Below are positions 1 through 64,000 of a DNA stretch of 64,000 nucleotides, piece after piece. Every line of letters begins with the position of its first letter. Positions within the stretch are counted from its first letter, which is position 1. Under the pieces are notes generated by a model that made no database searches, was not told where the DNA came from, and was given only the letters and a program-made list of their open reading frames with translations. Position numbers and translations under genes: made by a program. This DNA comes from a virus (Duplodnaviria > Caudoviricetes): IMG/VR virus record IMGVR_UViG_3300026522_000021; one strand, written 5' to 3'.

Positions 1-480
1 TTCAGGAAAACCCTCATAGAACATACGGATAATCGCTTCTTGATAATCCGCGTGCTCTTCTATCTGGTCATTCCTTATTCGCTCGATTGCTTCTTCCATC
101 GCATCTTTATCAAAAATTTTTACATCATCAGCGAAAAGCGCAACAACATTTCTTCCTTTAATCTTTTTATCGTTACAAGGATTTTTGATTACTTCATAAT
201 TGTCAATGTACCAGTTAAAGAAATCACGGAGAATTGACAGCAATGTATCATACGTCCTATAAGACATTTTATATACTTTATTGGAAAATGATTTATTACT
301 AAACGTCTTTATCATCTCGGCAATTTCTTGCGATTCCATGTCAACAAGTGGCTTGCCTATTTCTTTTTCATAAGCGTATAATTCAGGTCTGTCGATCTGT
401 CCTCGTATCTTCTTCGCCGTTGTTTCAGGTCTTGTAGTAAAATACTCATCCAACAAAGACGCTGTATCTTTCTTTGCCAT
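1..480 (-). CDS. MrpR/YopR-like repressor with tyrosine-recombinase fold (partial, runs off the left edge; absent from ORF track)
   Basis: ATG at 480 with AGGAGG RBS and its own TTGACA promoter (527-532). Translation MAKKDTASLLDEYF...LLSILRDFFNWY..KNPC...IIRMFYEG resembles a core-binding domain followed by the LxFxG segment of SPbeta MrpR-type proteins. Confidence 0.6.
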   Translation of the reverse strand, partial: MAKKDTASLLDEYFTTRPETTAKKIRGQIDRPELYAYEKEIGKPLVDMESQEIAEMIKTFSNKSFSNKVYKMSYRTYDTLLSILRDFFNWYIDNYEVIKNPCNDKKIKGRNVVALFADDVKIFDKDAMEEAIERIRNDQIEEHADYQEAIIRMFYEGFPE

Positions 481-555
481 ACACCTACACCTCCTTACTT
501 AAATATGTACCATAAAACCAAGGAAATGTCAATGTATATAAATATCTTGCGTTAT

Positions 556-1035
556 TTAGTAAGCATCAAGAATTGGAAACTGTGACTGCATAGCACGGCA
601 GATGCGCATAAGCATATCAACGTCTTTTATCTCGCCCATATAGTATTTTAAATTTTCCTTCTGCACAGTTGTTAACTGCTCTATAAGTAGTGTACTCGGC
701 GCAGTCAGTCCGTATTTCTTATGATCCCATATCTCCACATGGCAAGGCAGATTTCTTTTGTTCATTTTAGTTGTCAACGGAATAGCATTTATCACCGTGC
801 TATGCTGATTGTTCTTGTCATTCGAGATAATAAATACTGGTCTATGACCGCCCTGAATACTGCCATCCTGTGACGGAAGATTAGCCATCCAGATTTCTCC
901 GCATTTAACATCACGACTTTCAGCCCCGATGAATTCAACACTATTATTTTCGTATTTAATGAAGAACGTCATAGGCTGCGCAGATTTTCCATCTCGTCTT
1001 GCCTGTGTTCTTATTCTTGTTGATGCATTCATCAT
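556..1035 (-). CDS. mazF: PemK/MazF family endoribonuclease
   Basis: GEIWMANL..DGSIQGGHRPVFIISNDKNN..STVINAIPLTT...LIEQLTTV are the PemK motifs; GGAGG RBS before ATG 1035/1032. Confidence 0.85.
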   Translation of the reverse strand: MMNASTRIRTQARRDGKSAQPMTFFIKYENNSVEFIGAESRDVKCGEIWMANLPSQDGSIQGGHRPVFIISNDKNNQHSTVINAIPLTTKMNKRNLPCHVEIWDHKKYGLTAPSTLLIEQLTTVQKENLKYYMGEIKDVDMLMRICRAMQSQFPILDAY

Positions 1036-1058
1036 AAGCCTCCAGTCTCCAGATACCA

Positions 1059-1421
1059 TTAAAAATCATCTAATGGTTTAGTTATGTTGTCATTCGATTT
1101 CCTTTTTACATAGAAATCATATCCGGGTTTAATCAACACCAGTTTTCCACATCTCGGAAGATCATAACCAAAGTAAGGCTTTTTATCTTTATTCTTATTC
1201 AGTTTGATCCTCATGAACCGTCCAACCGCATTGATAATTTCCACCGTGCGATCATCTGATTTGTTTGTGTATTTGATTGTACCATCATTCTTTAAATCGC
1301 CAGTGCCAATGAATAACCCTGTTGTCTTGTGGTTTATTCCAATAAAGTATCTATTCCAATTCATGTTACCACTCCTGAAATATGTGGTGTACTGCATCGA
1401 ACAATACACCACATTTTCCAT
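1059..1421 (-). CDS. hypothetical protein
   Basis: ORF translationally coupled with both neighbours. Confidence 0.65.
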   Translation of the reverse strand: MENVVYCSMQYTTYFRSGNMNWNRYFIGINHKTTGLFIGTGDLKNDGTIKYTNKSDDRTVEIINAVGRFMRIKLNKNKDKKPYFGYDLPRCGKLVLIKPGYDFYVKRKSNDNITKPLDDF

Positions 1422-1786
1422 TATTCTTCTGTAGCTTCATTATAATGTTTTTCGTTTTTATAAATGTTCTCCTCGTATTCAAATGCTTCTTTTGCATCCT
1501 CAAAACATTTACCGTCACTTGCCATCCATGTAGCGTTTACAAGAGTAAGACGATCTTTAATTCTTGTACGATAGCTTTTTGAAATGAAGCCGCTGTTGCC
1601 ATCAAAATACTGCTCTGGTATCAGTTCCTTCGCCCTAACCTTCATCCATCCGTTGCCATTATTATTTCCTGCCGCCGAAGGAGAATAGATCAAAGCCATG
1701 ATATGATTTTCCTGAAACACGCTAAACACATCAACCATACAGTTATGTTTCTTATAATACATTCTCTCCATCGTTATCGCCCCCAA
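1421..1786 (-). CDS. hypothetical protein
   Basis: ORF in the minus-strand operon; start uncertain. Confidence 0.6.
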   Translation of the reverse strand: MGAITMERMYYKKHNCMVDVFSVFQENHIMALIYSPSAAGNNNGNGWMKVRAKELIPEQYFDGNSGFISKSYRTRIKDRLTLVNATWMASDGKCFEDAKEAFEYEENIYKNEKHYNEATEE

Positions 1787-1791
1787 ACGTG

Positions 1792-2943
1792 TTACATGTC
1801 TACTTCTTCAGGCTCGTTCATGAAGTCAGAAGAAACATCCTCATGTTTTTCAATATCGGATTTTTCTGCTTCTTCAACGCCATCATCTTCATGTTCATCG
1901 GATGCCTCGATATCCACATCATCGAAGAACCGATCCCATACCTTTTCGATCTCATCATGTCTGCGCTTGATATTCGCGTTCTTTGCAGAACCACCCTTGC
2001 AAGCATCGGAGTAAGCATCGGACACGATCACGCCATTTCCGAAAAGTTCTACCATGAAATCGCCCATCAGCTTATCAGAAATCTCATCATCAATAGCCTG
2101 TTTGATCCACGGAACAAGCGAGATCATATGCGTTTCAGAAACCATTTTCTTTCTAACAGCCTTCGCAACCTTCGCATTGTCGTACTCCTCAAGCACATTA
2201 TAGATTGCGTAAATCTTATCCAGAACAGAAACGACCTCATCGCGCTCGGCATCGCTCATCTTCGTTTCCTGCATCACTTCGTTGAAAGTTCTGCTTTCAA
2301 AAGATACATCATCAATGTCCTCGTTCAGCATCATCCATACCTTCATGATGATCGGGAGCTGCTTTCTGGTTGCAAGCGCCTTTTCGGTCATGGTGTTCTG
2401 GAAAAGCTCATGCTTTCCAATATCAGAAACGGTGATGATGTCAACACAGTTAGCAATGTTGCGCTCTTTAGTGGAAAGGGGCTTTCCATTGTTCAGCTTC
2501 GCGAACAGCATCCGAACCTGTTCAGGAGTGATATCCTCGTAATAGTAGATCGTCAGGTGATAATCCTTGATTGCATCCTGAATCTCTTCGGGAAGGTCTT
2601 TAAAGTATTTCCCTTCAAGCCATTCCGTCTGCTCATTGCCCTCTGCATCAGTATATGTAATCTCAGGAACGCCAATCAGGTAATACTCGTTCTCGATGAA
2701 GCCACGAATAGCATTGATGCGCTGCTTTCCATCAAGGAAATCATATGTTCTTCCGTCAACCTTCTTTGCGTAAAATGGCGGTACAGGATATCCTTCAATC
2801 AGGGAATGAATCAGGTTACTCTTCCTTGTCTGTTCCCATACATAGGATCTCTGGATGATATTGTCGAAACTGAATGTTCCGTTTCCTGCCATTTTCGCGA
2901 TCTGCTTACAACTCCATGTAATGTTTGCTTTGTTAAGTGCCAT
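1792..2943 (-). CDS. DUF262 (ParB/Srx-like, GmrSD N-terminal) domain protein with acidic tail
   Basis: IQRSYVW, LIHSLIEGYPVPPFY, LDGKQR and FAKLNNGKPLS motifs; GGAGG RBS before ATG 2943. Confidence 0.85.
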   Translation of the reverse strand: MALNKANITWSCKQIAKMAGNGTFSFDNIIQRSYVWEQTRKSNLIHSLIEGYPVPPFYAKKVDGRTYDFLDGKQRINAIRGFIENEYYLIGVPEITYTDAEGNEQTEWLEGKYFKDLPEEIQDAIKDYHLTIYYYEDITPEQVRMLFAKLNNGKPLSTKERNIANCVDIITVSDIGKHELFQNTMTEKALATRKQLPIIMKVWMMLNEDIDDVSFESRTFNEVMQETKMSDAERDEVVSVLDKIYAIYNVLEEYDNAKVAKAVRKKMVSETHMISLVPWIKQAIDDEISDKLMGDFMVELFGNGVIVSDAYSDACKGGSAKNANIKRRHDEIEKVWDRFFDDVDIEASDEHEDDGVEEAEKSDIEKHEDVSSDFMNEPEEVDM

Positions 2944-3059
2944 TTCTTTATCCTCCTTTGTTTGATTTGCTTTGTGTTCTTTGTTTACTACCTCTCTATG
3001 TGAACATGTTACCACATAAAGAGGTAGATGTCAACTATTATTTTGAATTATTTTTTAAT

Positions 3060-3983
3060 TTATTTAATCAAGCTGTCAACCAATCCCATGATATCATTGA
3101 TTGCTTCGATATGGACAGATGCTTCAGTCGCGTTTGCGTTTCTCTGTCCTTCAGAATAAGCCATTGCGATTATGTCTCGCAGATCGGAAACCTCGATGCT
3201 GATAACTGGCTTGTCAGAAACTTCTTTATATTCTTTATCACCTGTCACATAGTCATCAAAGAAACCGCCCATATCATCATAATACTGATTGACTTTTTCT
3301 TTGGTTAATCCGATATAATGTTTAGTAGTTTTTGTATCGGAGTGATTGTAGATCGTCTGCAACAATTCCATGCTGTCATAATCATTCGGATGGATCATTC
3401 TGGAGATCATACCGAAAGTTTTTCTTGTGCTATGCGTCCCAACATTATAGGTAATTCCGATAACATCTGCTGCTTTCTTCAGCGCCTTGCGATAACCATC
3501 GCTGGTGATGACTGTTCCTCTATGCGTCCCTGTCAGCTGCATGAACACGTATTCGTGATAGCCATTCTTCTCAGGTTTTACACCAGTCTTTTCAATGTAC
3601 TTTTCAATAGCTTTTTTACAAGCGCTATTGATACGAGGATTCGCAAGCTTGTCTGTTTTATCCTCTACAATCTCAAGGATCTCATCTCTGATTTTCCCTG
3701 TCTGCGGATTGTAAAGATGCTCCCATGTAAGATTGAGTGTATCGCCAACGCGCCTCGCCATGTTGCATCCTAAGATGAAGAGCAGATAGTGAAGCCACAT
3801 CTCATTCTCTTCAAAGTATTCGATCATCTTCTTCATATCTTCCAACTGGAACGGATATACTTCAGACTTGCGACCTTTCTTTTTATTATTGGCTTTTTTC
3901 TCCTGACGAGGGAATTCAATGATGCTCGAATACCCTGTTCTTTCTTCCGTATCATTCCAGATATTCAATGCTCTGACTGCCAT
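3060..3983 (-). CDS. tyrosine recombinase/integrase family protein
   Basis: ARRVGD (R), HSTRKTFG (HxxR), YNHS (H) and HYIG (Y) give the catalytic set. Confidence 0.9.
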   Translation of the reverse strand: MAVRALNIWNDTEERTGYSSIIEFPRQEKKANNKKKGRKSEVYPFQLEDMKKMIEYFEENEMWLHYLLFILGCNMARRVGDTLNLTWEHLYNPQTGKIRDEILEIVEDKTDKLANPRINSACKKAIEKYIEKTGVKPEKNGYHEYVFMQLTGTHRGTVITSDGYRKALKKAADVIGITYNVGTHSTRKTFGMISRMIHPNDYDSMELLQTIYNHSDTKTTKHYIGLTKEKVNQYYDDMGGFFDDYVTGDKEYKEVSDKPVISIEVSDLRDIIAMAYSEGQRNANATEASVHIEAINDIMGLVDSLIK

Positions 3984-4549
3984 CTCTATACCTCCTTATT
4001 AATTTGCTTTGCTTTGTGTAACTATAAGATAGCACATCATTTACTATCTGTCAATACCTATTTCAAAAATTTTCTTGTATTATTTCTTGACAAGTTTGAA
4101 TTCAATCTGCTACGTTTATCGGCTTCCGCTCGGTTGGGCATAGTTTTCCCCCTAAACAGGGGGATAATGTTCTACTACGTTCATTCGGACGCTTCGGAGT
4201 ACATTAGTTACCGCTTGTAAGCCAAATATCTGCCCTTGGCTGATGACGGTATCCCACATCAGATAACCTCCACTTAATTATTTAGTCTCGCCAGCCACGA
4301 GATTAATCGCCTTTTTGTGTGTCAGTCGCGATCAGGACTACGGATTATTTCAACAGAGTACCGTGTACTGCCTATATTAAATTGTAGTTTTTAAATACTA
4401 AGATTTTCTGTATACGCATGAGCAGAAAATCCATGTTTTGAAAAACGAATTTTACATAGCAAATAAATCTATTTTTGAAAAACAACAAATTAAGAAAGAA
4501 TAGTTTTCAAAAATTGATATTATTTGTCGCACGACAAAGAGCCTTGAAC

Positions 4550-4936
4550 TTATGTCCAAGGCTTTCTGTGTTCTTTTATGGTTTCTTTTTCAAGCTCGTT
4601 ATCACATTTATCGCACAAATCATAATGAAAAATCTTCATCCAAGGTTTAATCACAAGACTTGCTCCGCATCTGGCGCATGTCTGATGTCCATAGACTTCT
4701 TCATATATCATCATGTGGTCTGCGCGTTCTCTTCTATTTCCTGTTGGAATAGATTTATGTTCTCTATCTATTCCTGAATAATCTGGATCATCAAGATATA
4801 AACTGATATCTTTCTTCCAAGGTTTTCTTCTATGGAAACTGCGAGGAATGCTGCGACCAAATAGATCAATCAATCTTGCATTGTTTGTTCTGCTTCTAAA
4901 TACGCGATCAATAGTGAGATCAACATTGTCTTTCAA
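4550..4936 (-). CDS. hypothetical protein with C-terminal CxxC...CxxC zinc ribbon
   Basis: CARCG...CDKC. Confidence 0.65.
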   Translation of the reverse strand: MKDNVDLTIDRVFRSRTNNARLIDLFGRSIPRSFHRRKPWKKDISLYLDDPDYSGIDREHKSIPTGNRRERADHMMIYEEVYGHQTCARCGASLVIKPWMKIFHYDLCDKCDNELEKETIKEHRKPWT

Positions 4937-4938
4937 GT

Positions 4939-5088
4939 TTATTCCTTCTTCCCTAAATGGTCACAATACTCAGCATCATTGCAATCCTTACAGTTTCCAT
5001 CGCATCCGTATTCAACTTCGAGATAGACATTGCATTTTGTACAATTTCCAGAGTTGCATTTTTCCTCAGTATAAGGACAGATATTCAT
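4939..5088 (-). CDS. 49-aa cysteine-rich mini-protein (not in ORF track)
   Basis: MNICPYTEEKCNSGNCTKCNVYLEVEYGCDGNCKDCNDAEYCDHLGKKE; fills the gap and overlaps the upstream stop. Confidence 0.6.
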   Translation of the reverse strand: MNICPYTEEKCNSGNCTKCNVYLEVEYGCDGNCKDCNDAEYCDHLGKKE

Positions 5089-5648
5089 TTATTACTTCTC
5101 CCTTCACCAAGATAATAGAAACGATCTATAACAACATTGTCCTTCTGGCTTTGGAAAGTCCCGAAAAGAATAGGGTCTTTTGCTCTTCTTTCTTTTTCTA
5201 CTTGACGTTCTACATCACCTGTATAATCAGTGAACACAACGTATAACTTATCGAATTTGTCTTTGACCTTTGCGATCACTTCAACAATTTCATCAGGGAT
5301 TTCACGTTCATAGTTTTCAAGTTCGATAATCTTTACGACATCAGAAGCCACATTGTCTATGTAGTATTCAATATCATCGCGATAGACGAATGTATCAATG
5401 CCCATCCTGACTATTTCACGTTCTTTTTCAATACATTCAAGATGGAATATTAGTTTCGCCGCGCCTTTGTATTGGTTTGTAATCTTGTATTTATTTAAAA
5501 GTTCCAAACAGTTATCATAAACGGCTTTCAGTTGTTCATCTGTCGCTTTAGATTTTCGCTCTTTCACAACAGCAAAATATTCTTGAGGCGTTAATTGTGC
5601 TTCTTCTGGCGTGTTCAAATTATCAAACGTCACATTCTCATCCATCAT
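5085..5648 (-). CDS. hypothetical protein
   Basis: 187-aa ORF with AAGGA RBS. Confidence 0.75.
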   Translation of the reverse strand: MMDENVTFDNLNTPEEAQLTPQEYFAVVKERKSKATDEQLKAVYDNCLELLNKYKITNQYKGAAKLIFHLECIEKEREIVRMGIDTFVYRDDIEYYIDNVASDVVKIIELENYEREIPDEIVEVIAKVKDKFDKLYVVFTDYTGDVERQVEKERRAKDPILFGTFQSQKDNVVIDRFYYLGEGRSNK

Positions 5649-5877
5649 TATTTCCTTTCTTTATCAACATCCATAATTCAACGGTATCAAATGATCCATT
5701 GTCATAGCTAACTACTCCATAAGTCTTTCCTTTATCACGTACAAAACCATGAAGTGTTGCGTGCTTTAATTTCTTACATCTTTTACAATCCTTTCTTACT
5801 TTGTGTAAAACCTGACTATCAATGCATCCACAGCATTCATCGTATCCGGGCTTTACGAGGGTTTCCAGTTGTACCAT
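5638..5877 (-). CDS. hypothetical Cys-containing protein
   Basis: AGAGGAG RBS; coupled to the next gene. Confidence 0.65.
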   Translation of the reverse strand: MVQLETLVKPGYDECCGCIDSQVLHKVRKDCKRCKKLKHATLHGFVRDKGKTYGVVSYDNGSFDTVELWMLIKKGNNDG

Positions 5878-6017
5878 TCACTGCTCCTCTTGCGCACAAA
5901 ATAGTTTTCCAATATTTGAAATATCTGTTGTGCAATTAATTACATTTTTGAAAAACTAATAGTTACTGTATTTAGTTATTTTGTATTATTTATTAGCAAT
6001 AGCAGAGGATTTCTCTG

Positions 6018-6650
6018 CTATTCCGTCATTAAATCAAATACATCTACATTAGCCGCTACCGCCAATTTGCACAGGGCAAGCAACGGAATGCGGACGTTCA
6101 ACCTACTACGATTGAACCACGAATAATATGAATGCTGTGTGCAATCACAAATTTCCATAACTTGTACTTGTCTTTTATTCGAATGGTGCAATAGCAGTTC
6201 TTCTGTTTTTCCGAAGTATTTTTCCAGATTATCCACCACGATATTTTTATCAGTGTCATACTGCATATCGAATGCACGGATATAGATCTCTGCGCTATTG
6301 GTTGGATAATGCTCATTGCAATAATCGTTCGCCATCAAGAAATCCTGAACGGTCACTTCGCAATTTTCTTTAGTATTGAAAAACGCAAAAATATTGTAGT
6401 GTAGATAGTTGGCGACCATGCAAAGATCAATCAAAGGTATCTTCTTGTCTGGTCGATTAAACCAAGACATGACCGTATGTTTTGAACGATTTGTTATTTC
6501 AGGCAGCGCCTTGTATCTATCTACTTCTAACCCTTTGGATTTTCCAAGAGAGACAGCTATATTCAAGTTAGCGAGGATCTCTTCGCGTGATCTGCTATCG
6601 TATTCATTTTGCATTGTTAAAATTAGTTCTGCATTATTCATGCGATTCAC
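6018..6650 (-). CDS. tandem HTH (XRE-like) protein, internally duplicated
   Basis: SKHTVMSWFNRP..IPLIDLC.VA recurs as TQHSYYSWFNRS..IPLLALC.LA; own promoter at ~6706. Confidence 0.6.
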   Translation of the reverse strand: MNRMNNAELILTMQNEYDSRSREEILANLNIAVSLGKSKGLEVDRYKALPEITNRSKHTVMSWFNRPDKKIPLIDLCMVANYLHYNIFAFFNTKENCEVTVQDFLMANDYCNEHYPTNSAEIYIRAFDMQYDTDKNIVVDNLEKYFGKTEELLLHHSNKRQVQVMEICDCTQHSYYSWFNRSRLNVRIPLLALCKLAVAANVDVFDLMTE

Positions 6651-6728
6651 CTACCTTTGGTCAAGGAAAATGTACTTATTTTACTATAGCACATTTTCCA
6701 CGACCTTGCAACAATTATTTTGCTTTAC

Positions 6729-7883
6729 TTATGCCACCTGCCTTTTGACAAATTCCACATTATCTTCGTTGATATTGACTGGCAAAATCAGGAATTCATA
6801 TGTTTCATCCATAATCATAATTGGTTTCTTGAAACTATATGCGCCTTTTATTTCAGCTTCTTCAGAGAATGCACCGCAAGCATCCATGATGAAACGAGGA
6901 TTTACACCTACATACCATTCATGCCCCATACCGTATTCAGCTTCTACATTTTCCAGAACATCAGATGTACGATAGTTCGCAACCTGTACGCCTGTCGCAA
7001 CGCTACCATTATTATTATAAAAGATCATCGGAGCTTTATTGTCCTTTGTGACAACTTTAGAATACTCTTTTGCAATATTCAAAAGTTCTTTTGTGTTGAA
7101 CCTATATGTATATTCACTTCCAGAACGAACATCGCCAGTAAGTTTTTCATAATTGAAATATTCACCATCCAACAGGCGCGATGTCAGAACATAATCCTCA
7201 CCTATGAATTCAACATATTTATCATTGGCATAAACTTCGATACTCTTATCATCATCCTTTGTTTTTCCAATCAGACTTTTAAGCGCACTATATACAGTGC
7301 CATCAAGGTTAAGTCCTCGTGCATTTGGCGCAAACATTCCACCAACAAGATTAGCCATGCCGATTCTGTGACCGTCCAGTGTAACAATTCTCCGATTAGA
7401 AAGATCAAGATAGAAAGCTGTCATCATTTTGTTTGCTTCTTCCTCTGACCTTGCACAATTCAGAATGGAAAGATGTTTCAGGAACTCGTTCTCTGACTGA
7501 ATACAAACAATATTATTGTTTCCGATTGAAGGCTTCTCAATCCATATATCATCATAATCAGTATGACAAGGGATTTCATAGCTCTTCTTTGAACTTCTAA
7601 TGTCAAGTTTTAAATCGGAGACAGTAATAATAATATCGTCATTGATTGCAAGAATTTTCTTTAAGTCAGAAAGCAAAACCCAAGCAACGCCATCCTCATA
7701 TACGTTTGCATATACTTTTATCGTTGCGTAATTCGTTGAGTCAGTGGCAGAAAATTCCACATTGTTTCCGTGAGCTTCGATCTTTACACATTCCATAACC
7801 TGAAGCGCCGTTCTTTTCGGTACGATACCGCCGATTCTGTCAACCAGAGTTTTGAAATCTTTTCCATAAATCTGAAATTTCAT
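6729..7883 (-). CDS. dnaN: DNA polymerase III beta sliding clamp
   Basis: 384 aa; FSATD, VTLDGHRI, RLLDGEYFNY, VNPRFIMDA and C-terminal LILPV are typical of DnaN. Confidence 0.88.
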   Translation of the reverse strand: MKFQIYGKDFKTLVDRIGGIVPKRTALQVMECVKIEAHGNNVEFSATDSTNYATIKVYANVYEDGVAWVLLSDLKKILAINDDIIITVSDLKLDIRSSKKSYEIPCHTDYDDIWIEKPSIGNNNIVCIQSENEFLKHLSILNCARSEEEANKMMTAFYLDLSNRRIVTLDGHRIGMANLVGGMFAPNARGLNLDGTVYSALKSLIGKTKDDDKSIEVYANDKYVEFIGEDYVLTSRLLDGEYFNYEKLTGDVRSGSEYTYRFNTKELLNIAKEYSKVVTKDNKAPMIFYNNNGSVATGVQVANYRTSDVLENVEAEYGMGHEWYVGVNPRFIMDACGAFSEEAEIKGAYSFKKPIMIMDETYEFLILPVNINEDNVEFVKRQVA

Positions 7884-7912
7884 TTTTGTTCCTCCTAATT
7901 ATCTTGCTTTGC

Positions 7913-8110
7913 TTATATGATAGTAACAATCAGAACGTCATCAATTGATCCAAAACCGCGAACCCATCTATTGCAGATATCTTTACATATAACGCTCTGA
8001 AGCTGGCTATTCACACCATCGAAAAGAATAATATCTTTCTCGTCCTTCACCTGTATCTTCTGTACATACCACATGAAATTTGAAAGCTGTCCTAATGTAA
8101 TGTAGTTCAT
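7913..8110 (-). CDS. hypothetical protein
   Basis: AGGAGG RBS, directly after the promoter at 8158. Confidence 0.7.
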   Translation of the reverse strand: MNYITLGQLSNFMWYVQKIQVKDEKDIILFDGVNSQLQSVICKDICNRWVRGFGSIDDVLIVTII

Positions 8111-8250
8111 TTATATACCTCCTTCTCAATGGATATGTTAGCACATTGTTTACTATCTGTCAATAATGATTTTGCATTATCTATACTAAATTTGAATGTT
8201 TATTATCATAGACATAAAGCGTATTAACGTCCACAATAATTAACATTATT

Positions 8251-8451
8251 TCAAAACCATGATTTAATGAGCCTGTACTGCCCTTCGATTTTTCCATCGC
8301 TATTTACTTTACCAGTGATACAGCTAACTACTTCATCGCGATTTGATTTTTCGAAAATGGATTTTCCTGCTGCAATCGCATCGTCCAGATTTGTATGTCT
8401 ACTGATAACCTTTCGATCATTCCCTTTGGTGACTGTAATAATATAGTCCAT
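8251..8451 (-). CDS. hypothetical protein
   Basis: AGGAGG RBS. Confidence 0.7.
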   Translation of the reverse strand: MDYIITVTKGNDRKVISRHTNLDDAIAAGKSIFEKSNRDEVVSCITGKVNSDGKIEGQYRLIKSWF

Positions 8452-8463
8452 AGCATATCCTCC

Positions 8464-8787
8464 TTAAATAATATTTCTAAGTCGATCCTGACATTCAAGA
8501 TAGTACCTGTCTATGTATATCATTCTTTTCGTGAACAGGCAATACACTCCGATGCCTAAAACAAAAACTCCAAGCGTGTTTAATAAACCCCATTCATTCG
8601 CGCATCCAACGGCGACAGCAATTAATCCAATGACAGCAAGGATATAGCCCATCAATCTCTGGCGCTTATAATACGCAGCCATCCGCTTATTCGCCTTGAT
8701 ATAATTCATGCGCTTCTGATGCTTTACATCATTGCTTAATTTTTCCCAATCATTATAAGTCATTACCTGAATTTCCCTTCGTGACAT
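8464..8787 (-). CDS. small two-TM membrane protein
   Basis: Two hydrophobic segments (LMGYILAVIGLIAVAVG; LLNTLGVFVLGIGVYCLF); GGGGAG RBS. Confidence 0.7.
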   Translation of the reverse strand: MSRREIQVMTYNDWEKLSNDVKHQKRMNYIKANKRMAAYYKRQRLMGYILAVIGLIAVAVGCANEWGLLNTLGVFVLGIGVYCLFTKRMIYIDRYYLECQDRLRNII

Positions 8788-8809
8788 TTTATTTCTCCCC
8801 TATTAAATG

Positions 8810-9202
8810 TCAAACGTTGTTATACTCTTTAACATCGTTGTTTGCTTCTTCTTCGGTTTCGTACCAAGATATAACAGTGTCGCTGATCGTGCCGTGATTT
8901 TCCACATCGTCTGGCTTTACCGATGCCATCACATCTTTATATCTTCTGGCTGTAGTCTTGTTTGTTCTGTTATTCACCCTGAAGATCACGCCATAAAATT
9001 TCCGCAGACTTGCATCAACAAGATCGTATCTATCTATTTCTTCTTTGGATAATGGATGGGAATACTCAACGTATCCCCAAGCATAATCCTGAATATCATC
9101 GCAGAACTGGCGATCATCAAAGTTGTGATGATTGATGTAGTTATCATTCTTTGGATATGTACCTAATGAAACAGGTCTTAATTTGCTATAATATCTATTC
9201 AT
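8810..9202 (-). CDS. DarA_C-like (defence-against-restriction / polyvalent protein) domain protein
   Basis: YYSKLRPVSLGTYPK...AWGYVEYSHPLSKEEIDRYDL matches the DarA C-terminal pattern as I recall it; AGGAGG RBS. Confidence 0.65.
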   Translation of the reverse strand: MNRYYSKLRPVSLGTYPKNDNYINHHNFDDRQFCDDIQDYAWGYVEYSHPLSKEEIDRYDLVDASLRKFYGVIFRVNNRTNKTTARRYKDVMASVKPDDVENHGTISDTVISWYETEEEANNDVKEYNNV

Positions 9203-9269
9203 GGTTTCCTCCTTCAACCATAATATAGCATATTGTTTACTAACTTACAAGTGTTTTCTTGTATTATTT

Positions 9270-9698
9270 TTATTCTTTGATGAAGTAACCATAGACGCAT
9301 CTTGTACCATCGCGAGAACAATCATATGTATCATTCAGAACGCCATCAATTACAGCTGTCTCGTGCTTCGATAAGCTGCAAACAATTCTTCCCTTCGGCA
9401 GTTCGTCCTCGCGCAAATGAACCTTGCATCCTGATCCGATTGTCATTGTGGGAATCCACTTCCATCCAAGATGTTTCATGACCTTCATGATCGTTCCCTT
9501 ATATACGCCTGTCCGCGCATTGCTCTTTCCTGTTTTGCGCTTGCCTGTTCTTTCAGACTTTGCAAACTCGTTAATCAGATCATAGATCTCGCGGCATGGT
9601 CTTTCCGTAGCAATCGCAATCGCTCGGCATACGCAATCGCCTGTTGTGCCTTTAAATCCTGCCTCTGCTCTTCCACCATCATTGTACTGAAACTGCAT
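9270..9698 (-). CDS. conserved phage hypothetical protein
   Basis: YNDGGR..GDCVCRAIAIA...H..AVIDG..DTYD (Cys-His-Asp pattern); RBS present. Confidence 0.75.
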   Translation of the reverse strand: MQFQYNDGGRAEAGFKGTTGDCVCRAIAIATERPCREIYDLINEFAKSERTGKRKTGKSNARTGVYKGTIMKVMKHLGWKWIPTMTIGSGCKVHLREDELPKGRIVCSLSKHETAVIDGVLNDTYDCSRDGTRCVYGYFIKE

Positions 9699-10010
9699 TT
9701 GATTTCTCCTTTCGTTTCATGTTCCTGTGTACTTGCTTTACTATAATATAGCACATGCTTTACATGCTGTCAATACTTTTCTTGCATTATTTATAGAAAA
9801 AAATTTTATTGGAGCGAGTTAAGGTACTATTTCTGCCTATTTATGTTTTTGAAAATTCAATAAAACTGGTATTTTATTAGCAAATTTTCCTGATTTTCAA
9901 AAACTATTTCTATCTGTGCCAGCGCATACAGGTTTTCCGAATTTTGGAAAACTAATTTTGTTTGTAACTTAAAATAAGTTACAATTCAAAAAGGAGTGCT
10001 GATGCACTCC

Positions 10011-10244
10011 TCAGATGTTGTATATATTTTCTTTTCTTTCTTCCAGCTCCTTTACGATTTCATTATATATCCTGTCGTTTTCTTCTCTTGTGTCTGGAAT
10101 ATAATAATCCCATAGTCCATCTTTTATTTTCAGGATAGATAAATACCACCATCCATCTGGTAATTCGATCTCCATGATAATAGATTGTCGTTTTTCAAAA
10201 TTGCATTTTTCTGTGTCGTTCATGCAGATTTTTCTAATTTTCAA
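10011..10244 (-). CDS. hypothetical protein
   Basis: ORF followed by a terminator; start and RBS unclear. Confidence 0.45.
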   Translation of the reverse strand: MKIRKICMNDTEKCNFEKRQSIIMEIELPDGWWYLSILKIKDGLWDYYIPDTREENDRIYNEIVKELEERKENIYNI

Positions 10245-10470
10245 AAACTAAATGTGTTTGCGCCAAAAAGAAAAAGGCGATCATTCGACCGCCTCTCTCG
10301 ACCAATTTGCTGGACTCAGCAAAATGGTAATTCTTCTTCATCATAGTTTGGTTCGCGTTCTTCGTCTGGTTCTTCATCGTCTGCATCTTCCCATCCGATT
10401 TCCCAATATCGGCTCGGAAGTTTCCGCTTTTCACCAAATCCAAATAATGCCCTTACCCTATCTTCATCTG

Positions 10471-11469
10471 TCATGCGCTCTTCACCACCTTTTCAATCTC
10501 AGCATATGCGCATTTCCCTTGCATCGGGCTACCATCTGCATACTTCATATGTGCATCTGTAAATTCAAACGTCACATTTTTAGCGCCAAATCTGACGATA
10601 CGCACCACGCTATGACGATACCTGTTAATCTGTACAAGATCTCCCTTGTTCAGATTTTCCTTGCTGAAAGAAATACCACCCTGATTTTCGATGCACTCAT
10701 GATAGTATACGGATTTTCCGATTTCGCTTTCCATGATTTCATACCAACGATCAAGCTCGGCATCAATTCTTTCCGCTGTTAATTTTTTAAGCTCACATCC
10801 GTATTTGTCTTTCGGGATTTCGCCATTCTCGATTGCCTTCTTATATCCCTCATATGTTGCAATGCTTCTCTTCAGTCCGCGAATGCTTGCTTCTGCCTCG
10901 TCAATTCTGCGCTGACAGAATGCTTTATCCTTCTGATCTTTTCCGCTTGCTGTCTGTCTTGCCTTGGCTGCGCATTCTGCATAGTATTCGCTTTTGCTGA
11001 ACTCTGCAAATCCACGCTCCCATGCATCAAACATTTTATTTCTTCTATTAGTAAAGGCACGACCGCTTGATGTGCTGATGTTCGGCTGCGTAAAGAATGC
11101 AATATCGCCATGCATATCATTGATAGGCTTCTGAAGTGCAACGCCTTTTTCGTGTGCCTTATCTGCCTTGTATTCCATGCGCTCCGCTCTGCGTTCTGCT
11201 TTTTCCATCTTGCGATCCATCTGCTGTTCAAATGTAAGCGCTTCGCCTTCGCGTCCTGCATCCTCAAGTCCTAATTCTTTAGCGACACATTCAGGTCTGT
11301 AAAGGTTCGGGAACTTGCAACGGCTGATCCATGCGCCAGTGCCGCGACTGAATAAGAAATTGCTCCTGATCTTTGCTTTCTGATCGTCTGTCAACGCCAT
11401 ATAATCTGCCTTGTCAAAATGAAGCTCAAGTTTTCCTGTCTCCATGTTCCTAATATAATAGTTTGACAT
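10471..11469 (-). CDS. DUF3560-like domain protein
   Basis: AERRAERMEYKADKA...FFTQP...GRAF..RR...KSEYYAECAAKA pattern; AGGAGG RBS. Confidence 0.7.
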   Translation of the reverse strand: MSNYYIRNMETGKLELHFDKADYMALTDDQKAKIRSNFLFSRGTGAWISRCKFPNLYRPECVAKELGLEDAGREGEALTFEQQMDRKMEKAERRAERMEYKADKAHEKGVALQKPINDMHGDIAFFTQPNISTSSGRAFTNRRNKMFDAWERGFAEFSKSEYYAECAAKARQTASGKDQKDKAFCQRRIDEAEASIRGLKRSIATYEGYKKAIENGEIPKDKYGCELKKLTAERIDAELDRWYEIMESEIGKSVYYHECIENQGGISFSKENLNKGDLVQINRYRHSVVRIVRFGAKNVTFEFTDAHMKYADGSPMQGKCAYAEIEKVVKSA

Positions 11470-11829
11470 TGTGTGTACCTCCTTGGTTTGATTTGCTTTG
11501 TGTATTTGCTTTACTATATATTAGCACAAGTTAATAGATAGTGCAAGCGTTTTCTCTAATTATTTTTAGATTTTTATAATTCAATTTTTCTGCGCGGATG
11601 ATACGGCAAATGTTAATTTTTGAAAATTGATTATTTTGTTTGCAACAAACAAATATTTCCAGTTTTCAAAAACTATTATGCGATACAAAAGAAAAACGCC
11701 AGATTGCTCTGGCGCTTATCTTATTCAGCTTCTATCCTTTGGATCTCTATTAACGGAATTATATAAACATCATCTGCGATCACTTCTTTTTCCGTAAAGT
11801 AAAGACTGTTACAATGTAATATGCTCCCA

Positions 11830-12057
11830 TCATAGTTTATAATTTTCAATGTTCTTGTCTCCTTCCAAAATAATTTGTGTTTTCGCATCAAGAATGATTG
11901 TTGAATGTGGGCTAACTGAATGTGTCCATAATTCTACTTCTTCATGCCATTTCCCACTGACAGCAGAATATATCCTTCCATATTTTACAATGCCGACATT
12001 ATCAATCTTCGACATCCTAACACCATCATCCGTTTCCTTTCTGATTATTGCGTTCAT
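11830..12057 (-). CDS. hypothetical protein
   Basis: AGGGGTG RBS. Confidence 0.65.
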   Translation of the reverse strand: MNAIIRKETDDGVRMSKIDNVGIVKYGRIYSAVSGKWHEEVELWTHSVSPHSTIILDAKTQIILEGDKNIENYKL

Positions 12058-12068
12058 TTATTCACCCC

Positions 12069-12755
12069 TTAAATCGCGACAGATAATTTTCCATGTGGAT
12101 TGAACTTGCGCCCTTCCTGATAACCGTCATCTCTAACATCGCTGTAAACTGTATGTCTGCTCTGGTATCTATCCGTCACAAAGTTAGAACATGCCTCATT
12201 GACTTCTTTCGGAACGATCATGACAAGACCCCATCCGCTCTCGTCCTGTTCTTTCTTGATCTTCTGCTCATCAAATGCGACCTTAACACCTCTCGCAAAT
12301 CCGATAGCATAGGAATTTTTGATCCTATTCTTTTCCGCTGAAGTGTAACGCTGCCATCCGTCAAGATTTTTCAGATATGATTTTCCGCAGCTTCTCGCCG
12401 TATCAACTGCATACTCAAAAATCTTTGCGCAGATATCAACGTCACCTTCCAGACCTACAAAAATAATAGTTCTTTTCTGTCCTCTGAAATTCTTATTTCC
12501 AGCTGACCGACAGCAATAATTTTCCGCTATGATATTGGCAAGACTGCCGATCCACCATTCGCCGCGCTTGGTGTATTCGTATTCCGTAATGATGCGCTTG
12601 ACGTTCTTATTCTTTGCTTCAATCAAATCGACCTCGGCGATCTTGTGTTCTGCCATCAATTCTTTAGCTTTCAGGAGCGCCGCCTTTGCTTCATGTTCGT
12701 TGTTGCTTTCTGCCAGTACAAGAAGTTTCTTGATCTTTTCCTTATAGTCTTTCAT
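12069..12755 (-). CDS. DUF2786 domain protein
   Basis: N-terminal KIKKLLVLAES.NEHEAKAALLKAKELMAEH; C-terminal SYAIGF...GYQEG. Confidence 0.8.
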   Translation of the reverse strand: MKDYKEKIKKLLVLAESNNEHEAKAALLKAKELMAEHKIAEVDLIEAKNKNVKRIITEYEYTKRGEWWIGSLANIIAENYCCRSAGNKNFRGQKRTIIFVGLEGDVDICAKIFEYAVDTARSCGKSYLKNLDGWQRYTSAEKNRIKNSYAIGFARGVKVAFDEQKIKKEQDESGWGLVMIVPKEVNEACSNFVTDRYQSRHTVYSDVRDDGYQEGRKFNPHGKLSVAI

Positions 12756-13057
12756 TGTGGATCTCCTTTCGATGCGTTTGTGTATGTGATTTATCATCTG
12801 TAAACACTATACCACACAAAAATAGATATTGCAAGCGTTATTTTGAATTATTTTTAATTTTTTATAATCGGCTTTTTCTGCACGATGCGCCGCAAAATTT
12901 CCACGTTTTGAAAAACATCAACTTACTGATTTGATTTTTGAAAATCAAACTTATTTGCAACAAATAAAAGAAGGGCATCACTGCCCCTCTATGATCCCCA
13001 TGTCATTACATAACATGAAGATATAACTATATCTGTTTTCTTTGTTCATCACGTTAA

Positions 13058-13459
13058 TCATTGCCCATCAACCTCCGCCGCTTTATTCAATATCTGAAGT
13101 GCAATCGTTGAAATATTCCCAAAACCTTCTTGCTCAACTGTTCTATTTAATAATTGAAGTGCAAGAGCCTGAATATCTTGTATTATTTCCTGATTATTAT
13201 TTCTTGTCATATTATGCACTTCTTTATGTACTTCTATATGATCTTGATTTTTTTCACTACCTTTTTCAACAAACTTTAATTCATATCCGAATACATCTGC
13301 TATTTGCATAACCTCATTAAATCTAATTGAATTTCTACTTAACTTATTGTTTAGATTTTGAACTGAAGAATCTGTTATTCTGCAAAATTCAACCATTGTA
13401 TGTTTAGAGTCTTTCATGAATTTTCTTATAATCGGTCTTGCAATATATCCGTTATTCAT
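13058..13459 (-). CDS. XRE-like HTH protein
   Basis: TMVEFCRITDSSVQNLNNKLSRNSIRFNEVMQIADVFG; GGAGG RBS. Confidence 0.7.
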   Translation of the reverse strand: MNNGYIARPIIRKFMKDSKHTMVEFCRITDSSVQNLNNKLSRNSIRFNEVMQIADVFGYELKFVEKGSEKNQDHIEVHKEVHNMTRNNNQEIIQDIQALALQLLNRTVEQEGFGNISTIALQILNKAAEVDGQ

Positions 13460-13600
13460 TCTGTAACACCTCCGCTATTATTTTTTAGAAAGAGCAACCA
13501 CTGTTGTACTATACTTCATCCCCCTATGGCTGCGCGATTGATGTATCAGAGGGAACAACATTTTCGCGAAACTATGAATAAAACAACTCTTCATATTAAA

Positions 13601-13981
13601 TCATCCGAACGTGCGACCGTTAATAGTTATCTTCATCGGAATAATCATTGCTGTAACTTCTGTGAAAAGCTCTCGGAGCTGATCGCAATGGATTTCTTTG
13701 AATGATTTAACCTCCGTATCTTTCGCGTCCTTCCATCCGTTTCCAGTTTTGACATAGCGGTTCATATTAAATGTGGCATTTGTGTGCCGATAGAAACGCA
13801 TGTTATAAGTATCGCTGTCGTGATTATAACGGATCTCGCACCTGTTCGCCTTGCTACCATTTCTCGGAATATTCATTACCAGAAAATCCTGATCCCCTGA
13901 TGAATGAAAATTGCTGCATCCTGTGCAAGCGATAAACTTTCTTCCTCCAAGCTGAACTAAAATTTCCTCTGCGATTGTCAT
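13601..13981 (-). CDS. conserved phage hypothetical protein
   Basis: IAEEILVQLGGRKFIACTG...DTYNMRF...QLRELFTEVT; RBS and promoter present. Confidence 0.75.
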   Translation of the reverse strand: MTIAEEILVQLGGRKFIACTGCSNFHSSGDQDFLVMNIPRNGSKANRCEIRYNHDSDTYNMRFYRHTNATFNMNRYVKTGNGWKDAKDTEVKSFKEIHCDQLRELFTEVTAMIIPMKITINGRTFG

Positions 13982-14322
13982 TGTGGCTTCCTCCTTCGCT
14001 TTGTGTATGTTGTTTACTTGCTGACTATAATATAACTCCTCTTCTGCATATTGTCAAGTATTATTTTGAAATATTTTTAAAAGGTTTCTTACACACATTT
14101 ATATTGTTTTTGAAAACTGAATTTTTCTGTATGGGGAAATGGCGGTCTTACGCCGCACGATAAAACTATGAATAGTGTTTAGATTATCCGATCATTTCAA
14201 AGATGGAGAAGCACGGAACAACCCCAAATAGTTTTTGAAAATTTATCTTTTTCGTGACATCACGAAAATGGTTTTCCAATATTAAAATTTTCTGCATAAA
14301 GAAATAGAGCGGATCAACCGCT

Positions 14323-14733
14323 CTATCTCCTGAACATGTGCGGATTTTCTGGAATTGACTGCGCCCATTCTAATAGCGCTTTCAGTTTTTCCGCTTTCAC
14401 TTCTTCGTATTTTTCTTTTGTTTCCTGCTCTGCCTTCTTAAATGTATAGTTAACGCTTGTTTTTCCTTTGGCGTATGTAAAGCCATCTGGTAAACCAATA
14501 TCATCATAGCGCATATTGAATGCGACATAAAGATTGCAGTTATCCCCATAATGCGACTCGCAACATCCGATAGTGGTATAACCTTTTTGATTTAATATCC
14601 TGACAACTTCCTGAATGTTTGCATCAATCATTATCAGCTGCCACGGTGGATAAAATTTACATGTGCATTCATGCACCTGATGCCAGCAATTAGGGCATAC
14701 ATAATTTTCCATTACCTTTTTGGATCTCCGCAT
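14323..14733 (-). CDS. zinc-ribbon plus TYW3-like motif protein
   Basis: CPNC..CTC followed by IDANIQEVVRILNQKGYTTIGCCESH. Confidence 0.55.
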   Translation of the reverse strand: MRRSKKVMENYVCPNCWHQVHECTCKFYPPWQLIMIDANIQEVVRILNQKGYTTIGCCESHYGDNCNLYVAFNMRYDDIGLPDGFTYAKGKTSVNYTFKKAEQETKEKYEEVKAEKLKALLEWAQSIPENPHMFRR

Positions 14734-14747
14734 ATCATCACGACCTT

Positions 14748-15224
14748 TCAACTAACTTTCGGATTGTACTGATTGTATCTCGTGATATTCTTTTCGTCAA
14801 CGCACTCGCGGAGCGCTGCGTACAACGGCGCTAATCCGATGCCGTTCGCCTGATACCCTTCGAGAATACATTCAAAGTATCCGACCTCTGGGGGATAGAT
14901 ACCCTTCCGATTGTCTGCCATCACATAGACCATAGCTTTTACGGTTTCGCCTGTATCATCCATCGTGACAGGAATTAAAATCTTGGTGTAATAGCTCGGA
15001 TATCCTTCGTAACGATCCAGATTATACATATCCTGTTTATCTTCCAGTTTCCAAACCACAACAGGAACAGAATCATTTTCATCTTTGGTTTCGATAATAT
15101 CCGCGTGATAGTTGAATACGAGTTTCCATCCTTTTAGTTTTCCGTTACCGTAAATTTTTGTGTTCGGACATCTCCATGCCATCTGATCCACGTTCATGTT
15201 GCTGCCATAGCTAATGTAATACAT
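14748..15224 (-). CDS. gamma-glutamylcyclotransferase (AIG2-like)
   Basis: YISYGSNM and LDRYEGYPSYY motifs. Confidence 0.85.
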   Translation of the reverse strand: MYYISYGSNMNVDQMAWRCPNTKIYGNGKLKGWKLVFNYHADIIETKDENDSVPVVVWKLEDKQDMYNLDRYEGYPSYYTKILIPVTMDDTGETVKAMVYVMADNRKGIYPPEVGYFECILEGYQANGIGLAPLYAALRECVDEKNITRYNQYNPKVS

Positions 15225-15297
15225 ATACTGTACCTCCTTTGTGTATGTTGTTTATAGGATAGCACATTCATACTATCCTGTCAATAGTTATCTTGTG

Positions 15298-15504
15298 TTA
15301 TTTCTTTTCCATGTCAATGATGAATTTTTCCTTCACCTGACTCGGAAACATCGTATCGCCCCATGCCGAATAGCCTTTAACATATTTGCTTTCAATCTTC
15401 CGATTGCCTTTATAGATTGCCCACATCGGCGCAAATCCGCGCTCGTAGATTGCCGTATATGTTTCGCCTTTATATTCGATCTTAAATCTGTATGCTCTTT
15501 TCAT
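15298..15504 (-). CDS. hypothetical protein
   Basis: GGAGGTGG RBS before ATG 15504. Confidence 0.65.
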   Translation of the reverse strand: MKRAYRFKIEYKGETYTAIYERGFAPMWAIYKGNRKIESKYVKGYSAWGDTMFPSQVKEKFIIDMEKK

Positions 15505-15541
15505 AATCCACCTCCGCAAATTTTCCTAATATTGAAAAACA

Positions 15542-15736
15542 TTACAATACTGCGATCAAAGTTTCCAATGCTTTATAGCATTCCTTTGCTGTCATTACAG
15601 GGCTGCATCTTCTACCCCAATGCAGAACGGTATACATTCCTGACTCCTGATATACTTCGAGCTTGTGCCTGTTATTCCTTCCTTCTTTGTTGTATTCTTC
15701 CAGCAGCTTGTCAATCTTTCCTTTGTATTGCATCAT
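15542..15736 (-). CDS. hypothetical protein
   Basis: Coupled ORF. Confidence 0.6.
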   Translation of the reverse strand: MMQYKGKIDKLLEEYNKEGRNNRHKLEVYQESGMYTVLHWGRRCSPVMTAKECYKALETLIAVL

Positions 15737-15948
15737 TCTACCTTCTTCCCATCAACAATATCAAAATAAATCTGATTAAAAGTATCATTTGGCTCTGCTA
15801 TCACAAGTCCAACTCCTGCGCGATCTACCGCTAAATACTCGCCATGTGGAGTCTGTATTACTTTGTATGGATAAGAACCTAAAATACGCTTCTCTGAATC
15901 TAAAGTCTTTCCAAGATACTCTTTAACGTTCGCCGTTGATAATCTCAT
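15733..15948 (-). CDS. hypothetical protein
   Basis: AGGAGG RBS before ATG 15948. Confidence 0.65.
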   Translation of the reverse strand: MRLSTANVKEYLGKTLDSEKRILGSYPYKVIQTPHGEYLAVDRAGVGLVIAEPNDTFNQIYFDIVDGKKVE

Positions 15949-15961
15949 CTTTTCCACCTCC

Positions 15962-16312
15962 TTAAAAGATAAATCCTGCTTTATACAGTTTGTCGATTGC
16001 GCGATCCACGCTCTCGAAAACCCTGATTGCCTGATCTTCCAGAACCGCGACAACATCGCCCTCTTTGGTTTCGTATATAACGACTTCTTCATCATGGAAA
16101 TTAACCATTCTTTCCACTTCTTCAGACTGCGCGATGAATACCTTATATTTTCCCAACTTCATACCAGAGAATGTATCGTTCACGCGCTTAACCGCATCCT
16201 CAAAAGCTGTACCCATGCCAAAAGCCTCATAGAAATAATACTGACCGCCTTCAGTTTCAACGCCGATACCCTGATACATTTCCATCAGTCTTTCCATTCT
16301 TTCCTTCGTCAT
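15962..16312 (-). CDS. hypothetical acidic protein
   Basis: GAGGA RBS. Confidence 0.7.
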   Translation of the reverse strand: MTKERMERLMEMYQGIGVETEGGQYYFYEAFGMGTAFEDAVKRVNDTFSGMKLGKYKVFIAQSEEVERMVNFHDEEVVIYETKEGDVVAVLEDQAIRVFESVDRAIDKLYKAGFIF

Positions 16313-16699
16313 TGTTTTATCCTCCTATGATCTGGCGCTTTAACTACAAATCGTTTTCAATCAACCAACGGCGCTCGGCTCGTCAATCAACCGTTTTATA
16401 GAAATGTGCGTTGCTGTGTTTGTGTGTATCTCGTTTACTTGCTAACACTATAACTCACATTTCTGATCTTGTCAATACCTAATTCAAAAATTTATTTGCA
16501 TTATTTATTATTTTTCAAGAATGGATTTTTCTGCGCCACGTTCACCAGAATATAATAGTTTGGCAAAATTAGAAATTTCTGCCGATGTGCTTTGCAAAAC
16601 TCTTTTGTTTTTCAAAACTGAATTTTTCTGTGGCTATGAGTTTTAGTTTTTGAAAATCAAAATTTTCTGTTGCACAAAAAGAAGAAGCTCCGAAGAGCT

Positions 16700-17287
16700 T
16701 CATCCTACGAATATGATTTCATTCTTTCCTCTTGTGTTCACATAGATTTTGAACTGATTGTGTCGCTTCTCTACCATCAAGATATTTTCTGCTTTTGTGC
16801 GCTTGTATCCTTTTCTTTTCCTGACGATTGAAAGAACCAAAGAAGGATCATAGTTGACTTTATACATATTCTTTTCGTATTCCCAATATGCATGGCTTCT
16901 TTCTCTTTCAACTGCATTCATAATCTTATATGTTTCCTCGTCATCCGTGAAAACATTCTTGTATTTGAAGAACTTGAATGCCGTGAAATTTTCCTCTTCA
17001 GAACTTGGATAATAAACGCCGCCACGATCATTTTTAACAGGCTTGCAAACCCTTACAACGATCTCGCATAATCCGCGATCATAACGCCTGAATGCTTCTC
17101 TGCAAGCTGCGCCAGTCGTGATATAAATAATAATCCTTGCGCCATCATCAGCCAGTAAATCAGTATGACAATCAAACTCACTACAAGAATAATTATTCTG
17201 CGAAAAATCGAACCTTGCTCCATTGGATATGTACTCGGATACCAGATTAGAATAAACCTTTTCAATATCTTTCTTTGTGTATAACAT
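16700..17287 (-). CDS. hypothetical protein
   Basis: AGGAGG RBS; terminator at the 3' end. Confidence 0.75.
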   Translation of the reverse strand: MLYTKKDIEKVYSNLVSEYISNGARFDFSQNNYSCSEFDCHTDLLADDGARIIIYITTGAACREAFRRYDRGLCEIVVRVCKPVKNDRGGVYYPSSEEENFTAFKFFKYKNVFTDDEETYKIMNAVERERSHAYWEYEKNMYKVNYDPSLVLSIVRKRKGYKRTKAENILMVEKRHNQFKIYVNTRGKNEIIFVG

Positions 17288-17298
17288 TTTCTTCCTCC

Positions 17299-17622
17299 TT
17301 ATCTACGATAGATGCAACCAGTCCAAACCTTTTCAACAGTGCCAGCGCACTCGCAATTCTTACAACCATTACAGATTGAATTGCATTTATCACTCTTGAA
17401 AGTGTCAAGATGCTTGTATGCTGTTTTCCTGAGTCTGAGAATTGTTTTTTCTGCATCTTCCAGTCTTTCAAAAATTCCACCATTGCAAGGACTTGTCATA
17501 TAATTATATGTGACCATGTAACCGCGTCCGTTTTCCATCTTCTCGATGATTGCCATATCCGTGACCGCCACATCTTGAAACCTTGCAACTACATTTTTGT
17601 ATCTTTCCATTAAGTTAGCCAT
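17299..17622 (-). CDS. hypothetical protein with Cys-rich C-terminus
   Basis: AGGAGG RBS; CNSICNGCKNCEC...C. Confidence 0.7.
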   Translation of the reverse strand: MANLMERYKNVVARFQDVAVTDMAIIEKMENGRGYMVTYNYMTSPCNGGIFERLEDAEKTILRLRKTAYKHLDTFKSDKCNSICNGCKNCECAGTVEKVWTGCIYRR

Positions 17623-17869
17623 ATCGTTTCCTCCTGTGCGTTTGTGTATTTGATTTACTATATAGTAACTCGGATCAATAAATATGTCAAGATAATTTTT
17701 GAATTATTTTAGTTTTTTGATATTCAATTTTTCTGCTGACTGCATCGCAATTTTCCATAGTTTTCCAAAACTATTTTCAATCGTGCGCCATGTGCGATGA
17801 TCTATAGTTTTCCAAAACTGAATTTTCCTGTTAAGCCAAAAGAAGAAGCGGATCTCTCCGCTCCTGTCT

Positions 17870-18022
17870 TCATCTTGCTTCGTATGTTCTTTTCTGTAGC
17901 TTGGCTCTCTTGTCTATTATTGCCATGCTGTTATAGAACTTTGTCGCTTCTGCTTCAGTGTCGAATGTCCTGCAATACTCCGCGCCTGTTGTATGAAAAT
18001 ATACTTGCCAGATTGTGACCAT
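17870..18022 (-). CDS. hypothetical 50-aa protein
   Basis: AGGGAG RBS before ATG 18022. Confidence 0.55.
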   Translation of the reverse strand: MVTIWQVYFHTTGAEYCRTFDTEAEATKFYNSMAIIDKRAKLQKRTYEAR

Positions 18023-18056
18023 CTTATTGTCTCCCTTCTGTATTATCTTGCTTTGC

Positions 18057-18395
18057 TTATCCTTCATAACGATCATGTAAAGCCATCGGTCTATCACCAA
18101 AATGCTCTCTGAAACGACTATCGGAAGTATAAATGAATGAGCCTCCCATCATCCACCATCTACCCGGATGCGCAATCGGATAGGCATGTGTGAACGTTCC
18201 GAAAGAATAATGTTTCGTTACTGCCTTCACCAGATTTTCAGGAAGATTTTCAGGATCATCAAGATCGAATTCCCAATTCCCATCAGGGCAAATTATATAT
18301 GCTGTTTTAAATCTGTTGCTGATCCCATTGTTGCTGCAATTTCCGATGTTCTTGCTTTCGTAAATGTCAACGCTTAATGCTCTAACCTTATTCAT
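18057..18395 (-). CDS. conserved phage hypothetical protein
   Basis: CSNNGIS...MMGGSFIYTSDSRF...LHDRYE. Confidence 0.75.
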   Translation of the reverse strand: MNKVRALSVDIYESKNIGNCSNNGISNRFKTAYIICPDGNWEFDLDDPENLPENLVKAVTKHYSFGTFTHAYPIAHPGRWWMMGGSFIYTSDSRFREHFGDRPMALHDRYEG

Positions 18396-18638
18396 TGTGT
18401 ACCTCCTTGGTTTTATGTGTTTGTGTATGTCGTTTACTATGTTTAGATGATAACTCCATTTTTCCAGAATGTCAATACTTATTTTGAATTATTTTTAAAA
18501 TCTTTTTAGCTGCAAGGATCAACAATAATTCCACGTTTTCCAAAACCAAAATATGAGTACACCATCCAACAGAAAAATCTAATTTTCAAAAACTAAATCT
18601 TTCCGTGAGGACAAAAAAAAGAAGAGGCTCGCGCCCCT

Positions 18639-18998
18639 TCAGTCGAGAATCCAATACTGTTTTGAAAAGAACATGTAAATCATGCAAGGTATCATGAACA
18701 CTGCGAATGTCGCATCGCCATCTAATAGCGGAACTGTTACCGCCGACAGGACGATCATCAACAGCGCATATAATTTCTGCTTCATCATGTTCGGTTTTTC
18801 CATTTCGCTGATCCAGAATGTATCTGTCACTGTTCCATTGTATCCGTCATAATCTGCCAGCGTTTCAATACATGCTGCGTTATAGTCTTGCGCGATTTCC
18901 AGAGCATCATCAAAATCATCCAGAACATCAATCACGTTGTCGCGCTTGTCGATCACTGCGTAAACATCATAATCCAGATTGTAAGCTAAATTTTCCAT
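18639..18998 (-). CDS. acidic protein with two C-terminal TM helices
   Basis: Acidic N-terminus, hydrophobic C-terminus; AGGGAG RBS. Confidence 0.7.
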   Translation of the reverse strand: MENLAYNLDYDVYAVIDKRDNVIDVLDDFDDALEIAQDYNAACIETLADYDGYNGTVTDTFWISEMEKPNMMKQKLYALLMIVLSAVTVPLLDGDATFAVFMIPCMIYMFFSKQYWILD

Positions 18999-19058
18999 TA
19001 TATATACTCCCTTCGTAACTTCTTTATGTAATATGATATAAACAAGTATTATCTTGCA

Positions 19059-19304
19059 TTATCCAAAGAATACAGACACTCCAGAATAATTCATGTTGAC
19101 CTTGCGCCATGTCTGAACCTTCATATTTCTATGTATCGGCTTGTAAATCCTTGTAAATTCATCAATCCAGACTGAGAAGCATCCGACCTCCTCGGAATTG
19201 TCGCGAATGATCCTGATATTATTCTGCTTTAAAATTTCCATCACTTGTTTTCTGGTCTTGCATTGCTCGATTTTCTTTTTGATTTCTTCGTTCATTGTTT
19301 CCAT
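19059..19304 (-). CDS. hypothetical protein
   Basis: Follows the promoter at 19363. Confidence 0.65.
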   Translation of the reverse strand: METMNEEIKKKIEQCKTRKQVMEILKQNNIRIIRDNSEEVGCFSVWIDEFTRIYKPIHRNMKVQTWRKVNMNYSGVSVFFG

Positions 19305-19656
19305 CTCCTGTGAGCTTGTGTATGTCAGTTACTAAAAGCAATATAGCATATTTTTCGCATGATTGCAAGCGTTATTTTGCATTATCTTTTATTTTTTAAT
19401 ATTGGATTTTCCTGCACCTCTCCAGCGCAATGAATTTATGTTTTCCAAAATTAGATTTTTCTGTTCTGCTGTCCGCAAAATTTCCGCGTTTTCAAAAACC
19501 ATAGCTGTGAGTTTTTAGTTTTTAAAAATTCCATTTTTCTGTGCGCTTGAGTTTTCGTTTTCCAAAAATAGAATTTTCTGCAAGCACGAGAAAACAGGAC
19601 GCTTTTACACGCCCTGTTCTCCCACACACAACACACACAACGAATTGAGATAGTAG

Positions 19657-19845
19657 TCAATTTTCAATGACAAGTTCGGCAATGATCCCATTCTGCAAGT
19701 CGGAAAGCTCATGCTTCACTCGTCTTTTCGCTATTTCCAGTTCATCCACATCGAAATATGCGATTGTCTGTTGCGGATTTTCTGGATCATATAACCTGTA
19801 GGCGTTCATTTCTTTAACGAAATATGCTTTATAAATCTTTTTCAT
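19657..19845 (-). CDS. hypothetical protein
   Basis: GAGGAGG RBS. Confidence 0.7.
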   Translation of the reverse strand: MKKIYKAYFVKEMNAYRLYDPENPQQTIAYFDVDELEIAKRRVKHELSDLQNGIIAELVIEN

Positions 19846-19846
19846 G

Positions 19847-20068
19847 TTAAACCTCCTCGCCGTTTTCCATCAGCTCAATCTGTTCGATTGCGGTATGAAG
19901 TGCGCTGCAAATATACTTTTCTGTTTTGGTTTCTCCTGTGTCAGCGTCGATCATCTTTTCCACAACCAGCAGATAATTCTTTCCATCTTCGTAAATGTAA
20001 TAATGATTGCTTCCTTCATAGAATATACAATCTTCATAGTCAGAATGAAAGTCTTTAATTCTTAACAT
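19847..20068 (-). CDS. hypothetical acidic protein
   Basis: GGAGG RBS; follows the promoter at 20134. Confidence 0.7.
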   Translation of the reverse strand: MLRIKDFHSDYEDCIFYEGSNHYYIYEDGKNYLLVVEKMIDADTGETKTEKYICSALHTAIEQIELMENGEEV

Positions 20069-20436
20069 CTCCACGCCCTCCGTGATTGCTTTGTGTATTT
20101 GATTTACTATAATGTAACTCTTTCCATCTGTTTTGTCAACACTTATTTTGAATTATTTTTAAAACGCCAGATGCGGAGAAATATCCAAAACTCCGCGCCT
20201 GTCTTAAATGTAGTATGTATTGACTATCATTGTAAGTTTTCCGCTCTTTTCATCATACAAGTATATGATTACAAGAACAGGCGTTTTCTTATCACTCATT
20301 GGCAAGTCCTCCATCAATAGCTTTGTGCTTTGTGTTTTGCGGAACTGCCAAGGATATTTTTTAATTGCAATGGTCACGAGTCGAACGTGATGCAATCGAA
20401 TTTTCCGATGCCCTGATCCGTCAGCCATGCCGATCT

Positions 20437-20775
20437 TTACAGGAAATTATATTTCATTTCATCCCATGCATAATTGAGAAGCTGTCGAATTCTGCAATCG
20501 AATGTGTTAACATCTTTAATCATCCAGTCAACCAGACCTTCAGCACCTCCGATAGCTTTGATCTTTGTCTTGAGTGCCTTGAAAACAAATTCATCGCACT
20601 CTTCCACCTTGATAACCTTCTTGATAACATCGCCTCGCTGATAGTTTGGCGTGATCTTCTGAATGATTATTGAATTGTTGTGAAGTCCGCTCGGTACGAC
20701 AGACCAATCAGCAACCTTTATGCTCTGTCTTGTATTCATATCAAATGTAGTTTCATGATACTCGAAAAGTTTCAT
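20437..20775 (-). CDS. hypothetical protein
   Basis: AGGAGG RBS; follows the promoter at 20835. Confidence 0.7.
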   Translation of the reverse strand: MKLFEYHETTFDMNTRQSIKVADWSVVPSGLHNNSIIIQKITPNYQRGDVIKKVIKVEECDEFVFKALKTKIKAIGGAEGLVDWMIKDVNTFDCRIRQLLNYAWDEMKYNFL

Positions 20776-21177
20776 TGTGTGCCTCCTTTGTGTATGTGTT
20801 TTACTATCTATGATTATACTCGGATTTTCTGGCTTGTCAATACTTATCTTGAATTATTTTTAAATTTTTAAAACGGCGATTTTCTGCCACTGGCAGCGAT
20901 CCGCTCCAGCTGCTCGGCGATAATCTTATGTTTTTGAAAATTCAAATTTTCTGCGCCTGATCCATCGACCGATACAGAAAATTGTAATTCTTAAAAACTA
21001 TGATCCTGTTATTATTGTTTTGGAAAACTCCGATAATCTGCACGGCGATCCGCAAAAAGATTTAATTTTTGAAAACGCGATTTTTCTGTTTCTATGCTGT
21101 CGCGCCGATGCGATCCGCACACAAAAGAAAACAGGCGATTGCTCGCCTGTTCTGTATCGTGTTATCTTGTATTGCTT

Positions 21178-21486
21178 TTAGAAAAATCTGCTGTTGCTCT
21201 CGCAAACCTCGATAGCGACTGACTCTTGATTGAGTGCTACCTTTGCCATGCTCGCCGCCTTCTCGATTGTCGCCTGATCCGATCCGTAAATCACGCATAC
21301 CAGTGTCGGCTCGATTACGACTGTACCATCATCATGTGTGTAAACTCCAGTTCCCTCGGTGATTGTCGCGCCGCCTGTTGTCTGTGCGAAAATGTTAGCT
21401 GCGATCTTGAACGCGTCAATCGTTGTGATTTCCTGATGCTTTGTGTCCTGATCCAGAAGTCCGATGCAGATTGTTGTCTTTGTCAT
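21178..21486 (-). CDS. DUF3574-like small protein
   Basis: IGLLDQDTK...GGATITEGTGVYTHDDGTVVIE...ALNQESV. Confidence 0.6.
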   Translation of the reverse strand: MTKTTICIGLLDQDTKHQEITTIDAFKIAANIFAQTTGGATITEGTGVYTHDDGTVVIEPTLVCVIYGSDQATIEKAASMAKVALNQESVAIEVCESNSRFF

Positions 21487-21515
21487 GATAATTACCTCCA
21501 TGTGTTTGATGTGTG

Positions 21516-22268
21516 TTTGTGTATTTCATTTACTGATTGTATGATAACTCCATGCCTTCACTTTGTCAATAGGTTTTTCAAAAATTTTTTTGAATTATTT
21601 TTTACCTGTCGCGATCCGCTCCCACTGGCAGAAAATCATGATTTTCTGTATATATCAATGCAAATTTTCCATATATTCCAAAACTAAATTTTCCATTGTA
21701 CATATATACATATAATCTATGTTTTTGAAAATTAAGATTTTCTGTTAGAGAAAACCAGAGGGAAAACAAATATTCCGCGTTTTGAAAAACATTGATCCGT
21801 TGCGCTGGCAGATTTTCAGATTTTCCAGACAAAAAAAAGGAACGCCTCTCGGCGCTCCCTTCGGATTTTCCGTTATGCTGTCGCGATTGCGTCCACCTGT
21901 GCCATTGTGAAGAATGCCGCGACTTTCATAAAACATTTTCCAGTTTCGATTGTTTCGCCCGACTCCTCATCTGTATGAGTTTTTCCGCGATACTTCCAGA
22001 CCTGAATTTTGATCTCGGATTTTTCCCCTCGTCGAACCTGATAACCAAGCTCTTTCCATTTTGCGTATGTGTGGATTGCTTCGGGAATTTCCAGCTGCTT
22101 TTTTCCATCCTGAGTCTCGACTTCGATAAATTTTCCTGTCCCTTTGAGCTTGCCTTCTTCCATAAGCTTTACGGACTCCATAAGGATAATCATTGCGTTT
22201 GTCATTGAAATTTTCCTCCTTTGTTTGTGTGCTTTGTGTATTTCATTTACTGATTGCATGATAACTCC
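21516..22268. repeat. 36-bp direct repeat (1 mismatch) covering -10 and leader of two adjacent cassettes
   Basis: tttgtgtatttcatttactgattg(t/c)atgataactcc at 21516-21551 and 22233-22268. Confidence 0.9.
21873..22205 (-). CDS. ArdC N-terminal-like ssDNA-binding domain protein
   Basis: HTYAKWKELGYQVRRGEKS...FFTMAQV. Confidence 0.75.
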   Translation of the reverse strand: MTNAMIILMESVKLMEEGKLKGTGKFIEVETQDGKKQLEIPEAIHTYAKWKELGYQVRRGEKSEIKIQVWKYRGKTHTDEESGETIETGKCFMKVAAFFTMAQVDAIATA

Positions 22269-22400
22269 GATTTTCCGCGCTGTCAAGTATTATTTTGATT
22301 TATTTTTAAATTTTCCGAATGAAATTTTCCATATAATCATGATCTGAATGAAATTTTCCAATATACAATAAAAACATCATTTTATTAGAGATTTTCCAAT

Positions 22401-22427
22401 ATAAACATACTATATTAGTATGTTTAT
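22401..22427. promoter_or_regulatory. perfect palindrome, Rrf2 (IscR/CymR)-like operator
   Basis: ATAAACATACT-ATATT-AGTATGTTTAT; near-identical copy at 25477-25499. The family assignment is by resemblance only. Confidence 0.5.
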
Positions 22428-22439
22428 TATGATCGGCGC

Positions 22440-23200
22440 TTGCAAATCTTCCAGACTGGCAAACCAAAAGGATAATTTTCCAATATCGCGATTTTTTGCG
22501 GATGCTCGGCGAGTGATCCGTTTTAATTTTCCAAAAATGCAAAAATCTGTTTTTTCCAGCTGCGAGCAATTGCAATTTTCCGTATTTTTCCAAAACTAAA
22601 TCTTCCAGATGATCTCGGCGCGATAATTGGCAATTTTCCAAAACCAAAACAGGAAAACGGCATTTTCCAAAACAACGCGCAGTAATGCAGAAAAGCGATG
22701 ATTTCAAAAACCAAAAGGGAAAACGGCAGAACAGGCAGAAAAGAATGGTTTTAGAAAACAATGCGCTCGCACTGGCGCAGAAAATCATGGTATTTGAAAA
22801 CTATTCATGATCGGCAGCACTGGCGCGATAAATGCGGATTTTGGAAAACAAAAAGGATCTCGGCGCGGCGATAAAGTGAAGTATTGGAAAACTATAATAC
22901 TCGCGGCAGATACGGCAGAAAATGCGCGTTTTGGAAAACGACAGGAACGCGGATGATTGTTTTTGAAAATCGGGAAAAGCTGCGATGATCGGCGCGAAAA
23001 AGGATTGTTTTTGAAAACGCGGAAAAATTGCGGAGCGCTCGGCGAGTGATTGCAAAAAAAATCGACGTTTTGCAAAACTATGGAATATCGCGGAACTGGA
23101 CAGGATCGGCAGCAAAAAAGCGCGTTTTTGAAAAACCAAAACAGGCATCAGAGCAGAAAAACGGAGTTTTGAAAAACATCGGAAAAGCGCGGACGGTCAG
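22440..23200. repeat. non-coding lattice of TTTT-N1-2-AAAA motifs interleaved with GC-rich words (GCAGAAAA, CGCGG, GATCGG)
   Basis: About 15 exact or near copies by eye at roughly 30-55 bp spacing; the same motif fills the inter-cassette spacers from 4.4 kb onward. Confidence 0.8.
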
Positions 23201-23262
23201 GAGTTTAGTGGAGTAAAGCGGTAAAGTGCGACAGGCAAAAAGAAAACAGGGCTTGCGCCCTG

Positions 23263-23433
23263 TTATTTCTCATGTTTTAGATGATATTCTATTGTGCGGA
23301 TCATGTTTTTGGCTTGATATTCTGATATTCCTACAATCTCCGCCGTTTTTTTGATTGATAAACCCTGTTCAAACCTTGCGCGATATACTGCGGAATAAAC
23401 AGGATGAAATTTAGTATAATAGTCTGGTAACAT
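23263..23433 (-). CDS. 56-aa sigma-70 region-4-like HTH protein (not in ORF track)
   Basis: MLPDYYTKFHPVYSAVYRARFEQGLSIKKTAEIVGISEYQAKNMIRTIEYHLKHEK; GGAGGGAG RBS; terminator overlaps the stop. Confidence 0.65.
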   Translation of the reverse strand: MLPDYYTKFHPVYSAVYRARFEQGLSIKKTAEIVGISEYQAKNMIRTIEYHLKHEK

Positions 23434-23526
23434 AGTCTCCCTCCATAGTTTTTGAAAATTTGATTTTTTGTTTTCGGAATACAGGAGGAGGCTCTCGCCT
23501 CTCTCCTTGTATTGTGTTATCTTGTA

Positions 23527-24393
23527 TTATTCATTGATCGCCTTTTCGAATGCTGCAACGATCTTTTTCGCGGCTACCTGTGCTTTATGCTTTCTGTACT
23601 CGGTGATGTTGTTGTATCTGCTGGTATCGAATGTGCTGTCGTTGAAATGTGCTACAAAGTTGTTCATGACGATCTCGGTGACTTTCGTTGCGAACTTTGC
23701 CATTTTCATGTACTGTTTGCTGTTCTGGAATTTTGCCATTCTGAATTCAAGCGTCATGCTGTGCTGTGTGTTTATGAAATTGGTATGGGATGTTGCATCG
23801 GTGTATTCGTTGATGCTTCTCGCCCAGCAATCACCCTCGCTGTTGTACTCGTCAATGCCGCGCCCGAAAAGCTTTCTCGTTGCTTCATCGTTTGCTTTCA
23901 TCGCCTCGGACAGTGGAAGAAACAGGCTGTGATAGAAACGGCGGATGTATCCGATTGTCTCGCTGTTCAGATCTCTATGCCCTACATGGAAGTGACTTCC
24001 TGCTGTCGATCCGATCTCCATGTCACCGTCTGCAATCAGACGATCCATCACTTTCCAAAGATGGGAAAAGCTCTTGAGGCTGTTTTCGATTGCGCTCTTG
24101 TATTCAACGTCAACCGTGCAATCTGCTGTAGGAAGCATCCCATACTCGTAAAGCTCGCTCCGCGCTTTAGCGTTGCTGTATGTTGTCTCGTTCTCCATGC
24201 CGTAAGTGAACGGATGAACGGTATCAGCTCCGCGCTGCTCGTTGTTCTTTGTTGTGTATCCGTGCATCTCGCTGTTGCAACGCTCGCAGATATAAGCTCC
24301 GCGCTGTCCGCGATTGTTCTTCTCGACTCTGTGCATGATGGAAATGTGACCGACTGCTCCGCATCTCGTGCATGTAACTGTTGTTCTTGCCAT
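23527..24393 (-). CDS. putative amidoligase (COOH-NH2 ligase, Amidoligase_2-like) with N-terminal zinc ribbon
   Basis: YGMENET, DCTV.VEYKS, AGSHFHVG and TLEFRM motifs; AAGGAG RBS before ATG 24393. Confidence 0.8.
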   Translation of the reverse strand: MARTTVTCTRCGAVGHISIMHRVEKNNRGQRGAYICERCNSEMHGYTTKNNEQRGADTVHPFTYGMENETTYSNAKARSELYEYGMLPTADCTVDVEYKSAIENSLKSFSHLWKVMDRLIADGDMEIGSTAGSHFHVGHRDLNSETIGYIRRFYHSLFLPLSEAMKANDEATRKLFGRGIDEYNSEGDCWARSINEYTDATSHTNFINTQHSMTLEFRMAKFQNSKQYMKMAKFATKVTEIVMNNFVAHFNDSTFDTSRYNNITEYRKHKAQVAAKKIVAAFEKAINE

Positions 24394-24775
24394 GATTTTG
24401 TTCTCCTTTTCGTTCGATGTGCTTGTGTGTTTGTTTTGTGTATGTGGTTTATTAGGTTCTGTCAATACAATAGCACCGTTAATAGATATTGTCAAGCATT
24501 ATTTTGCATTTTTTAAAAATTATTTTTTTCTGTCATTCTGGACAGGGAAAACAGAAAAAGACTTTTTTCTTTTCCCTTATATAGAAGAAACACAAACAAA
24601 AAACATGCTCCGATCTCCGCTCGGCGCGGCATTTTTTAGGGTAAAAAAGAGCCAAAAACCGCGTAAAATCAAGGCTTTTCGGCGTTTTGAGTCTCCTCCT
24701 GTTTTCCGCTGATTTTTCGATTGATTTTTACGGCTTATTAAGTTTTGCAAAACATGGATTTTTTGCGGAATATCG

Positions 24776-25013
24776 CTTTAATAGAGTAAAGCATGAAAGC
24801 GACAGGATCAGCACGCTTTATCACATTAAAGTGCGACAGTAAAGAAGGCAGATGATAGGTTAGATAGCACTAACCAGTATGCGCGGATCATATGGTTAGA
24901 TAATGCTAACTATCGGATGCAGCTGGACAGGTTAGAGCGCACTAACTCGGCAGTGAATACTTTATTGCTGTAAAGTGCGAAAGCTGCGGATCAGATGCTT
25001 TAACAGAGTAAAG
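24776..25013. repeat. four CTTTA-N6-TAAAG palindromes (unknown regulator site)
   Basis: 24776-24791, 24816-24831, 24960-24975 and 24998-25013; variants at ~23203, 25406-25421 and 25565-25580. Confidence 0.85.
24859..24946. repeat. three GTTAG-N6-CTAAC palindromes at an exact 36-bp period (DtxR/MntR-like metal regulator site?)
   Basis: Starts at 24859, 24895 and 24931. Confidence 0.85.
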
Positions 25014-25032
25014 TGATGAAGGAAGAAAAGCA

Positions 25033-25059
25033 TTAGCACTCTATCGCCGAGAGCGCTAA
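25033..25059. promoter_or_regulatory. CIRCE element (HrcA operator), 1 mismatch
   Basis: TTAGCACTC-TATCGCCGA-GAGCGCTAA. Confidence 0.85.
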
Positions 25060-25078
25060 ACTGGCAGACAGGATCATT

Positions 25079-25105
25079 TTAGCACTCCAGAATATCGAGT
25101 GCTAA
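25079..25105. promoter_or_regulatory. CIRCE element (HrcA operator), perfect
   Basis: TTAGCACTC-CAGAATATC-GAGTGCTAA. Confidence 0.95.
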
Positions 25106-25106
25106 T

Positions 25107-25271
25107 TGTGGAAAAATCGCGATAATTGAGTATGAATATTTATACAATTCTATGAATTGTGGATAACTTTTAAATAATGTGGATAACTTGACTGTAAATT
25201 GTGGATAACTCGGTATTTTTAGCTGATTTTGGAGGAAATTGTGGATAAAATGTGGATAACTTTGTGGAAAA
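25107..25271 (-). promoter_or_regulatory. cluster of 7 co-oriented DnaA boxes
   Basis: TTATCCACA (reverse complement) at 25158, 25178, 25200, 25240 and 25251; TTTTCCACA at 25107 and 25263. Confidence 0.92.
25131..25148. promoter_or_regulatory. ARG box-like (ArgR/AhrC) site
   Basis: TATGAATATTTATACAAT compared with the WWTGMATWWWWATKCAWW consensus. Confidence 0.55.
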
Positions 25272-25476
25272 AATTTTTTGTCGAAAATGCACAAAAACGC
25301 AAAAAATCCCAATTTTTAAAAACATCGAAAAAAGTCGATAAAAACGGCATTTTATTGTTTTTCAAAATTATATTTTTTTGTGCAATCCTACCAAAAATTT
25401 TAACACTTTACTCCGCTGAAGTAAGTCCGTTTTTTGTCCTTTTTCAGACTTGCCAGAAAAGACGGGGGGACAGAAT

Positions 25477-25544
25477 AAACCTACTATATTAGTATGTTTT
25501 CTATTGTCTGACAATTCGATCATTCTATACGGAATAGGGGTACA
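25477..25544. promoter_or_regulatory. adjacent Rrf2-like, GntR/FadR-like and CsoR-like palindromes
   Basis: AAACCTACTATATTAGTATGTTT (25477-25499), ATTGTCTGACAAT (25503-25515), TATACGGAATAGGGGTACA (25526-25544). Confidence 0.45.
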
Positions 25545-26036
25545 ATTTAAGTTATTGAGTGACACTTCACTCCGCTAAAGCCAGTATCGTGCCCCATCCC
25601 ACTCTTACAAAAAAATCCCAATTCCAATAAAAATTTTTTCCACACTCCCCCAATTTTTCATTTTGACTAAATCTGCCTATTAACGAAAACTTCACCGAAA
25701 AATTATTAAAGCACTAAAATAGTCAAAATCAATTCATTATCGAAGTCGCCCGAAAATCACAATCAAATTTTCTAATCATACTAAATCTGCCACTTTACAC
25801 CAATGCCATCTTCGGCAACCGAATAAATTCACCGAAGCGAAAATCGACCTTAAATATTCGAGCAGAAAAGTGTGATTTTTAAAAATTAAACATTTTAGAG
25901 AAAACGTACTGATATAGCCGATTTCATATATCTGGCGAAAAATCAGGATTAACGATCAGGAATTCAAACACATAAATTTGAGATTACCCGATTAAAATAT
26001 TTTGCCAATAAAAACGATCTGAAAATCAGTTTATAA

Positions 26037-26085
26037 ATAATGCAAAATAAGCCTTGACAATGTTTATAAAACTGTGCTACTATGT
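26037..26085 (+). promoter_or_regulatory. rightward sigma-A promoter with the conserved upstream 14-mer
   Basis: ATAATGCAAAATAA-gcc-TTGACA-N17-TACTAT with extended TG. Confidence 0.8.
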
Positions 26086-26341
26086 CAGTGTGGCAAAAGA
26101 TAGTTTCATTCTCCTGTGGTTTAATCCCACATTAGATGCAACTATTCCAACCGAACGGCACAACTATATATGTATGAACGTATAGGAATATAATCATTCT
26201 ATACTTGTATAGAGTGAATACATATATAGTTGTTACTATACAATAATATATTCTTGTATAGATTATTAATATGAGTATGCATTTTGTCCGTTGTTTAGAC
26301 GGACTATTTGCAAATCTGGTTATCAAATTGGAGGTAAAACG

Positions 26342-27046
26342 ATTGTCGGCAAAATTCCGAGAACGATAATATACAATAAAGACCTTGGCGAGAAACGTGT
26401 CCTCTTCTATCTTTATATATACTTCGCAGTATCGCGATCCAGAGAACTTATTTTAATCATAAATGAAGCGATAAAGTCAATAGGTTATCGACCAGATACA
26501 CACAAGGGAAAGATCAATGACGAGTTTGCGTCATTCATATCTCGGCTTGTGGATGGGGGATACATTAAAGTAATACGAAAGCATAAAGGGTACACCAAGT
26601 ATCAGGCGCTTCAGAAGATGGACGAAGCTCCATTCGGGATCATCAGATATGATGAATACCAGAAGATCATAAAAGGCGCGAGCAACAAAACCGCTGCTCT
26701 CCTGCTTCTGGCTTTCCTTCGTCTGAATTCTTATAAGCGGACAGATAAGAATGATAAACAACCAGAGGTTTACTTCTGCCACCTGAGTGAACTTCCGAAT
26801 AAATTAGGATTATCATCTCGCGCAGTATCATCGTCATTGAACGCGCTATCTTCTCTTGGTTTAATCCATAGTGAAGAACAGAGGCGGTATCAGGATAAAT
26901 ACGGAAACTGGCATTCAGGTGTTTATCTGTTTATCGACAAGGCGAAATATAACAACGAAGAAATAGACCAGTCATATAATTGGCAGAAAGAATTCGAGCT
27001 TGCATCAAAATGGTTGGTGCGTGAACAAGCCAAATATAATGACTAA
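26342..27046 (+). CDS. winged-HTH protein, possible replication initiator or regulator; probable ATT start
   Basis: LSELPNKLGLSSRAVSSSLNALSSLGLI HTH; GGAGGT at 26330 followed by in-frame ATT at 26342. Confidence 0.6.
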   Translation: MVGKIPRTIIYNKDLGEKRVLFYLYIYFAVSRSRELILIINEAIKSIGYRPDTHKGKINDEFASFISRLVDGGYIKVIRKHKGYTKYQALQKMDEAPFGIIRYDEYQKIIKGASNKTAALLLLAFLRLNSYKRTDKNDKQPEVYFCHLSELPNKLGLSSRAVSSSLNALSSLGLIHSEEQRRYQDKYGNWHSGVYLFIDKAKYNNEEIDQSYNWQKEFELASKWLVREQAKYND

Positions 27047-27238
27047 AATTAAAACTATATAAATAATGCAAGATAACACAAATCATTTGTTTGCCCTCCT
27101 GACGCACGCAGATGCCCCTATTTCGCGTTTAAACATACTAAGTGGATAAACTATAGGGTTCGACTTTAAAGTGTCTTAAAACGCCTTCTGGCGCGTTATA
27201 CGGCAAAGTGAAATATTATCTTGCAGGAGGTTACTACA

Positions 27239-36750: not shown

Positions 36751-37956
36751 ATGTCAAATATTAGTTTAGAAAAACAGCCAAATGAAAACGAAGAGCAATT
36801 CATATGGCGATTAGGTCAAGCAAAAGATTCTGGTATCCTTGATTTAGACTGGAACGAGCTTGCCGATGTTATAAATAAAGCATGGAGGCAAGATGAAACA
36901 GAATACAAAAGCGAAGCTGCGTATCGCAAATGCTATCAATATGCAAAACGTTTTTATGAAGCAAACGTTTTTAACCAGTATTCTGACGAGGACACTTATA
37001 TAAAACAATTACGTGATGCAAAGGTTGAGCTTAGAAAAGAAAAACAAAAAATGTTTGATGAACGTACAGAGCTTAATCGTAAAATTCGAGAACAGGCAAG
37101 ATGCGAGTCATTCATTGATTTGGTTACTGATAAGATTTCAAATGTAGCACCACTTGAATTAAATTATCGAGACAAAGATATTATTGAATCTGATAACGAT
37201 ATTATTTGTCATATTACTGATCTACATGCTGGTATACATATAGACAACTGGTATAACAAATTCAATATGGATGTGTTAAAAGAAAGGCTGACCAATTATC
37301 TGGATCAGCTTTTTCAAATTCAACAACGGCATAATTCAGAAGATTGTTATATTGTAATTGGCGAAATCATGTCTGGTTTAATCCATGAAACGTTGAGGAT
37401 AGAAAATAATGAAAATGTTATTCAACAGTTCATTATGGTATCTTCTATTCTTTCCGAGATGATTTCAGAAATAGCAAAGCGTTTTAATAATGTCTATGTC
37501 TATATTACACCCGGAAATCATTCACGAGTAATTGCAAATAAAGAGCATTCATTACGTGGAGAGAATTTTGATATACTACTCCCCCACTATCTTAAAGCGA
37601 GCTTGCAGAATTATCAAAACGTCTTTATAGAGGATAATCTTAAAGATTGCGATATTGCAATGTTCGAAGTTCGTGGAAATAAAGTAATGGGTGTGCATGG
37701 TGATAAGGACGATGTTGGAAGTGTCGTTCAAAAATTCACTATGGTATTCGGAATAAAACCAGATATTGTTTTAATGGGACATAGGCATACAAATGCAATG
37801 ACAACAGTTTATGATACAAAAGTCATTCAATCTGGATGTGTTTCTGGCTCTGACAACTATTGTCTTGATAAACGATTAAAGAATAGACCAGAGCAAACAG
37901 TTTCGATTGTAAGCCATGACGGACTTGTTTGCATATATGATATAAAAGTAGATTAA
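36751..37956 (+). CDS. calcineurin-like metallophosphoesterase/nuclease with N-terminal coiled coil
   Basis: TDLHAG, GNHSR, HGD, MGHRH. Confidence 0.85.
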   Translation: MSNISLEKQPNENEEQFIWRLGQAKDSGILDLDWNELADVINKAWRQDETEYKSEAAYRKCYQYAKRFYEANVFNQYSDEDTYIKQLRDAKVELRKEKQKMFDERTELNRKIREQARCESFIDLVTDKISNVAPLELNYRDKDIIESDNDIICHITDLHAGIHIDNWYNKFNMDVLKERLTNYLDQLFQIQQRHNSEDCYIVIGEIMSGLIHETLRIENNENVIQQFIMVSSILSEMISEIAKRFNNVYVYITPGNHSRVIANKEHSLRGENFDILLPHYLKASLQNYQNVFIEDNLKDCDIAMFEVRGNKVMGVHGDKDDVGSVVQKFTMVFGIKPDIVLMGHRHTNAMTTVYDTKVIQSGCVSGSDNYCLDKRLKNRPEQTVSIVSHDGLVCIYDIKVD

Positions 37957-38005
37957 AAGTCTATCTGAAAACGGATAGGCTTTTATTATTGGAGAAGAAA
38001 GAGAG

Positions 38006-38284
38006 ATGAAAAAAAATGATTTAGTTTTGGAAATCGCAAGTAGATTGGGATTACCTAAAGTTGAATGTGAAAAAGTAATTGATACATTTGCAGACGTTGT
38101 AACCGATGCGTTAGTAGATGGCGACAAAGTAACCATAAGAGGGTTTTTAACTTTTGAAACATCCGAATGCAAAGCGAGGGAAGGCTACAATCCACAGACA
38201 GGTAAAATGCAGCACTACTCTTCTGTCAAGACAGTAAAGTGCAAAGTTGGTCAACCAATCAAAGATGCGGTTAATGAGAGGTAA
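38006..38284 (+). CDS. hup: HU family DNA-binding protein
   Basis: MKKNDLV...KVTIRGFLTF...AREGYNPQTG. Confidence 0.9.
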   Translation: MKKNDLVLEIASRLGLPKVECEKVIDTFADVVTDALVDGDKVTIRGFLTFETSECKAREGYNPQTGKMQHYSSVKTVKCKVGQPIKDAVNER

Positions 38285-38290
38285 TAAAGT

Positions 38291-38800
38291 ATGGATACAA
38301 TTTCTTTTTTAAGTCATGCTGATTTAGCTGAATATATGGCTGATAAAGCTCTTGATGGAAAAACAGTTACAGCAGTTCTCTTCTACGAAGATGCGAAAGT
38401 ATTGCTAAAGGAATTAGCTTGTTTTGAAGATACTACTATCGAAAATGTTGAAATGCACGAACCAGTATGGAAAGGATATAACAAAGAATTTTATGTAACT
38501 ATTGATGACAGCCTTTGCATATGGGTTGAAGAAGCATATCACGAAGTCGAGGAAACTGGCTTTAAAGGATATTATAGATTTGGTGGCGAAGATGTAATCG
38601 CATTAATTGACAGCGAAGCAAGTTCACTTGTAGTTAAAGCTGCTGATGGCAGTGGATATATTGCCGAGATTGAAGTTGTTGCAGATGCTTGCTGTGATTG
38701 TGAATGTTGTGAATATCGCAGCGAATTCATTACAGAGGAATTTGAAGAAGGTCTGCGTGATTTAATCGAATATATTTTTGAACATTTTACAGAAGAGTAA
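38291..38800 (+). CDS. acidic hypothetical protein
   Basis: GAGGT RBS; Cys cluster near the C-terminus. Confidence 0.75.
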   Translation: MDTISFLSHADLAEYMADKALDGKTVTAVLFYEDAKVLLKELACFEDTTIENVEMHEPVWKGYNKEFYVTIDDSLCIWVEEAYHEVEETGFKGYYRFGGEDVIALIDSEASSLVVKAADGSGYIAEIEVVADACCDCECCEYRSEFITEEFEEGLRDLIEYIFEHFTEE

Positions 38801-38815
38801 ACCACTCTTCTATTT

Positions 38816-38888
38816 TGCCAGATAGCTCAGTTGGCAGAGCGCACGGCTGTTAACCGTGATGTCGAGAGTTCGAGCCTCTCTCTGGCAG
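38816..38888 (+). tRNA. tRNA-Asn(GTT)
   Basis: Anticodon loop CTGTTAA. Confidence 0.93.
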
Positions 38889-38933
38889 TTTACCAATAAT
38901 GATATTGGTTACTTTTAACGGAATAACTTTTAT

Positions 38934-39007
38934 TTGGATGTAGTTCAGTTTGGTAGAACGCCTGATTTGGGATCAGGAGGTCGCAAGTTCGAGTCTTGTC
39001 ATTCAAA
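38934..39007 (+). tRNA. tRNA-Pro(TGG)
   Basis: Anticodon loop TTTGGGA. Confidence 0.92.
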
Positions 39008-39008
39008 C

Positions 39009-39084
39009 TGCGGAATAGAGAAGTCTGGTCTATCTCGTTAGCCTCATAAGCTAAAAATCGTGGGTTCAAATCCCACTTCCGCTA
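39009..39084 (+). tRNA. tRNA-Met(CAT), initiator-like
   Basis: Anticodon loop CTCATAA; unpaired 1:72. Confidence 0.88.
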
Positions 39085-39140
39085 TTTCAAATAACCATGC
39101 ACCGTTCTGTGTAATACGAAATTACACAAGAGGAATAACT

Positions 39141-40955
39141 ATGAAAATATGCACTACGGAACAAGAATATATAAATGAAATTGCAAGTTCTGTACAAAGA
39201 GTTTGTAAACGTTACGGTTATCTCCCATCCGTTTTGATTGGTCAAAGCTGTTTAGAAAACGGATATGGAATTCGTTCTTATTGGGATAATCCACAGATCG
39301 AAGCGCTTCTCACATATAACAATATGGTTGGTATAAAGAGTGAGCTTCTAAATAAGAGTTGGGATGAATATACAGTATGGACAGGCGAAAGTCTTACTAA
39401 GCAAACACCAGAAGTATATAACGGAAAGCAAGTTACAATTACTGATAATTTCCGCAAGTATGACACGATAGAAAGATCGTTTGCGGATTTTCTTCTGTTT
39501 ATAACGTATGCATCTAATTATGGGAAAGGTGGCGCTCCAAAATATGGAACTGCCGTAACATCTATCAAAGACCCTGAGACACTAATTAAGAAAGTAAATG
39601 CTCTTGGTTATGCCACTGGAACAACATATGCAACAAACGTGATGAAGATTGTAAACAAACACAATCTTACAAAATACGATGATCTTTCAAATGTAACAGC
39701 CACTATATACACTCCGGGCTACAAAGTAACATCGCCAATAAATAATACAACAAAATCAAATATCGTATCTATCGGAAAGAAAACAATAAATGATATTACT
39801 TCGCGTAATAAGTCACAAGTTCCTGCATCAAGAGGAAATAATAGCATTAAATTTATTGTATGCCATTATTTAGGAGTGCCTAATGCTGACAATCCAGATC
39901 TCTATGGTGGTGGATATGGCGGTCATTATAACATCCAAAGAGATGGGCAAATTTTTATGGCTGCAAACCCAAAGACCGCAGTTGTATGGCAATGCGGTGG
40001 TGGACTTCAAGGAAGTGGCGGTCATTCGTTCTATAAAGTCTGTACCAACTATAATTCTATTGGTATTGAATGTGGTGTTTGTTATACAGATAAATCCGCA
40101 AAAGACGGTGATGGCGATAATAACAAATGGTATTTTACCGAAGCAACTCAAGAGTCATTAGTGTACCTTGTCAGCAAACTGATGGATGATTATAACATAT
40201 CAATAGATCATGTGATAAGACATTATGATGTTACTGGTAAAACTTGCCCTAATCCATATGTCAAAAACAATGGATTAAATGGCAACTGGACATGGGATGA
40301 GTTTATTGCAAATGTAAAACAATATCGTAAAGACGGTACTATAACAATTCCAGATAGAAGCGGAGGAACTACTATTCCTCAAACCACAACATCAAAAGCA
40401 AATACTTCTACGAAATCATATTTACAAAAAGGCGATAAAGGAAATGCAGTTAAAGAAATGCAGACAATGTTAATTGCTTGCGGATATTCATGCGGTTCTT
40501 GCGGTGCTGATGGTGATTTTGGAAATGGTACTTTAAGTGCATTAAAATCTTTCCAGAGCGATCAAAAACTTTCTGTAGATGGTTTATATGGTAGTAAATC
40601 AAAAGCAGCACTTGAAGCATTGTATAAATCAAAAACAACTACGACTACCAAAAAGGTAACAAATACTTCAAGCACCGTATTTAATGGACTTGATTATTCG
40701 CCTGTTTATAACTACTCGTATTATCGAAGTAAGTATGAAGATTTAAGAAAAGCATTCGGAACAGATGAAAGTGCATACTTTAATCATTTCTGCACTTACG
40801 GAATGAAAGAAGGTAGACAGGCTTCATCTGCTTTTAATGTTCAGAATTATAGATCAAGATATTCAGATTTGAGGAAAGCGTTTGGGAATAATTTACCTTT
40901 ATATTTCAAGCACTATCTTGAATTCGGAATATCGGAAAAACGAAATGCAAAATAG
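39141..40955 (+). CDS. multidomain endolysin: GH73 glucosaminidase + Amidase_2 + PG-binding + cell-wall repeats
   Basis: QSCLENGYG..NNMVGIK..GYAT; CHY..NYNSIGIE..IRHYDVTGKTCP; LQKGDKG..DGDFG..DGLYG; two Y.DLRKAFG...H..G..E.R repeats. Confidence 0.9.
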   Translation: MKICTTEQEYINEIASSVQRVCKRYGYLPSVLIGQSCLENGYGIRSYWDNPQIEALLTYNNMVGIKSELLNKSWDEYTVWTGESLTKQTPEVYNGKQVTITDNFRKYDTIERSFADFLLFITYASNYGKGGAPKYGTAVTSIKDPETLIKKVNALGYATGTTYATNVMKIVNKHNLTKYDDLSNVTATIYTPGYKVTSPINNTTKSNIVSIGKKTINDITSRNKSQVPASRGNNSIKFIVCHYLGVPNADNPDLYGGGYGGHYNIQRDGQIFMAANPKTAVVWQCGGGLQGSGGHSFYKVCTNYNSIGIECGVCYTDKSAKDGDGDNNKWYFTEATQESLVYLVSKLMDDYNISIDHVIRHYDVTGKTCPNPYVKNNGLNGNWTWDEFIANVKQYRKDGTITIPDRSGGTTIPQTTTSKANTSTKSYLQKGDKGNAVKEMQTMLIACGYSCGSCGADGDFGNGTLSALKSFQSDQKLSVDGLYGSKSKAALEALYKSKTTTTTKKVTNTSSTVFNGLDYSPVYNYSYYRSKYEDLRKAFGTDESAYFNHFCTYGMKEGRQASSAFNVQNYRSRYSDLRKAFGNNLPLYFKHYLEFGISEKRNAK

Positions 40956-40997
40956 TTGATATTATCAAATTAGTTGAAATAAAGTGAGGTGCGCATA

Positions 40998-41900
40998 TTG
41001 GCAAGATCAGATATTTTACCGATGCGCGAGATAGAATATCGGTGCGATAAATGCAAAAGAGTTGATAGCAAACCAACATACTTTTATCGAAGTAATAGTA
41101 CGTTATATGATAATAACGGCTATTTGCCAATATGTAAAGATTGTCTCGCACAGTTATATAATAGATACCTATTAAGTTTCCATGATATTCATAAAGCTAT
41201 TAAAAGAATATGTATGGCTTTTGATTTATATTATAGTGATTCTATTGTTGACGCATGTTTGAAGGGTTCTAAGGCATCGACACCTTCAATCGGTGACTAT
41301 ATGAAAAAATTAAATATGTCACAATATAAAGGGAAAACCTTCGACAATACTATTGACGAAGGTTTTATTTTTGATATTGACGATGACGTTATGATACCTT
41401 CAGATGAAGAGGTTAAACCAGTCACTACTATTCCAGATTCAGTAAGAATTCGATGGGGATCAGGTTTGTCAGATGACGATTATAAAACATTGGAAGAACA
41501 CTATAAATATTTAAAGAAAGCTAATCCAGATTTTGATAGCAACCAAGAAATATTTATCATGGATTTATGCCAGATAAAAATGCAACAAACAAGGGCAATG
41601 AGAGCTGGCAGAACAGATGATTATATCAAATTGACTGAATCATATAGAAAAACATTTTCTCAAGCTGGATTAAAAACGACACCTGATGTTGCGGAGTCGA
41701 ATAATGAAAGTTGGGGAACATGGATAGGCATGATAAGTAAATATACTCCAGAAGAATATTATAAAGATAAGACTTTATATAAAGACTTTGATGGGATTGG
41801 GGATTACTTCAAACGCTTTGTATTAAGACCTTTAAGAAATCTGCAATTTGGAACGACTGACAGAGATAAAGAATTCTTTGTAAGCGATGAAGAAGAATAA
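40998..41900 (+). CDS. zinc-finger protein preceding the terminase (YonG-like; possible small terminase)
   Basis: CDKC...FY...PICKDC; coupled to terL. Confidence 0.6.
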   Translation: MARSDILPMREIEYRCDKCKRVDSKPTYFYRSNSTLYDNNGYLPICKDCLAQLYNRYLLSFHDIHKAIKRICMAFDLYYSDSIVDACLKGSKASTPSIGDYMKKLNMSQYKGKTFDNTIDEGFIFDIDDDVMIPSDEEVKPVTTIPDSVRIRWGSGLSDDDYKTLEEHYKYLKKANPDFDSNQEIFIMDLCQIKMQQTRAMRAGRTDDYIKLTESYRKTFSQAGLKTTPDVAESNNESWGTWIGMISKYTPEEYYKDKTLYKDFDGIGDYFKRFVLRPLRNLQFGTTDRDKEFFVSDEEE

Positions 41901-43738
41901 TGGCTAAACATATCACAAAGAAATCAAAAAAGATTTCTGAACTTGCAGATGAACGTCAAAGAGATCTTTATAAAAAAATGCCAAGCGGTCATTTCCTGAA
42001 TAATCAGGAAAACATGCATCATGTCTTATTATGGAATACCTTCTTTAGAAGAAATCTTCATAGATTTGCTAAAGATTTCTTAGGAATAAACTTACATATA
42101 TATCAGTCAATTATTCTTTATATGATGAGCATTAGTCAGTTGTGCGTAATTATTGCATGTCGTGCAGCTGCTAAGTCGCTCGTCATTTCTATATATGCGG
42201 TATGCGTTTGCATACTACGCCCTTATTCGGAAGTTGTAATCAGTTCAGCAACACGAGGGCAATCTGCTTTGCTTGTCAAGGATAAGATTCAGAAGTTCCT
42301 GATGAACAGCTACCCTATGGTAGCAATGGAAATAGAAAGTATAAAAACTTCACAAGATGAAGTTATTGTTATGTTCAGGAATAAGAGTCAGATCAAGGTT
42401 GTTACTGCAAGCGAAAATGGTCGAGGTAATAGATCGACAGTCCTTATCCGTGAAGAGTTTAGGCAGATAAACAAATACGTTGATGACAGTATCTTATCTC
42501 CGTTCCAAGTAATGAGACAAGCTCCGTATGTTACTTCAGGAAATTATACAAATGTTCCTGATGCCATTGATGAATCTGTTGATATTTATATATCTTCGAG
42601 TTGGTTAGACAACGGGCATTGGATGTGGAATATTGTAGATCAGGCTTTTAGAGAGTCATACGAAAGTGATAACTCCATGCTTCTTGCCTTCGATGAGTCT
42701 ATAGTATTAAAGCATGGAATAAAAAGTTTGTCACAGTTAAGAAAGGAAAAGAAAAAACAAGACCCATTAACATGGAGAATTGAATTCTTAAATGAACGTG
42801 TTAAAGAAAACACATCGGCGTATTTTACTTATTCGATGCTTCAGCAGAATCAACGATTAAAGAAACCTTTCTATCCGAGAAACAATATGGATGTGCGTGT
42901 AGGAAAACGGAATAAATATGATATTCCAAAACAGAAAGGTGAAATTAGAGTTGTATGCTGTGATATGGCATTTATAGAAAACAAAAAGAACGATAATTCT
43001 ATCTTTTCATGTGGTCGTTTAATACCAGAATACACACGTTATCGCCGAGGATCGGACGATGAAGATAAAGAAATAAACAATGGATATAGGGTTCTTTTAC
43101 CATATATCGAGAGCGTTCAAGGTGGTGATACCACCAGACAGGCGTTGCGAATACGTCAGCTATATGAAGATTTTGAAGCAGATTATATCGTATTGGATAT
43201 GAGAAACGCTGGTGTGAGCATTTATGATATGCTTGCAAATATCATGTATGATGATGAACGCGATATAGAGTATGCGCCATTAACATGTATGAATGATGAA
43301 AGTGTGGCTAACAGAATAAGATTTGAAGGCGCTGAAGAAAGAATATTTGTTATCAATGCTTCACAAAAATTAAACAGTGATATTGCCGTAAACTTCAGGC
43401 ACTATCTTGTCGATAAGAAAATAGATTTACTAATCCCATTCCAAGAAGCGCAGGAAGAATATCTTAGTCAGTTACAAGAGTATACAGAAGCTCCTTCTGC
43501 TGACGATCAGATATTCTATGAAAGCCCCTTCTTAGAGACACAGGCATTGATTTCTGAAACAACTGAATTGACATATGAAAAGAAAGAACAAACTGGCGTT
43601 ATTGTCGTTAGAGAACAAGGTAATAATCGGAAGGATAGATATACCTCTGTTTCATATTTGTGCTACTTCGCAAATAAATTGGCGCAGGATTTAAGCACAA
43701 TTAACGAGGAGTATGAATATGAATGCTATATCAATTAA
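41900..43738 (+). CDS. terL: terminase large subunit
   Basis: Walker A-like CRAAAKS, Walker B LIREEFR, YISS, nuclease CDMA..ND..KDRY. Confidence 0.85.
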   Translation: MAKHITKKSKKISELADERQRDLYKKMPSGHFLNNQENMHHVLLWNTFFRRNLHRFAKDFLGINLHIYQSIILYMMSISQLCVIIACRAAAKSLVISIYAVCVCILRPYSEVVISSATRGQSALLVKDKIQKFLMNSYPMVAMEIESIKTSQDEVIVMFRNKSQIKVVTASENGRGNRSTVLIREEFRQINKYVDDSILSPFQVMRQAPYVTSGNYTNVPDAIDESVDIYISSSWLDNGHWMWNIVDQAFRESYESDNSMLLAFDESIVLKHGIKSLSQLRKEKKKQDPLTWRIEFLNERVKENTSAYFTYSMLQQNQRLKKPFYPRNNMDVRVGKRNKYDIPKQKGEIRVVCCDMAFIENKKNDNSIFSCGRLIPEYTRYRRGSDDEDKEINNGYRVLLPYIESVQGGDTTRQALRIRQLYEDFEADYIVLDMRNAGVSIYDMLANIMYDDERDIEYAPLTCMNDESVANRIRFEGAEERIFVINASQKLNSDIAVNFRHYLVDKKIDLLIPFQEAQEEYLSQLQEYTEAPSADDQIFYESPFLETQALISETTELTYEKKEQTGVIVVREQGNNRKDRYTSVSYLCYFANKLAQDLSTINEEYEYECYIN

Positions 43739-43754
43739 CGAGGAGGTTTAGTAT

Positions 43755-45395
43755 ATGGCAAACAAAAATAATACTACTTCCTCTTATAACAGACGAAGTA
43801 ATTATAAAAAACGAACATACGAAAACAATCAGCATCAAGAAATAAGACAAGATAACAAGGATTATGAATTTAATGCATATCGTTCTTATCGTCTTAATTC
43901 ACTCTCCTATTATGGGATGATGAATGTTTTCGATTTGTATAAACCAGAACAGATACGTGATTTAATTCGCGATCCGATGGGTAACAACCAAGTCCTTAGA
44001 GAAATATCAAGGATATTATATGGGTGTAATGGTGTTTACACCAATACAGTAGATTATATGGTTGCAATGCCGACACTTGATAATGTTATCGTAAATTATG
44101 GCGATAGCCCACAGAAAAAGAAAAGAAATAAGAAATTGATGGAGTCTACGCTTAGAAACATCAAACATAAAGAAATTGTTCGTGATGCACTGTTTCGTGG
44201 GATGGTTGATGGAATTGCTTTCTATTATTTTGAAACAACAAACAGACCATTATCCAATGAAAAAATAATGTCCGATTATGATGTTGATAGAATAGCCGAA
44301 ATCAATGAGCTTGGAATAAACGCATCTGTTATTTCTTTATCGCCAGATTACACAAAGATTATCGGAATCAGAAATTCGAATTATCAGCTTGCATTTGACT
44401 TGTCGTATTTTGATAATTGTGAAGGCGAAGAGGCAAAACGTAAATTACGGAAATATCCAAAGGAAATTCGAGATGCTTATAATCACGGAAACCATGAACG
44501 TTGGGTTGTTCTTGATCCAACAAAAACAATTGTTCACAAAATAAGAAGCAGTAAAGAAGAGCCTTGGGGCAGACCTCTTGTGCTTGCTGCAATCAATGAC
44601 ATTCTTTATGGCGATTATTTTACCGACACAAAAAGAAATGTGTTAGATGAAATAAATAATAGAATTATTTATCAAACGTTCCCTGAAGGAAAAGACAAAG
44701 GTACTTCTGCTCTTTCACAGAAGCAACAGCAGAACCAACACGAAAAAGTAAAAGGTGCAGTTATGAACAAAAATAATCGTGGTGGTATTTCATTCTTTTC
44801 TGTTGCGGCAGGAACAAAGATAAATAGTATTGATGCAAGCAATACAGATATCTTTGATGATAAATACGAATCAAATCTTGGTGACAAGATAGCAATGGAT
44901 TTAGGTATTGCTGCTTCTCTTCTAAATGGTTCTGGTAGTGGAAACTATTCATCACAGGTAAACAACTTAGAATTGTTAAGTTCACAAGTGTTTCAGTGGA
45001 TTAATCAGATTGAGGCAGAGTTAAATAAATGTATTAACGCGAATATTATCTGTGATAAGAGAAATCGTGCTGAATGCAAATATTTGCATACAACATATGT
45101 TAATCAAAAAGACATGGTAGCCAATGCAAAAGATTTATATCTTGAGGGTAAAGGTTCTCTTTCTCTTTGGGCAAGCGCAGCAGGAATTTCACCAGAAGTT
45201 TATTTTGCACTACTTGACCAAGAATTAGAAGATGAAATCGAAAGCAAATATCCAGTTCATCAGACGAGCTTTACATATTCGTCTAATGACAATAATAAGG
45301 CTGGCAGACCTACTGATGATGATAGTTCGAACTACAGTACATTGCAGACAAAAGCAAATAACACAAATGGTACTCCTGCACCGAGTACACAATAA
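43755..45395 (+). CDS. portal protein
   Basis: 546 aa after terL; C-terminal AGRP tail. Confidence 0.75.
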   Translation: MANKNNTTSSYNRRSNYKKRTYENNQHQEIRQDNKDYEFNAYRSYRLNSLSYYGMMNVFDLYKPEQIRDLIRDPMGNNQVLREISRILYGCNGVYTNTVDYMVAMPTLDNVIVNYGDSPQKKKRNKKLMESTLRNIKHKEIVRDALFRGMVDGIAFYYFETTNRPLSNEKIMSDYDVDRIAEINELGINASVISLSPDYTKIIGIRNSNYQLAFDLSYFDNCEGEEAKRKLRKYPKEIRDAYNHGNHERWVVLDPTKTIVHKIRSSKEEPWGRPLVLAAINDILYGDYFTDTKRNVLDEINNRIIYQTFPEGKDKGTSALSQKQQQNQHEKVKGAVMNKNNRGGISFFSVAAGTKINSIDASNTDIFDDKYESNLGDKIAMDLGIAASLLNGSGSGNYSSQVNNLELLSSQVFQWINQIEAELNKCINANIICDKRNRAECKYLHTTYVNQKDMVANAKDLYLEGKGSLSLWASAAGISPEVYFALLDQELEDEIESKYPVHQTSFTYSSNDNNKAGRPTDDDSSNYSTLQTKANNTNGTPAPSTQ

Positions 45396-45425
45396 AAGAA
45401 TTATTTTATAAGGATGCAATAAAAT

Positions 45426-45575
45426 ATGGTTTTGAAAAACGATGATAAATCGGATACAAACACTAAAGATTTTCATTATATTGCAACCACCGATAAAGAT
45501 ACTGCTGACAAATTAAGGAATTTAGGTTTCGAGGAAATTGCCGCAGAACGCAATAGGTGGGTTTTTAAAAATTAA
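45426..45575 (+). CDS. small hypothetical protein (not in ORF track)
   Basis: MVLKNDDK..YIATTDKDTADKLRNLGF..WVFKN, followed by a terminator hairpin. Confidence 0.5.
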   Translation: MVLKNDDKSDTNTKDFHYIATTDKDTADKLRNLGFEEIAAERNRWVFKN

Positions 45576-45655
45576 TAATTTCAATATATCAAGAGGACAG
45601 TTTTACTACTGCCCTCTTTTTATATACATATATGTTCACAAGGAGGCAACTTGAA

Positions 45656-46846
45656 ATGAAAACTTTTGAGCTTTCTAAGAAAGATTCAAAAAATGGTCGC
45701 AGACATTTCAAGGTTATACTTCACGAAATCTATCCTGACTCATGCGTGGATGAGAAGAATGGCGTAGCAAGTGAATATAACGAAAACGGTATTTCTTGGA
45801 TCAGGGAATATTGCGAAAAGGCTCTCCCGACACTTGAAGGGAAAAGTATTAGATGCGAATTTCTTGACGAAGAAAGAACGTTCCTCAATGGGCATGGCGA
45901 AACAGAAACCAAGGATGGATTACCAATATTCGAAAACGCCGTGATGATCGGTACTTTTGAAAAAGGATACATTACAGACATTGAGACTGATGAAGGTATC
46001 AAGACTGTTTGTATTGGCGAAGGAACTATTGATGGTCTATGTTATCACAACTTCTGTGAAAAACTTGAAGAAGATATTGAAGATGGTAATGCGCCTTTTG
46101 GTAGTGTCGAAATCCTAAAGACAGGTGATAATCCATCAATTATCTACAAATACGGCTATAAAGATTATGGTCGTATTCCTATGGTTTTTGAGTATTCGGG
46201 TTATGCCTTGCTTGGGGTTAGACCTGCGGACAAAACAGCAAAAATACTGGAATTGAATCAATCTAATAATGTCGATAAGGAGGACTTCACGATGGGTGAG
46301 AATGAAATCAAAGCTATCGTTTCTCAGGTTATCAGCGAAATGAATTCTTCTGCCGAAGAGATCAATGCTATGAAGGAGGAATGCGAAAAACGCATTGCCG
46401 AATCTCAGGAGCTTGTTAAGGAGCTTCAGGCTGAAATCGAAAGACAGAATGAAAACATTGCCGAGCTTGAATCTAAAGTAACTGCGCTTAATGAAGCCAA
46501 TACTGCTCTTACAGCTGAAAAAGAGACACTTACTGGCGAAATCAATGAACTGAAATCCAATCTTGAAGATGCGCAGAAGAAAGAAAAGATTGGTGAACTG
46601 AACGCTGCTATTGAAGGCTTTACTGATGAGCAGAAATCTTTTGCACAGGCTGAGATTGACGCGTTCAATGAAAATCCGCTGACAAGCGAAATCAATTCTG
46701 TTGTGGATAAGATTCATGCAGAGATTGGTAAGAAATATATTGAAGAGGCTAAGAAGGCTTCTGAACATGTGGAAGATGATGTTGAAGATATTTTCTCAGA
46801 GATCAACGAAAAGAAGGTTTCTGAAGAGGATGTTGACATTTTCTAA
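45656..46846 (+). CDS. prohead protease/scaffold protein
   Basis: Globular N-terminus plus long acidic coiled coil; between portal and capsid. Confidence 0.7.
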   Translation: MKTFELSKKDSKNGRRHFKVILHEIYPDSCVDEKNGVASEYNENGISWIREYCEKALPTLEGKSIRCEFLDEERTFLNGHGETETKDGLPIFENAVMIGTFEKGYITDIETDEGIKTVCIGEGTIDGLCYHNFCEKLEEDIEDGNAPFGSVEILKTGDNPSIIYKYGYKDYGRIPMVFEYSGYALLGVRPADKTAKILELNQSNNVDKEDFTMGENEIKAIVSQVISEMNSSAEEINAMKEECEKRIAESQELVKELQAEIERQNENIAELESKVTALNEANTALTAEKETLTGEINELKSNLEDAQKKEKIGELNAAIEGFTDEQKSFAQAEIDAFNENPLTSEINSVVDKIHAEIGKKYIEEAKKASEHVEDDVEDIFSEINEKKVSEEDVDIF

Positions 46847-46870
46847 TTTGATAATTAGGAGGAAAACGCA

Positions 46871-47296
46871 ATGATTAAATGTGAAACTGTTGGTATGCTG
46901 GACATTGCAAAGATCAATCCTGTCCTTACATCCGCAAATGATGTTGTTAATAATTCTTTCCTCACTGTTGATGGAATTACTTATGTGATTCTTAACGACA
47001 TCAATGGTGACGATGCATATAAAGATGGCGTTACAATCAAGGCTGGAGAATATCTGAATGGTTATGATCTTTCCGCTTGGGCTGGTCAGAAACTTGTCAT
47101 TGATGAGAAACATATTACTTATGCTTCTGGCGCTGACTACGATGATATTACCGCTGGAACTACTCTGCTGAAGCCTAAGACAGATGGCACTCTTGAGGTT
47201 ACTGCTACTGCCCCGGAATCTGGCGTTTATTTCAAGGTTACTGACAAAGTTACGCTGACTGGTAAAGCAGTTAAGGTTCTTATCATGGGTGTGTAA
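46871..47296 (+). CDS. head decoration/cement protein
   Basis: Beta-rich 141 aa immediately upstream of the capsid gene; strong codon bias. Confidence 0.6.
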   Translation: MIKCETVGMLDIAKINPVLTSANDVVNNSFLTVDGITYVILNDINGDDAYKDGVTIKAGEYLNGYDLSAWAGQKLVIDEKHITYASGADYDDITAGTTLLKPKTDGTLEVTATAPESGVYFKVTDKVTLTGKAVKVLIMGV

Positions 47297-47323
47297 TTGT
47301 TTAATAATATTTGGAGGTAATAC

Positions 47324-48427
47324 ATGATGAATACTACTTACGAGTTAAACAATCTTCGTAAAGATGCTGATTACCTGAACAGAGAAATGCGTGCGACATC
47401 TATCGTGTCCGAAGTTTTCTCTGCTATGGTTAACGGCAAAGAAGTTGGCGCTATTAAGGGCGCAGATAAAGCAGTTAATTACATTAAAGAGCTTGGCGCT
47501 CGTGCTGAGAATGGTGATTTCAACGCCGTTGCTGAACTGAATACACTTCGTAGATTTGTTATCGAAACTCCACTGCTTCAGGAAATGAAGATGCTTTCTA
47601 TCTTCGGTTCTTATCAGGCTGTTGGTTTCGATGAGACTATCGAGCGTGAAGTTTACAAGCATGTTGGCGAGAAATCTCGCGAACAGGCTGCTGGTGGCGA
47701 TGTTGTGTTCCCGGCAATCGTTAAGGATGTTTATCCTGTTCCTACATTCACCGTTTCTGGTGGTTATGCCGTTGACTATCGTAGGGTAGCTCTTGGCGAT
47801 ATGTCCAAAGAGAACGAGGGCATGGAACAGGTTCGTATTGATATTCGCAACAAGGCTAACCGTGCCATTATCAAGAAAATCTACAAAGCTATTCATGATG
47901 CTACTGGCGTGAAGTATGCTTTCGAGAATGCTGGACTGACAAAGGCTGGCGTTGATGGCGTTCTGACCAAGATTCGTAGATTTGGTCGCCCAACCGTAAT
48001 CGGTGACTATGCTCTTCTGTCTCAGTTCACTCCTTGGGCTGGATACGTTGGCACTATCGCTTCTAATACCATCACTGGTATTTCTGAAGCTCAGATGAAT
48101 GAGATCGCTCAGAATGGTCTGCTTGGAATGTACAATGGTGCTGTTCTGACTGAAATTGACAATCCGTATGATGAGGCTACTCTGAATGCGGCTGGTACTG
48201 ATTTCGAGACTATGCTTCCTGCTGGTCTTGGTTTCATTGTTCCTGCTGGTGCGCAGTCTCCTATCGCTACTTACACTCGTGGTGGTCTGACTTCCTTCAC
48301 TGGTAACAATGTGAAGAATGGTCGTGTTGAGAGTAGATTCGACATCGAGGTTGGATGTGATCTTGCCAAGGGTCAGGAATATAAAATTGGTATGTTCTAT
48401 GACAGTAACATTGGGGGATTAGCTTAA
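47324..48427 (+). CDS. major capsid protein
   Basis: 367 aa, strongly biased codons, GLLGMYNG segment; position and following terminator (~48474-48501). Confidence 0.8.
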   Translation: MMNTTYELNNLRKDADYLNREMRATSIVSEVFSAMVNGKEVGAIKGADKAVNYIKELGARAENGDFNAVAELNTLRRFVIETPLLQEMKMLSIFGSYQAVGFDETIEREVYKHVGEKSREQAAGGDVVFPAIVKDVYPVPTFTVSGGYAVDYRRVALGDMSKENEGMEQVRIDIRNKANRAIIKKIYKAIHDATGVKYAFENAGLTKAGVDGVLTKIRRFGRPTVIGDYALLSQFTPWAGYVGTIASNTITGISEAQMNEIAQNGLLGMYNGAVLTEIDNPYDEATLNAAGTDFETMLPAGLGFIVPAGAQSPIATYTRGGLTSFTGNNVKNGRVESRFDIEVGCDLAKGQEYKIGMFYDSNIGGLA

Positions 48428-48521
48428 TTTAATAACAAGTTTGCGAGATAATTACTCGCCACTTGAATCGCTAAAGAGGACTGCCTAAACAGTCCTCTTT
48501 TATATTGGATGGTGAGTATAA

Positions 48522-49463
48522 ATGTCTAAAGTAATTACACATGAAGATTTTGTTAATGATGTTAAAAAGAAACATCCACATATAGACGTAATCGGTCGTT
48601 ATAGAAAAATGAGAATGCCAATAATGTTTCATTGTAACATACATGACTATGATTTTGAAATAATGCCTATGTCTATTCTTAAATCAGAACACGGATGCAA
48701 ATATTGTGCTATTGATTATGTTTCTGAACGTGTTAGAAAAACAAACGATGAATTTATAAAGGAAGTTGAAGGTATAAATCCAAATACAGAGATTGTTGGT
48801 GAATACAAAACTTCTCATACGAAAATTAAATGCAAATGTAAAAAATGTGGAAATGAATGGGATTCGATGCCTTATTCGTTAATTCGAGGTTATGGATGTA
48901 AAAATTGTGCAATGGAATATGTTCAAAATTATCGAATTAAATCTCATGAACAATTCATTAGCGAGTTTAATGAACGTAACTTGAATCATAGAACAATAGA
49001 TATTATAAGCAGATATACAAAAGATGATGAACCAATAACATGTAGATGTAAAGTATGTGGACACGTTTGGCAAACTAAAGCACATAATCTTATAGGGAAA
49101 AGAAGTCCATCTGGCTGTCCTATATGCAATACATCAAAAGGCGAATTGAAAATTCTAACATTTCTTGAAAATAACGATGTTAATTTCGAATGGCAAAAAT
49201 CATTTTCTGATTTAAAAGGTATTGGTGGTGGATTATTATCATATGACTTCTATCTACCAGATAACAATATACTTATTGAATATCATGGCGAATTTCATGA
49301 TGGCACAGCTAATTCTCAATCATACGAACAGCTTGAATATCAGAAAGAACATGATAGGCGTAAACGTAAATATGCAAATGATAACAAAATCCAGTTGCTT
49401 GAAATTTGGTATAAAGATTTTAATAACATAGAACAGATTCTTAAAGACAATCTCGCAGCATAA
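48522..49463 (+). CDS. free-standing homing endonuclease-like protein (zinc-ribbon repeats + Vsr/DUF559-like nuclease)
   Basis: Three CxxC/GCxxC repeats; SKGE..YDFYLP..IEYHGEFH..D..K. Confidence 0.8.
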   Translation: MSKVITHEDFVNDVKKKHPHIDVIGRYRKMRMPIMFHCNIHDYDFEIMPMSILKSEHGCKYCAIDYVSERVRKTNDEFIKEVEGINPNTEIVGEYKTSHTKIKCKCKKCGNEWDSMPYSLIRGYGCKNCAMEYVQNYRIKSHEQFISEFNERNLNHRTIDIISRYTKDDEPITCRCKVCGHVWQTKAHNLIGKRSPSGCPICNTSKGELKILTFLENNDVNFEWQKSFSDLKGIGGGLLSYDFYLPDNNILIEYHGEFHDGTANSQSYEQLEYQKEHDRRKRKYANDNKIQLLEIWYKDFNNIEQILKDNLAA

Positions 49464-49480
49464 ATATAAGAGGTGCAAAT

Positions 49481-49666
49481 ATGGAAAACAATGAAAACTT
49501 TTATTGTTATTCTTTAAGACTATTCCATTATTTGTGCGCGTTTAATGAAAAGTGCTATGCTTCAAAAGTTAATGCATCATCAGGAAATCGCTATTGGGTT
49601 TTCAAGAAATCAGATAAGTTGGATGCACTAATCAAATCTTATAATGAAGCTAAACATAAATTTTAG
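49481..49666 (+). CDS. small hypothetical protein
   Basis: GAGGT RBS; FYCYS..L...YWVF. Confidence 0.65.
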   Translation: MENNENFYCYSLRLFHYLCAFNEKCYASKVNASSGNRYWVFKKSDKLDALIKSYNEAKHKF

Positions 49667-49703
49667 TTGAAAACAGAAAAATAGTTGAAATGAGGTATTA
49701 AGT

Positions 49704-50273
49704 ATGGGAAGAACTACAACGGCGAAAAAAGTCTCTGAAGAGAACTTAAACGAAACGCCAAAAGAAGTTGAAACTGTAGTGGCGCAAGAAGTTGAACAGC
49801 CATTAAATTTGGAACAGCAAGTGACAGTTAAAAGTATTGCAGGATGGACTACAGGATTTGCGAGAATGCTTACTGTCGGAGATGTAACCATTCCGAGTAG
49901 GGGTTCTATTAGAATGTCGAGAAATGAAATCATTTCGCAGATTCATAATAACAATAATCTGTTTAATGGAATTGACGGATATGGCGGTCATGCAACATTA
50001 ATTATTGAAGATAAGCCAACCTTAAAAGAAGTTGGATTTAATTCTGATAATCAGTTTAGTGACGGTCTTGTGAAAACGTTATTTGAGATTAGAAACCAAG
50101 GCGAATTTGAAGATGAACTTAAAAAGAGAATTATTACTCGTGCGGAGAAATATGCTCTGATGGTTTCAATCATTAAACAGAACTTAAATGATTTCAGTAA
50201 AATCCGTTTCTGCGAAACTTACACTGGATATAAAATGGATAAAGTAGAACAAGACGAAAAGAATATTCGTTAA
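49704..50273 (+). CDS. hypothetical virion-module protein
   Basis: RBS; position. Confidence 0.7.
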   Translation: MGRTTTAKKVSEENLNETPKEVETVVAQEVEQPLNLEQQVTVKSIAGWTTGFARMLTVGDVTIPSRGSIRMSRNEIISQIHNNNNLFNGIDGYGGHATLIIEDKPTLKEVGFNSDNQFSDGLVKTLFEIRNQGEFEDELKKRIITRAEKYALMVSIIKQNLNDFSKIRFCETYTGYKMDKVEQDEKNIR

Positions 50274-50290
50274 ATAATGAGGTGATTCAA

Positions 50291-50683
50291 ATGGAAGGAA
50301 CAACCGCCAATGAAGTATTCGATAGTTTTGATAGTTCATTTCGCGATAAAGAAATAATTCCAGATGGACTCAAATTAGTATGGCTGAAAAAGGCAGTTGC
50401 TCGTTATTCCACTGAACTTGAAACACTTGAATTTAACGAGGAAGAAATGTCTTTTGATACAGTCATTGACCAGTATGTTGTTGATACACTTGCGGCTTTT
50501 ATGAAACAGATGTATCAGGAAAGAGAAACATCAAAGGTTAATAAGCGCGTTTCAATCGTTTCCAAAGATATATCTGTAGATGGTGGCGGTCACTCTAAGA
50601 CAGCTGCGAAAAATGAACTTGATTATGATTCTTCAAAATCTGCCTATATGGTTCAGATGCAAAAACCAACGGCATATGATTAA
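50291..50683 (+). CDS. putative head-tail adaptor
   Basis: Size and position. Confidence 0.5.
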   Translation: MEGTTANEVFDSFDSSFRDKEIIPDGLKLVWLKKAVARYSTELETLEFNEEEMSFDTVIDQYVVDTLAAFMKQMYQERETSKVNKRVSIVSKDISVDGGGHSKTAAKNELDYDSSKSAYMVQMQKPTAYD

Positions 50684-50695
50684 GGTGGTGATACT

Positions 50696-51784
50696 ATGGC
50701 AACTGAATGGTATTTAATGAAACCACCGTATTCGCAAACAAGCGGATTTGAAGATGAAGTGATGGACTTTGCACAAGACGCTTTTACCGAGGCTCTTGAT
50801 AGTCCAATCGCAATTGAAGTTGAATACTGTAACGCAGACTTGTCAATCTGCTCTCCTATTCAAGCTATAATACAGAACAAAGTTCAAGATACGAAACTAA
50901 ATGCTTTTACAAGACATTTACTTGTACCTATTGGGACATGCAAAGCAGGATATTACATACATTATAAAAATCGTTATTGGCTAATTGTTGGTCTTGTTGA
51001 TGACAATGGAATGTATGAAAAAGCTGTTTTAACTCTATGCAATTGGAAATTAGCATGGAAAAATGATAAAGGTAATATCGTTGAAAGATGGTCAAGCATT
51101 CAATCGGCATCACAGTATAATAACGGTCAAAGAGATAATAGATATTATATTCTTAGAACGGATCAGCTTTTGATTTGTATGCCAGATGATGACGAATGTA
51201 TTATGCTTGATAGCGGACAACGCTTTATTATAGACAAGCGCATTGATATATATGAACGTAGTATAGGGGAAGATGAAAAATCTGTTACTTCAAATAAAGT
51301 AATAACATATCAAGTCACAAGAAATGATAGTGTTCTATATAATTATATAGATAGTGGACATTATGAAATATTGGTAACGCAAGACGAACAGCATGAGGGC
51401 GATGGATATTATCGTGTTGGCGATAAAGGATATTGGCTATGCTTAGAGGATGAACATTCTGGCGTTTTAGAAGATTTATCATCAGAAACAGATGCGGATA
51501 CTGTTGCTACCGCAAAGATAATCTATGATGATGACAAGATTTATTCTGGTCTAAGTGCTTCAGAGTTCACTGCTGTATTTTATGATGCCGAAGGTAATGT
51601 GATTGATGGCAATGCTGAATGGACTATCAATTGTGACTTTTTAGATAAACTGCAAGTAGATTATATTAATAATACAATTTGCATTTCGGTTGATGATTTG
51701 TCTCTGCTTAATAAATCATTTGAGTTATTTTTGAATAACGATGAAAATACGAAACTGACAATTACTATTGTTGGATTGATATAA
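50696..51784 (+). CDS. putative head-closure/neck protein
   Basis: Position; G.YIHY..YWLI...CNWKLAW pattern. Confidence 0.55.
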   Translation: MATEWYLMKPPYSQTSGFEDEVMDFAQDAFTEALDSPIAIEVEYCNADLSICSPIQAIIQNKVQDTKLNAFTRHLLVPIGTCKAGYYIHYKNRYWLIVGLVDDNGMYEKAVLTLCNWKLAWKNDKGNIVERWSSIQSASQYNNGQRDNRYYILRTDQLLICMPDDDECIMLDSGQRFIIDKRIDIYERSIGEDEKSVTSNKVITYQVTRNDSVLYNYIDSGHYEILVTQDEQHEGDGYYRVGDKGYWLCLEDEHSGVLEDLSSETDADTVATAKIIYDDDKIYSGLSASEFTAVFYDAEGNVIDGNAEWTINCDFLDKLQVDYINNTICISVDDLSLLNKSFELFLNNDENTKLTITIVGLI

Positions 51785-51798
51785 GGAGTTAAGGAGAG

Positions 51799-52284
51799 AT
51801 GGCAAGAAAGTTAACCACAAAAGAATTGGGATTATATAAGACTCGTATATCAAACGCTCTCCTTAAATCGGATGATATAAAAGATTTGATGTTTGGTGAT
51901 ACGAGCAATCTTAAATCAAAAGACTTATTGCTTGAGTTTAAAAATCATGTAAATTCTCATTTATTTATAGACGATACAATTACGGATACATCCACATATA
52001 TATTCTTTGATGTAATGTTACCAAGAATGCGACCACAGGTAAAAAACGTTCAAGTATATATATATGCAATTTGTCATCGTGATATTTTGGAGAATTATTC
52101 GAAAGAAAACTATTACGGTAATCGTGCTGATATTCTTTCAGAAATGATTGAAGAAACTCTTTTAGATGAAGATATTGTCAAGGAATTTGGTATAGGTGAT
52201 TTAGAACTGGACAACGTAGACATCTATAATTCAACCACATTCTATGGGCGTATCTTAACATTTAGTGTTAATAACTTCAGATGA
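51799..52284 (+). CDS. putative tail terminator
   Basis: Size and position. Confidence 0.5.
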   Translation: MARKLTTKELGLYKTRISNALLKSDDIKDLMFGDTSNLKSKDLLLEFKNHVNSHLFIDDTITDTSTYIFFDVMLPRMRPQVKNVQVYIYAICHRDILENYSKENYYGNRADILSEMIEETLLDEDIVKEFGIGDLELDNVDIYNSTTFYGRILTFSVNNFR

Positions 52285-53096
52285 AGTTAGATTATTTTAC
52301 ACTATTATGTCCAGAACCGATTTCGTTGTCAATCGGAACAATTAGACAGCCTACCTTGCGAGACATAGGGAAATTGACATACCCAAAGTTTGGTATGTAT
52401 CAGGTGTATTTAAAATTAACGCCAAGGGATTATTATATGTATCTCAATCGAAGTCAAGGTGAATTATATTGGGATATTCTTCAGGAAGAACAACAAAAAG
52501 AAATTACGCTTTATGATGTTATCTTGATTGAGAAGCCAATACTATACACATATCTTGAAATATTTAATTTCTTTTTTGTAGAAAGGGTTATCTTTAGAGA
52601 TAATCTTTTTTTGATTGTTGATACGGATGATTATGATACATTACCAGAGGATTTAGAATTAAATAATCAAAATGTCAAAGGGATGATAAATCCTATGACG
52701 TTGGCTGATGTTTTGGATATACTTCAACAGGTTTGTTGTATAAAAAGCAATGATCCGCTTGACGATCCAAAACCTAAATTTAAAAACGAAAAAGCAAGAA
52801 GGTTGTATGAAAGGATGCTTAAAGCGAAGGAAAAGGAAAATAAAAGGAAGGCACAAAAGGATTTTTACAATATGTCGTTGCCTAATATTATTTCCGCAAC
52901 CGCAGCTAAAAACCCCGGACTGAACATTATTAATATTTGGGATGCCACGCTATTCCAACTATACGATCAGTTTGAGAAGGCGCAGAATGATGATGCGCAT
53001 TACATGAACAGTGTTCGTGTCGCTGTTTGGGGAGATGAGAAAAATCAATTCGACCCATCGCTTTGGTATAAAAATAATTTTGATAAACAAGTATAG
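52281..53096 (+). CDS. hypothetical tail-module protein
   Basis: Coupled ORF; NIWDATLFQLYDQF. Confidence 0.65.
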   Translation: MKLDYFTLLCPEPISLSIGTIRQPTLRDIGKLTYPKFGMYQVYLKLTPRDYYMYLNRSQGELYWDILQEEQQKEITLYDVILIEKPILYTYLEIFNFFFVERVIFRDNLFLIVDTDDYDTLPEDLELNNQNVKGMINPMTLADVLDILQQVCCIKSNDPLDDPKPKFKNEKARRLYERMLKAKEKENKRKAQKDFYNMSLPNIISATAAKNPGLNIINIWDATLFQLYDQFEKAQNDDAHYMNSVRVAVWGDEKNQFDPSLWYKNNFDKQV

Positions 53097-53138
53097 GGCT
53101 TGCATAGGGCAAGTCCTTTTTATTAAGGAGGATTTATT

Positions 53139-54244
53139 ATGCCTGATATTAATAAAGCTAATCGACAGGTGTGCGATGTTGATATTCGTGTGTTAAAGAC
53201 AATGGCTCCATTCCTGTTCTTCGATACCGCTAATACTACCACAGCTGGTCTGTCTGGTGATTCTGTTTATGCTATGAAGAAGGGTGTGCGTGCAATCGCG
53301 TTCCATAATCCGATTGAAGGTACTATGACTATCGAGGCACAGGTTATGCCGTTCAAGGCTTATTCCCTGTTCTCTGATGGTACTATTGATAACACAGCTG
53401 CTTATGCTGTGAAGAAAACTATTAAATGTACTACTGCTGGCGAACTTGATATTACTGGCGCAAAGGCTGGCACTGTGTTCGTGTATGCTTCTGGTGAGTT
53501 TGGCAATACACAGATTGCAGGAACTTATGCTTCTAACAAGTTCACCGCTACTACCAAAAATGATATTGCGGTCGATACCGAGTATGAAGTTGGTTACATC
53601 GTAGAAAGAACTGAGAATGTTAAGAAGGTTTCCTTCAATAACAAGAAAGTTCCGAAGGATTATTACATTACAATGTCTACTCTGGATAAGGGTGAGGATG
53701 ATTCCCTTACACCTTTCATTATGACTGCTTACAAAGCGTCTATCCAGAGAAACTTCGAGCTTTCCTTCTCTTCTGAAGGCGATCCTGCTTCTGTGACAAT
53801 CACATTAAATAATGATAGTGTGCGCGTACAGAAATGTGCGTGATAAGATAACCTATTGAATTGCTGAAAAACCCTAAAGCTATATATACTACAACGTAAG
53901 AATGAAATAAGTCTAAGCGTGAATGTTGCGAAAGCTGAAAGAAATATATAGATGATATAAGGTTAAATCCTAAGTATTGGAATAATGGGCAACCAGCAGC
54001 TAAGACTCGAATAGAGTAAAGTTCAACGACTATCCGTAAGGAGTACACCATAAGCTATTGATGGTGGAAGTGGTAGGCATCCGCAAGGATGAAGATATAG
54101 TCTGCACTTCGTATGAAAGTACGAGAAGCGTATTATACGCTTGGGAATATATAGCGAATATTCCTTAACACAATGGTTGATTTACTTGAAGATAAAAATG
54201 GTAATGTTCTTGATATGATCGAGGACACAACTGACGTAGAGTAA
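53139..54244 (+). CDS. major tail (tube) protein, spliced: join(53139..53805,54177..54244), 244 aa
   Basis: Splicing restores FSSEGDPASVTIT-F-DLLEDKNGNVLDM; strong codon bias; terminator at ~54253. Confidence 0.8.
53806..54176 (+). ncRNA. group I intron (ORF-less) in the major tail gene
   Basis: P1 CACAU/GUGUG with U-G pair; P AATTGCTGAAA, Q AACCAGCAG, R GTTCAACGACTA, S AAGATATAGTC; ends in G. Confidence 0.9.
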
Positions 54245-54289
54245 TATTTGTATGGGCGAGTGAAATATCTCGCCCTTTTCTATTGAATT

Positions 54290-55576
54290 ATGGGAAATAA
54301 GTTTGGTGATTTTAAATATAAAATTGGGGATGTAATTAGCGATGCTTCACGAAGCATTGAGGTGATTGATAGATTTTATATTCCAAAATCAAAATTCAAA
54401 AATGGAAAGGCATATACGCAGAATGAAAAATGGTATAAGTATAAGTGCCTAAAATGTGGGAATGAAGATTCTATCAGAGAATATTCATTGTGTGGTCAGA
54501 ATACAGGATGTAACGCTTGTTGTATTCCACCTAAGAAAATAGTAAAAGGAATAAATGATATTTCTACAACTGCGCCTTGGATGATGAATTATATAATAGA
54601 CAAAAACTATTGTTATTCTAATGCAAAATACAGTAATGTAAAAACCATGATGAAATGTCCTGATTGTGGGCGCGTTATTGAGAAGTCAGCGTTAAACTTA
54701 TATTCAAATCACGGCTTATCTTGTATATGTGGCGATGGTAAAAGCTATCCAAACAAATTCATGTACGCTGTTCTCGAACAATTAAATATTGAGTTCTCTA
54801 CAGAGAAAATATTTGATTGGTCAAATCACAAAGTATACGACTTTTATATTAAAAGTAATGATTGTGATATTATTATCGAAATGCAAGGAATGCAACATTA
54901 TAGTAGAAGTATTTCTAATAAAGGAAGGACGCTTCAAGAAGAAATAGAGAATGATACTTTTAAAGAGTCTGTCGCGATTGATAATGGCATTAAGTATTAT
55001 TTCAAAATAAATGCATCTGTTTCTGATTGTGACTTTATTAAAAATAATATATTGCAATCTGGTTTATTGAACATACTAAATGCAACAGAGGAAGATATAG
55101 ATTGGGATAAATGCAATAGTATTGCAACATCAAATCTATATAAAATGATTTCGATATATCATAACGATAATCCGTTATTAAAAAGGGATGAAATTGCAAA
55201 GTATTTTAACGTATCTGGAAATTATGTTTGGAAAGCTGTAAAATCTGGTGTCAAATTTGGATGGTGTGAGTACACTCTTCAAGATACGCGTAAAATAAAA
55301 GAATCAAGTCTCCTTATAGATCACGGTGGGAAACCAATTTATTGTGTTACCACAGATAAGTATTATTGCAGTTCATCTATTGCTTGCACTCTCCTATTTG
55401 AACAAACTGGAATTAAACATAATTCAAGAGCATTAAGAAAATCAATTGAGCGAGATCAAAAATATAAAAACAATAAATATATATACATATCTCGCGAAGA
55501 ATTTAACGAAGCAAAATCCAAGTTCCCTGACAAATGTCATGGGAACTTTTTCAATATCAAGGAGAATGTAGCATGA
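54290..55576 (+). CDS. free-standing homing endonuclease-like protein (zinc ribbons + Vsr/DUF559-like + NUMOD-like tail)
   Basis: CLKCG, CPDCG, SYPNKF..YDFY..IIEMQGMQH..D..K, KPIYCVTT. Confidence 0.75.
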   Translation: MGNKFGDFKYKIGDVISDASRSIEVIDRFYIPKSKFKNGKAYTQNEKWYKYKCLKCGNEDSIREYSLCGQNTGCNACCIPPKKIVKGINDISTTAPWMMNYIIDKNYCYSNAKYSNVKTMMKCPDCGRVIEKSALNLYSNHGLSCICGDGKSYPNKFMYAVLEQLNIEFSTEKIFDWSNHKVYDFYIKSNDCDIIIEMQGMQHYSRSISNKGRTLQEEIENDTFKESVAIDNGIKYYFKINASVSDCDFIKNNILQSGLLNILNATEEDIDWDKCNSIATSNLYKMISIYHNDNPLLKRDEIAKYFNVSGNYVWKAVKSGVKFGWCEYTLQDTRKIKESSLLIDHGGKPIYCVTTDKYYCSSSIACTLLFEQTGIKHNSRALRKSIERDQKYKNNKYIYISREEFNEAKSKFPDKCHGNFFNIKENVA

Positions 55577-55842
55577 TTAAAGAATGTCCAGTCATTGAAA
55601 ATAACGATGCTGTTACTGTTGTCAGATTTGGCGACACGGATGTTCAGTTCTCTTCTATCGCGAAGGACGCGAAAACAGTGAAAGTCAAATACGACAATGG
55701 GAAATATTCTATTGTCGATCATGCGGAAGAAACTGATCCTATCGTTGATGAATCTGTCGAAGTGGCAGAACCAGTTAAAATTGATATTAAGAAAAATAAG
55801 AAAACAATCAAGAAGAAACTCGATGATGTAGTTGAAGAATAA
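55573..55842 (+). CDS. hypothetical protein
   Basis: AGGAG RBS; ATGA overlap. Confidence 0.7.
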   Translation: MIKECPVIENNDAVTVVRFGDTDVQFSSIAKDAKTVKVKYDNGKYSIVDHAEETDPIVDESVEVAEPVKIDIKKNKKTIKKKLDDVVEE

Positions 55843-55928
55843 GATTGTATTGGAGTTATAGATAAGGGTAACATCTTGCAATCTGTATGATGTTGCCCTT
55901 TTATTTTTTTATAGAGAAGAGGTAAGAA

Positions 55929-56162
55929 ATGAGAACAACAATTAATTTCGGATCATTGGAAGAAGCCATTGATTGCTATGGAAGGGAAAATTTAATTCCG
56001 ATAGACAATCTTAAACAGGCTATCTTTTATATTAAACATGGGTGTCAGCCACGATTTGTTTGGGAAAAAGAGAATAGTCCCGGAAAAATAACTTTCTGGT
56101 TTTTGAAAAGTGAAACTGCGTATATATATCAGAAGTGGTTAGATACATATCCACACAAGTAA
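55929..56162 (+). CDS. hypothetical protein
   Basis: GAGGT RBS. Confidence 0.7.
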   Translation: MRTTINFGSLEEAIDCYGRENLIPIDNLKQAIFYIKHGCQPRFVWEKENSPGKITFWFLKSETAYIYQKWLDTYPHK

Positions 56163-56683
56163 AATTGCAGAATATAGGAAAACGATTTGAGCAGGATTGG
56201 ATTAAAAGCGTTCCTGATTATGTAGGAGTTTTAAGAATACCAGATGCGGCGCAGTCATTTTATAAAAGCTCAAATCTTAGGTTTAGTCGAAAGAACCCAT
56301 TTGATTTTCTTCTTTGGTGTCCTAATACATTAACGCTATATACACTGGAATTAAAAACAGTGCAAGGCAAATCAATATCGTTTGAAAGAACCAAAGATGA
56401 ACATGGTGAGATCCATTATCATCAGATAATTGGATTAGAAAATTTTGAAAAAATAGGCGAATGTGTTTGTGGATTTATAATTGAATTTCGTGAATTAGAA
56501 ACGACAATATTTTTACCAATCAACGAGTTCATCAAATTGCAAGGTTTGATATCTAAGAAAAGTTTTAATTACAACGATTTGGTAAGTAACAACATTGGAT
56601 ACATTATTATTCCGCAGAAAGTATTGAAAACACATTATCGCTATGACATAGAATATTTTCTTAAAGAAACCGCTTTGCATTAA
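56135..56683 (+). CDS. recU: RecU-like Holliday junction resolvase
   Basis: GKRFE, PFDF, ELKT, HQI..L motifs; start uncertain. Confidence 0.75.
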   Translation: MVRYISTQVKLQNIGKRFEQDWIKSVPDYVGVLRIPDAAQSFYKSSNLRFSRKNPFDFLLWCPNTLTLYTLELKTVQGKSISFERTKDEHGEIHYHQIIGLENFEKIGECVCGFIIEFRELETTIFLPINEFIKLQGLISKKSFNYNDLVSNNIGYIIIPQKVLKTHYRYDIEYFLKETALH

Positions 56684-56704
56684 GCGGTATGGAGGTTTAT
56701 CAGA

Positions 56705-57286
56705 ATGAAATTCAATAATAAGTTAAATCTGGTTGAATATCTGCAAGTTGTCAATGAAATTGCAAATGAATTCTTTGACGAAAACACATATGAATACACA
56801 CCTCAAATCGGTGAAATGTTTGCCGTATGTGCATACTTCAATCATTGTGTAGAGCTTGAAGAAACAGACGATATTGTTATACATCCTATTGAAGATATTA
56901 TGGACATGCAACAGTTATATGACAACGCAGAGTTTATGAATCATTACAACGAAGCAATATTAGATTACGATGGTCATATTTCTCTTCTGTTTGGGTGCGC
57001 TTACGATCAAGCTAAAGATATTGTCGAATATAAAAAGAGTGATGCAAATGCTTTTGCTACTGCTATTTCCTCTGGAATGGGCGCGATTTTAAAATCTTTC
57101 AGAGATACTTTCTCTGATGAAGATATGGCTAAATTTACAGATATTGCAAAACAGATTACAGAAGGTAAATTGTCAAGCGAAGCGATTGTGGAAGCATATG
57201 GAAATTCAGATCGTTTCAAAGAGAAAACAGAAGAATTAAATGCATCTCATGAACCATCAGTAATTCCATTTCCGCAAAAGAAATAA
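56705..57286 (+). CDS. hypothetical protein (possible tail assembly chaperone)
   Basis: GGAGG RBS; position. Confidence 0.65.
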   Translation: MKFNNKLNLVEYLQVVNEIANEFFDENTYEYTPQIGEMFAVCAYFNHCVELEETDDIVIHPIEDIMDMQQLYDNAEFMNHYNEAILDYDGHISLLFGCAYDQAKDIVEYKKSDANAFATAISSGMGAILKSFRDTFSDEDMAKFTDIAKQITEGKLSSEAIVEAYGNSDRFKEKTEELNASHEPSVIPFPQKK

Positions 57287-57323
57287 TACAAGATATTTAA
57301 GTTTTTAAAAACGAGGAAACATT

Positions 57324-57749
57324 ATGCCAGTTGCAAGTAGTATGGGCGAGCTTGAACAAATGCTTCGCCATCAATTACAAAGCGCTATGCAAGTCGTTCA
57401 GGCAAAGGCTGAAGCGGATATGTTTGAAGAGGTGGGAAGTTTCTATTCTGGTGGAAGTCCTACAATTTATCAAAGAACTGGCGGTCTTGGTAGTTCACCG
57501 CGAACGACTGGTCTTTCCGTTGGTGGAAATTCGGTTAGCTTTGAAGCGTATCTTGAACCACCAAGCTATACTGTCCCGAACCCTGACTTTACAAGTCGCG
57601 GATATGCGAGTTACTTTTCACCTTTGCAAGCGATGAACGCTGCTGAATATCATTTTGCTAATGTACGTGGTAGACCCGGATTTTGGCAGAGATCAGAAAA
57701 GAGAATTGAAAACGATTTGAACAGCACATTAGCAAGTTTCTTTAGTTAG
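57324..57749 (+). CDS. putative tail-completion protein
   Basis: FY...P..YQRTG.L...RPGF pattern. Confidence 0.55.
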   Translation: MPVASSMGELEQMLRHQLQSAMQVVQAKAEADMFEEVGSFYSGGSPTIYQRTGGLGSSPRTTGLSVGGNSVSFEAYLEPPSYTVPNPDFTSRGYASYFSPLQAMNAAEYHFANVRGRPGFWQRSEKRIENDLNSTLASFFS

Positions 57750-57761
57750 GAGTGAGTATCA

Positions 57762-64000: not shown

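What the first reader, a model, noticed from the sequence alone, without database searches (positions are those of the whole stretch)
24775..25580. Packed array of operators for many different host DNA-binding proteins (candidate transcription-factor decoy or DNA-entry handle)
Seen: about 800 bp of non-coding DNA is tiled almost end to end with operator-like sites. In order: CTTTA-N6-TAAAG x2, GTTAG-N6-CTAAC x3, CTTTA-N6-TAAAG x2, CIRCE x2, an ARG box within a run of 7 DnaA boxes, then CTTTA variants flanking Rrf2-, GntR- and CsoR-like palindromes. Spacer bases differ between copies while the half-sites are kept, which points to selection for protein binding rather than simple duplication. None of the sites overlaps the nearest promoters (24490 leftward, 26054 rightward), and no heat-shock, metal or arginine gene is nearby. 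Established: CIRCE binds HrcA, TTATCCACA binds DnaA, ARG boxes bind ArgR/AhrC. Inference, three options: (a) a protein-free sponge that, once the phage is multi-copy, titrates host repressors (de-repressing GroEL/DnaK, metal uptake, amino-acid and Fe-S genes) and sequesters DnaA; (b) a first-injected end that is bound and anchored or shielded by abundant host proteins; (c) a multi-input stress-sensing origin. I know of no described phage element like this.
Basis: partly seen in the sequence, partly recalled or inferred. Interest (0 to 1): 0.92.

Follow-up and report, generated by a model that had tools for sequence, protein, structure and literature searches.

The report
Host-protein docking array at phage origin
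Beside its probable replication origin, a large phage of gut or rumen Clostridia keeps a dense block of real binding sites for host proteins (DnaA, the heat-shock repressor HrcA and a metal-sensing repressor); similar blocks recur in many unrelated phages, so phages may read or soak up host regulators through non-coding DNA.

Summary
In the 64-kb window, every exact copy of CTTTA-N6-TAAAG (A, 4), GTTAG-N6-CTAAC (B, 3) and CIRCE (2) lies in 24776-25105. Seven co-oriented DnaA boxes and a 23-29% GC stretch follow. This is the strand-switch spacer of a YonO-RNA-polymerase phage, next to a weakly DnaD-like gene.

- **Relatives:** the same kinds of site persist, but number, order and spacers change. 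A relative whose DnaD-like protein is only 45% identical still has 8 DnaA boxes flanked by CIRCE.
- **B:** I tested it in Clostridia genomes. It behaves as the operator of a DtxR/MntR-family repressor, lying before feoA and before the repressor's own gene.
- **A:** not enriched in host genomes. It also sits at the terminal origins of a phi29-like phage. Its binder is unknown.
- **Other phages:** mixed arrays of A, B, CIRCE and Rex boxes co-cluster in many IMG/VR phages. This scan has already noted the same class on other DNA (Rex/HrcA array in a 176-kb rumen phage; Fur arrays in T5-like phages).
- **Not supported:** the Rrf2/GntR/CsoR labels. The ARG box is inconclusive.

Best reading: a DnaA-dependent origin gated by host-state repressors (0.42). 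Main rival: a transcription-factor sponge (0.30). No experiment or transcript data could be obtained.

The parts
23527..24393 (-). First leftward (early-arm) gene, 288 aa, no family match; homologues keep this position in relatives
   Evidence: 44% identical homologue in L186/G001 at the same place
24467..24495 (-). Promoter-like site of the first leftward gene (TTGACA, 17 nt, TG-extended second hexamer)
   Evidence: conserved in L001 and L377
24776..24839 (.). A palindromes 1 and 2 (CTTTA-N6-TAAAG), each followed by a third half-site-like GAAAG/GACAG word
24859..24946 (.). Three B palindromes (GTTAG-N6-CTAAC) at an exact 36-bp period; operator type of a Clostridial DtxR/MntR-family repressor
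   Evidence: host regulon evidence
24960..25021 (.). A palindromes 3 and 4 with third half-site
25033..25059 (.). CIRCE-1 (one mismatch); on the minus strand also scored as a terminator-like hairpin with a T-rich tail
25079..25105 (.). CIRCE-2, a perfect match to the HrcA operator consensus; abuts the first DnaA box
25076..25105 (-). Promoter-like site inside CIRCE-2, reading leftward through CIRCE-1 and the A/B array
   Evidence: second hexamer kept and first weakened in L377
25107..25271 (+). Seven co-oriented DnaA boxes
   Evidence: conserved in L377 (8 boxes), L397 (8) and L366 (3)
25131..25148 (+). Single ARG-box-like word (1 mismatch); variable, absent from L377
25272..25400 (.). AT-rich stretch (23-29% GC), candidate unwinding element; contains one TGTCGAA word (25279)
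25406..25421 (.). A-like palindrome (1 mismatch) just left of an invariant block; a perfect CIRCE occupies the same aligned position in L397
25565..25580 (.). A-like palindrome (1 mismatch) followed by a conserved word; position-fixed in L001 and L397, with a perfect A pair at the homologous stretch in G001
25430..26053 (.). Conserved non-coding right half of the spacer, with lineage-specific short repeats
26054..26083 (+). Rightward promoter-like site (TTGACA, 18 nt, TG-extended)
26160..26233 (+). Highly conserved leader with a 16-nt perfect inverted repeat ahead of the DnaD-like gene
26291..27046 (+). 251-aa protein, weak match to DnaD-like helicase loader (phrog_186, E 6e-6) and to a winged-helix family
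27221..30004 (+). YonO-type single-subunit RNA polymerase (PF05183), the lineage marker used to find relatives

Best explanation
The stretch is the left half of the phage's 1.9-kb central non-coding control region.

1. **Core (inferred origin).** The core is most likely a host-DnaA-dependent replication origin. It has seven co-oriented DnaA boxes, then an AT-rich stretch, at the point where gene orientation and GC skew switch. A DnaD-like gene lies beside it.
2. **Sites packed against the core.**
   - Two CIRCE, the operator of the heat-shock repressor HrcA.
   - Three B palindromes, the operator type of a Clostridial DtxR/MntR-family metal repressor.
   - Four A palindromes, plus two A-like variants, whose binder is unknown. 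A is found next to origins in unrelated phage families.
3. **Proposed mechanism (inferred, not shown).** In an unstressed cell the repressors and DnaA coat this DNA. Their occupancy on both sides of the unwinding region gates origin firing. It also gates a CIRCE-embedded leftward promoter. The signals are protein-folding load, metal status and DnaA activity. Host Spo0A boxes gate phi29 transcription and replication in this way.
4. **By-product.** Once the genome is multicopy, the same proteins are unavoidably titrated.
For: - **Anatomy.** DnaA cluster, 23-29% GC stretch, strand and skew switch, DnaD-like neighbour.
- **Module behaviour.** In L001 (RNA polymerase 84% identical) the DnaA boxes are replaced, at the same position, by about eight AAAATGGTTT iterons, while the flanks stay homologous. 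Swapping of the initiator-site module is typical of origins.
- **Deep conservation.** L377 has 8 boxes plus 2 CIRCE. L397 has CIRCE, then 8 boxes, then an AT-rich stretch, then a perfect CIRCE, so CIRCE flanks the unwinding region. L366 has 3 boxes.
- **Positional equivalence.** A perfect CIRCE in L397 sits at the aligned position of the window's A-like site, directly before an invariant block. This argues for a position-dependent role rather than mere site number.
- **Selection on arms.** The CIRCE-2 spacer is fully replaced and the arms are kept between near-identical phages.
- **A at origins elsewhere.** A arrays lie 38-113 nt from both ends, inside 401-nt inverted terminal repeats, of a phi29-like podovirus.
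- **B is a host operator.**
- **Promoter-like site in CIRCE-2.**. A perfect CIRCE in L045 lies 9 nt before a TATAAT and reads into a B/A array.
- **Precedent.** PMC2731898.
Against: - No replication, binding or transcript data exist for this phage.
- GC skew is confounded with gene orientation.
- I saw no DnaA-trio-like repeats beside the boxes (by eye only).
- The DnaD-like call is weak: E 6e-6, with no Pfam or PDB sequence match.
- Most A, B and CIRCE sites are 100-600 bp from the mapped promoter-like sites, where classical repression is not expected.
- In other phages the same operators reach 4-14 tandem copies. That is more than a switch needs and fits titration or a centromere-like complex better.
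- The A2-B3-A2 block differs from B-A-B in a 98%-identical relative, so its exact layout is not critical.
Confidence: 0.42

Rival explanations
1. Transcription-factor sponge. The array has no cis role. Once the phage is at tens to hundreds of copies, its high-affinity sites titrate HrcA, the metal repressor and DnaA. In relatives they also titrate Rex and perhaps CtsR. This de-represses chaperones, metal uptake and redox genes and starves the host origin of DnaA, to the phage's benefit.
For: - Every identified binder except DnaA is a repressor whose regulon would help phage production.
- Sites are consensus-perfect and mostly away from promoters.
- Related Clostridia genomes carry only 2-6 perfect CIRCE each, so each phage copy adds as many as a typical host has.
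- Other phages carry 4 alternating CIRCE (L296), 5 Rex-type boxes plus 2 CIRCE (L304), and 10-14 B or A copies.
- Mixed arrays co-cluster far above background and reversed-motif controls.
- Copy number and order turn over quickly between close relatives.
- The arrays occur in phage lineages without shared marker genes.
- Synthetic decoy arrays do titrate bacterial regulators (PMC7826281, abstract).
Against: - This window has only 2 CIRCE and 3 B sites.
- Positions are not random: CIRCE and A-like sites hold fixed places around the DnaA/AT-rich module across deep divergence.
- hrcA and many such repressors are autoregulated, which buffers titration (established knowledge).
- No expression data exist, and my searches found no paper showing a natural phage decoy.
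Confidence: 0.3
2. Platform for phage-encoded proteins. A and B would be iterons, a centromere, or operators of a phage regulator or packaging protein, like SPBRE/MrpR in SPbeta or the omega sites of inc18 plasmids. The CIRCE and DnaA matches would be secondary.
For: - A is not enriched in five Clostridia genomes.
- A carries a third half-site, as many multimeric phage or plasmid binders require.
- Arrays of 10-14 copies look like centromeres.
- In L198, B pairs sit before each early promoter, like a master-repressor element.
- The window encodes Cro/C1-type, CI-like and integrase-family proteins.
- MrpR precedent (PMC10516654).
Against: - B has a clear host regulon, including the repressor's own gene.
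- A and B occur in phage groups that share no detectable proteins near the arrays.
- No par genes were found among the window ORFs scanned.
- In the window, A and B are confined to one array and are not dispersed at promoters.
Confidence: 0.12
3. Injection-stop or anchoring signal of the T5 type. Host proteins, with DnaA at the membrane, would seize this DNA as it enters and pause transfer after the early arm. Or the array would mark or shield a genome end.
For: - It resembles the T5 injection-stop region: a large untranslated stretch with repeats, palindromes and 8 DnaA boxes (10.1101/866236).
- The left arm is full of small host-takeover and anti-restriction-type genes, each with its own promoter.
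- Enterocloster phage records of this RNA-polymerase lineage start at the equivalent strand-switch spacer.
Against: - There is no evidence on virion ends.
- The array lies at least 24 kb from the window's left edge, and by the scan's offsets about 50 kb into the contig.
- The T5 mechanism is itself only a proposal.
Confidence: 0.06

Closest known systems
Phage T5 injection stop signal region (Davison, bioRxiv 10.1101/866236)
   Same: A large untranslated phage region crowded with repeats, inverted repeats and palindromes, plus a series of 8 DnaA boxes said to be reminiscent of oriC. It borders an arm of early host-takeover genes. Earlier notes of this scan (unchecked by me) report host Fur-box arrays there, which would parallel the metal-repressor B sites here.
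   Different: T5 is a Gram-negative phage and the region lies in a terminal repeat about 8% from the end. Neither a terminal position nor two-step injection is shown for this phage. CIRCE and the A and B palindromes are absent from that description.
Host Spo0A boxes (and parS sites) on phi29-family genomes (PMC2731898)
   Same: Binding sites for a host regulator on a phage genome. They repress early promoters and block initiation at the phage origins, tying phage development to host state.
   Different: phi29 has one regulator, a few sites and experimentally shown effects. Here at least three host proteins have clustered sites and nothing has been tested. However, A arrays do sit at the terminal origins of a phi29-like gut phage.
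DnaA-box-containing plasmid and phage-plasmid origins (P1 oriR, oriC-type origins; my own knowledge)
   Same: A cluster of DnaA boxes next to an AT-rich region, with accessory protein sites and a neighbouring replication gene.
   Different: No Rep-iteron set can be assigned in this window. The DnaA-trio/basal unwinding arrangement was not seen. Operators of stress repressors are not a known part of such origins.
SPbeta repeated element bound by the master repressor MrpR (PMC10516654)
   Same: A phage lineage with a YonO-type polymerase, and a short repeated element in intergenic regions bound by one regulator that controls the lytic programme.
   Different: SPBRE is dispersed at about ten promoters and bound by a phage protein. 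Here the repeats form one array, and at least B and CIRCE are host operators.
Decoy transcription-factor binding sites (synthetic: PMC7826281) and the E. coli datA DnaA sink (my own knowledge)
   Same: Clusters of high-affinity sites that act by sequestering a DNA-binding protein rather than by controlling a neighbouring promoter.
   Different: My searches found no natural phage-borne multi-regulator decoy. Sequestration here is only inferred.
Corynephage tox operator controlled by host DtxR (my own knowledge)
   Same: A phage-borne operator for a host DtxR-family metal repressor.
   Different: That case is a single operator at one promoter with the classical 19-bp box. Here three phased sites with a different half-site spacing lie at no mapped promoter.

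Membership tests
CIRCE / HrcA operator | Inverted repeat of 9 nt arms separated by 9 nt matching the consensus | tested here: met
   Perfect at 25079 and one mismatch at 25033. No other match with up to 4 mismatches in 64 kb.
CIRCE / HrcA operator | Arms under selection independent of the spacer | tested here: met
   L377 keeps the arms (one mismatch each) while the CIRCE-2 spacer is entirely different. A perfect CIRCE is present in L397 at 45% protein identity.
CIRCE / HrcA operator | Sits at or just downstream of a vegetative promoter of a chaperone operon | tested here: inconclusive
   No chaperone gene lies nearby. A promoter-like site overlaps CIRCE-2 on the minus strand, but no transcript data exist.
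CIRCE / HrcA operator | Bound by HrcA of the host | not testable with these tools
   The host is unknown. Related Clostridia genomes hold 2-6 perfect CIRCE each.
DnaA-dependent replication origin | Cluster of DnaA boxes | tested here: met
   7 boxes in 165 bp, against 1.8 words of this type expected per 64 kb.
DnaA-dependent replication origin | Adjacent AT-rich unwinding region | tested here: met
   23-29% GC at 25250-25400, nearly invariant between the window and L377.
DnaA-dependent replication origin | DnaA-trio / basal unwinding arrangement beside the last boxes | tested here: not met
   No trinucleotide repeat is visible after the last boxes. This was by eye only, with the motif recalled from memory.
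DnaA-dependent replication origin | Skew and orientation switch, with a replication gene adjacent | tested here: met
   Cumulative skew minimum at 20-26 kb, though confounded with gene orientation. DnaD-like neighbour (weak).
DnaA-dependent replication origin | Supports initiation of replication | not testable with these tools
   Needs marker-frequency analysis or an autonomous-replication assay.
DtxR/MntR-family operator (B palindrome) | Promoter-proximal sites before metal-transport genes in host genomes | tested here: met
   Enriched over the reversed control in 3 of 5 Clostridia genomes (15 v 1, 7 v 0, 11 v 1). The sites are intergenic, before feoA, a ZIP transporter, a P-type ATPase and ABC exporters.
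DtxR/MntR-family operator (B palindrome) | Site at the repressor's own gene | tested here: met
   In the feoA/dtxR-like divergent spacer of G009 and upstream of the dtxR-like gene of G008. Not seen at the dtxR-like genes of G006 and G010.
DtxR/MntR-family operator (B palindrome) | Match to the classical 19-bp DtxR/IdeR box | tested here: not met
   Same half-site word, but 6 nt between the halves instead of 1 (read from the sequence; consensus from memory).
T5-type injection stop signal | Untranslated repeat/palindrome region with a DnaA-box series | tested here: met
   against the abstract of 10.1101/866236.
T5-type injection stop signal | Lies in a terminal repeat near the first-injected end; two-step transfer | not testable with these tools
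No terminal data exist.
Transcription-factor decoy | High-affinity sites without a promoter to control, in multiple copies | tested here: inconclusive
   Mostly true. However, one CIRCE overlaps a promoter-like site, and positions are conserved around the AT-rich module.
Transcription-factor decoy | Host regulons de-repressed by the element in multicopy | not testable with these tools
   Needs RNA-seq or reporter assays.
ARG box (ArgR/AhrC operator) | Tandem 18-bp boxes, conserved | tested here: inconclusive
   A single box with 1 mismatch; operators normally have a tandem pair, and no second box is present. It is the only such match in the window. The segment is deleted in L377.
Plasmid-type centromere / iteron array | Repeat array with cognate par or rep gene next to it | tested here: not met
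   No ParA/ParB/Rep family was found among the window ORFs scanned. Rep3_N gave only a sub-threshold hit on another ORF.
SPBRE-like master-repressor element | Same element dispersed at many early promoters of the phage | tested here: not met
   A and B are confined to 24776-25013 plus two variants. The feature is met in another phage, L198.

The most novel reading that the evidence does not exclude
Many large phages of Firmicutes, and by this scan's earlier notes T5-like phages too, carry protein-free arrays of host-repressor operators (HrcA, Rex, DtxR/Fur-type, perhaps CtsR) together with DnaA boxes. In this reading the arrays work as multicopy decoys. As the genome replicates, they strip the host's stress, redox and metal repressors and DnaA from the chromosome. 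The host is reprogrammed without any phage protein.
Probability: 0.3. Interest if true: 0.9.

Novelty: new variant of a known kind. Interest (0 to 1): 0.76.

Why it matters
Phages are known to take over hosts with proteins. Cis-acting DNA that recruits or drains several host regulators at once is essentially undescribed.

This work shows three things:
- The sites are real.
- They are under selection.
- They recur in phage lineages that share no marker genes.

It also gives one orphan palindrome an identity, as a DtxR/MntR-type operator. That turns a vague idea into concrete experiments with named proteins: HrcA, DnaA and a metal repressor.

Either outcome would be a new principle of phage-host coupling. 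One is an origin that is licensed by the host's folding, metal and replication status. The other is a DNA sponge that de-represses chaperones and metal uptake. Either would also bear on the unexplained repeat/DnaA-box region of T5.

Tried and rejected
- **Chance.** Rejected by shuffles and by conservation.
- **Window-specific oddity.** Rejected: relatives and unrelated phages carry such arrays.
- **General trait of YonO-polymerase phages.** Rejected: PMBT24, c-st and the L002-L005 clade lack all four motifs in the syntenic DNA.
- **A or B dispersed through the window like SPBRE.** No.
- **Rex, CtsR, LexA, CodY, Fur, PerR, Zur, cre, parS or NrdR sites in the spacer.** None found. The TGTCGAA word occurs 14 times in the window, so the one in the spacer carries no weight.
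- **Protein families tied to the arrays.** All-against-all clustering of 8547 ORFs from 352 loci gave lineage clusters only. Their representatives have no Pfam match. The small protein next to the arrays in L060, L045, L208 and L198 has no homologue in the window.
- **DnaD-like protein.** No PDB sequence match.
- **Whole genome of the window.** Not held.
- **Literature.** No paper on CIRCE in phages, on natural phage decoys or on CIRCE titration was found.
- **Identity of the A binder.** Not found. A is not enriched in five Clostridia genomes.
- **Not attempted.** Structure prediction and complex prediction, because no claim here rests on a fold or a protein-protein contact.
Full report
**1. 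What the window is**

The 927-aa ORF at 27221-30004 is a YonO-type single-subunit RNA polymerase (PF05183). Its nearest named relatives are in Clostridium phage c-st, Enterocloster phages and SPbeta-like phages.
- Genes left of 24.4 kb all read leftward and genes right of 26.3 kb all read rightward. The cumulative GC skew has its minimum at 20-26 kb.
- The left arm holds small early-type genes: an ArdC-N-like protein, a DarA_C protein, a Cro/C1 HTH protein, a sliding clamp, an integrase-family protein, a MazF toxin and a GmrSD-like protein.
- The right arm starts with a 251-aa protein that weakly matches DnaD-like helicase loaders (phrog_186, E 6e-6), followed by the polymerase and structural genes.
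- The finding lies in the 1.9-kb gene-free spacer between the arms (24394-26290).
- No whole genome is held for the window.
- Relatives sit in MAGs and isolates of Clostridia such as Ruminococcus, Roseburia and Tyzzerella.

**2.

I define the motifs once:
- A = CTTTA-N6-TAAAG
- B = GTTAG-N6-CTAAC
- CIRCE = TTAGCACTC-N9-GAGTGCTAA
- DnaA box = TGTGGATAA

In the 64 kb all four exact A sites, all three B sites and both CIRCE lie between 24776 and 25105, in the order A A B B B A A C C.
- The B sites are exactly 36 bp apart.
- Each A is followed by a third half-site-like word.
- Seven co-oriented DnaA boxes follow at 25107-25271, then a 23-29% GC stretch.
- Shuffles expect 0.22 A, 0.06 B and 1.8 DnaA-type words in the whole window.
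- Two one-mismatch A-like sites lie at 25406 and 25565.

CIRCE-2 coincides with a promoter-like site on the minus strand. CIRCE-1 lies just downstream of it and is also scored as a terminator-like hairpin. So one part of the array has the classical operator-at-promoter layout.

**3. The syntenic spacer in relatives**

| Relative | How related | Spacer content |
|---|---|---|
| L377 | polymerase N-terminus 98% identical | B-A-B, two CIRCE (one mismatch each), eight DnaA boxes |
| L001 | polymerase 84% identical | about eight B-like palindromes; DnaA boxes replaced in place by about eight AAAATGGTTT iterons; no CIRCE |
| G001 | complete 167-kb phage, polymerase 56% identical | only a perfect A pair, at the place of the window's A-like sites, plus its own short iterons |
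| L394 | DnaD-like protein 63% identical | two A-like sites |
| L397 | DnaD-like protein 45% identical | a CIRCE cut by the contig end, eight perfect DnaA boxes, an AT-rich stretch, a perfect CIRCE |
| L366 | polymerase 45% identical | three DnaA boxes |

Further details:
- In L377 the CIRCE-2 spacer is completely different while the arms are kept. The ARG-like segment is deleted. The AT-rich stretch is almost invariant.
- In L001 the right half of the spacer stays homologous to the window.
- In L397 the right-hand CIRCE occupies the aligned position of the window's A-like site, directly before an invariant block. The second A-like site is conserved with the same mismatch.
- PMBT24, c-st and the L002-L005 clade have none of the motifs.

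So the kinds of site are conserved, while number, order and spacers are not. Some positions around the DnaA/AT-rich module are fixed, yet they accept palindromes of different specificity.

**4. Identity of B**

B is over-represented against its reversed control in three of five Clostridia genomes (15 v 1, 7 v 0, 11 v 1).

In Ruminococcus sp. YE282 the sites are nearly all intergenic (13 of 16 lie outside ORFs of at least 90 aa) and share an extended 20-bp palindrome. They lie 10-60 bp before several operons:
- feoA-feoA;
- a ZIP transporter;
- a small membrane protein followed by a P-type ATPase;
- ABC exporters;
- an ECF component;
- a DUF2325-like gene.

In G009 a B site lies in the 148-bp spacer between a divergent feoA and a DtxR/MntR-family repressor gene. 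In G008 an exact and a one-mismatch B site lie upstream of the repressor gene.

B is therefore the operator type of a Clostridial DtxR/MntR-family regulator. It shares the half-site of the classical DtxR box but has a different spacing.

**5. Identity of A**

A is not enriched in those five genomes, so it gives no sign of a host regulon there. It is nevertheless widespread in phages:
- with its extra half-sites it forms arrays of up to 15 copies;
- it flanks B arrays in the same A-A-Bn-A-A layout in a complete 126-kb phage that lacks the YonO polymerase (L060);
- it lies 38-113 nt from both ends of a 13-kb phi29-like podovirus with 401-nt inverted terminal repeats, that is, at protein-primed origins.

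Its binder is unknown. Its association with origins in unrelated phages is the one functional hint.

**6. A recurrent class**

Pattern scans of IMG/VR show that A, B, CIRCE and TTGTGAA-N4-TTCACAA cluster together. The last is the Rex operator consensus as I recall it; PMC8457756 quotes the Clostridial variant.

| Locus | Array content |
|---|---|
| L304 (176-kb contig), L336 | B, CIRCE, A, B, A, B, four to five Rex-type boxes, a second CIRCE, then the rightward promoter |
| L296 | four CIRCE alternating with three B at a 49-bp period |
| L045 | a perfect CIRCE 9 nt before a TATAAT, reading into a B/A array |
| L208 | three DnaA boxes, B and A arrays and a CtsR-like direct repeat |
| L198 | a B pair between the terminator of each early gene and the next promoter |

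Motif densities near and far from the selected sites, per 10 kb:

| Loci chosen for | Motif counted | Within 500 bp | Elsewhere |
|---|---|---|---|
| B pairs | A | 2.59 | 0.21 |
| B pairs | Rex-type boxes | 0.63 | 0.02 |
| CIRCE | A | 0.87 | 0.15 |
| CIRCE | B | 1.17 | 0.29 |

Reversed-motif controls gave no hits near the selected sites for A, B, Rex-type and CtsR words. The reversed DnaA word gave 4 against 7 real DnaA boxes near B, so the DnaA co-occurrence is not significant by this test.

Earlier notes of this scan describe the same class on other DNA: a Rex/HrcA array in a 176-kb rumen phage, which is probably my L304, and Fur-box arrays next to the DnaA boxes of T5-like phages. I did not test the T5 claim.

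**7. Mechanism**

Shown:
- The sites exist and are selected.
- Three of the four families match host DNA-binding proteins.
- The DnaA module behaves like a swappable initiator-site cassette next to an AT-rich stretch and a DnaD-like gene.

Inferred: what the occupancy does.

I rank a host-gated, DnaA-dependent origin first (0.42), for three reasons:
- CIRCE and A-type sites hold fixed flanking positions around the unwinding region across deep divergence.
- One CIRCE is embedded in a promoter-like site.
- phi29 gives a worked precedent in which host Spo0A represses early promoters and blocks initiation (PMC2731898).

The sponge reading is a serious rival (0.30), for four reasons:
- The identified binders other than DnaA are repressors of regulons useful to a phage.
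- The hosts have only 2-6 CIRCE.
- Other phages carry far more copies than a switch needs.
- Composition turns over fast.

The two readings are not exclusive, because titration is a physical consequence of multicopy high-affinity sites.

A platform for phage-encoded proteins (0.12) fits A better than B. A T5-like injection stop or end structure (0.06) has no positive evidence here.

**8. Novelty**

Three precedents exist: host-factor sites in phage origins, the T5 DnaA-box region (10.1101/866236) and the phi29 0A boxes. My searches found no description of a dense, multi-regulator array with HrcA and DtxR-type operators at a phage origin. Its recurrence across lineages is also undescribed. I class it as a new variant of a known kind. 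The decoy reading is the most novel case still open.

Noticed in passing
window 53818-54125: Group I intron (Rfam RF00028, 71.8 bits) in the late arm. Six tRNA genes lie at 33119-39084.
   Followed up: no
window 29997-30893: A GIY-YIG/homing-endonuclease-like ORF overlaps the 3' end of the YonO-type polymerase gene. In G001 the polymerase homologue carries one in-frame TGA (L243), and in c-st and several Enterocloster phages the gene is split into pieces.
   Followed up: no
window 26160-26233 (also L001 about 1600-1690, L397 about 1165-1240): Very strongly conserved leader ahead of the DnaD-like gene, with a perfect 16-nt inverted repeat. It could be an operator or a structured 5' UTR.
   Followed up: no
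L001 655-745: About eight AAAATGGTTT-type iterons occupy the position where the window has DnaA boxes. Their binder is unknown.
   Followed up: partly
L060 and L198, intergenic regions of the early arm: A GGCCGGCC-containing word recurs in nearly every early intergenic spacer. In L198 it lies between the two B sites of each pair.
   Followed up: no
L304 5400-5700 and L336 10420-10700: Right after the rightward promoter comes several hundred bases of odd low-complexity T/A/G/C-patterned repeats with no ORF.
   Followed up: no
L152 1-401 and 12801-13201: A phi29-like 13-kb podovirus with 401-nt perfect inverted terminal repeats. A second 25-nt tandem repeat lies next to the A array inside the repeats.
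   Followed up: partly
L208 6525-6545: A CtsR-box-like direct heptad repeat lies directly after an A array in a GC-rich phage. This is a possible further host stress-repressor site.
   Followed up: no
L380 1583-1909 and L390 298-579: A DUF2325-like small gene lies next to B sites in two different Clostridia genomes. It may be a conserved member of the metal-repressor regulon.
   Followed up: no
window 556-3015: A MazF-type toxin ORF and a GmrSD-N-like ORF sit at the far left of the early arm. An integrase-family ORF at 3060-3983 is 28% identical to one placed beside the central spacer in the L002 clade.
   Followed up: no
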